A stretch of 63,961 bases of DNA, filler included, from Octopus bimaculoides (Eukaryota), in the NCBI RefSeq assembly GCF_001194135.2. It is 4 parts of 4 records of this genome, joined end to end, with 100 filler letters (N's around TTAATTAATTAA, not from the genome) between each part and the next. Parts side by side here need not be neighbours in the genome. Positions count along the whole stretch, not along the records: positions 35,813 to 62,717 come from NC_068984.1; 3 more parts are not named here. The stretch is one strand, 5' to 3'. The position numbers were made by a program, and so were the translations under genes. This document shows positions 1 to 63,961 of this stretch, piece by piece. The notes beneath the pieces are model-generated. The model had not been told where the DNA came from. It did no database searches and saw nothing but the letters and a program-made list of their open reading frames with translations. How positions within the stretch are numbered: position 1 is the stretch's first letter; every line of letters begins with the position of its first letter.

Positions 1-640
1 GCCAATTCACCATTCTTCACAATTTCAATAACAGCAAAACACAAACTGGACTAGTTTTAAGCCAATTAGATAGATTTGCCTAAATTGGGCTAAAAGAAGT
101 CCCCACCCCACCCCCCGCACACGCTCGACTTATAATAAAACATTAAAACTTTCTTACGAGCTTTCAATTCTTAGCATGTCATTGTGACTAATAGTGGAAC
201 CTCATACGCTGAATGCTTTTTGACTGGGACTGGCATACTACACAAAATATAACAAAAAAAAAAAAAATCAATCTTCAGCTTTTGTAGAGTAGAGGGGCCC
301 CACTAACAATTCTCTAATTGGGCCCCCGCACTTCCAAGCGCCGACCATGATATACAGGATGCGACAGAAAACTTCACATATCTGACACAGTCATTGGTGT
401 GACGACAGTAAAGTTAGGCAGGTGGGCTTAAAGTTTTTCGTAGCTAATGTTTTACAGTTTTATTTTTTAGTTGCCATCATGGTTTGGCTTCATGCCTGCC
501 TTGCATTTGTTGTTAAAATACTTATGAAAAGGGTAAATCTGAGATGTGTTATTAGTGCAACCTGTATGTGTATAAACAAAATCACGTTTTATACAGCACC
601 TTAAATAAAACATGAAATAAATAAAAGCATTTAATTAATC

Positions 641-773
641 AAGTGTGGAACAACATGGTTCGGGGTTCAATACTACTGTGTGTTACTTTGAGTAAGTTGA
701 GCAAGTGTCTTCTACTATAGTCTCGATCCGACTAAAGTCTTGTGAGTAGACTGAAACTGTAAAATAGAATGTC

Positions 774-815
<42 letters not shown>

Positions 816-1053
816 NNNNNNNNNNTGTGTGTGTGTGTGTGTGTGTGTGTGTTTTACCTCCATTATCACATGACAATCGGTGTTGGTGGGTTCACGTCCC
901 GTAGCTTAGCGTTCAGCAAAAGAAAACGATAGACTAAGTACCAGTATTAAAAATGAAAATAAGTACCGGGGTCGATACATTCGACTAAAAATTCCTGAAG
1001 GCGGTGCCCCAGCATGGTCGCAGTTTAATAACTGAAACAAATAAAAACTAAAA
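641..1053 (+). mobile_element. SINE family A (tRNA head, GGGCAAGTG core, internal microsatellite, GAAACAAGTAAAAG tail)
   Basis: Similar to many copies in this window (9890-10290 -, 15600-15820 +, 16745-17140 -, 19823-19985 +, 20046-20600 +, 22000-22360 -, 25435-25600 +). Boundaries approximate. Confidence 0.85.
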
Positions 1054-1784
1054 GATGAATTTATTTATTTATCCTGGATTCAGAAATACATCCGTTTATT
1101 TCTATGTCTTCTGCGTTCATATTTCGCTGAGGTCAACTTTGACATTCATCCTTTCAATATTGATGAAAAAAATAAAACAAAATAACAAAAAGTTACCAAT
1201 CAATAGGCGGTGGACTGGTGGTACTAAGAATATCTAATCGGATGCCTTGCGATATTTATTCAAAGTCTTTGAGTTCTGAGTTCAAATCCCGTCGTGGTCA
1301 ACTTGGGTGGTAGACTTAATTCGTTTCTCCATTTTACACTACTAACTAGCATCTTGGGTCCTTTAGCAGAGTCCATTCTACTGCAAGCATTAAGGGCCAG
1401 GAGTCTACTTTGAAGATTCTTAACTTATATCTTGGAGGTCATATAAACGGTCATGGGTACTACCTTCCTTCCTAACTATAAGATAAAAATAACGTTTATT
1501 GTAGAAGCTACATCTTGTATATCACAGAATATTTACAAATGAGACTATTTTATAAACATATCTGTAGGTACGGTTGTTTAACTGCAGGTCAGGCCTGATT
1601 AAATAGACCTATTATTAAAGACAATCCGTTCGTGACAATACTGTCTTTTTTTAAGATGTAATGTATCGCAGGTTACATTACCCAAAAGGTCCTTTCTGTT
1701 TTTAAGACGGCATGATGCGAGCCAGGAGATTTAGCTATTTTTAGCAGTTCTAACGACAACTTCAGGTTCCTTTGTTGGTTCAGT

Positions 1785-2190
1785 GTATAGGTTAATGGAA
1801 ATAAATCGCATGAAATAAAGTCAACTGGCACTATTTTATTGACTCCGAAAGGATGACAGGTAAAGCCGATCTTGACGGAATTTGAACTCAGAATGTAAAA
1901 CCGGATGAACTGCCGCTAAACATTTTTTCCGACGTTTTAAGGGTTCTGTCAGCAAGCTGCCTTAAGCATCATAAATAAAAGTTTCAAATTTTGGCACAAG
2001 GCCAGTAATTTCAGGGGAGGGGCAAGTCGATTACATTTACACCAGTATTCAACTAGTACTTATTTTATCGATTCTGGAAGGATGAAAGGCAAAGTGGAGC
2101 TCGGTGGAATTTGAACTCAGAACATAGCGACAGACGAAATACCGCTTTCCGTTCAGCGTGCTAACGATTCTGCTAGCTCACCGCCTTAAA
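1785..2190 (-). mobile_element. Two tandem copies of SINE family B (GAGCTGGCAGAA...TTCTGAGTTCAAATTCC...CTTTCATCCTTTCGGGGTCG)
   Basis: Matches copies at 7790-7935 +, 13420-13628 -, 37975-38170 -, 38680-38825 +, 50350-50498 +, 54690-55010 +, 56235-56415 +. Confidence 0.85.
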
Positions 2191-2848
2191 AAGTAACTAA
2201 ATGACATTTTAAGTTGTTTATTAATTGATAATTCAAAACTCACACAGAAAAATATAATATATATATATATATAAAAAGATTACAAAAAAAAAAGTTTTAT
2301 TCAGTATCTTAAAGCAATGAAAAAAGAAAAAAAAAAAAGAAAAAGGAAATTAAAGCTTGTTAAATATTAGAATTCTGTAACTTTTCACTTTCCACCTTTT
2401 CTTGAGTTTGATGAACCTTTTTGCTAATTGGCTTAAATGCAAATGAATCCCTTCCCAGTGTTCTCGTTCTTATTTTTGCGTTTGAGAAAGAAAACTGGAC
2501 AATCTATTCCGGAAGACTTTCAGCAAGGGACTCTTGACAACTTTCAGAAATTTCTAGTGTTACCGGATGTGAGAGATATTGACTGTCCGGGATAGACGAC
2601 AAAGACACAGAAATACTGTTAATTGGGCCTGTCCATGCTGTACACGGAGCGCCACGAAACTGTTCTACATGCACTCGTTGTGTGTCTAAGCAATGCTGAC
2701 GTGTGAAATTGTGTCTGACAGCGGTTGTCCCTCGTATGGCGGTTCCGGTACCATCTAAATCCATCATTTAGAGCTCGACGCCATCTTTCTTTGGCCAAAA
2801 GGTGGGTTAGGCAGACAATTTTCCTTTGCTTGTTGGCCATGCGTGCAA

Positions 2849-2905
2849 AAGATTGTATAGTAGACAAGATTGTATAGTAGACAAGATTGTATAGTAGACA
2901 AGATT
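2849..2905. repeat. 17-bp tandem repeat AAGATTGTATAGTAGAC x3.3
   Basis: Three perfect units plus AAGATT; no spacers. Confidence 0.97.
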
Positions 2906-3322
2906 AAATAGAAGAAAGACAGATACTTTCTTCGATTAAATTTTGACCAAAGAAGACGGCGAGGATACAGAGGAAAATAATTTTGTTTTGTGAATTCGTT
3001 AAAAGTTTGGTGAAATGGAAATAATAGCCATAGCAAAAAAAAAAAAACTTACTCTCAACATCTGCATATAGGGCAAAGAACACAGCTGGAAGAGAGCACT
3101 TATGTTTGGAAAACAGGCTAATATTTGAACTTTTGGGGCCTTGAATGGTCATAAATGATTATTTCTCTGTTAGAAAGTTTGATTTAATTTTTGTCCATAC
3201 TTGCGTTTTTTGTTTTATTTCATAACTAATGCAGCGCAAACTTCCATTATTTTGTAATGTATCCATATTATATTCCTTCATTCATAGCTCACGTGGCAAA
3301 TAACAGAAATTATTGTTGATGC

Positions 3323-3377
<55 letters not shown>

Positions 3378-3631
3378 GTTGTTCAGTAGTTTTAGTTTTA
3401 TAACGTGCTTTCACTTCACTACCGAGCGCAGCTCTGTGCGCCTTGGGTATGTGCTGTGGTTTGCTGTGGTGCTCTTATGTTTACTGTATTGAAAGTGTTT
3501 TGCGTAGAATGTGTGCAGTACCCAGTAGTGCAATTTTCTGTATGTTATATATATTTGTAAGTCCTGGTGTTTTTGTTATGTATTTGTCTGAATATTTTTT
3601 TATTATACCTAAGGCACCTACTATGATAGGA
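3378..3631 (-). mobile_element. 3' end of an R4/Dong-like RLE-clade non-LTR retrotransposon
   Basis: Minus strand 3630-3481 reads PIIVGALGIIKKYSDKYITKTPGLTNIYNIQKIALLGTAHILRKTLSIQ*, the C-terminal restriction-like endonuclease signature (P..GALG...IQK..LLGTA.ILR). A short 3' UTR runs into (TAA)n. The 5' part is lost in the gap. Confidence 0.85.
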
Positions 3632-4467
3632 NNNNNNNNNNNNNNNNNNNNNNNNNNNNNNNNNNNNNNNNNNNNNNNNNNNNNNNNNNNNNNNNNNNNN
3701 NNNNNNNNNNNNNNNNNNNNNNNNNNNNNNNNNNNNNNNNNNNNNNNNNNNNNNNNNNNNNNNNNNNNNNNNNNNNNNNNNNNNNNNNNNNNNNNNNNNN
3801 NNNNNNNNNNNNNNNNNNNNNNNNNNNNNNNNNNNNNNNNNNNNNNNNNNNNNNNNNNNNNNNNNNNNNNNNNNNNNNNNNNNNNNNNNNNNNNNNNNNN
3901 NNNNNNNNNNNNNNNNNNNNNNNNNNNNNNNNNNNNNNNNNNNNNNNNNNNNNNNNNNNNNNNNNNNNNNNNNNNNNNNNNNNNNNNNNNNNNNNNNNNN
4001 NNNNNNNNNNNNNNNNNNNNNNNNNNNNNNNNNNNNNNNNNNNNNNNNNNNNNNNNNNNNNNNNNNNNNNNNNNNNNNNNNNNNNNNNNNNNNNNNNNNN
4101 NNNNNNNNNNNNNNNNNNNNNNNNNNNNNNNNNNNNNNNNNNNNNNNNNNNNNNNNNNNNNNNNNNNNNNNNNNNNNNNNNNNNNNNNNNNNNNNNNNNN
4201 NNNNNNNNNNNNNNNNNNNNNNNNNNNNNNNNNNNNNNNNNNNNNNNNNNNNNNNNNNNNNNNNNNNNNNNNNNNNNNNNNNNNNNNNNNNNNNNNNNNN
4301 NNNNNNNNNNNNNNNNNNNNNNNNNNNNNNNNNNNNNNNNNNNNNNNNNNNNNNNNNNNNNNNNNNNNNNNNNNNNNNNNNNNNNNNNNNNNNNNNNNNN
4401 NNNNNNNNNNNNNNNNNNNNNNNNNNNNNNNNNNNNNNNNNNAAATAACAGAAATTATTGTTGATGC

Positions 4468-4522
<55 letters not shown>

Positions 4523-4540
4523 TTATATATATATATATAT

Positions 4541-4940
4541 TATCCGAAATGTACAGTATTATATATCCATCACGGCTGATCTTACCAATAGGAATATAAT
4601 GGAGTGTTAGGTAACAATCCGATTATACAACCTTACGCTCACCAGAGCTAGCCGACATGGAAAGGAATATGGTGATTGCTCACTATTGTCGAAGGTGAAT
4701 GGACACAGCCGGTTTGCGGTTGCTGGGAAAAAGATGGTGAAACGAAAATGAGCAGACCGGATGTGTCTATTTACCTCCGACAATAGACAGTAGTCGCCAT
4801 ATTCCTTTCTATATCGGCTAACTCTGATGAGCGTAAGGTTATATAATCGGATGCTTACTTAACACTCCTTTGTATTCCTAGCGCGAAGCCAATTGGTAAG
4901 ACCAGCCGTGATGGATATATAATATTGCACATTTCGGATA
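4541..4940. mobile_element. Foldback / MITE-like element, arms about 170 bp
   Basis: 4541-~4712 is the reverse complement of ~4757-4940 (TATCCGAAATGT... / ...ACATTTCGGATA) with substitutions and an indel; embedded in (TA)n. Confidence 0.85.
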
Positions 4941-5432
4941 ATATACCCCCCACTCTATTGACAGATAAACGAATGCATTTTCCCCTGACTTANNNNNNNN
5001 NNNNNNNNNNNNNNNNNNNNNNNNNNNNNNNNNNNNNNNNNNNNNNNNNNNNNNNNNNNNNNNNNNNNNNNNNNNNNNNNNNNNNNNNNNNNNNNNNNNN
5101 NNNNNNNNNNNNNNNNNNNNNNNNNNNNNNNNNNNNNNNNNNNNNNNNNNNNNNNNNNNNNNNNNNNNNNNNNNNNNNNNNNNNNNNNNNNNNNNNNNNN
5201 NNNNNNNNNNNNNNNNNNNNNNNNNNNNNNNNNNNNNNNNNNNNNNNNNNNNNNNNNNNNNNNNNNNNNNNNNNNNNNNNNNNNNNNNNNNNNNNNNNNN
5301 NNNNNNNNNNNNNNNNNNNNNNNNNNNNNNNNNNNNNNNNNNNNNNNNNNNNNNNNNNNNNNNNNNNNNNNNNNNNNNNNNNNNNNNNNNNNNNNNNNNN
5401 NNNNNNNNNNNNNNNNNNNNNNNNNNNNNNNN

Positions 5433-5529
5433 ATAATGAGGCATATAAATCCTTGACAGAGAAAAGTAGGTTTTCCGTACGCGTGGGGAAACCTACTTTT
5501 TTCTGTCGAGGGCTTATATGCCTCATTAT
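5433..5529. repeat. 97-nt near-perfect palindrome / hairpin
   Basis: ATAATGAGGCATATAA...AAAGTAGGTTT pairs with AAACCTACTTT...TTATATGCCTCATTAT; arms about 44 bp with 5 mismatches; abuts a gap on the left. Confidence 0.9.
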
Positions 5530-5636
5530 TAGACTATTTTCTTTAGTCATTGCGCGGCGATCGCTTTAAGCTTATAAAATACTATTATTATTATTTACAG
5601 AATTGTAAAAGTCGACACTGCTTAAAAAACAATTCG

Positions 5637-5676
<40 letters not shown>

Positions 5677-7065
5677 CTATAAAACACACATGCATCCCCG
5701 CCCACATAATTAAAGTGCCTGGATGCCTGGGCAGCCAGCTGTATGTACAGCAAGGCAATAGACCAGCTATCTTAAAACTTCTGAGCCTAGAGAGTAAACG
5801 CCAATCTGAGTTCGCAGCGGTTAATGAATGCAGTGGGAAGGTTGGTGAAAGCTATTGTGAAGAGGTGTAAGCTATGAGGGAAGGATAGAAAGAAGGAAGT
5901 TGAGAAGTACATCAAGGAGCTCAGCAGGCCTCAATTAACCTCGGTTGTTATTCAATTGGTTAAGGGGCTTTTGAATCACTCTGCATTGCATTTTATATGG
6001 TGTTAAACTTGAATAATAAATTCCATAGAGCTGATATTTCGGCATGAAAAAAATCTTTAGATTTCAAAATATATATATATAAAAAAAAAAAAAACGAAAT
6101 TCAATCAACTCGAAAATTTCCATATTCTTAGAATCTCACTCTACAGTTAAATGCAGTTCTCAGCCATTGCCTTCTTTCTGCCAGACCAATTTCCGTTCGA
6201 TGATAACCCGATTGGAATGAGATGACGTGCTTTAGCAAACGATATCTTATTTGGTGTTGAGTTAGGTACAAATATTTTGATCAAGGATTTCGCTTAGGTA
6301 TCGAAAAACAGTTGCATTTGGTAGTAGTTGATTTTTTTTTTTGTCATCAATTTCCTCCTCTTTCTCTCTCTTATTATTCTAGCCTGACTGAAGGGAAATA
6401 TATAATTTAAATAATACATAAACTCACTCTATAGATATTATAGATGTATGTGTTAAGTATGTTTTGAATGAAATAACGTCATCTGACAGTTTTAACTGCA
6501 TACAATTCGTTGTGGGAGCTCAATTATAGAAATTGCAAAATACAAAAAAAAAAAAAAAANNNNNNNNNNAAAAAAAAAAAAAAAAAATTATCCTGAGTTC
6601 TTATTTCATTTAAACATACAATATTCCTATAATGGCCATGTAATGTGTTTTTGACGTATTATTTTAATTACTTAGATAAGTACGCGTATATTGAACATAT
6701 CCGGGTCGTCATTCATGGATTGAAAGGAAAAGCTGTTACAATGTGTGTGTGCCTGCGTATGTGTGTGTGTCTGTGCGTGTGTCTTGTGTGTAAAAATAAC
6801 CAGAACATGAAATCAATATCATAAATTTACGCTGGCATTAAAGTGGTTATCTAATCGGATATCTGATATATATCTATACGACGTTATTAAACGAACTTAG
6901 TATCTGTGCAGACTTTTTTCTTTTCAGCTTATTCGCACAAATGATCTGATGCGCAAACCTGTCACCTTAGCGTTATAAAACATAACTTCTTAAAATTCTC
7001 TAATTACACACAGGGAAATCGCTGTACATAACACCACCACCACCACAACAACAACAACAACAATG

Positions 7066-7069
<4 letters not shown>

Positions 7070-7120
<51 letters not shown>
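7070..7120. repeat. (ATT)n microsatellite, representative of the very many (AT)n, (GT)n, (ATGT)n, (ATCT)n, (GAAA)n and (ATT)n tracts across the window
   Basis: Direct reading; such tracts flank most N gaps. Confidence 0.99.
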
Positions 7121-7123
<3 letters not shown>

Positions 7124-7267
7124 GATGCTTAAGGAGGGTCAACCAGATATTAAAACTAATGTATATTGTGAAATATGCTATAATTTACCATGTGCACGAG
7201 TTTCATTAATATTAAGATAGCAGAACCTCAAAACATTGGGGTGGCCTAATACTTTTGGCCAAAGCTG
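7121..7267 (-). mobile_element. Solo inverted copy of the left TIR of the Tc1 element
   Basis: 147-bp reverse complement of 11198-11344 with one mismatch; ends ...AGCTG followed by TA (7268-69); inner end fused to an (ATT)n tract. Confidence 0.93.
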
Positions 7268-7675
7268 TATATGTATGTCATATACTGCTGAGGTCGATTT
7301 TGCCTTTCATCCCCTCGGAGTCGATTAAATAAGGAGCAGTTACGCACTACGGTCGATATAATCAACTTAATCCCTTCTTCCAAATTTGAGGCCTTGTGCT
7401 TCTCGTAGAAAGAAATATTGTTATTATTATCATTGAGTGCGAGAGCAGTGCATGCCATCAAAGTTACATTGAGGTAAAATATACGAAGCCCAAGAGACAG
7501 CCACCAAGAGACATGCTCAACTGGTTAAAATCAAGCAACTGACAAGCAAATCTGTGGTATTGAGCAGAATATTTGCTGTAGTCCATCTTTAACACCAAGA
7601 CAGAGTATGATAACACTCCCCATTAGTTAAGATCAGAAGCCATGAAAGCCCGGGCCTGGTACTGCATCAGGGCAC

Positions 7676-7720
<45 letters not shown>

Positions 7721-7737
7721 CATCATCATCATCATCA

Positions 7738-7787
<50 letters not shown>

Positions 7788-8339
7788 TAAGGTGGTCAGC
7801 TAGCAGAATCGTTAGCATGCTGGACGAAATGCTTAGCAGTATTTCGCCCGTCGCTACGTTCTGAATTCAAATTCCGTCGAAGTCGACTTTGCTTTTCATC
7901 CTTTCGGGGTCGATTGAATAAGTACCAGTTAGAAAGGATTTTTATTATTATTATTATTATTACATTCAGTTTTCGATTTCATACCTATACGTTTGATTTC
8001 TTTCCAGCAAATACTAGACAAACGCATATTTTTATAATGACGGACGCGATTGAACACAAATTACATTCCTCGTTTCAATCAACAGTCATGAACGAAATTC
8101 AATATTTGTTCCCTATAAAATAACAGTTTTATTAAGGCATATCTGTCAGCTAAGTCAACGCCTCAGACCCCGTAAGAAAAGGTCCTCCAAGTCATAAACA
8201 TAAAACATAATTTTTCTTATTTCTTTTTCATCGTTTCATTGCTTAGTGTCATTGTACGTATGATGTGACGCCATTAATTTACACATACTCACGCGTACAT
8301 ACATACATACATACATACATACATACATACATGGTGGCT

Positions 8340-9700
8340 GTCGACTAGTCAGACGAGTATGACCATTGCTAATAGATTATATTCTTTCTGTTTTCCTTTT
8401 TCTTTTAGTGACCATGGGACTTACAATGGCTTTTAAAGCCAGCAAATGAATTGCATTATTTGTTGCAGATGCAACATTCATATTCATGTGTTGCTATTGG
8501 GTGCTCGATCTGTACAATACTTTGATTGTATACTTTTATATGCCATGTGATTCCGTAGCACATAGATTGCATATTAGATTAGCTGCTTAATATTGGTTGT
8601 ATTAAATAAACCTGAGGATTTCCAGCATGTTTGGACAGGTGACTTGTGAGGCCAGTTCTGGAGAAGCAAACTTGTCCGTATTTATCACTTTCAAAGTGTG
8701 TTGGCTGTTGGAACATAAAATCTTTGGTACGACTCCAGAAAAGGGTAGAGAGTTTGATGAAAACGACTAGGCTATAAAAACAGTGCTTTAAAAGAAAAAC
8801 GAGGTACGTAGAAAAATACAGCAAGAAGGGATATCAAATGAAAGGCGTTTACAGCTGGAAGAAAATTTCCAGCATGCGAAAGCTGCAGGTCAGCGCACTC
8901 TACAAGATGTGCGGGAAAGCTGCTGACCGAGACTTGCGACCGAGACATCCAAATAGCAGCTGATGCGAAAAACACTAAAGTAACTTGTACTTTGATGAAA
9001 CAAATCTTAGGATAAAAATCTGTGATGATGGTCACTCTTTGATTCAAGAATGGAAAGATCTACTTGCGGACAAAGAAAGCTTACCTAAGATAGGGGAGGA
9101 ACATTTTGATGCGTTGTTAATAAAGAACCCCCATCTTTATTGAAGATATTCAGCAAAGACCAACTATCTCTTCCCTTGATGATCCACCTACAAAATATAG
9201 AATACAAATGGGAATTAAGAAATGTAATCGTGAAAAAAGCTGCCGGAAAACATGGACTTCTTGCAGAGATCTATGAATTAGGAGATGAAAGATTAACAAT
9301 AATTATGCATCACCTAATTTGGGGGATAGAGACAGTGAAGTACTGGAAAGATGTCATAGTAGTACAATTATGTGAAAACAAAAGTTTACGAGGGGATTGC
9401 CGTAATTATAGAGGAATAACACTGCTTTGTACTGGCCTCAACCATTCTATCTAAACTGAACAATACAAACTAAATTTTGCCAAAATCACATTGCGTTTCT
9501 CGGCCTCTCGAAGGCACAAGCACCACCATCTTTATAACTTGTCAACTCCATGAGGAATGTTGCGGATAGCGCCAAAACTTGTTCCAAAGATTTGTGAAAA
9601 TGGCAAAGTCCTTTGAAACATTCAGCAGAGAAACATAATGGAGAGTTGTCATCAAGTTGGGATTTCTCGGATCTCTTTGTTGACATGAAGTCTTTTCATG
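8340..9700 (+). mobile_element. Decayed RTE-clade LINE fragment (endonuclease linker to early RT)
   Basis: Fragmented motifs FDEND, EHFDALL, KKAAGKHGLLAEIY, WKDVIVV, GDCRNYRGITLL and TIFITCQLHEEC...AKSFETFSRE, with many stops and frameshifts. The left boundary is approximate. Confidence 0.85.
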
Positions 9701-11197
9701 ATCACACACACACGCACACATATACATATACACATATTCAATACACACATGCATGACTGCATACATACATACATACATATGTGTATGTACTGATGTATGT
9801 AAGAGATATATAAAGCGGATTATAGTTTTTAAATTTTCATTTGCCAATTTCCATTTCCATTTATTTATCATACACATTTATTTTTTACCATTTACTTGCT
9901 TGAGTGTTTGAACTGTAGCTATTCTGGGACACTACCTAAAAGGCTTTTTGTCGAGCGACTTCACTTCAATACTTATTCTTAAGTCTGTTACTTATTCTAT
10001 CATCTCTTTTGTCGCACTGTTTTGTTACGGGAACGTAAGCAAACCAACACCGATTGCCAAGAAGTAGTGGTGATGGTAATGGTTGTGGCGGTGGTGGTGG
10101 AGGGGAGCAAAATCGATGCAAAGACACACACACAGACACACACTCACACACACACACACACACGTATTTATATACACGACGGGCTTTCACACAGTTTCCG
10201 TTTACTGATTTAATTCATAAGGCATCAATCACTATAGAAGACACTCGTCGAAGGTACTGTGTAATTGAATTGAACTCGAATCCACGTGTTTGTGAAACGA
10301 GATTATCAATAAATTGTTGATGTGTTACAGAAAATGTGANNNNNNNNNNNNNNNNNNNNNNNNNNNNNNNNNNNNNNNNNNNNNNNNNNNNNNNNNNNNN
10401 NNNNNNNNNNNNNNNNNNNNNNNNNNNNNNNNNNNNNNNNNNNNNNNNNNNNNNNNNNNNNNNNNNNNNNNNNNNNNNNNNNNNNNNNNNNNNNNNNNNN
10501 NNNNNNNNNNNNNNNNNNNNNNNNNNNNNNNNNNNNNNNNNNNNNNNNNNNNNNNNNNNNNNNNNNNNNNNNNNNNNNNNNNNNNNNNNNNNNNNNNNNN
10601 NNNNNNNNNNNNNNNNNNNNNNNNNNNNNNNNNNNNNNNNNNNNNNNNNNNNNNNNNNNNNNNNNNNNNNNNNNNNNNNNNNNNNNNNNNNNTATATATA
10701 TATATATATACATATATGTGTGTGTGTGTGTGTGTGCGTCTTTATGTTTGTGTTTGTCCCTCCACCATCGCTTGACTACCGATAGAATAAATACCAGGCT
10801 TACAAAGAATAAATGCTGGGGTCGATTTCTTCGACTAAAATTCTGTAAGGCAGTGCTGCAGCATGGACGCAGTCACATGACTGAAACAAGTAAAAGAATG
10901 CTATGTAATTACGCATATATTTATCATGCTGCTGGTATGCACGAAATACAATATTAATATAACTTTCCAGGAGGGAAGCATAAGGTCATCAACCAATCTA
11001 TTTATATGAACATCTCAGTTATTTTATATATGCAATTACCAACGCTCACAATCACCTAGATCACTTTTTATATAATTTAGTATTATGATATAAGCTTTTG
11101 GCACATTTTCCCTGAAAGTGAAACATAATTCTAAAGAAAGTTATGACTTATACAATATATTTCAAAACATTTATAATCAGGCACTGACATACATATA

Positions 11198-12707
11198 CAG
11201 CTTTGACCAAAAGTATTAGGCCACCCCAATGTTTTGAGGTTCTGCTATCTTAATATTAATGAAACTCGTGCACATGGTAAATTATAGCATATTTCACAAT
11301 ATACATTAGTTTTAATATCTGGTTGACCCTCCTTAAGCATCAATTACCACTTTTATACTGTACTGTACATATACAACCAATTATGAGCAAGACCAACGTC
11401 CAAAATTAACTTATGTTTTCTTGGTTATTTCAGAGTTTTATGCTAAAATACAGGAGTTGAGTGAGTGTGAGCGAAGTCAAATCGTAGCTCATCACGAAGA
11501 TGGAAAGTCTCAAAGGCAAATTGCTCAGAAGATGAAATGTTCTCGGTGTGCGGTGCAAACGACTCTAAAGCGCTTCAGAGAGACAAAAGATGCGAAGACT
11601 ATACAAAGAACAGATAGAATAAAGATTACATCACCTCGTGATGACAGATCCATCAGCCATCAGCCGCTCAGAAACAGGAGAAAGACATCGTCAGAGCTCT
11701 GTGCAGACTTCAACGAGGCGTGTATTTCACAAATATCAACCAGAACTGTTAAAAGAAGGCTTGTAGAGTACGATCTGAAAGGCTGTAAAGCCAGGAAGAA
11801 GCCATCGGTTTCTGAAGCGAATATGGAAAAATATCTTCAGTGGGCCAAAAATCACTCAAATTGGACCAGTGAGCAATGGTCGAAAGTCATATGGTCTGAT
11901 AAAAGTAACTACGAGATAAGATAGTACATGTACTCAATCAACATGTAAGCTTAATGTAACTGGTTTGTTGCCCAAAATATATTAAAAAAAGTATCCAGCA
12001 TAAAGCTAAGATTATTTTCCCCGTTTTTACCCAGGTTTTCAGTACATCTGGTACAACTTTCGTGCGTCGCAGAGTTGGGGAAGCATTTAAGGCTGAATGT
12101 CTGGTACCAACTGTAAAACATGGGGGTGGTTCTGTCATGGTGTCGGCCTGCATGTCTGCCACAGGATCCGGAGAAATGTTTTTATGTCAAGGAAGGATGA
12201 ATTCAGCTACCTATGTTTCTATGTTATCGGATGTTATAGAGCCATCAAGTGCTAAATTGCATGCAGGAGTGTCGAAAAACAGTATTATCTTTCAACAGGA
12301 CAACGCTCCATGTCATACAACAGAGAATACTCGTCAATGGTTTGAGAGGCAGAGTATTGTTCCTATGGACTGGCCAGCTCAAAGTCTCGATCTAAATCTG
12401 ATCGAACACCTATGGGGAACTCTTGGTGAAGCTATCAGAAACACAACGATTAAAAATAAAGAGCATTTGTACCAAATGTTAAGAGGAGAATGGAGTAAAA
12501 TTGCGCCCAGCTCCTGCAAGAAACTAGCTGATTCAATGCCTAACCGTATAAAAGCGGTAATTGATGCTAAAGAAGGGTCAACTAGATATTAAAACTAATG
12601 TATATTGTGGAAATATACCATAATCTACCATGTGCACGAGTTTCATTAACATTGAGATAGCAGAACCCCAAAACATTGGGGTGGCCTAATACTTTTGGTC
12701 AAGGCTG
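11198..12707 (+). mobile_element. Tc1-like DNA transposon (DD34E), full length, degenerate
   Basis: TIRs of about 161 bp (11198-11358 and 12546-12707) starting CAGC; TA on both flanks (11196-97, 12708-09). Transposase motifs WSD, FQQDNAPCH and WPAQSLDLNLIE, with 34 residues between the second D and the E. Confidence 0.97.
11440..12592 (+). pseudogene. Tc1 transposase pseudogene, join(11440..11915,12035..12592), about 344 aa when repaired
   Basis: HTH region then KARKKP...WSDKSNYE|VFSTSGTTFVRRRVGE...TVKHGGGSVMV. The ATG is out of frame by one base. The intron donor reads ATAAG instead of GTAAG. SPDLNPIE is altered to SLDLNLIE. Confidence 0.9.
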
Positions 12708-12787
12708 TACATACATGCAAATACACACACACACACATATATATACATATATACACACATATGTATGTATATATATATATATATGTA

Positions 12788-12856
<69 letters not shown>

Positions 12857-13815
12857 CTATATATATATATATATTAATAATATTATTAGGGATAAAANNN
12901 NNNNNNNNNNNNNNNNNNNNNNNNNNNNNNNNNNNNNNNNNNNNNNNNNNNNNNNNNNNNNNNNNNNNNNNNNNNNNNNNNNNNNNNNNNNNNNNNNNNN
13001 NNNNNNNNNNNNNNNNNNNNNNNNNNNNNNNNNNNNNNNNNNNNNNNNNNNNNNNNNNNNNNNNNNNNNNNNNNNNNNNNNNNNNNNNNNNNNNNNNNNN
13101 NNNNNNNNNNNNNNNNNNNNNNNNNNNNNNNNNNNNNNNNNNNNNNNNNNNNNNNNNNNNNNNNNNNNNNNNNNNNNNNNNNNNNNNNNNNNNNNNNNNN
13201 NNNNNNNNNNNNNNNNNNNNNNNNNNNNNNNNNNNNNNNNNNNNNNNNNNNNNNNNNNNNNNNNNNNATATATATATATATATATATAATATACATCTAT
13301 ACATATATTAAATAAAATAAAATATACTCCAGCATGACCACAGCCTTAGGGCTAAAACGTATAAAAGAATATATAATATACTACTATTATATATGTAATA
13401 TATATATTGGTTTCAAATTAGGGCACAACTCCAGCAATTTCGGCTGTAGTAGGTCAGATAAGTCGGTAACATCGACTCTAGTGTTGAACTGGTACTTATT
13501 TTATCGACCCCGAGAGGATGAAAGGCAAAGTCAGCCTCAGCGGAATTTGAACTCAAACCATAAAGACGGACGAAATGCCTCAAGAATTTTGCCTGGCGTG
13601 CTAACTATTCTGCCAGCTCGCCGCCTTATGTGAAATATATTCAAAGCGGTGCCCCAGCAAGGCCGCAGACAAATGACTGAAACAAGTAAAAGGTAAAGGT
13701 AATACTGCATATATAACATTAGCATATTATATTCGTATATTTGATATATGATATAATGTGTGTAATAAACGTATATAAATTACAAATAAATAAAATACAT
13801 AATACTTATGTATGC

Positions 13816-13856
<41 letters not shown>

Positions 13857-15577
13857 NNNNNNNNNNAACGGGTGGGCAAGGGGTGGGGGTGGGGTGACCA
13901 TAACAGTAAATAGAACGAGAGTAGAAGGACGAGCTGTGTCTGTCTCGCTTGACTGGAGTAGATAAAAAATAAACAGTGAATAACAGAAGTAAAATGAGAA
14001 TGAGCTGGAGTAAAAACGATAAAAGAAGTGACAGGTATCTGTGACAGCTGTATTTTCTGTCAATAAAAATACAGCTGTAGAGTAATTGGTATGATTCAAA
14101 CAGGTTTATATAACTGGTCTCCCACTATAGACATCACTCGCAAGTGAGTATGACCTGGCAGAAACTGTCATGCTTTCACTAGTGGTATTAAGTACCTATG
14201 CAGTCACGGACAGACATAGATATCTTGTCGGCCCTCCCAATATAGATCCAGTAAAATATCAGGTATTTGGTAGCTGGAGAGAAAAAAGAGCTGTGCTAGC
14301 TTTAGACTGGTAGTAATTTCCTGCTGAGCAAAGTGGTTCAACGTGAAACAAAGAACTTTGTTCAAGGACGCAACATCCTGTACCGGAATCAAACCTACGG
14401 CTAGATTAATTTCAACAGATGATACTGCTAAATTTGGCCTTCATACTGGCAAGAAGGGATAAACATCCTTCTGTGATTCATCTAATAATGCAGTATCGTC
14501 TGATAGCTCACGCACGACACGGACTATACTGTACTAATCCCAAGGATACCGACTCTGATGTCAAAATCATGTGATTTGTGGAAACGCGCGTAGCAGTGTA
14601 TTAAATATTTATAAATTCCCTCCTAAAATTATTGTTATTATTATATTTATCGTGCATTATATCGGTGTAACCATGATGTAACCGCGATAAACTGACTTAC
14701 TAGTCAGCATTATTTGACGGTAGCCGGCATAATGAATTAGGAGCTTTACTTGCATAGCTCTATCGTTACTATAAACAAATTTCAAAGATATCATGTTGGA
14801 CTGCTATATCCACAAGTTTTTTTTTTATTCTCTGTCTGTTTATTTTTTCTTAATCCTTTCTGTTGAAGAGCCTAGGCTCGAAACATAAAAGATTTTTTTT
14901 TCATTTTCCCGACCTTCAAACTAATACACCTGTTTGTTGTTCATACACGTATCTTCGTCTTTCGTTTCTCTGTAAATTTTAACTATATATNNNNNNNNNN
15001 NNNNNNNNNNNNNNNNNNNNNNNNNNNNNNNNNNNNNNNNNNNNNNNNNNNNNNNNNNNNNNNNNNNNNNNNNNNNNNNNNNNNNNNNNNNNNNNNNNNN
15101 NNNNNNNNNNNNNNNNNNNNNNNNNNNNNNNNNNNNNNNNNNNNNNNNNNNNNNNNNNNNNNNNNNNNNNNNNNNNNNNNNNNNNNNNNNNNNNNNNNNN
15201 NNNNNNNNNNNNNNNNNNNNNNNNNNNNNNNNNNNNNNNNNNNNNNNNNNNNNNNNNNNNNNNNNNNNNNNNNNNNNNNNNNNNNNNNNNNNNNNNNNNN
15301 NNNNNNNNNNNNNNNNNNNNNNNNNNNNNNNNNNNNNNNNNNNNNNNNNNNNNNNNNNNNNNNNNNNNNNNNNNNNNNNNNNNNNNNNNNNNNNNNNNNN
15401 NNNNNNNNNNNNNNNNNNNNNNNNNNNNNNNNNNNNNNNNNNNNNNNNNNNNNNNNNNNNNNNNNNNNNNNNNNNNNNNNNNNNNNNNNNNNNNNNNNNN
15501 NNNNNNNNNNNNNTGTGTGTGTGGGTGCGTGTGTGTGTGTTTGTGTGTGTGTGTGAGTGTGTGTATGTATGTATGTA

Positions 15578-15608
<31 letters not shown>

Positions 15609-16079
15609 CTTTGTGTCTGTGTTTGTCCTCCTACCATCGATTGACAACTGATGCTGGTGTGTTTGCGTCCCCGTAACTTAGCGGTTCGGCAAAACAGACC
15701 GTTAGAATAAGTACTAGGTTTACAAAGTATAAGTCCAAGAGTCGATTTGTTCGACTAAATGCGGTGCTCTAGCATGGCCGCAGTCAAATGACAGAAACAA
15801 GTAAAAGAGTAAAAGAATATCGATATGTCACCATTTGAGTATTACGACATGTCTCCTTGAGACAGAGATAATTTAAATAAGTCAATAATTTATGTTGTAT
15901 GGCTTTTGATATACCTATATTGCCGGTGTTGATGAAATATATCTCATTGGTGATTCTGAGTTATTTTTCTCTTTGTTAATTTTTGTTTAGATTATGCAAA
16001 TTACTTAGACCATATGTGTTCTTCTCATTATACAAAACAGATATGTGCGCAGTAGTTCGCTTGAAACATTGTAATATCG

Positions 16080-16327
16080 AAGAAGGTAAAAAGAGAGAAA
16101 ACGGAAAGCTTCTGACAATGCAAAAAGTTTAATAAAACCTTCATGTTTCAGGCGCAAAGACTCATCCCGAGAAGAAAAGAACAATCTTAGAAAAGTCCAG
16201 TTATGTAAGTTGCGTTAACCAAAGGTTATTTTCTTCTGAAGATGGGCCTTTGTGCCTGAAATATGAAGGTTTTATTAAACTTCCCGCATTGTCAGAAGCT
16301 TCCCATTTTCTCTCTTTTTATCTTCTT
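16080..16327. repeat. Inverted repeat, arms about 100 bp
   Basis: AAGAAGGTAAAAAGAGAGAAAACGGAAAGCTTCTGACAATGC... matches the reverse complement of ...GCATTGTCAGAAGCTTCCCATTTTCTCTCTTTTTATCTTCTT; spacer about 45 bp. Confidence 0.9.
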
Positions 16328-16711
16328 GGAAAACACAGGAGTTTCGTATAATTCTAAGTCCATTGGCTGCAGGAGATAAGATTAGACAATGATCGTGCTG
16401 ATAATGACTGTTGAGGCAGAAACACATGTTGCAGCAATCCTCTTATCACCTGTGCTTTTCCTTAATGGCATGTCAACTTTGGAGAACTCTTGGTTCTTGA
16501 GATTGTCTCTCCTACTCGTAAGGAGCTGTTCTCAATTGTTATTTGTGAAACATTCTCGAGAATCGGGAGTAAATTTTATAATCAAGAATTTATGTTGTAT
16601 AGTGGCCACTCAGTGTTAGTTCTATCAGCTCATCTTTGTTCGCGCGCGTGAATGTATGTATGTATGTATGTATGTATGTATGTATGTATGTATGTACGCA
16701 TTTCTGTATGC

Positions 16712-16744
<33 letters not shown>

Positions 16745-16745
<1 letters not shown>

Positions 16746-17139
16746 TACTTGCTTTAGACATTAGACTGCGGCCATATTGGGGCACCGCCTTGAAGAATTT
16801 TTAGCCGAATGTATCGAACCCGGTACTTATTAAGTCGGTCTTTTGTCGAACCGCTATGTTAGGGGGACGTAAATGCACCAGTATCAGTTGTGATGCAGTG
16901 GTAGTGATGGCGGTGGCGCGGACAACACAGACACAAAGACACATACATACATACATACATGTGTGTGAGTGTGTGTGTGTGTACGATAGACAGTTTCCGT
17001 CTACCAAAATCCACTCACATGGTTTTTGTCGGCCTGAGGCAATAGTAGATGATACTTCCCCAAGGTGCCACGCAGTGGAACTGAACCGGGACTCATGTGG
17101 TTGCGAAGCAAGCTTCTTACCACACAGCTACGACTGCAC

Positions 17140-17140
<1 letters not shown>
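16745..17140 (-). mobile_element. SINE family A copy
   Basis: Reverse-complement match including CCCAAGGTGCCACGCAGTGGAACTGAACC and an internal (CA/TA)n. Confidence 0.85.
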
Positions 17141-17178
<38 letters not shown>

Positions 17179-17587
17179 TGTGTTTGTGTGTGTGTGTGTA
17201 ACATAATACGCATACAATCATATTCAATATATATGTAACACTATATCTATATTCATATGTATTTAACAAATATTAACATGTATTCACGTTTCATGTGCTG
17301 CTATATATGTTGACAGCAAGCTGTGTAGGAAAAGGTAAGAGAGTAAAAAATATCAAACAGGGTATATATTTTGAGTGAGCTGCAAATATACAGCCATGCT
17401 AAATTGTAGCTGTTTCTGAATTTATATATAAACGTTAAATATATTCTTTGTTACATTCGTATATAAGCATGTGCATGTGTATGTGCCTGTGTGTATGTGT
17501 ATGTATAATATTCGTTTATATACACACACACACAAACAAACACACACGCACACACATAATATGCATATATGTACAAGCGTGTGTATT

Positions 17588-17656
<69 letters not shown>

Positions 17657-17880
17657 ATATANNNNNNNNNNNNNNNNNNNNNNNNNNNNNNNNNNNNNNN
17701 NNNNNTTAATTAATTAANNNNNNNNNNNNNNNNNNNNNNNNNNNNNNNNNNNNNNNNNNNNTATACATGTATAAAGTATATGCGTATATATACGCACACA
17801 TATTTATACATACATAGACCCACATAGATATTTGCATATGTATACATAGATAGAGGTACATAGTTGCACACGCACACACG

Positions 17881-17940
<60 letters not shown>

Positions 17941-18212
17941 TACATACACACACGCATATAATCATTTTATGGTCGTCGTTATCATCTTCGCATTGGCAAT
18001 GTTCAACAAATGTCCACTTTCAAAAGAATGGCAAACGATAGTATCATGCTAATTTCTGAGACATGATCTCAACGAGGAATTATAACAAGATGTTAACAAA
18101 ATTTACTTATTTATTTCTTTGTTTGTTTATTTGTTTATATATTTATTAAATTGCGTCTCTCTCTTTTCTTTTCTTTTCTTTTTTTTCTTTTTTGTTTCTT
18201 TTTTATTTCCAG

Positions 18213-18267
18213 AAAGCCCACTCAAAAATTCGATATACAATAGGTTGGAATTTACACCGAGTAACAG
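18213..18267 (+). other. Orphan exon candidate (55 nt)
   Basis: Very long pyrimidine tract ending ttccag|, donor CAG|GTATGC; two open frames (KAHSKIRYTIGWNLHRVT or SPLKNSIYNRLEFTPSN). No homology recognised. Confidence 0.35.
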
Positions 18268-18389
18268 GTATGCAGTCAAATGCACACACATGCACAAAAA
18301 GCGTACATGCATACATGCACACGATGTAGGCACTAAAGCACGCAGATATCCGTATGCATGCAGATATATCCACCACATCCTCGAATATA

Positions 18390-18427
<38 letters not shown>

Positions 18428-19590
18428 AGAGAGAGAGAACGAGAGTGAGAGGGAGAAAGAAAGAAAGAACGAAAGAAAGAAAGAAAGAAATGTACAATGC
18501 TTATAATGAGATAGTAAGTACATCATGTTAAACATCATGATGCGTGCGTGGGTGTGTGTGTGTGTGTGTATGGGTGTGTGTGTATGGGTGGGGGGTGTAT
18601 GGGCGTGTGAGTGTGTGTGTGTGTGTGTGTGTGTACTTGCACTTATATAGTCATCGATATATAATATTCTTAATCGACAGAAGCTATGTATCTCCTTCAT
18701 TCCTCCAAAACTATACATGAGTGTGTTTGTATATATATATGTATATATANNNNNNNNNNNNNNNNNNNNNNNNNNNNNNNNNNNNNNNNNNNNNNNNNNN
18801 NNNNNNNNNNNNNNNNNNNNNNNNNNNNNNNNNNNNNNNNNNNNNNNNNNNNNNNNNNNNNNNNNNNNNNNNNNNNNNNNNNNNNNNNNNNNNNNNNNNN
18901 NNNNNNNNNNNNNNNNNNNNNNNNNNNNNNNNNNNNNNNNNNNNNNNNNNNNNNNNNNNNTATATATATATATATATATATATACAAATATATATATATA
19001 TGCATATATGTGTGCGTGTATATATGTATATATGTATATATATATATATGTGTGTGTGTCTGTATGTATATACATATATAGACGCATCTATGTTTGTATG
19101 TGTGCATACAATGTGTCGTAGTTGTGGTTGTGTCTCTACGCAGCTACATTTATGAATACTTAAAATAATATTTATTTATATCAATTTTATTAAACTTTCT
19201 TGTGGTATATGATTGCAAACATATATATATGTATGTGTATGTGTTTTTGTGAGTGCATATGTGTGTAAGTGTATATGTGAGTGTATATCTGTATGTGTTT
19301 GTGCAGTCATGTGTACACGTGTGCGTGTGTAAATTTTAATTAAATCGGCATGATACCAACAACGTCCATAGCTATACACTCAATTGAAATAGTCCATATA
19401 CAGAATGTAGGGTTTTCAATGTTGATTTCATAGATTACCGTCTCATAAAGTTAGTTTTTCTCCTTTGAAAATTTTCATCTAAGAAGATTTGAGAGATTTC
19501 AATTTCTTATATGAGACGAGGTTTGTTTCTATAAAAGTATCAGATATCAAATTTATTAGTGTGTGTTATGCGTATATTTGTGTGTGCGCA

Positions 19591-19625
<35 letters not shown>

Positions 19626-20414
19626 ATATATTATATTACATTATATTATACTTGCGTATATGTGTACGTGCACATATATGTATAACATGTATGTGTTTTT
19701 GCATGTATATTGCAATACGTATACATTCGTACAAGCACACATACACACATGCATACATACATACATATATATACATGCATACATACATACATACATACAT
19801 ACATACATACATACATACATAGGTGCAGGCGTGGCTGTATGGTATGAAGTTTTCTTCCTAGCCACATGGTTCCGGGTTCAGCCCCGGTGCACAGTAGAAG
19901 GCAAGCGTCCTCTATTGTAACCTCGGGCCGAGCAAAGCCTTGTGAGTGGATTTTGTAGACGGAAAATGATATAAACCTGTCGTATACACACACACACACA
20001 CGCACATGCACACACACACATATATACATACACACACGCAAAGTCGCAGGAGTGGCTGTGTGGTAAGTAGCTTGCTTACTAACCACATGGTTCTGGGTTC
20101 AGTCCCGCTGTGTGGCACCATGGGCAAGTGTCTCCAACTATAGCCTCGGGTCGACCAAAGCCTTGTGAGTGGATTCGGTAGACGGAACCNNNNNNNNNNN
20201 NNNNNNNNNNNNNNNNNNNNNNNNNNNNNNNNNNNNNNNNNNNNNNNNNNNNNNNNNNNNNNNNNNNNNNNNNNNNNNNNNNNNNNNNNNNNNNNNNNNN
20301 NNNNNNNNNNNNNNNNNNNNNNNNNNNNNNNNNNNNNNNNNNNNNNNNNNNNNNNNNNNNNNNNNNNNNNNNNNNNNNNNNNNNNNNNNNNNNNNNNNNN
20401 NNNNNNTGTGTGTG

Positions 20415-20445
<31 letters not shown>

Positions 20446-20731
20446 TAATATGTGTTTGTGCGTGTTCCCTACCATTATTTGACAACCGATGCTGGTGTGA
20501 TTACGCCCCCGTAATTTAGCGGTTCGGGAAAAGGGAATATATAGAATAAGCACTAGGTTTACAGAGAATAAGTTCTGGGGTCGATTTGTTCGACCAAAGG
20601 TGACAACTGATGAAGGATCGTTTCTCTGTGTTTACTTGTCCTATTTTCCATCTTTTGTCTTAATAACGGTCAATTACATAGTAATTTTCCTTTGTTTAAC
20701 GGTCATTTTCATAGCATATTTTGATTGCTTC

Positions 20732-20792
20732 GATAACTGACGAGATGCCAGAGCAGGTTTCCGCCCCAATATCCGAAACTCGGAGTCTTATT
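20732..20792 (+). ncRNA. Minimal type I hammerhead ribozyme motif
   Basis: GAUAA-CUGACGA-GAU...AUCC-GAAA-CUCGGAG-UC-UUAUU: intact core, GUC site after 20787, near-palindromic helix III, imperfect helix II. Confidence 0.6.
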
Positions 20793-21577
20793 ATGGCAAC
20801 CGAATAATTTTCACATATTATATTACAGACAAATTCCTCTATTTACATAATATCGAGGTCGCTTTCATTCTTTTATTGCTTTACCATTACTATATATATA
20901 TATATACATACGTACGAACGTACGTACGTACATACATACATACATACATCATTGTCGTGATGACGGCAATGAAGCCTCGTGGTGTTTGTGGGCGCCAAAG
21001 TCATCATCTCCGTGATATATGAGTAATCAATAGGAAACAATGACAATAGCTTTCTTTGTATGAATTACTATATAAGACTGTTGCAGTTTAAGATGGAGAT
21101 CTGGCGGCCATCTTGACGACACATTCTTATCACTGACAAAAACAGAGAGATTAACTAAATTGAAAATGAATGTCTTCACAATCATTTAACACGTTTTTTT
21201 TTTATTTATCCATATATTTTTCTCTCTCTGTCTTTTCTTCTTTTCTTTCTTACTTCTCTATGTCACTCGCTTCTTTTTTCTCTCACTCTCTCTTTCTCAC
21301 CATTCTCGGCACCGGCTTTTGCATATATACGGTGCGGAGCATATATATATAAGGATAGATAGATAAATAGATTGATAGATAGACAGATGGATGGAGATTT
21401 TGATATAGACGTTGTAGATAAATAGCAAAATAGACATGCATCTTTATATATAAAAACACATACGCACATACACATATACACACACGCACATAAATACACA
21501 CACATATATATATATATACATGCATTTATACATGCATATATATAAACACAGACGCGCATATGTGTATATATATATGT

Positions 21578-21640
<63 letters not shown>

Positions 21641-21961
21641 NNNNNNNNNNNNNNNNNNNNNNNNNNNNNNNNNNNNNNNNNNNNNNNNNNNNNNNNNNNN
21701 NNNNNNNNNNNNNNNNNNNNNNNNNNNNNNNNNNNNNNNNNNNNNNNNNNNNNNNNNNNNNNNNNNNNNNNNNNNNNNNNNNNNNNNNNNNNNNNNNNNN
21801 NNNNNNNNNNNNNNNNNNNNNNNNNNNNNNNNNNNNNNNNNNNNNNNNNNNNNNNNNNNNNNNNNNNNNNNNNNNNNNNNNNNNNNNNNNNNNNNNNNNN
21901 NNNNNNNNNNNNNNNNNNNNNNNNNNNNNNNNNNNNNNNNNNNNNNNNNNNNNNNNNNNNN

Positions 21962-21999
<38 letters not shown>

Positions 22000-22515
22000 T
22001 CTTTTATGCGTTTCAGTCACTTGACAGCAGCCATGCTGGAGCACCACCTTTAGTCGAACAAATCGACCCCAGGACTTATTAGTACTAAAGACTACTCTTT
22101 GCCGAATCGTTAGATTTCGGACACATAAACAGACCAACAGTGTTTGCCAAGCGATGGTGGGGGACAAATTCACACACATAAATAGATATACTTATATACA
22201 CGATGAGCTTCTTTCAGTTTCCGCCTACCAAATCTACTCACAAGGCTTTGCTCAGTCCGAGGCTATAGTAGAAGACATTTGCCCAAGGTGCCACATAGTG
22301 GGACTGAACCCAGAACCGTGTGGTTGAGAAGCAAGTTTCTTACCACACAACCACGCCTGAGCCTGAAAAAATATGGACCGCTTCACGAATTATATATATA
22401 TACACGCTAATAATTGAGTTTGCATAAGTATTTCACTCTACATACATGTGTGGATGGATGCGTTTGGGTGTCTCTATACGTGTATGTGCATATATATAAG
22501 CGTTTGTGTGTGTCT

Positions 22516-22589
<74 letters not shown>

Positions 22590-23228
22590 GTGTGTGTTTA
22601 GAGCAGAGAACATGAGTGAAATTATGAAATTAGATGCACAGACATTGTGCAATCGCTGCATTATTCATGGCTTGTTGCTAGATACCCAATATTTCCTAGA
22701 AATACTAGAAACTAGAAATACTGTCCCCGAAATGTCTATTTATGAGCTTCAACATGGCTAACATTTACATAAGCGTCGTCAGACAATAATGCTAACATTT
22801 ACATAAGCGTCGTGAGATACACATACGTACAATCATGCATATAAACATACATACATACATACATACATACAAATACACATAATACATACAGATACATGTA
22901 AGTATGTATGTGTGTATGTATATTTTATGTTTGTATGTATGTGTGCATAAAATATTAGGCTTCGTTATCAGTTTTACCTCTATTTAAGCTAATTGGTATG
23001 GGATGATGGGGTAGGTACAGGCTGAACAGTTCGTTACCTGGCAGTAGCATCACTACATGGTTCTCTTGGCTTACTAGAAATAGCAACCAGTTTTCCTACA
23101 CAATCCCGTTTTTGGTTCAGAGTTCGAGTCCACAGTATCGCATTTTGTGAAACTATATTCTATCATGGATAAATATATATATATATACATACATATATAT
23201 ATGTATATATGTACATGCATGTGTGTAC

Positions 23229-23283
<55 letters not shown>

Positions 23284-23329
23284 GATGGTTATACTTTACA
23301 GGCACTAATATTATTAGTTTTAACTTCAG

Positions 23330-23341
23330 ATGGCTCTTCAG
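23330..23341 (+). other. Orphan 12-nt microexon candidate
   Basis: ttttaacttcag|ATGGCTCTTCAG|gtaaga; consensus splice sites only. Confidence 0.3.
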
Positions 23342-24781
23342 GTAAGAAGACGAAAAAGAAAGACCAAACGATTAAAAGTTCGGCTCCAGAACCACAGAAT
23401 ATATTAAAAATGGTAAAGAAGAAAAAATTCAAGGAACTGAAAATTACCTTCCAGTATAAAACTGGTGAAAGACATTAAGAACGGCCACAAATCAGACAAA
23501 ATTATTCCTGACAGCAGGTAAAAAAAAAGGAATATATACGAAATGAACTACAATGCTTACAATAATAACCTACTGTCATGGCGTATCGACATAAAAAAAA
23601 TATTAACGTATTAGTCTTTGTGAATAACTTCGTTAAATGTATATAACAGATAGAAATTTACGAGCTGAAATGTTAAGTAGCTCTCAAGGATCACGTGAAC
23701 GTAGGTGGCCTAGTGCTTAAGGTGTTACACTCATGGTCACTAGATCGTGGGTTCGAGTTCCAGATCGAGCGCTGCGTTGTATTCTTAAACAAAACACTTC
23801 ATTTTACGTTGCTCCAGTCCATTCAGCTGTAAAAGGGTAAACCCTTTCCGTTCAGGGGGGAATGTTGGCCTTGCTCCCTCCCTCAAAACCGCTAGCCTTG
23901 TGCTAAAATTTGAAGCCATTATAAACCATTATTATTGTTGTTGTTGTTATCAGTAAACATGCGTGAAATAGAGGTTATAAAGTTGTTTTTTTATGATCAT
24001 AAGCTCATGATCTCGATTCATAGACCTGGAGTGTGTCACGTCCCTAAGCAAGACACATCATTGTTTTTATATTCAGGTGAGTTGAAGGTGGAAATGCCAA
24101 GATGTCAATTTATGTATGCGACTATTCTGGTACCTAAATTAACTTCAGCACTGGGGTTGATGTAATCAACTATCCCCATCCGTCAATGTTTCAGGCCTTG
24201 TGACTATGGAAGAAAAAGATATTAACTGATGGCAATAATTTACACATAATGTGTAATTATGTTGATAGACTCTTACATTAAATATCGTATCCTTCATATA
24301 TAGTACTTAGTGTCTGATGAAATTTCGTTGAGTTGTGATGTCACAGTTTGGTTTTACAAAAGTTTCGACATCGTTATAGAAATTTTGTACAATCGTTGTA
24401 CGCATTCTACTAAATAATCTACTCTATATCAACATCTATTGCATCTATTACTGTGTGAGTGACATCCTTAATAGGGGTCGTAAGGCAGCCCTATTGGAAT
24501 AAAAGGCAAATACAGAGATGAGAGTGGAAGCAGTAGGAGCATCTTGTTAGTTAGAGAGCAAGGAAGAGTTGGAAGTTAGGAGAAAACAATGAGCAGTGAT
24601 TCAGCCACAACTGCTGACTCTCCGACAGGAAAGTAATACCATTCTAGTCGAAACACAAATTAATCGTTAGACACCGTCAGATGTGACATCAGTTCTTCCT
24701 AGTCAAAGGTACATTCGCCAGATTAAACAAAAGTATCTTCTTTTAGGTGTTATTAATCTCATATATATATGTGTGTGTGTG

Positions 24782-24819
<38 letters not shown>

Positions 24820-24952
24820 CGTTATTCAAACACTCTCACATACATATATATGTGTGTGTGAGTGCGTGTGTATGTGTGTGTGAGTGTGTATACGTGTATA
24901 TACATAAGTGAGCTGACGTCTGTACGTATATACCTAAGTGTACGCGTACATT

Positions 24953-24992
<40 letters not shown>

Positions 24993-25004
24993 AACATATG
25001 CATA

Positions 25005-25061
<57 letters not shown>

Positions 25062-26442
25062 TATATGTATCTATATATATATATATATATATACGCACAC
25101 ATATACGTACATGCGTGTATATGTATGCATGTATGTATGTATGTTCGTATGTATGTATGTATGTATATATGTATGTATGTATGTATGCATGTATGCATGT
25201 ATGCGTGTATGTATGTATGTATGTATGTATGTATGTATGTATGTATGTATGTACAAACTTAAATACAGCCGACCATACATGAGCCGCAAATAATTTTTAA
25301 TCAATAAGCAATCAGTTGAGGGGTGTCCCGCTGATTGGAAATGTCAAAGTTGTCTTCTACCAATTACTTTCCAATTCAATTGCTTAGACTATTATCCAAC
25401 AAGTTTTCTATTTTCTAGTAAACTGAGCAGTCAGGCGCAGATGTGCTTCAGTGGTAAGATGTTTGCTTCTCAACTACATGGTTCCAGGTTCAGTCCCACT
25501 TTGTAACATCTTGAGCAAATGGCTTCTATTATAGCCGCGGGCTGACCAAACCTACGTGAGTGTACTTAGTAGACGGAAGTTGAAAGAAACCCGTCGAATA
25601 TATGGACTTGTGGAGCATAGAAGCAGTCGTATTTATATCGTTGACAGAAGTGCTTTTATGCACCACGAATCCATATGAGAGGTGCTCTCAATTTAGACAA
25701 CGTAGGATCTTATGTCTGACATAACATCCACATTACGTTAGATACAAATATTACCTTTTGGAATTAAAACTGATTCTGTGGCGGCTATTATTTTATACAT
25801 ACAAATGTGTGTGTATGCATGTATGTATATATATGTATATATATATATATATNNNNNNNNNNNNNNNNNNNNNNNNNNNNNNNNNNNNNNNNNNNNNNNN
25901 NNNNNNNNNNNNNNNNNNNNNNNNNNNNNNNNNNNNNNNNNNNNNNNNNNNNNNNNNNNNNNNNNNNNNNNNNNNNNNNNNNNNNNNNNNNNNNNNNNNN
26001 NNNNNNNNNNNNNNNNNNNNNNNNNNNNNNNNNNNNNNNNNNNNNNNNNNNNNNNNNNNNNNNNNNNNNNNNNNNNNNNNNNNNNNNNNNNNNNNNNNNN
26101 NNNNNNNNNNNNNNNNNNNNNNNNNNNNNNNNNNNNNNNNNNNNNNNNNNNNNNNNNNNNNNNNNNNNNNNNNNNNNNNNNNNNNNNNNNNNNNNNNNNN
26201 NNNNNNNNNNNNNNNNNNNNNNNNNNNNNNNNNNNNNNNNNNNNNNNNNNNNNNNNNNNNNNNNNNNNNNNNNNNNNNNNNNNNNNNNNNGTATGTATGT
26301 ATGTATGTATGTATGTATATAGAGGACCAAAGACTCAGCTAATATATAAAAATATATACAATTATTATGTATATGTGTGACAGCATTTGCAAGCATTAAT
26401 GTAAACATTTGTGAACAATATGTGTGCGTGTGTGTATTTATA

Positions 26443-26482
<40 letters not shown>

Positions 26483-26487
26483 TGTGT

Positions 26488-26529
<42 letters not shown>

Positions 26530-26974
26530 CTGTGTGAACAAGTGATACGAAACAGTAAACATATGGTGATGAAAGGTGACACTACTTTTAGTAGAGTCAA
26601 ATTTTTAATGTAGAGTTAACTGATTAAATTAACCGGTACGAACGAGAATGCATACATACATACATAAACACATACACATATACACACATACACGTATGTA
26701 CGCACGTACGCGCGTGCGTGTGAGTGCGTGTGTGCAATGCTCAGCCTCCTACACGTTAATTCAACAAGAACAGTAATTCCCTTGATCAAACAACGGAATA
26801 TAAATCATCGAACCACGGAGATCTATCTGTATGGATGTGAATGTATGTGAGTGAGTGAACGTGTGGTTGGGGGTGGGCTGATGTGTGAGGGTGTACGTGT
26901 GTGTATTTCTGCGTGAGTGTTTATAAGTGTGTGCGTGTATTTATCTTTGTACGTATGCAATAATTGTATACGCT

Positions 26975-27005
<31 letters not shown>

Positions 27006-27091
27006 TATATATATACATATATGAATAAAAAATAAGCAACGTTTTGAAACAGGAAATTCATCACAATATATTTCAATAATGTGGAAATTTT

Positions 27092-27359
27092 ATAAGTACC
27101 ATTACAATCAACACATTTTTGTCAACGAGTTACGAGTTTGTTTTTTCCGGTAACATAAAAATCTGGAGTTCTGGAGTTGATGAACTCTTTGAACGCACTT
27201 TTAGCATCAGTTTGATTTTTGAACTCCTTCTCTCGCAGGAAACCATCAAGGTGCTTGAAAAACGTTTCGCTGATATCGCGAGCAGTTTCAGATGCTTAAC
27301 GTCCTTTTTTTGAAGTTGAATGGGAAAATTGGTCGAATAACGCTCTTCGACAGTTCAAT
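27092..27359 (-). mobile_element. Internally deleted mariner transposase remnant (Hsmar1/cecropia-like)
   Basis: N-terminal LSKSVIRPIFPFNFK-GR*ASETARDISETF is joined directly to C-terminal FKHLDGFLREKEFKNQTDAKSAFKEFINSRTPDFYVTGKNKLVTR*QKCVDCNGTY. Confidence 0.9.
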
Positions 27360-28699
27360 TTCAGATGAGTGTAACAAGGGTGAGGAAAATATCATGGTGA
27401 AGGAATATAAGAGATAGAGGTAAACTCTGCTATCTTTTGTCCCCATTTCTTATATTCCCTAACTATAGATGACCAAGATCGAACCAAAATCTCAAAAGGC
27501 TGCAGGCACGTTTCACAACTTTTATAGTTCTGCGGATGAATTAGCTTTGAAATATGAATTTGATGTGAAATTTATACTTAAGGAAAAAAAACAGAAAGAA
27601 AATACGTGGTGGTACCAAGAGGTAAAATGACAAATGGAAACAATGGGATATTTAGTAAAGGAAGGATAAGGACAAGTCTCTTAACCCCTGGTGGGTCGTT
27701 GGATTGCTGCGGCCATGTGACGTATCTTGGACAAAAAAATCTTGGCGGTTCCCATCCCTCAACAGGCTAAGCTCATTTCTACAGCTGAGTGGTCTGGAGT
27801 AACGTGAAATGAAGCGTTTTGTTCAGGAACACAATGCATACCCTGGTCCATAAATCGAAACCACAATCTTACGATCGTGATTCCAACACCCTAACCACTA
27901 AGCCACGCGCCTTCACAGTAAAGGAAAGAGAAAAGAGTAAAAAATGGTTTGTAGGAAGAGGAAGAGGAAGAAGGAAGAGCGTAGGCGAGGGAGTATGTGA
28001 AATAGAGACACGAGTGAATATAGTAAAAGAGAGAGCGGTGTGTGGAGAAGGATGGGAAAGCAGAACGCCATGTTCGTTTCAGCGGTTGTATAAAAATATA
28101 GGTCAAGATTGTTTATATAATTATAAGTAATGAAATTATGTCAAAATAAACATATTTAATTACTAATTAGATATCTAATATAATATGAGGGAACAACTAG
28201 ACATAAGGGCAAAGATTTTTTTTTTTTTTTTGTGGCATATTTTTTTTTATGTTGGGTATAATAATTTGACGGCTAATTGTTGTTATGTTGCTATTTATTT
28301 TGATTTAAGAAATCCTCATCATTATGGTTGTGATTTTAATTAGCATTCTAAAGACAGATAAAGGGTGCTAAAAGTGTTAAATGTATACGATTCGCTATCA
28401 TTCTATTGCGTTGTCAGATAAATTCGTTCTTTTTTCTTTTCTTTGTTTTCTTTTTGTCTTTTTTTCCATTTAATCCTTTCTAATGTTATTTGAATTAACA
28501 CAAAAAATATGTTAATCGTAGTGTTTTATGGGGTATTTTGGAAGTTCGGTGGAGGTCTTTATTCTTTCTATACAACTTTAGTTTTTCGTTTTTGAAATTT
28601 GAATGTTTTACCACTTTTCAGACATATTACAATGGGGTTCCAAGTAGAAAAAAAAACAACGAATGTTTCTTAATATATTTCAATATATTTTATATAAAG

Positions 28700-28915
28700 G
28701 CAGCGAGCTGGCAGAAACGTTAGCACGCCAGGGGGAAATATTTATCAGCATTTCGTCTGCCGTTACGATCTGAGTTCAAATTCCGCCGAGGTCGACTTTG
28801 CCTTTCATACTTTCGGGGTCAATAAATAAAGTACCAATTACGCACTGAGGTCGATGTAATCGACTGAATCCCTTTGTCAGTCCTTGTTTGTTTAGCCCCT
28901 TGTGGGCAATAAAGA
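28700..28915 (+). mobile_element. SINE family B copy
   Basis: GCGAGCTGGCAGAAACGTTAGCACGCC...GGGCAATAAAGAAAG; an inverse copy lies at 39135-39370. Confidence 0.85.
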
Positions 28916-30270
28916 AAGAAATATATTTCATTTTAAAAAGCAGTCGTCAGTCCAATAGGAAATGTTTCTGAGGTAAATTTGAAATATGGAAAAACTAAGA
29001 TCTTTTTCAATTAAGAATATGACATCAATGAAATAGCATTTTATTAGAAATCTCTAAAAGAATAAGTTTAAGGGTTTCTGGGTAACTTACCATTGTTTAT
29101 CCTTTGGCATTTAAACCTGTTATAGCCAGCTCAAATTTTCTACCTGTTTTATATTCAAACAAGCTAGATTCGCCTCCTATAGTACCCTATAAAGTCATTC
29201 TAAAATTAAACAGTCACATCAGCGAAATCTCAAAGCTACAAGATAATGAGCGATTCATTAGAAACAATGTGAATAATAAAGATTATAATTGGCAGAATAA
29301 TCTGAATAGTGACGGATTAAACCATGCTACTAGATACGAAACTACTGGCTTGATGAAAAGGAGATAATAGCTACACTCGAAAATAGTCAAATGATTTTAA
29401 AAAGCTTACATAACTAAAATTACTGTAATAATTAATATGAAATAAGTGATATAATTAAATATCTGGATATGAATTAATTTCCCTGGCACTTCAGTTCTAA
29501 CTAATAATATTGTATAATCTGAAAGATTGATTGCTGTAGATATCAGAAAATGCTGCTGGTTAGAAAATTTCTTGGAAGCCATTACGTAAACAGACGTGTT
29601 TTCCTTGAAAATGTATTATGAGTAGGTTTAAAATTTTGTATTCGGTTCTATATTTCTATATTCTAAGAAACTTCTATATTTCTATGTTGCAGCTGCCAAA
29701 AATTTCATGCAATGGGATTGAACCTGACTACTCATATTGGGCATTCAACCGCTTACTTATGAGCTGACAAATTCATTGTGCGTGTAGTTCAGTTGAGCAA
29801 ATAACTTAAAGCTGATCGTCGAAATCGGTGGAAAACCAATTTCCATATAGTTTCTTAATTTACTCACGTTTCGTTACTTTCGTGGTTTATTAAAGAAAGA
29901 AACTCTCTTTTTGCGAAACTGTCCAGTATCTTGACTTCATAATGAATTTGTATTTGGTATTGCTTCATTGAAAAGTATACACATAGAATTATCTGTACAA
30001 ACATACACGCATACATACAGACATACATACACACACATACATATATACATACACACATACATACATACATATATGCATACATACAATATATGCATACATA
30101 GATATGTCTGTGCAAACATATGCATATATATGTAAGTATACATATATACAAGCACATACATAAACTCACACACATCACGCATGCACAGAGATCTAGTTAG
30201 CTAGCTAGCCACCTACCTATATAGAAAAACAGAAAAGAGAATGGGGTGGAGGAAGACACGAAGAAAGGAA

Positions 30271-30340
<70 letters not shown>

Positions 30341-30513
30341 GACACGTCAGTCAGTGGATGAAAAATATAACAATTTCACCAATGTGAACATAAGAATATA
30401 AAACCAATGCAAAAATTATTTACAAAACATGGAAAAATACAGATAAAGGAAGCTTGTATGTATGTGATGATGCATATAATCAACTCACATTTGCTCAACT
30501 ATTTTCTCACACC

Positions 30514-30561
30514 GTCTCCGATGAGGGGGTATAATAAATATCCTGGAAACAGCTGTAAGAC
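30514..30561 (+). ncRNA. Degenerate minimal hammerhead motif
   Basis: GUCU-CCGAUGA-GGGGGUAU(AAUAA)AUAUCCUG-GAAA-CAGCUG-UA-AGAC: perfect helix I, palindrome ACAGCUGU, GUA site; U4 is changed to C. Confidence 0.55.
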
Positions 30562-30624
30562 CTATTTATAAATGTTCTAAAATCTTCAGTCTTGGTTTTT
30601 TATCTCATTCTGAAAAAAACAATT

Positions 30625-30685
<61 letters not shown>

Positions 30686-31198
30686 ATGTACGTATGAATA
30701 TATATATATACATATATGTATATATATGTATGTATATATATATATGTATATATATATACGCATATATACATATACACATATATGCATACACACCCAATTA
30801 TATACATACACATACATACATATATGTGAAGATATATATACATACACATGCGTAGAATAGTCAGACAAGATTATGAGACATTGTAGTAGATCAGTTACAA
30901 AACATGTCGTCGCCAACGAAAATTTTATCAACGCCATCATTCATCTCGTTAATTAGCATTAACCATAACTAACCGGCTGACTCAGAAATTCAGTGTGTGT
31001 TTGTAATTAAGCTAAATCGCATTTAGAAACACGAAAACATTATTTCAGCATTCGATAACAAAATTCTCTTGTAATCCAGGAAGATAGCAATAGCGTAAAT
31101 TTATTCACCGACGAGGTTTGCGTTTTTATTTTGTATTTGCTGTTTTGCTCTTTTTTACTCTTCTTTTTTTGGTTATTTTCTGTCGCCAAAGAGGAACT

Positions 31199-31231
<33 letters not shown>

Positions 31232-31817
31232 TGTCTGTCTGTGTGTACGTGCGTGTTTGTATGCTTGAGTCAGTGAGTGTAGTTTAAGCATATGTCTCTC
31301 TTTCCACACACACACATATATATANNNNNNNNNNNNNNNNNNNNNNNNNNNNNNNNNNNNNNNNNNNNNNNNNNNNNNNNNNNNNNNNNNNNNNNNNNNN
31401 NNNNNNNNNNNNNNNNNNNNNNNNNNNNNNNNNNNNNNNNNNNNNNNNNNNNNNNNNNNNNNNNNNNNNNNNNNNNNNNNNNNNNNNNNNNNNNNNNNNN
31501 NNNNNNNNNNNNNNNNNNNNNNNNNNNNNNNNNNNNNNNNNNNNNNNNNNNNNNNNNNGTATAGAGGAATATATTATTTAGTTTAAAAGAGTTCCAACAC
31601 TGTCTGTTTTTTATGTTTTATTTATATTCCTGCAGAACAAATGTGGGGTATAGAATATGGAATATACAATATATAATATAATATACAATATATGATATAA
31701 AATAAAATAAAATAAAAATGGATGGCACCATGAAAGAAAGTATTGAATGTAGATGAAATATTGAGTGTTCAATATAAAGGATCAAATATATAAATATATA
31801 AATATAAATATATAAAT

Positions 31818-31856
31818 GCGACTCGAGTTTCAGGGCTATTTCCCTTCGTCATGGCC
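31818..31856 (-). ncRNA. Degenerate minimal hammerhead motif
   Basis: Minus strand (C)AUGACGA-AGGG(AAAUAG)CCCU-GAAA-CUCGAG-UC: palindrome ACUCGAGU and GUC site; C3 and helix I are damaged. Confidence 0.45.
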
Positions 31857-31987
31857 GGTATGACAGACTTTAACAGACTATATATATATATACATACATG
31901 AAAATATATTTACATATATATATATATTTATGTATATGAGTATATATTTCAATATACAAATTTAAATACATATATATATATAAATAT

Positions 31988-32027
<40 letters not shown>

Positions 32028-32091
32028 ATATTTATATCTGTCTGCGTTTGTCATTATATCTTTCTCTTATTCACATCCGCTCTCTCTTTCT

Positions 32092-32129
<38 letters not shown>

Positions 32130-32774
32130 TTTGTCTCTCTGTATCTCATTGTGATCATACGTTTTCTTACTCTCTATCAACTCAGTACGCGCACATACCC
32201 ATACTTACATACACGCATGCGCACATACACATACACACACATACACACACATATATATTCAGTCATTTGCAACTATTGTCATAGGTGCACTAGTAACATT
32301 ACATTTACATTAAATCCCAGAAATGTCGGTTTTTCCCAAGAAGAATAAAAACAAACTGGGTCGCATTCTCCATATATAATTCAAAGGTTTCACTTTGAAA
32401 ATTCGTAGAACATTCCAGGAATTCTGCATTTGAGGTTTCTAAGCCGAAAATAGGCACACAATCACATGCATATTTAGAACACACACAGACACATACGCAC
32501 AAAATACACATGTTTATGTAGTATATTGACATAAGCATTTACGTCATGACCCGAAGTTCACACACACATACACGCGTACACATATAAGCACATGCGTATG
32601 CATTCCCATTAACGAGTTCACATATACAAAACGGCCAACCCACAGGAGCAGTCATATTTTAAGCAAAGGAGCTTTGCTACTTTCTTCGTAGTTGGTTTGA
32701 ATTCTGCAAAGGAAAGATGCTTAAATAAATCCCAATGAATTACACGCGCCCACATGCACACACAAGCACGCATA

Positions 32775-32820
<46 letters not shown>

Positions 32821-32847
32821 TGATATTAAGTATGTTATTGTTGTTGT

Positions 32848-33150
32848 TGTTTGTTCCTTCTCGAGCCATACCTGGCTCATGAGGGCCGGTTTCCCGGTTT
32901 CATTGGCGTATAGGTCTCCACGTGGGCGGAACACCAGTCCGCCGCAGATGAGCTGCTAGACGCAGGAGGAAATAGTGAGAGAAAGTTGTGGTGAAAGAGT
33001 CAGCAAAAGTTCGCCATTACCTTCTGCCAGAGCCGCGTGGAGCTTAGGTGTTTCGCTCATAAAGACACACAACGTCCGGTCTGAGATTCGAACCCGCGAT
33101 CCCTCGACCACGTGTCCGCTGCTCTAACCACTAGGATATGTACCTCCACT
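32848..33150 (-). mobile_element. SINE sharing the head and body of the 59909 family but with a different 3' tail
   Basis: The reverse complement begins GTGGAGGTACATATCCTAGTGGTTAGAGCAGCGGAC, follows the same body, then switches to ...GAAACCGGCCCTCATGAGCCAGGTATGGCTCGAGAAGGAAC(AAC)n. Confidence 0.8.
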
Positions 33151-35052
33151 GCTATTAAGTATACTGGAAGTAAATTAGCAGATCCAGTTCTCTGGAACTA
33201 TTGGATTTAATGTGTGCATAAAGGGATTGGCTAATTGATTCATTTGAATTTAATCAAGTAATACAGACACTTCTGATGAAACTCCAATGAGGATGGAAAA
33301 TCGTTTGACTGTGCTCGTAGTAATCATGATAAATATGTAAAGGCAACTTACTTAATATTTATTTTTCACTGACGTTATTACTGTTATTTCTTTATTTTCT
33401 GCTAACAAAGTGCACAGAAAAGCTACACGTTTGCATTATGTTATATATACAATAATAATAAAGGACGTTACTGTATATACGTTTACAAATCAAGGACGTT
33501 ATATAGACCTCCTTGGCTCAAGTTAGAGAAGGGGTTCGTATTATACACAAGGTTTAGGTTTTTCAGAGGTACACCCCCCCTAAAATCCCCTGCGTATAAT
33601 ACTCAAGGGCGGATTTACGGTATCTGTTTGATCAGCAGTGCCTTTGGCACAACTACAAGAACTATCAGGGAACGTTCATGCACTCGTTTGTCTTACTAGA
33701 TTTAGCAGCCAAAATTCTTTCAAGTTGCACACTCTAATGTCTTAAAAAGGTAAGGTAAAAAAAAAAAAAAATGAAATAATCTACTCGAAGATGATGAGAT
33801 GGTCAAACTGGAATTCTTTTAGCTAAAAATCTCCTTGACCATGACTTAACTTACCACAAAACAATATCAGTGACAATAAAAACAGCTATATAAGAAAATA
33901 TAAACATAGCATTATTATTTAATAACTATTATTTGTCGAATTATACTTAATTATAACGAATGAAATCGAATTATAACAACTCGATGAATTGGTGAGTAAC
34001 GTGACCAACCAAAGGCTGATCTCATTCTGAAAGTATCTCGATCAAATATGTCTGACATAAGAGCAGAAGACGTGTTAAAAACACTGGCAATTCTCTTAAT
34101 GTTCTCCAATTTATTTCACATACAGTTCATGCTGTCTACTAAATGAAACAATGCAAGAACGACTGAGGATTATTCATAAGATACTTGAAACACGACAGAG
34201 TAGCGTGTAGCTCCGCAGCGAATAAACAAATAAGGAAATAAGTAAATAAATGAATAAATAAATGATCGAGAAGAACGATGTCATTACTCATTAGCTATGG
34301 TTGGTGGGTGGCATTGTGTTCGTTTTATGGTTTAAGAGCACGTTCAGATAATAATAACCAGAAGATAACAATCCCCATTAGCACTGGATTGTTTGTAAGT
34401 TGATAGCTTCGCTTCAGAAATGTGCGCACGCAATCGAGAATACACACATACACATATAGACACGCACACATACACGCACGCGCACGCACACAAGGACACA
34501 TAATCATGCACAAACACTCGTACATACATATACACACGCGCACAAAAGACAGAACACACTGCCTCTAGAAAAATTGTAGGCGAAAAATTCAAGGTATATG
34601 TGTGTGTGCATGAGTGTGTGTACGTCTGTCCGTATAAAATAATACTCTCAAACACGCATACAGAATTACATAATCTTTTATTCTTTAATTGGTTTTCGTC
34701 ATTAGACTATGGCCATACTGTAGCATTGCCTTTCATTTCATGATGAATGTTGTCGAAGTACTTATTTGAATCTGATAAGTATTCCATCGAAATATTGTTA
34801 ACAATCACCATCACACTCGCCACTATTTCTTATAAGCTTCCTATTTTGATATGATTTCAAATTTCATATATAAAACTACATATGCAGGAAAATATTTTGC
34901 AAATACCAGGTACAAACACATAAATATATTTGCCACCAACACTGAGTGACGCACCACAAAGAACAGCCATTTATATACTTTGAATAGACTTAAATAATCT
35001 ATTTATGTAATATAATACGAGTAAGATACAGAGAGTCAGTTTCCTTGCAGTA

Positions 35053-35093
<41 letters not shown>

Positions 35094-35103
35094 NNNNNNN
35101 NNN

Positions 35104-35144
<41 letters not shown>

Positions 35145-35580
35145 TATGAGAATACAGAACAACTATACAGAAAAATGTCTGATGACTGAAGATACACGTA
35201 GGGTTTGAAATCTCTGAGGAGCTTTGCCGTAGATACAGATGAAACTTAAGTAGCATAAATGTTTCTTAAGTACAATCTAAGAGAAACCTGTGTATATGCG
35301 TGTATGTGTGTGTATGTGTGTGTGTGTGTGTGTGTGTCTGTGAGTGTGTGCATTTAGTATAATCCTGGATCGAAACTCGAGATGACTGCAACTTATTAAA
35401 ATGCACGTCACATTAAGTGGAGCCAATATTCATTCATAAAGAGAATAAGATCTTATAATGATACGATTGTTTCAATACATACTTGTATTATACAGTTCTA
35501 TATTTAAGAGATGAGGAATTATTTACATTATTTACATTATCTACATTTGACGGATATTCGTCCTCATCTTGTTTGTTGTT

Positions 35581-35626
35581 AACACAACGTTTCGGCTGAT
35601 ATACCCTCCAGCCTTCGTCAGGTGTC
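35581..35626 (-). ncRNA. Minimal type I hammerhead ribozyme motif (Penelope-associated type)
   Basis: Minus strand GACAC-CUGACGA-A-GGCUG(loop 10)CAGCC-GAAA-CG-UU-GUGUU: intact core, helix I of 5 bp, helix II of 5 bp, helix III replaced by palindromic AACGUU. Confidence 0.7.
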
Positions 35627-35812
35627 TTGGGGAAATTTCGAACCTGGGTTCTCATTCCTATCGATGTTACTATTATTATTATTATTATTATTATATTATT
35701 ATTATTATTAATNNNNNNNNNNNNNNNNNNNNNNNNNNNNNNNNNNNNNNNNNNNNTTAATTAATTAANNNNNNNNNNNNNNNNNNNNNNNNNNNNNNNN
35801 NNNNNNNNNNNN

Positions 35813-35848
<36 letters not shown>

Positions 35849-38800
35849 AGGGAGAAAGAGAGTGGGGTGAAATAAGCAAAATAAACAAAGTTACTGGTAT
35901 TCCGAAAGTTTCATTATTTGCATTCCAATGATCTTTCACAGATCAAGTTCATCAACCATGAGAAGGCAATCGAAAAGGTGAGTACCCTTCGTCGAAACCG
36001 CCGGAGATCTATTTATTTATGTCTCTATGAATGCATTTATCTCATAATGTGCATGCGTTGTGAGTCAGTGGTTGTGGATTTGAGATTGAACCTGCAACAG
36101 CTGTTTGATTCTCTAAATGATCGAAAATTATTCCATTTAAAGAAAATATTGTATTTTGCATGTGGAAGTAGCGTTGTAAGTTATCAAACGTCCACATCTG
36201 TTCAAATATGTTTAGGGCATATTCGACCAGAAAAAAAGCCGCTTTCGCTGGGATTTGGCGTTGAGAAAAATTCTCACGTTTGGCAAAAAGTGTTTCTAAC
36301 ACCATCAATCATTTCATGGCAACCCTAGCGGAACAGTCAGTGCATTTCTTGCTAATTTGGCTATCACCTGCACCATGCACCACAAAAGAGACAATTCTGA
36401 AATAATTAAAGCGAGAATTTTTCTGAGTTGCTTGAAACGGCCGTAATGAATTGACACTTGTACATCTTTGTTACTCGTTTATATATATAAGAACGGCCTT
36501 TTTACCGGTCAAATATGTTCCAGACATATTTCAACTGATCTAAATGTCATTTTAAAGAGTTTCCTGAACCTAAAAGGGGAACCTTTTTGAAGCAAACAGT
36601 ATTGTGGTTTGTAAAAAGGCTTTCCACTTAAACGTACGCATGAAATAACGTAAAAGTTTTATCTAACATTACTTTGCATTTTTCACGAAATATTTTGCAA
36701 AATTTACATCTTGTTTCATTATCTGTTTGCATTTTTATAATGTTATCTCTGAATTATGTGTAAAGGTACCGTTGCATCACTTTATCACGAATATAGTTGT
36801 GTTTCTGCCTTGTCATGACGTAGTAGCCAATTACAGGTCATGATGACTCAAGTTACGATAATTGACTCTTATCACCAATTAACAAGTTTATCAGGCAGCT
36901 GCAGTTATAGATCAACATATGTTACAACTATATTTTTTACAAGAACTCTTACTGATACATCTATATGTTACTGCTGTTAAAAGCTACTTGACAATGCTTC
37001 CTCATCTAGACAGGTTCGGTTGCTTGCTGGTAAAAGAAAACACATAAGTATTACTTATTACATTTTGGCAGCATTGGCTTTCTCCTTGACCTCTGAAGGC
37101 CATAACCAGTTCAAGCCTGAATCTCTTCAGGCTGGGAGGCAAGATTGCAGCGTCATTAGTGCGCCGTACTCTACACGTTGAGTTCAAATGTTGAAGTCAA
37201 CTTTGCCTACCATCCTTTTGAAGTAGATAAAAACGAACCAATCTAAGATGGTGGCGGGCTGGGGAACCTGTAACAACATCGGACTGGATGCTATATGGAA
37301 TTTGTTCAAGATGTTTGTATTCTGAGTTTAAATCCCAACATGGCCTTCAAGGGCGGTAGACTTAATCCGTTGCCCAATTTAATACCACCATTTAGCACTT
37401 CGAGCGCCTTTAACGGAGTTTACTCTCTTGCAAGCATTTAGACTAAGTCTCAGTCTTTAGGATACCTTTCCACCCAAAAATCTTGGAGGCCGTGTAACGC
37501 ATCATGAACGCTGCCTTTTCTTCTGACTCAAAAAACAGTGGTGCAGCTCGAGTGTGTGTTGTCCGGGGAAGCTTTCGAGTTTACTCCACCCGGGGTATAA
37601 GCATATACAACAAGCCCAAAAGTGGCGCCCCACATAAAAGCGTCACCCAAAGCGGTCCTACACCCTTGTTCCCCCTACTCCTCAGTTAAACTGGCACTCA
37701 TACACCATCGGCTGCAAGTAATCAAAATATTACGAAATAACATGGTAAAAGAGCTGCAAAAAGATATTCCGGACCATTTCCAACTGACAAAATAATATGC
37801 TACTGGAGGAAGTAAGGGAAACTGTCTAAGCTTGCATTAACAAGTTAATGTATTTCTCTTGTGGTATGAATTTACTTTTTAATGCTGGCTTAAAGATTTT
37901 CTCTTTCTCACTCTTACCTCACGAGTATTCAAGAAAGAAGTTTTGGAGCAAGATGAAATGATGGTTTCGAATGTTTGACAGACACAAACCCAGCAATTTT
38001 AGATGAGGGAGTAAATCGATTACAACGATCCAAGTATCCAACTAGTATTTATTTTATCGACCTCGAAAGGATGACAGGCAAAGTCGACCTCGGTAATATT
38101 TAATCTCAGAATGTATAGTTGGATTAGGTGCTGCGAAGAATTTTGTCGGGTGCTAATGACTTACTGCTTTTAGCAAGGTGAATAATAAGTGATGGAGAGT
38201 ACTCAACAAATTTCAAGGTTGAAGGTGACACAGCTATCAACACAAACACTGTTAAGAAATTAGAAGGATAATTAAACCAAATAAATAGGGCAAGTTTAAA
38301 AAAAAAATGTGGAGTTGAACACGAACAATTGAAAGACCAAGTATATGGCAAATTGAAAGCAAATTTACTTTTCAGAGGATAATTTTGCTTATCAGTTTAT
38401 CTGGCATAATATATGTATTCCTGATAAATAATTGAAGTGGGACTATGTACAGGAAAATGTCCTGCCCAGAAACAGAAGCAGTATGATTGCTTCCATATCA
38501 AATCCCTTTTCATAGGACCATCTCGCTTATCAGTTTCAGCTAATTTAGTGTTTCCCAACTTTTTCTATGCCTCGTACTCCTAGGATGTTTGAGTTCCGCA
38601 TTCCCTACAAAAATAATATCACAAATAATAATGGGGGAAAAATACAGTTTTCTTATAACTAAGCAGTATATTTTCTGCTTTACGTTCTGAGTTCAAATTC
38701 CACCAAGGTCGACTTTGCCTTTCATCTTTTCCAGGTCAATAAAATAAGTACCATTTGGGCACTGGGGTAGATCTTACTGACTAGACCACCACTTTAAATT

Positions 38801-39134
38801 TCAGGCCTTGGCCAACTGTAGAAAGAATATTTTTAATTGAACTACACATTTAGAATTGTGGGTGAACAAACTGAACTTAAAATATAAGCAACTGGAGCAA
38901 TTAGAAAAGCAAAGCGTAAACAGTCAACTCAATCATAATTGTATCATAAAATATAATTACTTTTTTGTTCTTGATTCTCATCCATGACTTTGCCAAAAAG
39001 TGGAACTTTTACTGATTGCAATCCGCAAGTTTGCAAGTGAATTCAGGTGATTCCTAGATTTTTATTGATTAACTAAAGAGAACTGAATCCCGTGTAGTAG
39101 GTGTCAGCCTAAAATTTGAAAAACGACTCGTTAT

Positions 39135-39370
39135 TTCTTATTTCTTTATTGCTCACAAGGGGCTAAACACAGAGGGGACAAACAAGGACAGACAAAGGCA
39201 TTAAGTCGATTACATCGACCCCAGTGCGTAACTGGTACTTTATTTATCGACCCCGAAAGGATGAAAGGCAAAGTCGACCTCGGCTGAATTTGAACTCAGA
39301 ACGTAATGGTAGACGAAATACCGGTAAGCATTTCGCCTGGCGTGCTAACGTTTCTGCCAGCTCGCCGTCT
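39135..39370 (-). mobile_element. SINE family B copy
   Basis: Reverse complement of 28700-28915. Confidence 0.85.
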
Positions 39371-39469
39371 CGTTATTTCTAATTAGGACATTTTCGATAA
39401 ACAACAGGACTCTTCGAATTGATTGATGACATCATCAAGAAGCTGGCCATTAATTTTGGTGTCTGTATC

Positions 39470-39800
39470 AAAATTACCTGACTGACCTTTTAAATTCACA
39501 GATACACTTGGTACTTTTAGCAAGCAACTATGCTTGTCAGGCTTAGAAAAAGAAAACAGTAAGGTATCGGTCGGTCTCTGACAAGTTTATGGTCGAACTT
39601 GAGGTAGTTGAGACCTCCGGCGTCTTTGGTCCCTGGATCATATCCCTGCTCACCGTTATCGGGGGCAGGGATTGCTGTCCGCAAGTGCGAGTCCCGCGAG
39701 TCAGAGTGGCTGTTCCAGCGCATGTCCTTCACTATCCTCCGGGGCAACGCTTTTCCATTTTGTCTGCTGGTGCCATGAGAAATGTTTCTATAGTGTGAAA
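39470..39800 (+). mobile_element. 3' fragment of a CRE-like (RLE) non-LTR retrotransposon
   Basis: With frameshifts it reads TDTL...KYRSVSDKFMVELEVVETSGVFGP...IGGRIAVRKCESRESEWLFQRMSFTILRGNA, matching the CRE-clade C-terminus (ETSGVFGP; LFQR.S..I.RGNA). Confidence 0.75.
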
Positions 39801-40652
39801 AGCAAGATTCTCCGTATTTGAGTAATACAAAGAGAAAGGGGAAAACATTAACAACTTTGAAAGATGTTTATTATTAACTCATTTTTATAGATATAGATGT
39901 ATATCATTGAACGATAATGTTTCATCATACACCAAATATTCAAGGATTTTACGGCGATCAGTCAACCAAGAAGGCAGGAATAATGAGCAAAAGAAGAAAA
40001 GAAACAAACATATTCAAGCAGTCAGTCGCTATCCGGCAATCAGCTGTTGGATTTGGCAGACTTGTTAAGTATGAAAAGCTGCAACACAAACTGCTACTAA
40101 CTTACAAATAAACAAACTATATTACGGCACATAACAGTCGCATTTCTCTCCCCGTTTTCTTTTCTATTTCTCATACTCACATAACTGCAGAACCAGTCCA
40201 CAACCATGCTATTGTACGAAAAGAACTTTCTTTTGCTTTTCTGTAGTTCCTGTCGGACCATCGTATCCAATTTAATCTTAAAACAATAAACCACCTATGG
40301 TAAATTGAAAACCTTGACTCTTCTCCCATTCATCCAACATTTAACTTTCTATTAATTTCATTGTTAAACCAGATACACACGAGTATGTCGTATACTGAAC
40401 GAGAACTTCTTAAGAGTGAAACCTGCATATGTAGAATAATAAAGAGCTTGGTACATTTAACAGAATAAATTATTTGTAAGAGTAAGTTAAAGAATTTTAT
40501 TATGAAAAGCAATTTTAATTAGGCTAATAATTTTTGAAAGGAGAAGACAAGTCGATGACATCGACTCCAATACTTGACCATGGGCCCGGGAACAGGGGGT
40601 GCAAGCACACCACCTAGAAGTTTTGTGGGGTGCAAAACCAAAATTTGCACCC

Positions 40653-41509
40653 TATAGGGTAGGATTCGTGACAGACGAACTGTAGACAAAAACTTCTTCC
40701 GTAGAAATGGTGTACGGTGCTCCCCTTACAGTGCCAAGAGAGTTCCTTCCGAATACGAAGTCAGACCCGGATGTCAAAAGGTACCTCGCTCAACTGAGAG
40801 ACAGCGTGGGCCAGTTGCACCCTGTTCCCTTGTCGACACACGGTACACTCAGATCATCCGTACCAAATGACCTCCGCACGACTAATTTTGTGTTCGTTCA
40901 ACGTGACACACGACGAAAACCCCTCCAGTCACCCTATGTTGGTCCATATCAAGTCATACATCCGGGAGATAAAACATTCCAACTCATAATTAGCGGACGA
41001 CAAGACACAGTCTCCATCGATAGATTGAAACCGGCCCATCTTGATATTGACAGCCCCGTTCAGGTGGCCCAACCACCAAACAGGGGCCGTCCTAGACAGA
41101 TCACACCAACCCTTTACAAGGAACAGTCACCAATGAATCGAGTAACCACATGCATGGGCAGGACAATTAAGATGCCTTCCCGTTTCCAATGACAGTCAAC
41201 AGTTCTGGCGGGGAGCTATGTAGGGCAGGATTCGTGATAGGCGAACTGTAGACAGAAACTTCGCTGCGGGCTAGCTAGGAAGTTGGTCAGCAGCAAAACA
41301 AATGGGATTTCCAGCAGGAGACGAAAAACAATAGAATGTCAACAGTGAGTGTGAAACGAATCTGAGTGAACTAAACAGAAATAACTGGCGACTTAAGCCC
41401 TGATGTACATAAAATAATAAACAGTTTGATTCGTCTTCACTAGTTTGTGAAGTTTACGCATAGCTTAACACCAGTTTGCGTATAGCTTAACAAAGCTGTA
41501 ACCCCTACT
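40653..41509 (+). mobile_element. Gypsy LTR retrotransposon remnant: 44 bp of 5' LTR, integrase C-terminus, PPT, 3' LTR
   Basis: ORF 40707-41192 has the GPY/F motif (LQSPYVGPYQV...DTVSIDRLKPAHLD). A purine tract precedes the LTR start TGTAGGG at 41219. The LTR ends ...CCCCTAC near 41508. 40653-40696 matches 41219-41262. Confidence 0.9.
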
Positions 41510-42588
41510 TACTTTTCTCAGGTTGAGAAAACAATGAATAAAAAGTGATCTGTAAAAAGTAGCTCAAAGTTAGGTTTACGACAACTTTTAACATGAAATA
41601 AGTTCCAATATAAAAATTTTTCTCTGTTCTATAAGACAAAATATACAAGTACACGAAGTTTTAAAGTGTTTCGGTAGAAAACACACTAAATAAAAAGTGG
41701 CGCCCGCCAAATCAGAAAGATCCGAACAAAGAACAAAAATAAATAAATAAATAAATAAATAAAAAAACAAGTCCTAGTTTGTAAAGATTTATGGAACTCG
41801 GTTTGCACCCCCTACGCAAATGTCAATTCCCAGCCAGTTTACTTTATTTTATCGATCCCTAAAGCGATGAAAGGCCAAGTTGACTTCGGTAGGATTTGTA
41901 CTCAAAACTTTAAGAGCTGGAAGAAAATGCTGCTGGACATTTTGTCCGAAGTGTTAATGGTTCTACTGTCTCCCTACCAAGTAAAAGTATATTTCGGGCT
42001 CCCAAATAGAAAAATTTCGAAACTCGAAATAACCTGCCTGGTTTCTTTGCGCATGTTTAGATTCATGTGCTCGTGTATAGTAATGTGTGCTTGCGGATGC
42101 ATAACACGCGTCTTTCTAAAGGCGTTCTAACCACGACGGCCACTTCATTAAAAACAAAAATTCCAATCTTGTCTTTTTAAGTGTTCCGTGTTCATCCAGT
42201 CTTTTTAAAAAGTGCTCCAACTGTGATCTTCTTTAAGCCTAATTCTCCTTCCTGTCAATGGAGTGGCCCTTTCAACCGTAATCATCTCTTCTTACCTTTA
42301 AAAACATTTCAAACATGATCGACTCATCTTTTTAAGCGCCCTAACAATGCCATTCAGTTCTTTTAAGAGTGTTTCAACAGCAATCATGTCTGCTCTGATT
42401 CAACCTATAATCAACCCCGCCTTAAAAAATATTTTTTTCGAACAATGTAACAGGGGGTACACAATCAAATATATCTAACCACAAATAAAATAACAAATGA
42501 TTGGATGTGGCATGCAGGAAATTTAGGCTTAAAAAATAACTACTATATCGTAAATGTTACTAATCAATGCATTTAAAAATTGGGCATA

Positions 42589-43289
42589 CCTACACAAATG
42601 TGCCCCCACGATTTTATTTCGTCATAACTTTCTGAAAAAATGAATATTTTTAAATGAAATTTTCTACAATTTTTTTACGCTTCGATGGTATAGATTCTGA
42701 TTATATCGGTATTTGTGGTGAAAATTTTTTTCCGGGATAGAGAGAGGAGTTTTTGAAAACTTCGTTTTCTCATAACTTTCAGAAAAAGGGTTATTTTTTG
42801 ATGAAATTCTCTACAAATAGAATAGAAATAGAAATAGAAATAGAAATAGTGTAGATTACAATTATATTGGAATTTAATATGAAACAACCAAAATGCTGTG
42901 TACATACACAAACATACTGACGCGTCACAATTTCTATCGAGATTTCTAGTTTCATTTTGAAGATACACATATGATGTGTGCCAGTATGTATGTGTGCGTA
43001 CCCACCAATTTTGTTTACACATTAAATTCCGATTTAATCGTTATCTATACATTCTGAAAGATATTTATAGAAAATTTCATTAAAAAATTTCTGAAAGTTA
43101 TGAAGTAACAAAATCGACTCATGTGAATTTTCCGAAGCTCCTCTCCCCACCACGGGAACATTTATTGACAGCAAATATAACTGAAATTTATGCCATCGGA
43201 AGCGTATTTGTAGATTTTATTTAAAAACAATTTTTCTGAAAGTTATGCGGTAACAAAGGGAATGGGGGCAGAAGTCACATTTGTGTAGA
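42589..43289. mobile_element. About 700-bp foldback MITE, copy 1 (upstream of PREP)
   Basis: Termini CCTACACAAATGTG / CACATTTGTGTAGA with TA on both flanks; long degenerate inverted arms; homologous to 45140-45847. Confidence 0.8.
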
Positions 43290-43449
43290 TATGAGAAGAA
43301 TTGATAGAAAACCCACATGCTGTCTCGTAAAACGGCGAAGTGTTATATTTATGTAATAAATCAATACAGGCATCGTTAAACCACAGTCCGAAAGTAGGTT
43401 CTAAGCAAACAATGTTTGACCCAGTGAAAAGTCGTTATACCAGTTTAAA

Positions 43450-43733
43450 TTTTTATCAACGTCACGTGGTGGTCTAGAGAAGATAATATCTGCATCACAA
43501 ATCCTCTTTGACCAGCGTTAATAACTCGGCGTCAGACCTACTAATACCCGACATATACACAGTGTATCAAAAACACACAGCACGTGTAGTAGTGACGTTT
43601 TACAACGAAGATGTAGAGAATGAATGGCTTAACAAGCGGAAGTGATTGAGAGCGAATGCGCACTCCACTCGATTATTTAAACTGCATTGTCTTCATTTTC
43701 TTGTGTCATCTGCAACCAACCTGCCGCTACGAT
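43450..43733 (+). promoter_or_regulatory. Putative PREP promoter / 5' UTR region
   Basis: Unique, CpG-richer sequence directly upstream of the ATG with GTCACGTG (43461-43468), CACGTG (43581-43586), GTGACGT (43592-43598), ETS-like CGGAAGTG (43637-43644), TGCGCA (43657-43662) and TATTTAAA (43674-43681). Motif-only evidence. Confidence 0.5.
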
Positions 43734-43799
43734 ATGGAGTTTTCTTATCCTAAAGCTCGTCGTGACGAATCAGTTATTGATGATTACCATGGACACAAA
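43734..43799 (+). CDS. PREP: Prolyl endopeptidase (prolyl oligopeptidase, S9A) exon 1
   Basis: ATG at 43734 reads MEFSYPKARRDESVIDDYHGHK, matching the PREP N-terminus (YP..RRDE...DYHG.K). Donor AAA|GTGAGT at 43800, phase 0. Confidence 0.93.
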
Positions 43800-45139
43800 G
43801 TGAGTATCATAAGTGAATAAATGGAATCACAGTTTTCCATTGTGCATTTACTCTGCTACCAATTAGGTTTCCGGGTCGGTGCTCCATAAATGCCGGTCGT
43901 TCTTTCATTCACAAGAAACCCGTTAATAATTTAGTCTCTTACATTCCCATTGATATATATATATATATATATATTTTCGTGGTACTTTAAATGTCTTGAA
44001 GTAGTTCCTAGTTTCTTAGAACATTATTTCATGTTTTTCTCTGTTCCGCATGCACACATCCACTCATAACGAGTAATACACTTTCTTTAAGTTGGCGCTA
44101 TTTTTTTCCTGCATCAGCAGTAAAAATTGTTTACTTTGTGTAAGAATGAAGGCTTTTTTTTCTCGGCGGCGAAAGGTTTATTTAATTATTTATTACAGAC
44201 AATAAGACATTTGATATCTTTAAATAATTCAAATCCATCATAATTTCGTCTTCAGTGAGCTTCATATCCCCATTTTCCGCAACTAGGATGAAGTCGAATG
44301 AGCTGAAGGCTGTGATTTTTCCTGATAAGTAATTCTATTTCCTTATTGTTAAACGTTCTAATTCTTTTATTAACATTTGATACACTGAGTAGTTCTTTGT
44401 CAAGCTTTACGCACGGTTAATTAGTCATATAGTAACCACTTTGGATCCTAACGAATGGTAATGTCACTCACCACTGCTTTATATTATCGAACCGGCATTC
44501 AACTGTCTGCTTTTCTCCCCCCCCCTTTTTTGACTATGATTATAGAGAAACTGAATGGACTAAACAGTATAGAGAAACTTATTTCCCTTAATTTAATTTC
44601 TCTCTTCCCAAATGTTTTATTTATATAAAAGAACGAACATTTTCACTATTGATGCTGTTATTCTTTGTTAACGGTAAATATGAGATTCCTGATACAGGCA
44701 GTTGCCTTGTTCATAAAAATGCCTTTATTAATCGTTTATTGTAATCACTACTCGGAGATACAACCTGCCGCTATAATACAAAGTTTAGAATATTTTTTCT
44801 TTAATTAGCCTTATATTAATTAAATTAGTTTATATTTAGCATTCAAGATGCATCATATATAGAAAATTTTATTCGGTAATATAAGGAAATAAGACTTGAA
44901 ACTAGATTAGTGGCGATATGATACGCACTTTTAAAGGGACCTTGTTCAGCCTCAAATCAGTCCTGCCCGAACAGACCTTTATCAAAGAAACTCCAGTCCG
45001 CCAAAATACCAAATTTCTTCGGATGTGTTTTCAGCCGCTCCCGTAATCTTTCTTTGACTTTGCAAGATTTTTTCATGTATATGTTTTAAACATCTGAAAT
45101 TATAATTCTTTAAACATATACCTCACCATTTTAGTCTGA

Positions 45140-45847
45140 CCTACACAAATGTGCTCCCCGCCGACTTTGTTTCCTCACAACTCGCAGAAAATGAATATTT
45201 TGTAATGAAATTTTCTACAAATCGCTTCAGATGATGCAGATTAAGACTATATCGGATAAAAAATTTTCAGAGATTGGTGTGGGGAGTTTTGGAAAATTCG
45301 CAGGAGTCGGCTTTGTCTTTCAGAAAAATGGGCAGTTTTGAATGAAATTTTCTACAAATACATTTCAGAATGTATAGATTGCGATTATATCGGAATTTAC
45401 TATATATTAAAAAACAAAACAAAAACTGGACTCTTACATATACATATTAACACGTATCACAATTTATTTTTTAAATTTAAATTTCAAGTTTTGTAGATAT
45501 ATGTGATGTGTGTCAGTGTGTACAATCTCACCAAATTTCTTTCCGTATTAAGTTCCGATAGAATCGTACTCTGAACACTCTGAAAGGTATTTGTAGGAAA
45601 TTTCATTTAATAATTACCAATTTTTTTTAAAGTTATGACGAAACAAAGCCGCATCGTATGAATTTTCCTAAACTTTTCTCCCCATCCCCGTAAAAAAAAA
45701 AAAAAAAAAAAAATTCGTCACAAATTCTGATAGAATCAAAATCTCCACCCTCCAAATCGTATTTCTAAAACATTTCATTAAATAATATTCGTTTTCGTGG
45801 AAGTTATGATGCAACAGATTCGGGGCGGGGACCCACATTTTATAAAA
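45140..45847. mobile_element. About 700-bp foldback MITE, copy 2 (PREP intron 1)
   Basis: Starts CCTACACAAATGTGCTCCCC; shares AATGAAATTTTCTACAAA, ATATCGGA and the central GATGTGTG segment with copy 1; the right end is degraded. Confidence 0.75.
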
Positions 45848-46624
45848 TCAGAAAACTTTTCGAAAAATGTTCATAGGCTCATGCGTGGCTGTATGATAAG
45901 ATGTTTACTGCCCAACCACATAGTTCAGGGTTCAATCTCACTGCGTGGCACATTATGCAAGTGTCTTCTACTCTAGACCCGGCTCGACCAAAGCGTGTGA
46001 GTGAATTTGACAACACTGGTGTTGGTTTGTTTACGTTCCTGTAACCTCGCGATTCGGTCAAAGGAGACCGATAGAATAAGTACTAGTTTTCAAAAATAAA
46101 ATATTGGGCTTGATTTGTTCAACTAAAACAATTCAAGGCAATGCTCCAGCATGGTCAGTCCAATGACAAGTAAAAGATAAAAACTATAAAAAGTAACTGA
46201 AAACATATGGAAGTGTGGGGCAAACAATCCCGTTGCAATCTGTGGATGTTTAAAATACATCCAAAGAAATAAGGGTTCTTTTTAGAACGGAATATAGTGA
46301 TGTATCCAGGGTGTCCTTTCCCTTTTTAGGACGGTAGGATTCTTGTTCAGCCCAAGGGCAATTTTGTTATATAATACATGATCAAAAACGTATACTGCAT
46401 CTTGCTGAATTTAAGGGATGTGATTTATTGGAGATTTGGCTGTTATTTCTAGCAGGTCAAGTGATTATTTAAGAGCCTCCTCCCTTGTCTGACCAGGCAG
46501 TTCAAAGCACCAAACTCAAGACATGATCAACATTGATCAAGCAGATGTTTGTTTATACTCACTCCAGCTGTGACCATCTTGTCTTTTGCCTGTTTACAGG
46601 GAATTCAGGATAACATTAAGCAAT

Positions 46625-47110
46625 ACATCAGTTTTCTTTTTAAACAGGTGTGGCTGTGTGGTAAGAAGCTTGCTTCTCAGCCACATGGTTCCAGGTTCAG
46701 TTCCACTGTGTGACACCTTGGGCAAGTGTCTTCTGTATCCTCGGGCCAACCAAAGCCTTGTGAGTGGATTTGGTAGATGGAAACTGAAAGAAGCCCATTG
46801 TATATATGTCCATATACATGTATGTACAAACACAGAAGCATGGTGCAGGCTCCAGCTTGGCCAACTCCTGTCAAACCGTCCAACCCATGCCAGCAGGGAA
46901 GGAAGATGTTAAACAATGTTGATAATATGTGTGTCTGTGTTTGTCCCCCACCATTGCTTGATAACCAGTGGTGATGTATTTATGTCCCCATAACTTAGCA
47001 CTTCAGTAAAAGAGACCGATAAAATAAGTATTAGGCTTCAAAAAATAAGTCCTAAGGCAGTGCCCCAGCATGGCCACAGTCAAATGACAAATAAGTGAAA
47101 GATAAAAGTG
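46625..47110 (+). mobile_element. SINE family A copy in PREP intron 1
   Basis: GTGGCTGTGTGGTAAGAAGCTTGC...CCTTGGGCAAGTGTCTTC... Further intron-1 copies at 45878-46190 +, 49310-49470 -, 49740-49995 +, 52040-52515 +. Confidence 0.85.
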
Positions 47111-47909
47111 GAATGTGATTTGAGTTTTTACTGCTATGTCTAGCGAGTGAAGCAACTATATGGAGTAGTCCTGGTCAAACTGTGGCCTGCAGGTTTTTTG
47201 GAATGGCACACCTGATATAAAAATTGTCTTGAAAAGGAGCACGGCACACCTGATAATGAGCCATGCCTCATGCAGCCCTCTTCTCAAAAATGGTTTTCCA
47301 TGTCTAATGTTGAAGCTCTCTCTTTGACTCAACAGTGGGATGAGTAAAGTTTAATACTTGTGATATCTTTAATATATTTATTGTAGCTAATATCTGTGGC
47401 TTTATCCTTATATTAAGTTTAGTATGATTAACAAACACTGCTGACATATCAGTAATTTTATTTAATAAAACAAATAATCTAGAAAGAATATAGATATTTC
47501 CAAGAACCCTTAAAAACTATACAGGCCAATGTTTAAAGACACTACAATGTAATTTGAGAGAGATTGGCTCATACCCCTGGCTGCTATTAGGAAATATATT
47601 AACTCATCTTTGGCTACCATTTACTGCATAATAAGAGACTTAACTCCTATTTCTAGAATAGTATTATCACAAATAGTGTTTCCTGAATAACTTATTTCTA
47701 ACAGGTATTTGAACCAAGATGTGTTGTATTAAATGTTCTGTCTAAATAAACAACATGATGCCTACTTTGGAATTGACCCAAAGACTTGATTGTTCTATAC
47801 TTGACATACATGTCTGTTTTACCTTTTATAGGACAAATTTTCAGTAAAATTAGAATGAGATAGGTTGTCCACCAAAAGTTAAATGAATTATATATATAAT
47901 GAGATTATA

Positions 47910-48120
47910 CAGGGTGTCCACAAAGTCTGGGTACATGCGGATTAAACATACTTTAAGAAATTATTATTACTTATATTTAATTGTTTATACTATTATCTTA
48001 TTTACTCCATGTACCCACATGGGGATTAACACATACTTTAAGAAATTATTATTTCTTATATTTAATTGTTTATGTTATGATTTTATATACTCCATGTACC
48101 CAGACTTTGTGGACACCCTG
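47910..48120. mobile_element. Tc1/mariner-type MITE with perfect 28-bp TIRs
   Basis: TIR CAGGGTGTCCACAAAGTCTGGGTACATG and its exact reverse complement; TA on both flanks; internal ~80-bp tandem duplication. Confidence 0.95.
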
Positions 48121-50169
48121 TATATTAGTAGAAAATTGCTGAATGTTATGAACCGGTGCTGATTGGTCCCGGCTGTGTTCATTAGTTAACTTTCATTCCC
48201 TGGGCAATGTATACATTACCAGTCTTTATGCAGTGGAGTGAGTTAACACTTAAAAAGTGCTATGATCCATGCAAATGACTGCACAATTAAAATCTATCTG
48301 GCTTTGTTAAACAGATAAAAGAAAACAATGTGAGAGCTTTTATGTAGTTGCATGGCAACTTCTCCTAAATAAGTCAAGTCACATTTGAACTACTCCTCTC
48401 AGTGTCACTGCACAATATAGCAACCCCTTTGCTTAGTGTACTGGGTATTTTTAAAATTCTCTTTTTTTACACCTGCTCTAATAAGGTCATTTTGTAACTA
48501 GCAAGGCTAGAGAGGCTCCACAATTACATCATGATTCTCCAATGTCTGCTTTGGTATGGTTTCTACTGCTGGAGACCCTTTCAAATGCCATAGAGTGATT
48601 TTTGTCTGCATTTTTTTCATGCCACCAGTACTACTGAGGTTGCTATGGGCTCACAAAACTATGAACCTTGAGGATGGTGGGAGTAAGGTTAAGTTAGGAG
48701 GTGAGGGGTTAAAGTATGAGAGTGGGTGCACAACAGGTTCTTGTTGTAGAGAAGCTAGATAGCTATTCACATTTAGAAGAGACGATGAGAATTATCAGTA
48801 GCAAAGAGATACCGTATTTTAACATGTATAAGGAACCCCCTAATTTTTGGGGCTTAAAATTTGGAAAAAAGGTTTTGTAAGGAATTAGGTAAATTTTGAC
48901 AAGTACACCTGTAATGCATTTCATTTATGTGTGGGAAAAACCATTCCTCTTCATAAAACGGAAGCACCATATAGGCGTTCCTTTAAAAGCAGTTGTCTCT
49001 TCTGTCTCTTGTCCTTTGCTCTTTTTTTTTTATCTCCTGAGCAATTCTTCTTCCTTGATCAATAAGGATCTTTTCAATGTTTCAATTATTGAGCTATGAG
49101 CATGCTGAACCTTTAAGGGTACAGTCAATTATATCTGACTGGTATTTAGTTTTCAACCTGAGGAGGAACGAAGGGCAAAATAGATCTGAATAACACTGTG
49201 CTATGCTGATTCTGCTACCCACCACTTCATACCTGACAGGAATTGTCATGATCTCATGGGACCTTGAAACCTTCTACACTGCTAGTTTCCAACATAATGA
49301 AATTAAATCCATACACACACACAGAGAAACACACATAATGGGCTCCTTTCAGTTTCCATCTTCTAAATCCACTCACAAGGTTATGATCAGCCTGGAACTA
49401 CAGTAGAAAACTCTAATCCAAGACGCACCCAGAACCATGTGAATAGGGAGGCAAACTGCTTATCACACAGCCATGCCTCCACCTATATATATATCCATCA
49501 CATGCAAGCATAAGAAAACAGATGTTAGACAACTGGATGAATAACTTGGTTTGTGCATATGTGGCAATATGCACATGTATGCACATGTAGGTATACAGGA
49601 GAAAGAGAAATGTAGTGAAACAGTCGTTCTTGCTGCAGCTATTTCTGCAAGCATCATTACTGCCATTCTAATAATTTGTTGCATATGTCTAACTCTTGCC
49701 AAGTCTTTTTGTGCAGTTTGGTTTGGCATTAGGCACAGGCATGGCTGTGTGGTTAAGAAGTTTGCTTTGCAACCATGTGGTTTTGAGTTCAGTCCCACTG
49801 CTCGGCACCTCGGGCAAGTTTTAGGTTGACCAATACCTTGTGAGTGAATTTGGTAGATGGAAACTGTGTGGAAGCCTGTCATGTGTTTCTCTCTCTCCAC
49901 CACTTGACAAATGGTGTTGGTTTGTTTGTGTCTATAACTTAGCGTTTCATCCACAGAGACCGATAAAATAGGTGCCAAGTTTTAAAAAATAATGCAGTCG
50001 ATTTTTCTTTTCCATTTCTAGTTTCAGCTTGTGAGCTGTGGTCATGCTGGGGCCCTACCATTTTGTTCAATTAAAGCTCTTCAAGATGGTGTCCTAGCAT
50101 GGCCACAGTGCAATGCTCCCCACCTCCCCCTTTCTCTGTCTTCTGTTACTATGTTCTTTTCTATTCACC

Positions 50170-50603
50170 TTCTTGGATATGTTACTTTGAGGATACATTT
50201 TGGTTCCTTGTCACCTTCATCTTTGTCTCTCCTTCACACACTGGAGTTACACCGATTTTCCTTCTACTCAACCTACCCCACCATGCCCATCACTAATCCC
50301 TCACCTCTTTTCCATTTTACTGCTCCCTTCTTCAATTCTGTCTGCATGTAGGCGGTGAGCTGGTAGAAACATTAGCACACCGGGTGAAATGCTTAGCGGT
50401 ATTTCGTCTGTCTTTATGTTCTGAGTTCAAATTTTGCCGCGGTCAACTTTGCCTTTCATCCTTTCGGGGTCGACAAAATAAGTACCAGTTGCATACTGAG
50501 GTTGAGTAGAAGGAAAATCGGTGTAACTCCAGTGTGTGAAGGAGAGACAAAGATGATGGTGACAAGGAACCAAAATGTATCCTCAAAATAACATATCCAA
50601 GAA
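50170..50603. repeat. 105-bp inverted duplication (50170-50274 / 50499-50603)
   Basis: 103 of 105 bases identical in inverted orientation; the spacer contains a truncated SINE. Confidence 0.95.
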
Positions 50604-50829
50604 TTTTAGAATTTTCATGCAGACAAGTGTCGTTTCTCTAAGTAACATTGTGGATAGTGTGTCTTGATTTTATTGGATGGAAATCTATTATGCCCTCTCT
50701 GTGTGTGCTGTATTTGATGGTATATAAAATGCCTTATTCCCACCCTACCAAAAACAATGTTGCAAAAACATTGTCCTAGGTTCTATAGGCAAGATTGCTT
50801 TAAATATTTCATGCTTTAATGCATTACTC

Positions 50830-51235
50830 TTTACTCTTTTACTTGTTTCAGTCATTTGACTGCGGCCATGCTGGAGCACCGCCTTTAGTCGAGCAAATCA
50901 ACCCCAGGACTTACTCTTTGTAAGCCTAGTACTTACTCTATTGGTCTCTTTTCCGAACCGCTAAGTTACGGGAACGTAAACACACCAGCATCGGTTGTCA
51001 AGCGATGTTGGGTGGGGGACAAACACAGACACACAAACATATACACACACACATACATATATATATACACATATATACGACAGGCTTCTTTCAGTTTCCG
51101 TCTACCAAATATACTCACAAGGCTTTGGTCGGCCCGAGGCTATAGTAGAAGACACTTGCTTAAGGTGCCACGCAGTGGGACTGAACCCAGAACCATGTGG
51201 TTGGTAAGCAAGCTACTTGCCACACAGCCACTCCT
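50830..51235 (-). mobile_element. SINE family A copy (near full length) in PREP intron 1
   Basis: Reverse complement of the family consensus seen at 52040-52515. Confidence 0.9.
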
Positions 51236-51345
51236 GTGTCTTAAAAACTTTCTTTTCAGAATATCTGCTGCTGATATTGGGCTGGGTCTAATCTGCTTCT
51301 GTCTCTTTTATGCCATCATTTACAGTGTGTATATGTGTATATATA

Positions 51346-51378
<33 letters not shown>

Positions 51379-52286
51379 TGTTAATTTTATTCATCTCAAA
51401 ATTGAGATTTTGGCCAGTGCTCTACCCATTCTGTTTCTACTGCCCAACCTCTGCAAATTATGTTAAGCATTATACATCTGTGAAATCATAAGCTTTTTTA
51501 GGAAATGGTATATACCTACTTTTACATTTTGAAGTTGATGGTGAGACAGATTGTATACTGATGGTGTTTATGAAGGCCAACTCAGGTGTTCAGTATTTGA
51601 CGGTGAGGAGTGGAATGCTGTTAGAATTACATTTTGTATGTAACCAGTAAGTAGAGAACCTGTAACACAATGACCATAATTATAGGTAAGTGGTAAGAGT
51701 TTATGATTAGAAGATAGGTTTGGAAGGTAGAAAGAAGCAAATATTCTGCTAACCGAACCTTCTGGATTTGAGGAACGGCAAGTAGGATGATTCAACAAAA
51801 ATTGGTTGAGGTGTGTTTGGCAATAAACCAGAATATGTAAATATGAATGTGTTGGAACAAAAGAAAAATCTCTAGTTGTGAATTTGATGAAGGCATCTTC
51901 TTCTGTTACTGATGGTCAACTTCTATACAGGTTGTGTGTGAATCTAAAATAGGTTTAACAATATTTTGGCCTGTTCTTATTTGTAAGAATTTGTATTCTA
52001 TTCCAAGTTTAACATCCAGTTTTCTATTCTAGAACTGATTGTAGCTGTGTAGTAAGTAGCTTGCTTACCAACCACATGGTTCTGGGTTCAGTCCCACTGC
52101 ATGGCACCTTCGGCAAGTGTCTTCTATAGCCTCAAGCCAACCAAAGCCTTGTGAGTGGATTTGGTAGACGGAAACTGAAAGAAGCCCGTTGTATATATAT
52201 ATATACATACATACATACATACCGAAGGACTTGGTAAAAATTATTAATTTATTAATAAATTGATAATCCTTTACCCTTTTAATTGT

Positions 52287-52324
<38 letters not shown>

Positions 52325-55040
52325 GTGTCGTTTGTCCCCCCTCACCTGCGCTTGACAACCGATGTTGGTGTGTTTACGGTCCCCGTAACTTTGCGGTTCA
52401 GCAAAAGGTACTGGTAGAATAAGTACTAGGCTTACAAAGAATTTGTTCATTTAAAAAGGCAGTGATCCAGCATGGCCGCAGTCAAATGACCGAACCAAAT
52501 AAGAGAATAAAAGAATAGTTCTGAAATTAAGATTTTGCATGGAGCTTCTCTTTTACTTTAGTGATTGAACTGCAATCATGGAGGGGGGGGGGACACTACC
52601 TTGAAAGGGTTTAGCCAAAGAAATCACCTCCAGTACTTATTTTTTTTATGTCTGCTACTTATTCTAATTCTATCTTATTCTTTTAGTCTCATTTGCTGAA
52701 CTGTTAAGTAACGGATATGCAAAGGAGCTGATTCCCATTCAAGCAGTGGGAGAAGAATAAAACACGAACACACACACACACACATTCACAAAAGACTGGC
52801 TTCCACACAGTGCCTGCAGCAGGACTGAATCCAAGACCATCAGAATTTATTGAAACGTAGACTGTAATTTCTTTATAGATATTATCATAAAAAGGATTGA
52901 TGATTATTGATTTATTGAATCACTAAATGACGATATGGTTATATCATCTCTAATAATCTTTACCAGAAGTCAGCAGCACTTTGTTGTAAAAATCTATTGA
53001 TGCAATATGATGACCTATACTGAAAGGCCAAATGTATTTCAAATTTGTTGATGACATTGCTTCTGGTTTTATCCCGTTATAGATTATATTTCCTAGTTAG
53101 TTCTCTCTAAATGACTGGCTTTTTAAAACCATTAGAATTTAGGTTGTAATCTTCCCCTTCTTATTTAACTATATAAAAGTTAAGAGGGATTTCTGATGAA
53201 GGCCATTGATATTGTCAGATTTTTAATATGTTTCTTATTTAATATTTATACAAATAAAGTAAAAAAAAAAAAATTACAATTAAAATAAATCCTTAATAAA
53301 ATAAAAAAGAAATAATCAACAAATTTGTATCCACATCTCCCCCCCCCCCACCGATTTTCTATTTTCTGTTAAGTTATTCAGTTCAAACGGCTAATGGAAC
53401 AACAGTTAATCCTACTCTCTCTCTGTTTGGCAGCTTTTGCTTACTGCCTCCTCTCTGCTTAGCACTCACCTTTTCCTCGTATAATATAATATCTGAACCC
53501 CTCTTCTATGAAATACATAGTGCCATTAATATCCTACATAACTGTATTTGTTTACTTTGAAGTAAACAAACGTCTATTTTGTATGAACTTCAAACCCGCA
53601 GAAGTCATTCTGAACTCACTTGACACAAATATTCCAATAAATCTTTCTCTAAATGCATATTGTTTTATCACGATTAGTAGAGTACTCTTGTTTCTAAGTA
53701 GTGCACGTGTCAAAATTTTGAGCTTGTACCATTAAATTATTTGCTAATTAGGTCTTGAAATTATCTAATAATCAGATTTGTTTTTGTTTTTTGTTTTATT
53801 TAGGAAAACGTGTACGCTCTAATCAATGAATTGGCGTGGCTAATACCTTTCAGTTTCTATGTACTTGAGCTGATAAACACACAGGAGGAAATTGTTTTAT
53901 TTCCTAATGACTTGTATAATATAATCTTTATAACCACTTTACAGCCAGCCTTTCAGATTAAGTTCAGTTAGATTAGTTTGGATAACAGCTAGTCCACACA
54001 TCTGATCCATTTAAAAAATTTTTTTCTGTTGGTCATGGTTTGTTGCAGATTACATAATTACATAATCTGATTAGTGAAGCCAATCAACCATATAAAAGTG
54101 CATAAGAAATTCTTTCACCTTATGGAATTAGTTAATTAGTAAATTTCCACTAATTAAAAATTAAACGCTTGCTTGTTAATCTAGTTCCTCCCATTTTTCA
54201 ACACGCCACTGTAGTGGTTTATATCAAATGTAATCATAGATTTTCTTAGTCGTATGACATTGGAATTGACCAATTTTTAAAAAAAAACTTCTTCTCTCTA
54301 ATACCTCGTAGTTCAATAAAGGTTGTTACAGGTATCCTAATTTATCACAGATTCAATCATCATTGATCTGGGATAGCATGGTGTGTTCATACCTTTCATG
54401 GATTGATCTGTGATAAGACAGGCTGGTGATCAGTGCTTGTACCACAAAAACTTGTCCCAGTAACCATCCACAATGCTCAGCTATCCAGAAAGCACTATCA
54501 CTTGCATTTACATGACATTACTTCAAGGTTGTGTATCTTTTATATGGATTTTATGTACTTGTTTGTACCCATTAATATAAGACCGTTGTTTATCATCATC
54601 GTTTAATGTCCACCTTCCATGCTAGCATGGGTGGGACGGTTTCACAAGAGCCAGCCAGGCAGAAGCCTGCACCATTTCTGTGACTTTGTCTTTCATCCTT
54701 TCAGAGTCAGTGAAATAAATACCAGTTGAGCACTGGGGTTGATGTAATTGAATTAGCCCCTGCCCCCAAACTGCTGGCTTTGTGCCAAAATTTGAAACCA
54801 TTATTATTGGCTGAATTGTTAGCATGCTGGGCAAAATGCTTAGTGGCATTTCATCCGTTTTTACGTTCCGTGTTCAAATTCTATTGAAATCACCTTTCCC
54901 TTTCATCCCTTTTGGGTTGATAAAACGAACACCAGTCAAGCACCGGGGTTGATTAATTGATTTCCCCACCATACAAACTTGCTGGCTTTGTGCCAAAATT
55001 TGAAATCATTATTATTATTAACCCAATTATAATTGTCTAG

Positions 55041-55168
55041 GTTGCAGATCCTTACCGATGGTTAGAAGATCCTGACGCTGAAGAAACCATTGCATTTGTT
55101 GATGCTCAGAATTCTATCAGCCACCCATTTATTGAGCAGTGTCCTCATCGTCAGAAGATACAAGAAAG
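55041..55168 (+). CDS. PREP: PREP exon 2
   Basis: Acceptor ttgtctag|; reads [42 protein letters not shown] (the classic DPY.WLEDPD motif). Donor AG|GTTTGT, phase 2. Confidence 0.97.
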
Positions 55169-55344
55169 GTTTGTTGAAATGTCTTCTTTGAGAGCTACAT
55201 TTTAAAATACTGTTCATATTGCTGTTTTATTAATTCAATTTCTTTTTTAAATATTAATTTAATAGAGCAGGTAATTTTTTTTTTCTTTTAAAGTTCTCCA
55301 GTACTAAGGCATTGAAATAATTAGGTGATATTAGTTCAATTAAT

Positions 55345-55732
55345 GTGGAGGCGCAATGGCCCAGTGGTTAGGGCAGCAGACTCGTGGTCATAGGATCGCG
55401 GTTTCGATTCCCAGACCAGGCGTTGTGAGTGTTTATTGAGTGAAGACACCTAAAGCTTCACGAGGCTCTGGCAGTGGGGTTGTGGCGAACCCTGCTGTAC
55501 TCTTCCACCACAACTTTCTCTCACTCTTACTTCCTGTTTCTGTAGTGCCTGTAATTGAAAGGGTCAGCTTTGTCACACTGTGTCACGCTGAATATCCCCG
55601 AGAACTACGTTAAGGGTACACGTGTCTGTGGAGTGCTCAGCCACTTGCACGNNNNNNNNNNNNNNNNNNNNNNNNNNNNNNNNNNNNNNNNNNNNNNNNN
55701 NNNNNNNNNNNNNNNNNNNNNNNNNNNNNNNN
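55345..55732 (+). mobile_element. Second copy of the same SINE (3' end in gap)
   Basis: High similarity to 59909-60291; TSD GTTCAATTAAT before the element and at 55733-55743. Confidence 0.9.
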
Positions 55733-56734
55733 GTTCAATTAATAGTTGATTTAAATTATTGTGGATTGAGTTTGAAGCTGGTAACATCAGTTGTGTTTTC
55801 CACATGGATGCAGTTTCAGAGGGAATGACCTAGGAAAATTTGTAGGTCTAGTAAAAAATACCAGCTTGGTGTCTGGTATAAGTTCACCAAATGCTACAAT
55901 ATAAAAATGGTTAGTAAAGATAACCACACAACATTGTCCATTGCGTGTGTTAACAAGGGATGCATTTGGATCTTAGGTAGAAGAGTTGGTTTGAAAAATA
56001 CTTTCTGGTCTCCATCCAATGCCGGTACAATCAGCAATAAACATGTGACTTGTTCTGGGAAGTGTAGGGTGGAAGCACAATGGTTGCATGTCACTGGGAC
56101 CCTGAAGTGGGTCCAGGAAGGAACAGCTGTTAATGATTGGGAGAAAGTGTAATGATGGTGCTTTTGATAGGATCCTACGAAGGAGGTGTCTGAAGACTAT
56201 TACCACAAGATTCCCAGAAATAATAAGTGGAGAAAATGTTTGGGTCGATATTTCTTCCGTCTTTACGTTCTGAGTTCAAATTCTGCTGAGGTTAACTTTG
56301 CCTTTCATCCTTTCAGGGTCGATAAATTAAGTACCAGTTGTGTACTGGGGTCTATCTAATTGACTGGGCCCCTCCCCCCAAATTTCGGGCCTTGTGCCTA
56401 GAGTAGAAAAGAATATTTTAAAGTCCTTTTACATTCTGTGACTTAAGATCTGTGACTTAGCCTTTCAATAAGTGCCAGTCATGTAGTGAGTTGCACCATT
56501 ATATAAAGTCTTACAGAATTTGCTCTGAAGCTAGAAACATTCCTTTATAAGTTCAAATTCCTCTTGGATTATTGATTTTGTCTTCCATCTCTTTAGGCTA
56601 AGTTCTGTATACCCAGCATTGAACTGAAGTTGATCCACCTGATCCTATAAACATTTGCTTTATGAATAGTTTATACATATTATTTAAATATGTAATAGAT
56701 GTTTTTTCTTCATTGCTTTTATTATTTCTTTCAG

Positions 56735-56830
56735 CTTGACAGAGAAATGGAACTTTGCTAAATACAGCTCACCTGCCGAGCATGGGGGATCCTATTATTA
56801 CTATTGCAATTCTGGCTTACAGAATCAGAG
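56735..56830 (+). CDS. PREP: PREP exon 3
   Basis: Acceptor tttctttcag|; reads LTEKWNFAKYSSPAEHGGSYYYYCNSGLQNQ. Donor AG|GTCAGT, phase 2-2. Confidence 0.97.
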
Positions 56831-57976
56831 GTCAGTACTTGCAGCTTTTCAGTTGAGATTTTTCTTAGAATATATTTGTATTTTCACTGAATTTAAGATA
56901 AAGTTACTGCTGCTTATTTTGTTTTCTTTTTCTACTATTTGATACATAGGTGCAGGAGTGGCTGGTGGTTAAAAAGCTTGCTTTCCAATCATGTGAACTT
57001 GAGTTCAGTCCCATTGCATGACACCTTGGGCGAGAATTTTTAGTGCATTAAAGCATGTCTTGTGGGCTTAACTTTGCATATAGGACCCAGGGAGATTGTT
57101 TTTCTTGAGAGAAAAACTGTCATATATGCCATCAAATATGCAACTAGTTTTACATTTTTCTGTGACTTCCGTGGAGTCTTGTAGTGTTCCAACCACTTCA
57201 TAAAGTGCATTGAAGTGAGAGGATCCTACTGTGAAGGAGCTCAGAGTTTTGTACTTCTTCAAATTAATAAATGTCATTCCTTAAAACAAGTTTCAAAACT
57301 TCTGGAATGCATTGTGTTTTTAGGGAGAAGTATTTGTGATGGTACTTATTTATACCTCTGTAGACGGTATACATTAAGCCAAAATCACTTATGCATCTTG
57401 ACCATGGATATAGTTTGGCACTGGTGACAGAATATAGACAATAACTATTCAGTTGATTGGTCTGTGGTTTCTCTCTGGTAATACATTGTTACAAATGTTT
57501 TCTCATTCAAGTAATTCATCATCATCATCATCTTCAGTTTAATGTCCACTTTCCCATGCTTGCATGGATTGGATGGAATTTGTTGAGGCGGATTTTTTTT
57601 ATGGCCAGATGCTCTTCCTGTTACTAATCCTTTCCAGTTTCCAAGGAAGGTAATATTTCCCCTTGACTAGACATGTTTCATGGAAGATTGGAAATGGACA
57701 CTGCTTGCATGATAATAAATTTGTTTACTTGTGTCATATGATGTCATGGCAAGGAGACAGTAATACGCATGCACACACATACACATGCACACGTGCACAC
57801 ACACAATAGGCTTCTTTCAGTCTACATCTACCAAATCTACTCGCAGTGGGACTGAACCCAAAACCAAGTGATTAGGGAGGCAAACTTCTTACCATACAAC
57901 CACAGCTGTGCCTAAAAATTGTGCATCAAAGTAAAATGAAGGATTGTTAGTATTTTCTTTTTTTTTTCTTTTTTAG

Positions 57977-58145
57977 TGTTTTGTATGTTCAGGATGACTT
58001 GAAAAGTGAACCCTGTGTGTTTCTAGATCCCAACTCCTTGTCTGAAGATGGCACCCTGTCAATCAGTGGCACAGCCTTCTCTGAGGATGGTTCCTATTTT
58101 GCTTATGGACTCAGTAAATGTGGTTCAGACTGGATCACAATACAG
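57977..58145 (+). CDS. PREP: PREP exon 4
   Basis: Acceptor after a long T tract; reads [56 protein letters not shown]. Donor CAG|GTTGGT, phase 0. Confidence 0.98.
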
Positions 58146-58894
58146 GTTGGTATCCGGAAAGTTTACCTGGATTTATGAGGAACAAACATTAGTAAAACTC
58201 TTGGTCTTTAATTTCCTGTCTTGCAAGACATGAATTGGAGAAAGCTTAACAGACAATTATAGACTGTAATTTGAATAATTAACTTAGTGTAAAATTATTG
58301 TTACATGAAACATTAAGAAGATTACTAGAAAACTGAGAAGAAAGAAAGAAAATAATGTTAGTCAAAGGCAGATGTTCCGATATTTTGATATTATTAAATC
58401 CTACATTTTGATATTATTCTGACCTCCTTAGTGGTGTATAGCTCCAACTAAGAATATTTCGGTAGTATTTAAGTACTGAGAGGCTGTATTTATACGTGTG
58501 TGTGTGTGTGTGTGCGTGTGCGTGTGCGTGCGCGTGCGCGTGCGTGCGCGCGAGAGAATTTATATAAATGAGGATAAGATCGTTATTTAAAATACCGATC
58601 ATATCAAATGGCTAGCATGAGAATAAAAACCTTAAAGGTAATAATTATTATTAAAATTGTAATAAAATTGTAATAAAATTATAATAAAGGGTATCTAAAA
58701 GATCTTTAGATACCCTTTTAAGAGGAAATTTGAATATTAGTTGAAAATTATTTTTGTTGCATTGATTTAACTTTGAATTTTTATTATGAAAATGGCCATT
58801 TTATGAATTTTAAATTATACATAATGAAAAGTTTGCAAGCATTAATTTGCTTAAAATCATTAAAAACGTGTATATGAATTTCTATTTCTTTCAG

Positions 58895-58996
58895 TTCAAA
58901 AAAGCTCCTTCTGGTGAAGATCTTCCTGATACACTAAAGCATGTAAAATTCTCAAGCATGGCATGGACTCATGATAACAAAGGAATGTTTTACAAC
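58895..58996 (+). CDS. PREP: PREP exon 5
   Basis: Acceptor tttctttcag|; reads [34 protein letters not shown]. Donor AAC|GTAAGT, phase 0-0. Confidence 0.98.
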
Positions 58997-59010
58997 GTAA
59001 GTATTATTAA

Positions 59011-59371
59011 AGAAGTGATTTTAAATTCTCAAACGCAGGATAATGCTAATAATATAGCCTGAACAGGATAAACTACCCCTATTTTGCAGAAAAAAGTGTA
59101 GGTGTCCAGCTATGAGACTCGAACTCGTACCTCCGTGATTACGCGTCGCGCTGCTCTAACCGATTAAGCTAAACTACCCACCTCAAATTCTTCTGCAAAT
59201 TTAAGATGTATAGAAATCTCACTTTATGAGACGCTATCATACGTTAAATTCAAATTACGATGAATGTAAACAAACAAATGACGTTTGCTTTAGAACCGTT
59301 GAGATGTCTTAGAAAGTTAGAGAAGTGATTTTAAATTCTCAAACGCAGGATAATGCTAATAATATAGCCTG
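59011..59371. repeat. Perfect 51-bp direct repeat (59011-59061 / 59321-59371) around a 259-bp insert
   Basis: AGAAGTGATTTTAAATTCTCAAACGCAGGATAATGCTAATAATATAGCCTG occurs twice, 310 bp apart. Confidence 0.97.
59104..59178 (-). pseudogene. tRNA-Thr(CGT)-like sequence (SINE head or tRNA pseudogene)
   Basis: A box TAGCTTAATCGGTTAGAGC, anticodon loop CG-CGT-AA, B box GAGTTCGAGTC, downstream T6 (59090-59095). The acceptor stem pairs only partly and the anticodon and T stems have mismatches. Confidence 0.7.
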
Positions 59372-59584
59372 TTTCTTTTTTTTTTTTTAAATAGTTTTTT
59401 CTAAAGAATCTAATGATCTTCATCTCAGGTATATTTGGTGTTTGGGGTTAGCATTTCTGACAATGTCTCTACAACAATTCATTGAACCTTGGTTAAAATT
59501 TGTCATTTACGTTTAGATGCATTCTCTTATTAAAACCGAGCTGTTCTGATTACATTCATCTGTTGTTCTCTTTCGTTTCTGCAG

Positions 59585-59724
59585 AGATATCCTGTTGAAG
59601 GCAAATCAGATGGCACAGAGACAACCACCAATCTGTATAATAAGCTATATTACCACAGGTTGGGCACTGATCAAGACGAAGACCTGTTGACAGTTCAGTT
59701 TCAAAATGAGCCGAAATGGAAAAT
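59585..59724 (+). CDS. PREP: PREP exon 6
   Basis: Acceptor tttctgcag|; reads [46 protein letters not shown] plus AT. Donor AT|GTAAGT, phase 2. The next canonical PREP exon was not found in the window. Confidence 0.98.
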
Positions 59725-59908
59725 GTAAGTTGTTAGCTGAGGGTTTTATATTTAACAGCTAACGTGATGCTGATGGTAATTTGACATCCAGCTCTTAGTT
59801 AGCTGTTTAGCCCCCAGGTCATTTCTAATAAAACAGATATCACACTTGCATTTCATTGATGACCATCTGGTCATTTTTTTTGTTTTTACACAAAGTATCA
59901 TCACCATC

Positions 59909-60291
59909 GTGGAGGCACAATGGCCCAGTGGTTAGGGCAGCGGACTCACGGTCATAGGATCGCGGTTTAGATTCCCAGACCGGGCGTTGTGAGTGTTTAT
60001 TGAGCGAAAACACCTAAAGCTCCATGAGGCTCCGGCAGGAGATGGTGGCGAACCCTGCTGTACTCTCTCACCACAAATTTCTCTCGCTCTTACTTCCTGT
60101 TTCTGTTGTGCCTGTAATTCAAAGGGTCAGCCTTGTCACACTGTCACGCTGAATATCCCCGAGAACTACGTTAAGGGTACACGTGTCTGTGGAGTGCTCA
60201 GCCACTTGCACGTTAATTTCACGAGCAGGCTGTTCTGTTGATCGGATCAACTGGAACCCTCGACGTCGTAAGCGACGGAGTGCCAACAACT
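59909..60291 (+). mobile_element. Full-length tRNA-derived SINE (Arg-like head) with 11-bp TSD
   Basis: A/B boxes TGGCCCAGTGG / GGTTTAGATTCC; 3' stem-loop CGTCG-TAAG-CGACG and a CAA tail; TSD TCATCACCATC at 59898-59908 and 60292-60302. Confidence 0.92.
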
Positions 60292-60587
60292 TCATCACCA
60301 TCATTTCATGTTCCTTTTGCCATGTTAGCATGTCCAAAATCCAAATGACTGTTATTTTCAGATGTTTAAAAGTCTTTCCACTTTCAATTTGAAGTTAATT
60401 TTTTTCTACATATGTAGATAATATATTCAGATGATATATTGAAAATTTTCAAATGATATTTTTTAAATGTAAAACTTATATTTTATTCTTTTTAAATATT
60501 ATTTTCTATAAATTTCAATCTTTAACTGTGGTCAGTTTTCAACTTGGCATGTTCTACTGACCGACAACTTCGCTCTTTTCCATCCAG

Positions 60588-62111
60588 GCAATCTACTCAA
60601 GTCTCTGATTCCTATAGCTATCCCAACCAGTGGCAGAATCCCTACCACAATTATTCTAGTTCATATGGCTCTACATATACAATGTCTGGCACGGCAATGG
60701 CTGCTGTAAATGAGTGGCAGAAGCCAATATTTGGAGCCGGTGCCCCACCGTCTTACTTATCTCATCCTCTTTCTTCTGCTTCTGGTGGTATTTCATGCAC
60801 ATCAAGTCAGTTAATGAAACCAGATACTTCTCAGAAAGTAAAAGAATCTTCTTTGGAAACAAAAACGAATAAAACAAAAAAGAAGAAAAATCAAAAAAAT
60901 AAAAGTCAGCAAAATTGTTCTCAGGATACTAGTTTGCAGAATTCTTCAGATTTTGAACGAAATTGTAACAAATTAAATAATAATTATTTGCCATATAATC
61001 AGAACTGTGGCTGGGCGACACCATTGCATGGTTATCAAAATGGAAGGCCTTATTCACCAAACCCTACTGGTTATTATAATCAGCAGTACTGTTTATTTTC
61101 TGGTCCAAAGGAGCAAACCACTTCATCGTCTGCAAAATACTCACAGCAAAGTGTGCCTAGTAACAACAATAATTATAAAATCACTGCCACCAATAATTGC
61201 GTTAACTACCCAGCTAATAATTGCAGAAGTAACTACAATTATAATTATCCAGCTATGGGGTTTTCTAGCAATAGCATTAACCCAAATACTGAGTTATCCA
61301 ACAGTAACAATTATCTGGCTACAAGAGTGTCAAACAACAACGATAACAATAATAATTACTTAGCTATAGCGCAATCAGGCTGTAACCAGAGCAGCTACAA
61401 CCCAGCTATGAAGCAATCTAACAACATAAATAATGGTTACTACTCAGCTATAGAGCAACATAACAACCTAAATAATGGTTACATGTCTAACTCAGGCCCC
61501 ACAACACATTGTCAGTTGCCCTCCCAACAATATAATAAAAACAAGACCCACCACCAGTATCAGGCAGTCAATACTGGCCATTTGTCAACCACACAACAAA
61601 ATAATTACAACATGCCCCCAAACTTTAATCAACAACAGGACAGTTGTTATCCAGCGCCATCATACTTTACACCATGGCAACAGTCAGGGAACTATTCTTA
61701 TTCAGCACCACAAACTTCGTCCTTTTATTCTACTTCTCCAGTGACACCAGTTTCTGATAGTTTCTATTCAAAATCTCCAAGTTATCAATCTCCACCCACA
61801 TCTCCTACATCTGTTTCTAATCCTAAAACATTTAATACCACCCCGTCAAGTTCGTCTTTCTTTTCAAACCAAACGGCATCCTATTCCCATGTAGGTGGCC
61901 AATCATACTCTCAGTCTTGGTATCAATATAGCTACCCTTACTATGGAGGTTATCCAAGTTTTTATAGCTACCCTTACTGCCAGTATACTTCATCAGCTTC
62001 TTGTTCAGCCAATGCCCAAGTGAACTGTGGACAAAAAAATATGCAATTTGGAAACCTGAAGTCTGGAGAAAAAGCTTCTATCCCTGAAACTATCTTCGTC
62101 CCAAATTACAG
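60588..62111 (+). CDS. Large low-complexity (S/N/Q/Y-rich, prion-like) coding exon inside PREP intron 6; candidate cassette exon
   Basis: Part of a 552-codon stop-free ORF (60544-62202) in AT-rich DNA. Branch point TACTGAC at 60555-60561, pyrimidine tract and CAG ending 60587, donor CAG|GTTGTT at 62112. Length 1524 nt (508 codons), phase 2-2, compatible with the exon 6 donor. Coding status is well supported; membership in the PREP transcript is inferred. Confidence 0.75.
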
Positions 62112-62579
62112 GTTGTTATTCTATTTTCAAAATGCAACTTTTCTGTTGTTCTGTCTGTTCCACCTCCCTGGCACTTTCACTTCCAAATTTGTTTTGGAAT
62201 AGTCTCTTTCTAACCTGTCCTAGATTATTCATTTGTATTTGATCTTCAACTATCCCTTGCACTTATGTTATGTAGCTTCATCAATTGCTACAATAACATC
62301 ATAATCGCATGTTTTGGGTAGTCTTCATCATATTTTGTGTTGGTCATTTTCTGTAGTCTACTTAATAAGTCATTTTTGGATGATGTAGGTTTGATGGGTT
62401 AATACTTTGTATCTAACCTAAACAAATCATGGAAATATCCAGAGTACAGTGGGTGCTGTTTCTGTGGTGTTGGCACTACTGATGTTGTGTAACTTACAAG
62501 ACAAGTCTCTTTGACTGAGTTGAAGTGTAGTAGAGAGGGAGATGGCTTCATAGTAGACGTGTGCGTGTGTTTATGTGTA

Positions 62580-62624
<45 letters not shown>

Positions 62625-62817
62625 ATACATATATATATACATACATATATATATACATACATATATATATATATATACATACATATATATATATACATAC
62701 ATATATATATATATATANNNNNNNNNNNNNNNNNNNNNNNNNNNNNNNNNNNNNNNNNNNNTTAATTAATTAANNNNNNNNNNNNNNNNNNNNNNNNNNN
62801 NNNNNNNNNNNNNNNNN

Positions 62818-62858
<41 letters not shown>

Positions 62859-62935
62859 CACACATATATATATATATACACGCATTCATATATTGGCTAT
62901 ATTAATTATATCTAGTTTTCATTGCTTCCTTCACC

Positions 62936-62973
<38 letters not shown>

Positions 62974-63344
62974 ATATGTATATGTGTGTGTGAACTGAAG
63001 TATGTTTGTATACATAAATACACATGAAGACATGTGTGTCCGTGTGTATTTGTGAAAACTCGGTGTGCAATTGTATATGTAGGTACAATCTTTATATTTT
63101 ATAGAATTGAACGCATAATTATAAAATGTCTGTGTTCGTGTGTTGTGTAAGTGTATATATATATATGTGTGTGTATGTATATATGCATATGTGTGTATGT
63201 GTATGCATCATTTTAGAACTGGCTTGGCAATCACATGTGTAACAATAATCTGCACAACACACACACACACACACTGTATGTGCATGCACCTATATATGTG
63301 TATATATGTATGTGTGTATATGTATGTGTGTATATGTATGTATA

Positions 63345-63377
<33 letters not shown>

Positions 63378-63961
63378 GTCTATATATATATATATATGTC
63401 TATATATATATATATGTCTATATATATATATATATATATGTCTTTTTTATATATATATATGTCTATATATATATATATGTCTATATATATATATATATGT
63501 TTATATATATATATATATGTCTATATATATATATATATATATGTTTATGTATGTATACATAGACACGCACACACAAATGTACACATAATTAGAAAGTGAG
63601 TGTATATATATGTTTGCCGTGTAGTATTTCAAATACGTGCGTGCGTTTTATAGATTACTTTTATACAATTACTAAATGTATATGGATCTATAATTTATCC
63701 CTCTGCATACACACACATACCTATACAACATATGTACATACAATTATACATACATACGTATATATATATTTATGTCGATATATGTATATATATGTGTGGG
63801 TGAGTGTGTGTGTACGTGTGCGTGCGTGTGTGGGGGGTGAGGTGGGAGGTGAGTGTGTGTAATGCTATTGATATGAAGGTAGATTACATTGCAACCATTG
63901 AGATAATGAAATATTGCTACAGAGCCAGAATACAGTCTGATAATCAATAATAGCAGGATGA

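What the first reader, a model, noticed from the sequence alone, without database searches (positions are those of the whole stretch)
60588..62111. Giant in-frame prion-like cassette exon inside prolyl endopeptidase
Seen: 508 stop-free codons bounded by a near-consensus branch point (TACTGAC, A 27 nt upstream), a pyrimidine tract plus CAG, and a CAG|GTTGTT donor like this gene's other donors (GTTTGT, GTTGGT). Entry and exit are both phase 2 and exon 6 ends in phase 2 (AT+G gives Met), so inclusion or skipping keeps the PREP frame. ORF sequence outside these sites looks like intron read-through. Established: this position is within the PREP beta-propeller that gates substrate access, and mammalian PREP processes neuropeptides and affects alpha-synuclein aggregation. 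I know of no PREP with such an insert. Inference: an isoform joining a peptidase to a condensate or amyloid-forming domain. Alternatives: a terminal exon giving a catalytically dead PREP-PrLD fusion (stop at 62202), or an exon of a nested same-strand gene (ATG at 60682).
Basis: partly seen in the sequence, partly recalled or inferred. Interest (0 to 1): 0.9.

Follow-up and report, generated by a model that had tools for sequence, protein, structure and literature searches.

The report
Conserved giant low-complexity exon in octopus PREP
Intron 6 of the octopus prolyl endopeptidase gene holds a real 1.5-kb protein-coding exon, kept intact in four octopod species, that would insert about 500 disordered, sticky residues beside the enzyme's active-site pocket; no transcript joining it to the upstream exon has been seen yet.

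Summary
The window is Octopus bimaculoides PREP. The interval 60588-62111 is a stop-free 1524-nt stretch with a branch point, pyrimidine tract and AG at its 5' end, and CAG|GTTGTT at its 3' end. It enters and leaves in phase 2, matching exon 6.

It is coding. Against O. sinensis and O. vulgaris it has no indels and dN/dS of about 0.33. It is also present, intact (1485 nt) and in frame, in intron 6 of Argonauta hians, with both splice sites conserved.

The 31 codons before the first ATG evolve as coding sequence and stops lie just upstream of the acceptor. This fits an internal exon better than a first exon.

Transcript proof is missing. No annotation joins exon 6 to the exon. The only model containing it (O. 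sinensis XP_036358312.1, 951 aa) starts at the internal ATG and splices the donor to exon 7.

The exon has no homologue elsewhere and is absent from the same intron in a mussel and a chiton. "Prion-like" is borderline: it is an S/N/Y/Q-rich, predicted-disordered segment.

The insertion point is one residue from S3-pocket residue Met235, so inclusion probably disables or re-gates the peptidase.

The parts
59585..59724 (+). PREP exon 6 (..[28 protein letters not shown] + AT). It ends in phase 2 with donor AT|GTAAGT and encodes flexible loop A of the propeller.
   Evidence: tblastn mapping and translation. The same exon end is found in O. sinensis, O. vulgaris and Argonauta.
60490..60587 (+). Conserved upstream intronic flank. 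It contains TGTGGTCAGTTTTC (60527-60540), GCATG (60547-60551), branch point TACTGAC (60555-60561), a pyrimidine tract and AG (60586-60587).
   Evidence: Apart from exons and short exon flanks of 29 nt or less, this is the only collinear intronic stretch that blastn aligns between O. bimaculoides and Argonauta; canonical exons have conserved upstream flanks of 21 nt or less. The 200-nt windows here are the three most conserved of 581 non-exon windows against O. sinensis.
60507..60538 (+). TATAAA (60507-60512) followed by an initiator-like TCAGTTT (A at 60534). This is a candidate intronic core promoter and belongs to the rival model.
   Evidence: The combination occurs only twice on the + strand in 44.6 kb. 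The TATAAA is not conserved in Argonauta, which has CTGTTCA.
60588..62111 (+). Giant exon: 1524 nt, 508 codons, phase 2 in and phase 2 out. It encodes an S/N/Y/Q/P-rich low-complexity segment.
   Evidence: No indels against O. sinensis or O. vulgaris (P about 6e-8 at the intronic indel rate). dN/dS is 0.29-0.36. Intact in Argonauta: 1485 nt, tblastn E = 3e-111.
60588..60681 (+). Acceptor-proximal coding segment upstream of the first ATG ((M)QSTQVSDSYSYPNQWQNPYHNYSSSYGSTYT).
   Evidence: Codon-model score +21 bits, against a maximum of 9.9 in 4802 intronic 93-mers. GC rises from 24.6% to 40.4% at the acceptor. Open in all four species, with an in-frame 12-nt indel and omega 0.16-0.33 against Argonauta. 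In-frame stops lie 21 codons (Octopus) and 7 codons (Argonauta) upstream of the acceptor.
60682..60684 (+). First in-frame ATG. It is the start of RefSeq isoform X1 in O. sinensis and of the 506-aa stand-alone model P0001.
   Evidence: The Met is conserved in Argonauta.
60745..60756 (+). PPSY, a PPxY-type motif within the conserved island MSGxAMAAxNEWQxPxFGAxAPPSYL.
   Evidence: Invariant in four species. The motif assignment is an inference.
60862..60903 (+). Lysine-rich cluster KTNKTKKKKNQKNK (resembles a nuclear localisation signal).
   Evidence: Conserved as KKNKTKKKK in Argonauta. The function is an inference.
61396..61483 (+). In-frame 42-nt (14-codon) tandem repeat in the N-rich core.
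62059..62111 (+). Conserved, non-low-complexity end of the exon: KSGEKASIPETIFVPNY + AG.
   Evidence: Nearly invariant between Octopus and Argonauta, with changes mostly at third codon positions.
62112..62165 (+). Weak donor GTTGTT followed by a pyrimidine-rich downstream intronic flank.
   Evidence: 100% identical to O. sinensis over 54 nt. The donor GTTGYT is conserved in Argonauta. The junction to exon 7 is used in XP_036358312.1.
62200..62202 (+). Read-through stop (TAG) of the unspliced ORF. It is not part of a conserved coding tail.
   Evidence: A 17-nt indel between O. bimaculoides and O. sinensis/O. vulgaris precedes it. Only the first four residues (RLLF) match Argonauta, and the codon score is -25 bits.

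Best explanation
This is an octopod-specific, evolutionarily maintained alternative coding exon of the prolyl endopeptidase (PREP) gene.

Splicing. It is used as an internal, frame-preserving exon between exons 6 and 7.
- Skipping gives the canonical 708-734-aa peptidase.
- Inclusion replaces Ile260 (split codon AT|A) with Met + 506 residues + Arg, giving a protein of about 1215-1241 aa.
- The exon has a strong 3' splice site: a consensus branch point, a pyrimidine tract and CAG.
- It has a weak 5' splice site (GTTGTT).
- Two conserved flanking elements are present: a roughly 100-nt upstream intronic block carrying GCAUG next to the branch point, and a pyrimidine-rich downstream flank. This is the usual anatomy of a regulated exon that is skipped by default.

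Encoded segment. It is a predicted-disordered region rich in tyrosine, serine, asparagine, glutamine and proline. Conserved short islands sit within it: PPSY, a lysine-rich cluster resembling a nuclear localisation signal, and a non-repetitive C-terminal peptide.

Consequence for the enzyme. The insertion lies in the linker from propeller blade 3 strand D to blade 4 strand A, one residue after the equivalent of S3-pocket residue Met235. The insert must therefore leave from the wall of the internal catalytic cavity. The included isoform is most likely a peptidase that is held open, re-gated or inactive. It would act mainly through the multivalent low-complexity segment (self-association, partner binding, relocalisation).

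Shown: the ORF, its boundaries, its frame, purifying selection, its conservation across octopods, its absence from non-cephalopod molluscs, and the location of the insertion site.

Inferred: use of the exon 6 to 60588 junction, regulated inclusion, and every functional consequence.
For: Identity of the locus. The window is 100% identical to the O. bimaculoides PREP locus. Exons 1-6 are mapped.

The ORF is far beyond chance.

Close comparison.
- There are no indels in 1524 nt against O. sinensis and O. vulgaris, compared with 10.9 gap events per kb in flanking aligned DNA (P about 6e-8).
- dN/dS is 0.34 in frame, against 0.67 and 1.12 in the other two frames.

Deep comparison.
- The orthologous exon sits in Argonauta hians intron 6.
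- One tblastn match covers exon residues 1-507 (E = 3e-111). The exon there is 1485 nt = 495 x 3.
- 22 in-frame indel events separate it from Octopus. dS is 0.96 and omega 0.36.
- The acceptor, branch point, donor and the phases of exons 6 and 7 are all conserved.

Internal-exon signature.
- The pre-ATG 31 codons score +21 bits on the exon's codon model. The maximum over 4802 intronic 93-mers is 9.9.
- GC content jumps at the acceptor, not at the ATG.
- That segment is open in all four species, carries an in-frame 12-nt indel and has omega 0.16-0.33.
- In-frame stops lie 7-21 codons upstream of the AG.

Other support.
- The donor-to-exon-7 junction is used in XP_036358312.1.
- No AATAAA or ATTAAA occurs within 1.5 kb downstream.
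- The upstream intronic flank is uniquely conserved.

Insertion site.
- Octopus K259/I260/G261 align with porcine M235/G236/G237.
- Met235 lines the S3 pocket (PMC5589771).
- In the AlphaFold model the site is a two-residue turn between strands.

Disorder. The composition is given. A single-sequence AlphaFold run has mean pLDDT 35.
Against: No direct transcript evidence for the exon 6 to 60588 junction was available.

No annotation in four genomes contains a cassette isoform. The longest products are 951, 734, 734 and 731 aa. No protein covering both halves appeared when the hypothetical 746-aa junction protein was searched.

The only model that includes the exon starts at the internal ATG.

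In Octopus species, a TATAAA + initiator pair at the correct spacing lies 54 nt upstream of the acceptor.

Inserting 508 residues next to an active-site residue inside the closed cavity is structurally awkward, which makes a functional full-length fusion less obviously plausible.

The codon-model test is largely a test of composition.
Confidence: 0.55

Rival explanations
1. Alternative first exon driven by an intronic promoter. Transcription starts at about 60534, translation starts at ATG 60682, and the donor at 62111 splices to exon 7.

The product would be about 951 aa. The low-complexity segment would replace PREP residues 1-259, namely the N-terminal part of the hydrolase domain plus propeller blades 1-3. 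This is the O. sinensis RefSeq isoform X1.

It may coexist with cassette use, making the exon a hybrid first/internal exon.
For: - XP_036358312.1 has exactly this structure and is the longest annotated product of the O. sinensis gene.
- TATAAA at 60507 and TCAGTTT with A at 60534 are 27 nt apart. This combination occurs only twice on the + strand in 44.6 kb.
- The upstream 250 nt is the most conserved non-exon block against O. sinensis.
- The ATG has A at -3 and is conserved in Argonauta.
Against: - The TATAAA is not conserved in Argonauta, whereas the branch point, pyrimidine tract and AG are.
- The would-be 5' UTR (60588-60681) evolves as coding sequence in the exon's own frame.
- Two upstream out-of-frame ATGs (60549, 60665) would precede the start codon.
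- The Gnomon model could be 5'-incomplete, or could have been seeded by the older 506-aa O. bimaculoides protein model. That is inference and was not checked.
- The product would lack three propeller blades and part of the hydrolase fold.
Confidence: 0.27
2. A stand-alone or terminal reading in which the donor is not used.

Either a nested same-strand gene makes the 506-aa protein P0001 (ATG 60682 to stop 62202). Or PREP exons 1-6 plus this exon end at 62202, giving a truncated PREP-low-complexity fusion.
For: - A 506-aa single-exon model of exactly this ORF exists in UniRef and MetaClust.
- The 54 nt after the donor are 100% conserved against O. sinensis, and conservation stays high up to about the stop.
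- The tail is hydrophobic.
Against: - A 17-nt frameshifting indel lies in the tail between O. bimaculoides and O. sinensis/O. vulgaris. A 3-nt deletion in O. vulgaris and a 12-nt gap in Argonauta (relative to the three Octopus species) also lie there. Only the first four residues (RLLF) match Argonauta.
- The tail scores as intron (-25 bits).
- The donor and the phase-2 exit are conserved across octopods.
- There is no canonical poly(A) signal within 1.5 kb.
- The chromosome-level O. bimaculoides record (L002) lists no separate gene here.
Confidence: 0.08
3. Not a functional coding exon: a chance or recently decayed ORF, a transposon remnant, or an annotation artefact.
For: - There is no homologue in 1.84 billion representative proteins and no Pfam family.
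- Low-complexity sequence with an internal 42-nt repeat can arise by slippage.
- It is absent from most annotations.
Against: - The ORF has stayed open for 495-508 codons in four species across dS of about 1.
- It carries 22 in-frame indels, omega of about 0.33 and conserved splice sites.
- No other copies are present in the loci examined.
Confidence: 0.03

Closest known systems
Canonical prolyl endopeptidase / prolyl oligopeptidase (MEROPS S9A; O. bimaculoides XP_014785500.1, porcine and human PREP)
   Same: It is the host gene. Exons 1-6 in the window encode the N-terminal hydrolase segment and propeller blades 1-3. The intron that holds the exon is ancient: it sits at the same position and in the same phase in a mussel and a chiton.
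   Different: None of the 41 aligned PREPs has any insertion at this site, and none of the 120 best database hits carries the exon. The exon adds 508 residues next to the S3 pocket.
Octopus sinensis XP_036358312.1, 'uncharacterized protein LOC115210857 isoform X1' (951 aa)
   Same: It contains the orthologous exon from the ATG equivalent to 60682 up to the same donor, spliced to PREP exon 7 and continuing to the C-terminus. Identity over the exon is 90.5%.
   Different: It starts inside the exon. It therefore omits the 31 conserved codons upstream of the ATG and PREP exons 1-6. It is a computed model whose transcript support I could not inspect.
Giant internal exons of vertebrate ankyrin-B and ankyrin-G (and the independently evolved Drosophila giant ankyrin exons)
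   Same: These are lineage-specific, very large, alternatively included exons that encode mostly unstructured polypeptide inserted into a conserved protein (PMC6660793).
   Different: Ankyrin giant exons are 6-8 kb (my own knowledge). They lie between folded modules of a scaffold protein. This exon is 1.5 kb and interrupts a folded enzyme domain at an active-site-lining position. Its tissue specificity is unknown.
Prion-like / FET-type (FUS, EWS, TAF15) tyrosine-rich low-complexity domains
   Same: The composition is polar and uncharged: S 17%, N 14%, Y 10%, Q 9%, P 8%. Charged residues are few, tyrosines are regularly spaced, and composition is conserved better than sequence.
   Different: There is no sequence homology. 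It contains little glycine (5%). Q/N density only just reaches 30 per 80 aa in Octopus and is 26 in Argonauta. Neither condensate nor amyloid behaviour has been tested.
Non-catalytic S9-family proteins (DPP6, DPP10, PREPL); from my own knowledge, not tested here
   Same: They are a precedent for the S9 propeller/hydrolase scaffold being reused for functions other than peptidase activity.
   Different: Those are separate genes with altered catalytic residues. Here the catalytic exons are shared with the active enzyme, and the change would come from a single alternative exon.

Membership tests
Prolyl endopeptidase gene (S9A) | Peptidase_S9_N propeller plus Peptidase_S9 hydrolase domains; orthology to PREP | tested here: met
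   The window is 100% identical to the O. bimaculoides locus that encodes XP_014785500.1. Pfam PF02897 and PF00326 hit the product. Exons 1-6 are mapped in the window.
Protein-coding exon | Open frame maintained, with purifying selection, across species | tested here: met
   Intact in four octopods. Omega is 0.29-0.36. There are no indels among the Octopus species and 22 in-frame indels against Argonauta.
Cassette (alternatively included internal) exon | Functional 3' and 5' splice sites flank the exon | tested here: met
   The branch point TACTGAC, pyrimidine tract, AG and donor GTTGYT are conserved between Octopus and Argonauta. The donor is used in XP_036358312.1. This evidence is from sequence and a gene model only.
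Cassette (alternatively included internal) exon | Length is a multiple of 3 and the phase matches both neighbouring exons | tested here: met
   1524 nt in the three Octopus species and 1485 nt in Argonauta. Exon 6 ends in phase 2 and exon 7 starts in phase 2 in all four.
Cassette (alternatively included internal) exon | Coding signal extends to the acceptor, so the exon is entered while translating | tested here: met
   The pre-ATG 31 codons score +21 bits, against an intronic maximum of 9.9. Omega is 0.16-0.33, there is an in-frame 12-nt indel, and stops lie just upstream of the AG.
Cassette (alternatively included internal) exon | Transcripts observed with both the upstream and downstream junctions (inclusion) and with the skipping junction | not testable with these tools
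   Skipping is annotated (the canonical 734-aa products). The upstream inclusion junction is absent from all annotations seen. No read-level data were available.
Alternative first exon / intronic promoter | Core promoter upstream of the exon, conserved across species | tested here: inconclusive
   TATAAA + initiator at the correct spacing is present in the three Octopus species. The TATA is lost in Argonauta. There are no data on transcription start sites.
Prion-like (Q/N-rich) domain | At least 30 Q+N in an 80-residue window (Michelitsch-Weissman criterion, from my own knowledge) | tested here: inconclusive
   The maximum is 30 in the three Octopus species and 26 in Argonauta.
Prion-like (Q/N-rich) domain | PLAAC-type model score; self-propagating aggregation or phase separation | not testable with these tools
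The only support is composition and a single-sequence AlphaFold run (mean pLDDT 35, no helices, one weak hairpin at exon residues 464-489).
Transposon-derived or duplicated exon | Other copies or homologues elsewhere | tested here: not met
   There is no homologue in 1.84 billion representatives or by word-based search. No Pfam hit was found. No second copy occurs in the four loci.

The most novel reading that the evidence does not exclude
Octopods evolved, and have kept since before the Octopus-Argonauta split, a regulated splice switch in PREP. It threads a roughly 500-residue tyrosine/asparagine-rich disordered segment out of the wall of the enzyme's catalytic cavity. This would convert a conserved neuropeptide-processing peptidase into an open, probably inactive, self-associating scaffold, possibly nuclear or condensate-forming. 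The regulated inclusion and these functional consequences are inferred, not shown.
Probability: 0.35. Interest if true: 0.75.

Novelty: new variant of a known kind. Interest (0 to 1): 0.6.

Why it matters
PREP is among the most conserved animal peptidases. It is studied both for neuropeptide turnover and for non-catalytic protein-protein roles, such as its effect on alpha-synuclein aggregation.

A lineage-specific exon that has been under selection across a synonymous divergence of about 1, and that interrupts the enzyme one residue from an S3-pocket residue, would be a natural experiment with two uses:
- It shows how a folded enzyme might be switched to a scaffold by splicing.
- It shows how a large disordered region can arise inside an ancient intron.

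It also has practical value for annotation. Four octopod genome annotations either miss this exon, call it a separate gene, or model it only from an internal ATG.

The finding is directly testable with existing public octopus RNA-seq data.

Tried and rejected
Homology of the exon.
- A word-indexed search of 5.8 billion proteins found only the exon's own cluster.
- A full HMMER scan of 1.84 billion representatives found the same.
- Pfam gave only sub-threshold noise for Octopus and nothing for Argonauta.
- I therefore rejected origin from a known domain, a transposon or a paralogue.

Search with the 238-aa PREP N-terminus.
- It returned only proteins of 417 aa or less, apparently because of a length filter, and missed the octopus PREP.
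- That search was wasted. I repeated it with a 746-aa hypothetical junction protein.
- An exact look-up of the 506-aa model found no contig.

Transcript evidence through Logan-derived proteins. None contains the exon. One cephalopod transcript contig, L007, shows only the canonical junction. This absence is not informative.

Other checks.
- Literature searches on PREP in octopus and on PREP isoforms found nothing relevant.
- The read-through tail as a conserved tail-anchor was considered because 54 nt are 100% conserved. I rejected it because of a 17-nt frameshifting indel and no conservation in Argonauta beyond the first four residues.
- Poly(A) signals after the exon: none.
- The resemblance between the exon start (QSTQVSDSYSY) and the exon 7 start (GAEVSVDGKY) is not supported at DNA level. 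I treated it as coincidence.
- GCATG beside the branch point occurs at 1.28 per kb in the background, so it is kept only as a lead.
- ARAGORN found no tRNA in the SINE-like insert.
Its mapping was later replaced by one made with the database protein P0123.
Full report
**1. What is in the sequence**

The piece 35813-62717 is 100% identical to Octopus bimaculoides chromosome CM046604.1, at the gene encoding prolyl endopeptidase XP_014785500.1.

PREP exons 1-6 lie in the window at these coordinates:

| Exon | Coordinates | Note |
|---|---|---|
| 1 | 43734-43799 | annotated start is 43656 |
| 2 | 55041-55168 | |
| 3 | 56735-56830 | |
| 4 | 57977-58145 | |
| 5 | 58895-58996 | |
| 6 | 59585-59724 | ends AAA AT\|GTAAGT, phase 2 |

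Exon 7 lies beyond the end of the piece, at L002 28824.

Inside intron 6, the ORF listing reports an ORF at 60544-62202.
- The stop-free run is 558 codons.
- The next longest run on either strand is 200 codons.
- The chance probability is about 5e-15.

- TACTGAC at 60555-60561.
- A pyrimidine tract, then AG at 60586-60587.
- Exon start at 60588.
- CAG|GTTGTT after 62111.
- The first in-frame ATG at 60682.
- The read-through stop at 62200-62202.

The interval is 1524 nt = 508 codons. It enters and leaves in phase 2.

**2. Is it coding?**

Yes.

*Close comparison.* I fetched the O. sinensis (L001) and O. vulgaris (L004) loci.
- Across the 1524 nt there are no indels among the three Octopus species.
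- Aligned DNA elsewhere in the locus has 10.9 gap events per kb, so P is about 6e-8.
- Between O. bimaculoides and O. sinensis, dN/dS is 0.34 in the ORF frame (dS 0.124, dN 0.042).
- In the other two frames it is 0.67 and 1.12.

*Deep comparison.* This is the decisive result and comes from Argonauta hians (L003).
- Its PREP intron 6 contains the orthologous exon.
- One tblastn match spans exon residues 1-507 (E = 3e-111).
- The exon there is 1485 nt = 495 codons, with the same acceptor, branch point and donor.
- Exons 6 and 7 have the same phases.
- Between Octopus and Argonauta, dS is 0.96, omega is 0.36, and identity over aligned residues is 52%.
- All 22 indel events are in frame.
- Canonical PREP is 92.7% identical between the same two species. 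The exon therefore evolves several-fold faster but is clearly constrained.

*Outside cephalopods.* In a mussel and a chiton the same intron exists (..PKWMM|GAEV..). It is only about 1.0-1.2 kb long and holds no such ORF.

*Homologues.* No homologue exists in 1.84 billion representative proteins, and there is no Pfam family. The exon is an innovation of octopods, or of cephalopods more broadly, inside an ancient phase-2 intron.

**3. Internal exon or first exon?**

Annotations do not settle the question.
- The 2015-era protein set holds a 506-aa single-exon model, P0001, running from ATG 60682 to stop 62202.
- O. sinensis RefSeq has XP_036358312.1 (951 aa). It starts at the same ATG and splices the donor to exon 7. 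It is the longest product of that gene.
- O. bimaculoides, O. vulgaris and Argonauta annotate only the canonical enzyme of 731-734 aa.
- A search with the hypothetical exon 1-6 + giant-exon protein found nothing that covers both halves.

The sequence evidence favours an internal exon.
- The 31 codons between the acceptor and the ATG (QSTQVSDSYSYPNQWQNPYHNYSSSYGSTYT) score +21 bits on a codon model trained on the remainder of the exon.
- None of 4802 intronic 93-mers exceeds 9.9 bits on that model.
- Sequence just upstream of the acceptor scores -18 bits and sequence just after the donor -25 bits.
- GC content jumps from 24.6% to 40.4% at the acceptor, not at the ATG.
- In Argonauta this segment is conserved at the protein level. 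It carries an in-frame 12-nt deletion and has omega 0.16-0.33.
- In-frame stops lie 21 codons (Octopus) and 7 codons (Argonauta) upstream of the AG.
- The branch point, pyrimidine tract and AG are conserved in Argonauta. A first exon would not need them.

Evidence on the other side:
- The Octopus species have TATAAA (60507) and an initiator-like TCAGTTT (A at 60534) 27 nt apart.
- That combination occurs only twice on the + strand in 44.6 kb.
- However, the TATA is not conserved in Argonauta.

I therefore rate use as an internal exon the most likely reading. An intronic start, possibly coexisting with it, is the main rival.

The read-through or terminal reading is weak.
- The tail has a 17-nt frameshifting indel between O. 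bimaculoides and O. sinensis/O. vulgaris.
- Only its first four residues (RLLF) match Argonauta.
- No poly(A) signal follows within 1.5 kb.

**4. Regulatory anatomy**

- The acceptor is strong.
- The donor GTTGTT is weak but conserved (GTTGYT).
- Between O. bimaculoides and Argonauta, blastn aligns only exons, short repeat-like matches scattered in introns, and one long intronic stretch: the roughly 98 nt upstream of this exon. Canonical exons have conserved upstream flanks of 21 nt or less.
- Against O. sinensis, the three most conserved of 581 non-exon 200-nt windows lie here, at about 98% identity against a mean of 90%.
- The block contains an invariant TGTGGTCAGTTTTC and GCATGTTCTACTGACC. 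The second motif places a GCAUG against the branch point.
- GCATG is common enough (1.28 per kb) that the Rbfox-type reading is only a lead.
- The 54 nt after the donor are pyrimidine-rich and identical in O. sinensis.

This is the usual picture for a regulated exon that is skipped by default. That reading is an inference.

**5. What it encodes**

- Composition: S 17%, N 14%, Y 10%, Q 9%, P 8%, T 7%, with few charged residues. It is conserved in Argonauta despite 52% identity.
- Q/N density peaks at 30 per 80 aa in Octopus and 26 in Argonauta, so 'prion-like' is borderline.
- A 42-nt in-frame tandem repeat lies in the N-rich core.
- A single-sequence AlphaFold run gives mean pLDDT 35, with no secondary structure except a weak hairpin at exon residues 464-489. 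This is weak evidence of disorder because no alignment was used.

Conserved islands stand out:
- QSTxVSDSYSY
- MSGxAMAAxNEWQxPxFGAxAPPSYL, which contains a PPxY motif
- ASGGISC
- KKNKTKKKK, which resembles a nuclear localisation signal
- GWxTPxHGYQ
- YPxFYSYPYCQYT
- KSGxKASIPxTIFVPxY, which is not low-complexity

Assigning functions to these motifs is an inference.

**6. Where it would sit in the enzyme**

- In an AlphaFold model of the canonical octopus PREP (pLDDT 84.7), the split codon Ile260 lies in a two-residue turn between a bridge at 258-259 and strand 262-264. This is the linker from blade 3 strand D to blade 4 strand A.
- In a 41-sequence alignment, octopus K259/I260/G261 align with porcine M235/G236/G237. 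No PREP has an insertion there.
- Met235 lines the S3 substrate pocket together with Phe173, Cys255, Ile591 and Ala594 (PMC5589771).
- Exon 6 also encodes flexible loop A. This assignment rests on my own knowledge.

The insert would therefore start and end at the wall of the internal catalytic cavity. I infer that the included isoform cannot adopt the normal closed state. It is most likely inactive, held open or differently gated, with function carried by the low-complexity segment. The X1-type product would lack blades 1-3 and the N-terminal hydrolase segment, so it too is unlikely to be a normal peptidase.

**7. Comparison with known systems, and novelty**

- The closest functional analogues are the giant, internally placed, alternatively included exons of vertebrate ankyrins. 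They also encode unstructured sequence (PMC6660793).
- By composition, the closest analogues are tyrosine-rich low-complexity domains of the FET and prion-like kind.
- Non-catalytic S9 proteins (DPP6, DPP10, PREPL; my own knowledge) show that the fold can be reused for other functions.
- The exon is partly present in databases, as XP_036358312.1 and a 506-aa orphan model. I found no annotation or paper describing it as a conserved in-frame PREP exon.

I class it as a new variant of a known kind.

**8. Verdict**

A conserved coding exon that preserves the PREP frame is established.
- Cassette inclusion is favoured by comparative evidence but unproven.
- 'Prion-like' and the functional inference remain hypotheses.
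- The decisive test is counting splice junctions in existing octopus RNA-seq and long-read data.

Noticed in passing
window 59909-60332 (second copy at 55345-55651): A roughly 300-420-nt repeat lies between exon 6 and the giant exon. It has a tRNA-like 5' part (ggcccagtggttagggcagcggactc...), so it looks like a SINE. It is absent from the orthologous position in O. sinensis. A 92%-identical copy sits in intron 2. ARAGORN calls no intact tRNA. The insertion ends about 255 nt upstream of the acceptor, exactly where the conserved block begins.
   Followed up: partly
window 40707-41192 (+), within 39469-42234: A 161-aa ORF (..KPLQSPYVGPYQVIHPGDKTFQLIISGRQDTVSIDRLKPAHL..) resembles the C-terminus of an LTR-retrotransposon integrase. 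It lies in a block upstream of PREP exon 1 that has no collinear counterpart in O. sinensis. Pfam gave no hit.
   Followed up: partly
window 43656-43733: The annotated PREP start (MRTPLDYLNCIVFIFLCHLQPTCRYD) adds 26 residues upstream of the conserved MEFSYP start. They have pLDDT below 50, and the 40 other PREPs aligned mostly lack a counterpart (their columns drop out of the alignment consensus). The annotated start codon is therefore probably too far upstream.
   Followed up: partly
window 62575-62717: A (TA)n / (CATA)n microsatellite runs to the end of the piece. It generates spurious ORFs on both strands.
   Followed up: no
L002 21457-28823 versus L001 35262-37639: The intron between the giant exon and exon 7 is about 7.4 kb in O. 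bimaculoides but only about 2.3-2.6 kb in O. sinensis, O. vulgaris and Argonauta. This points to lineage-specific insertions downstream of the exon.
   Followed up: no
L001 55893-63213 (-), L002 44467-44577 (-): A gamma-glutamyl transpeptidase gene lies tail-to-tail downstream of PREP in both O. sinensis and O. bimaculoides. It is outside the window.
   Followed up: no
window 60549-60560 and 60665-60709: Two out-of-frame ATGs lie between the candidate intronic start site and ATG 60682. The first opens a 3-codon ORF that overlaps the branch point. The second opens a 14-codon ORF in O. bimaculoides, which by eye looks longer in O. sinensis because its stop codon (TAA) has changed to CAA there.
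   Followed up: partly
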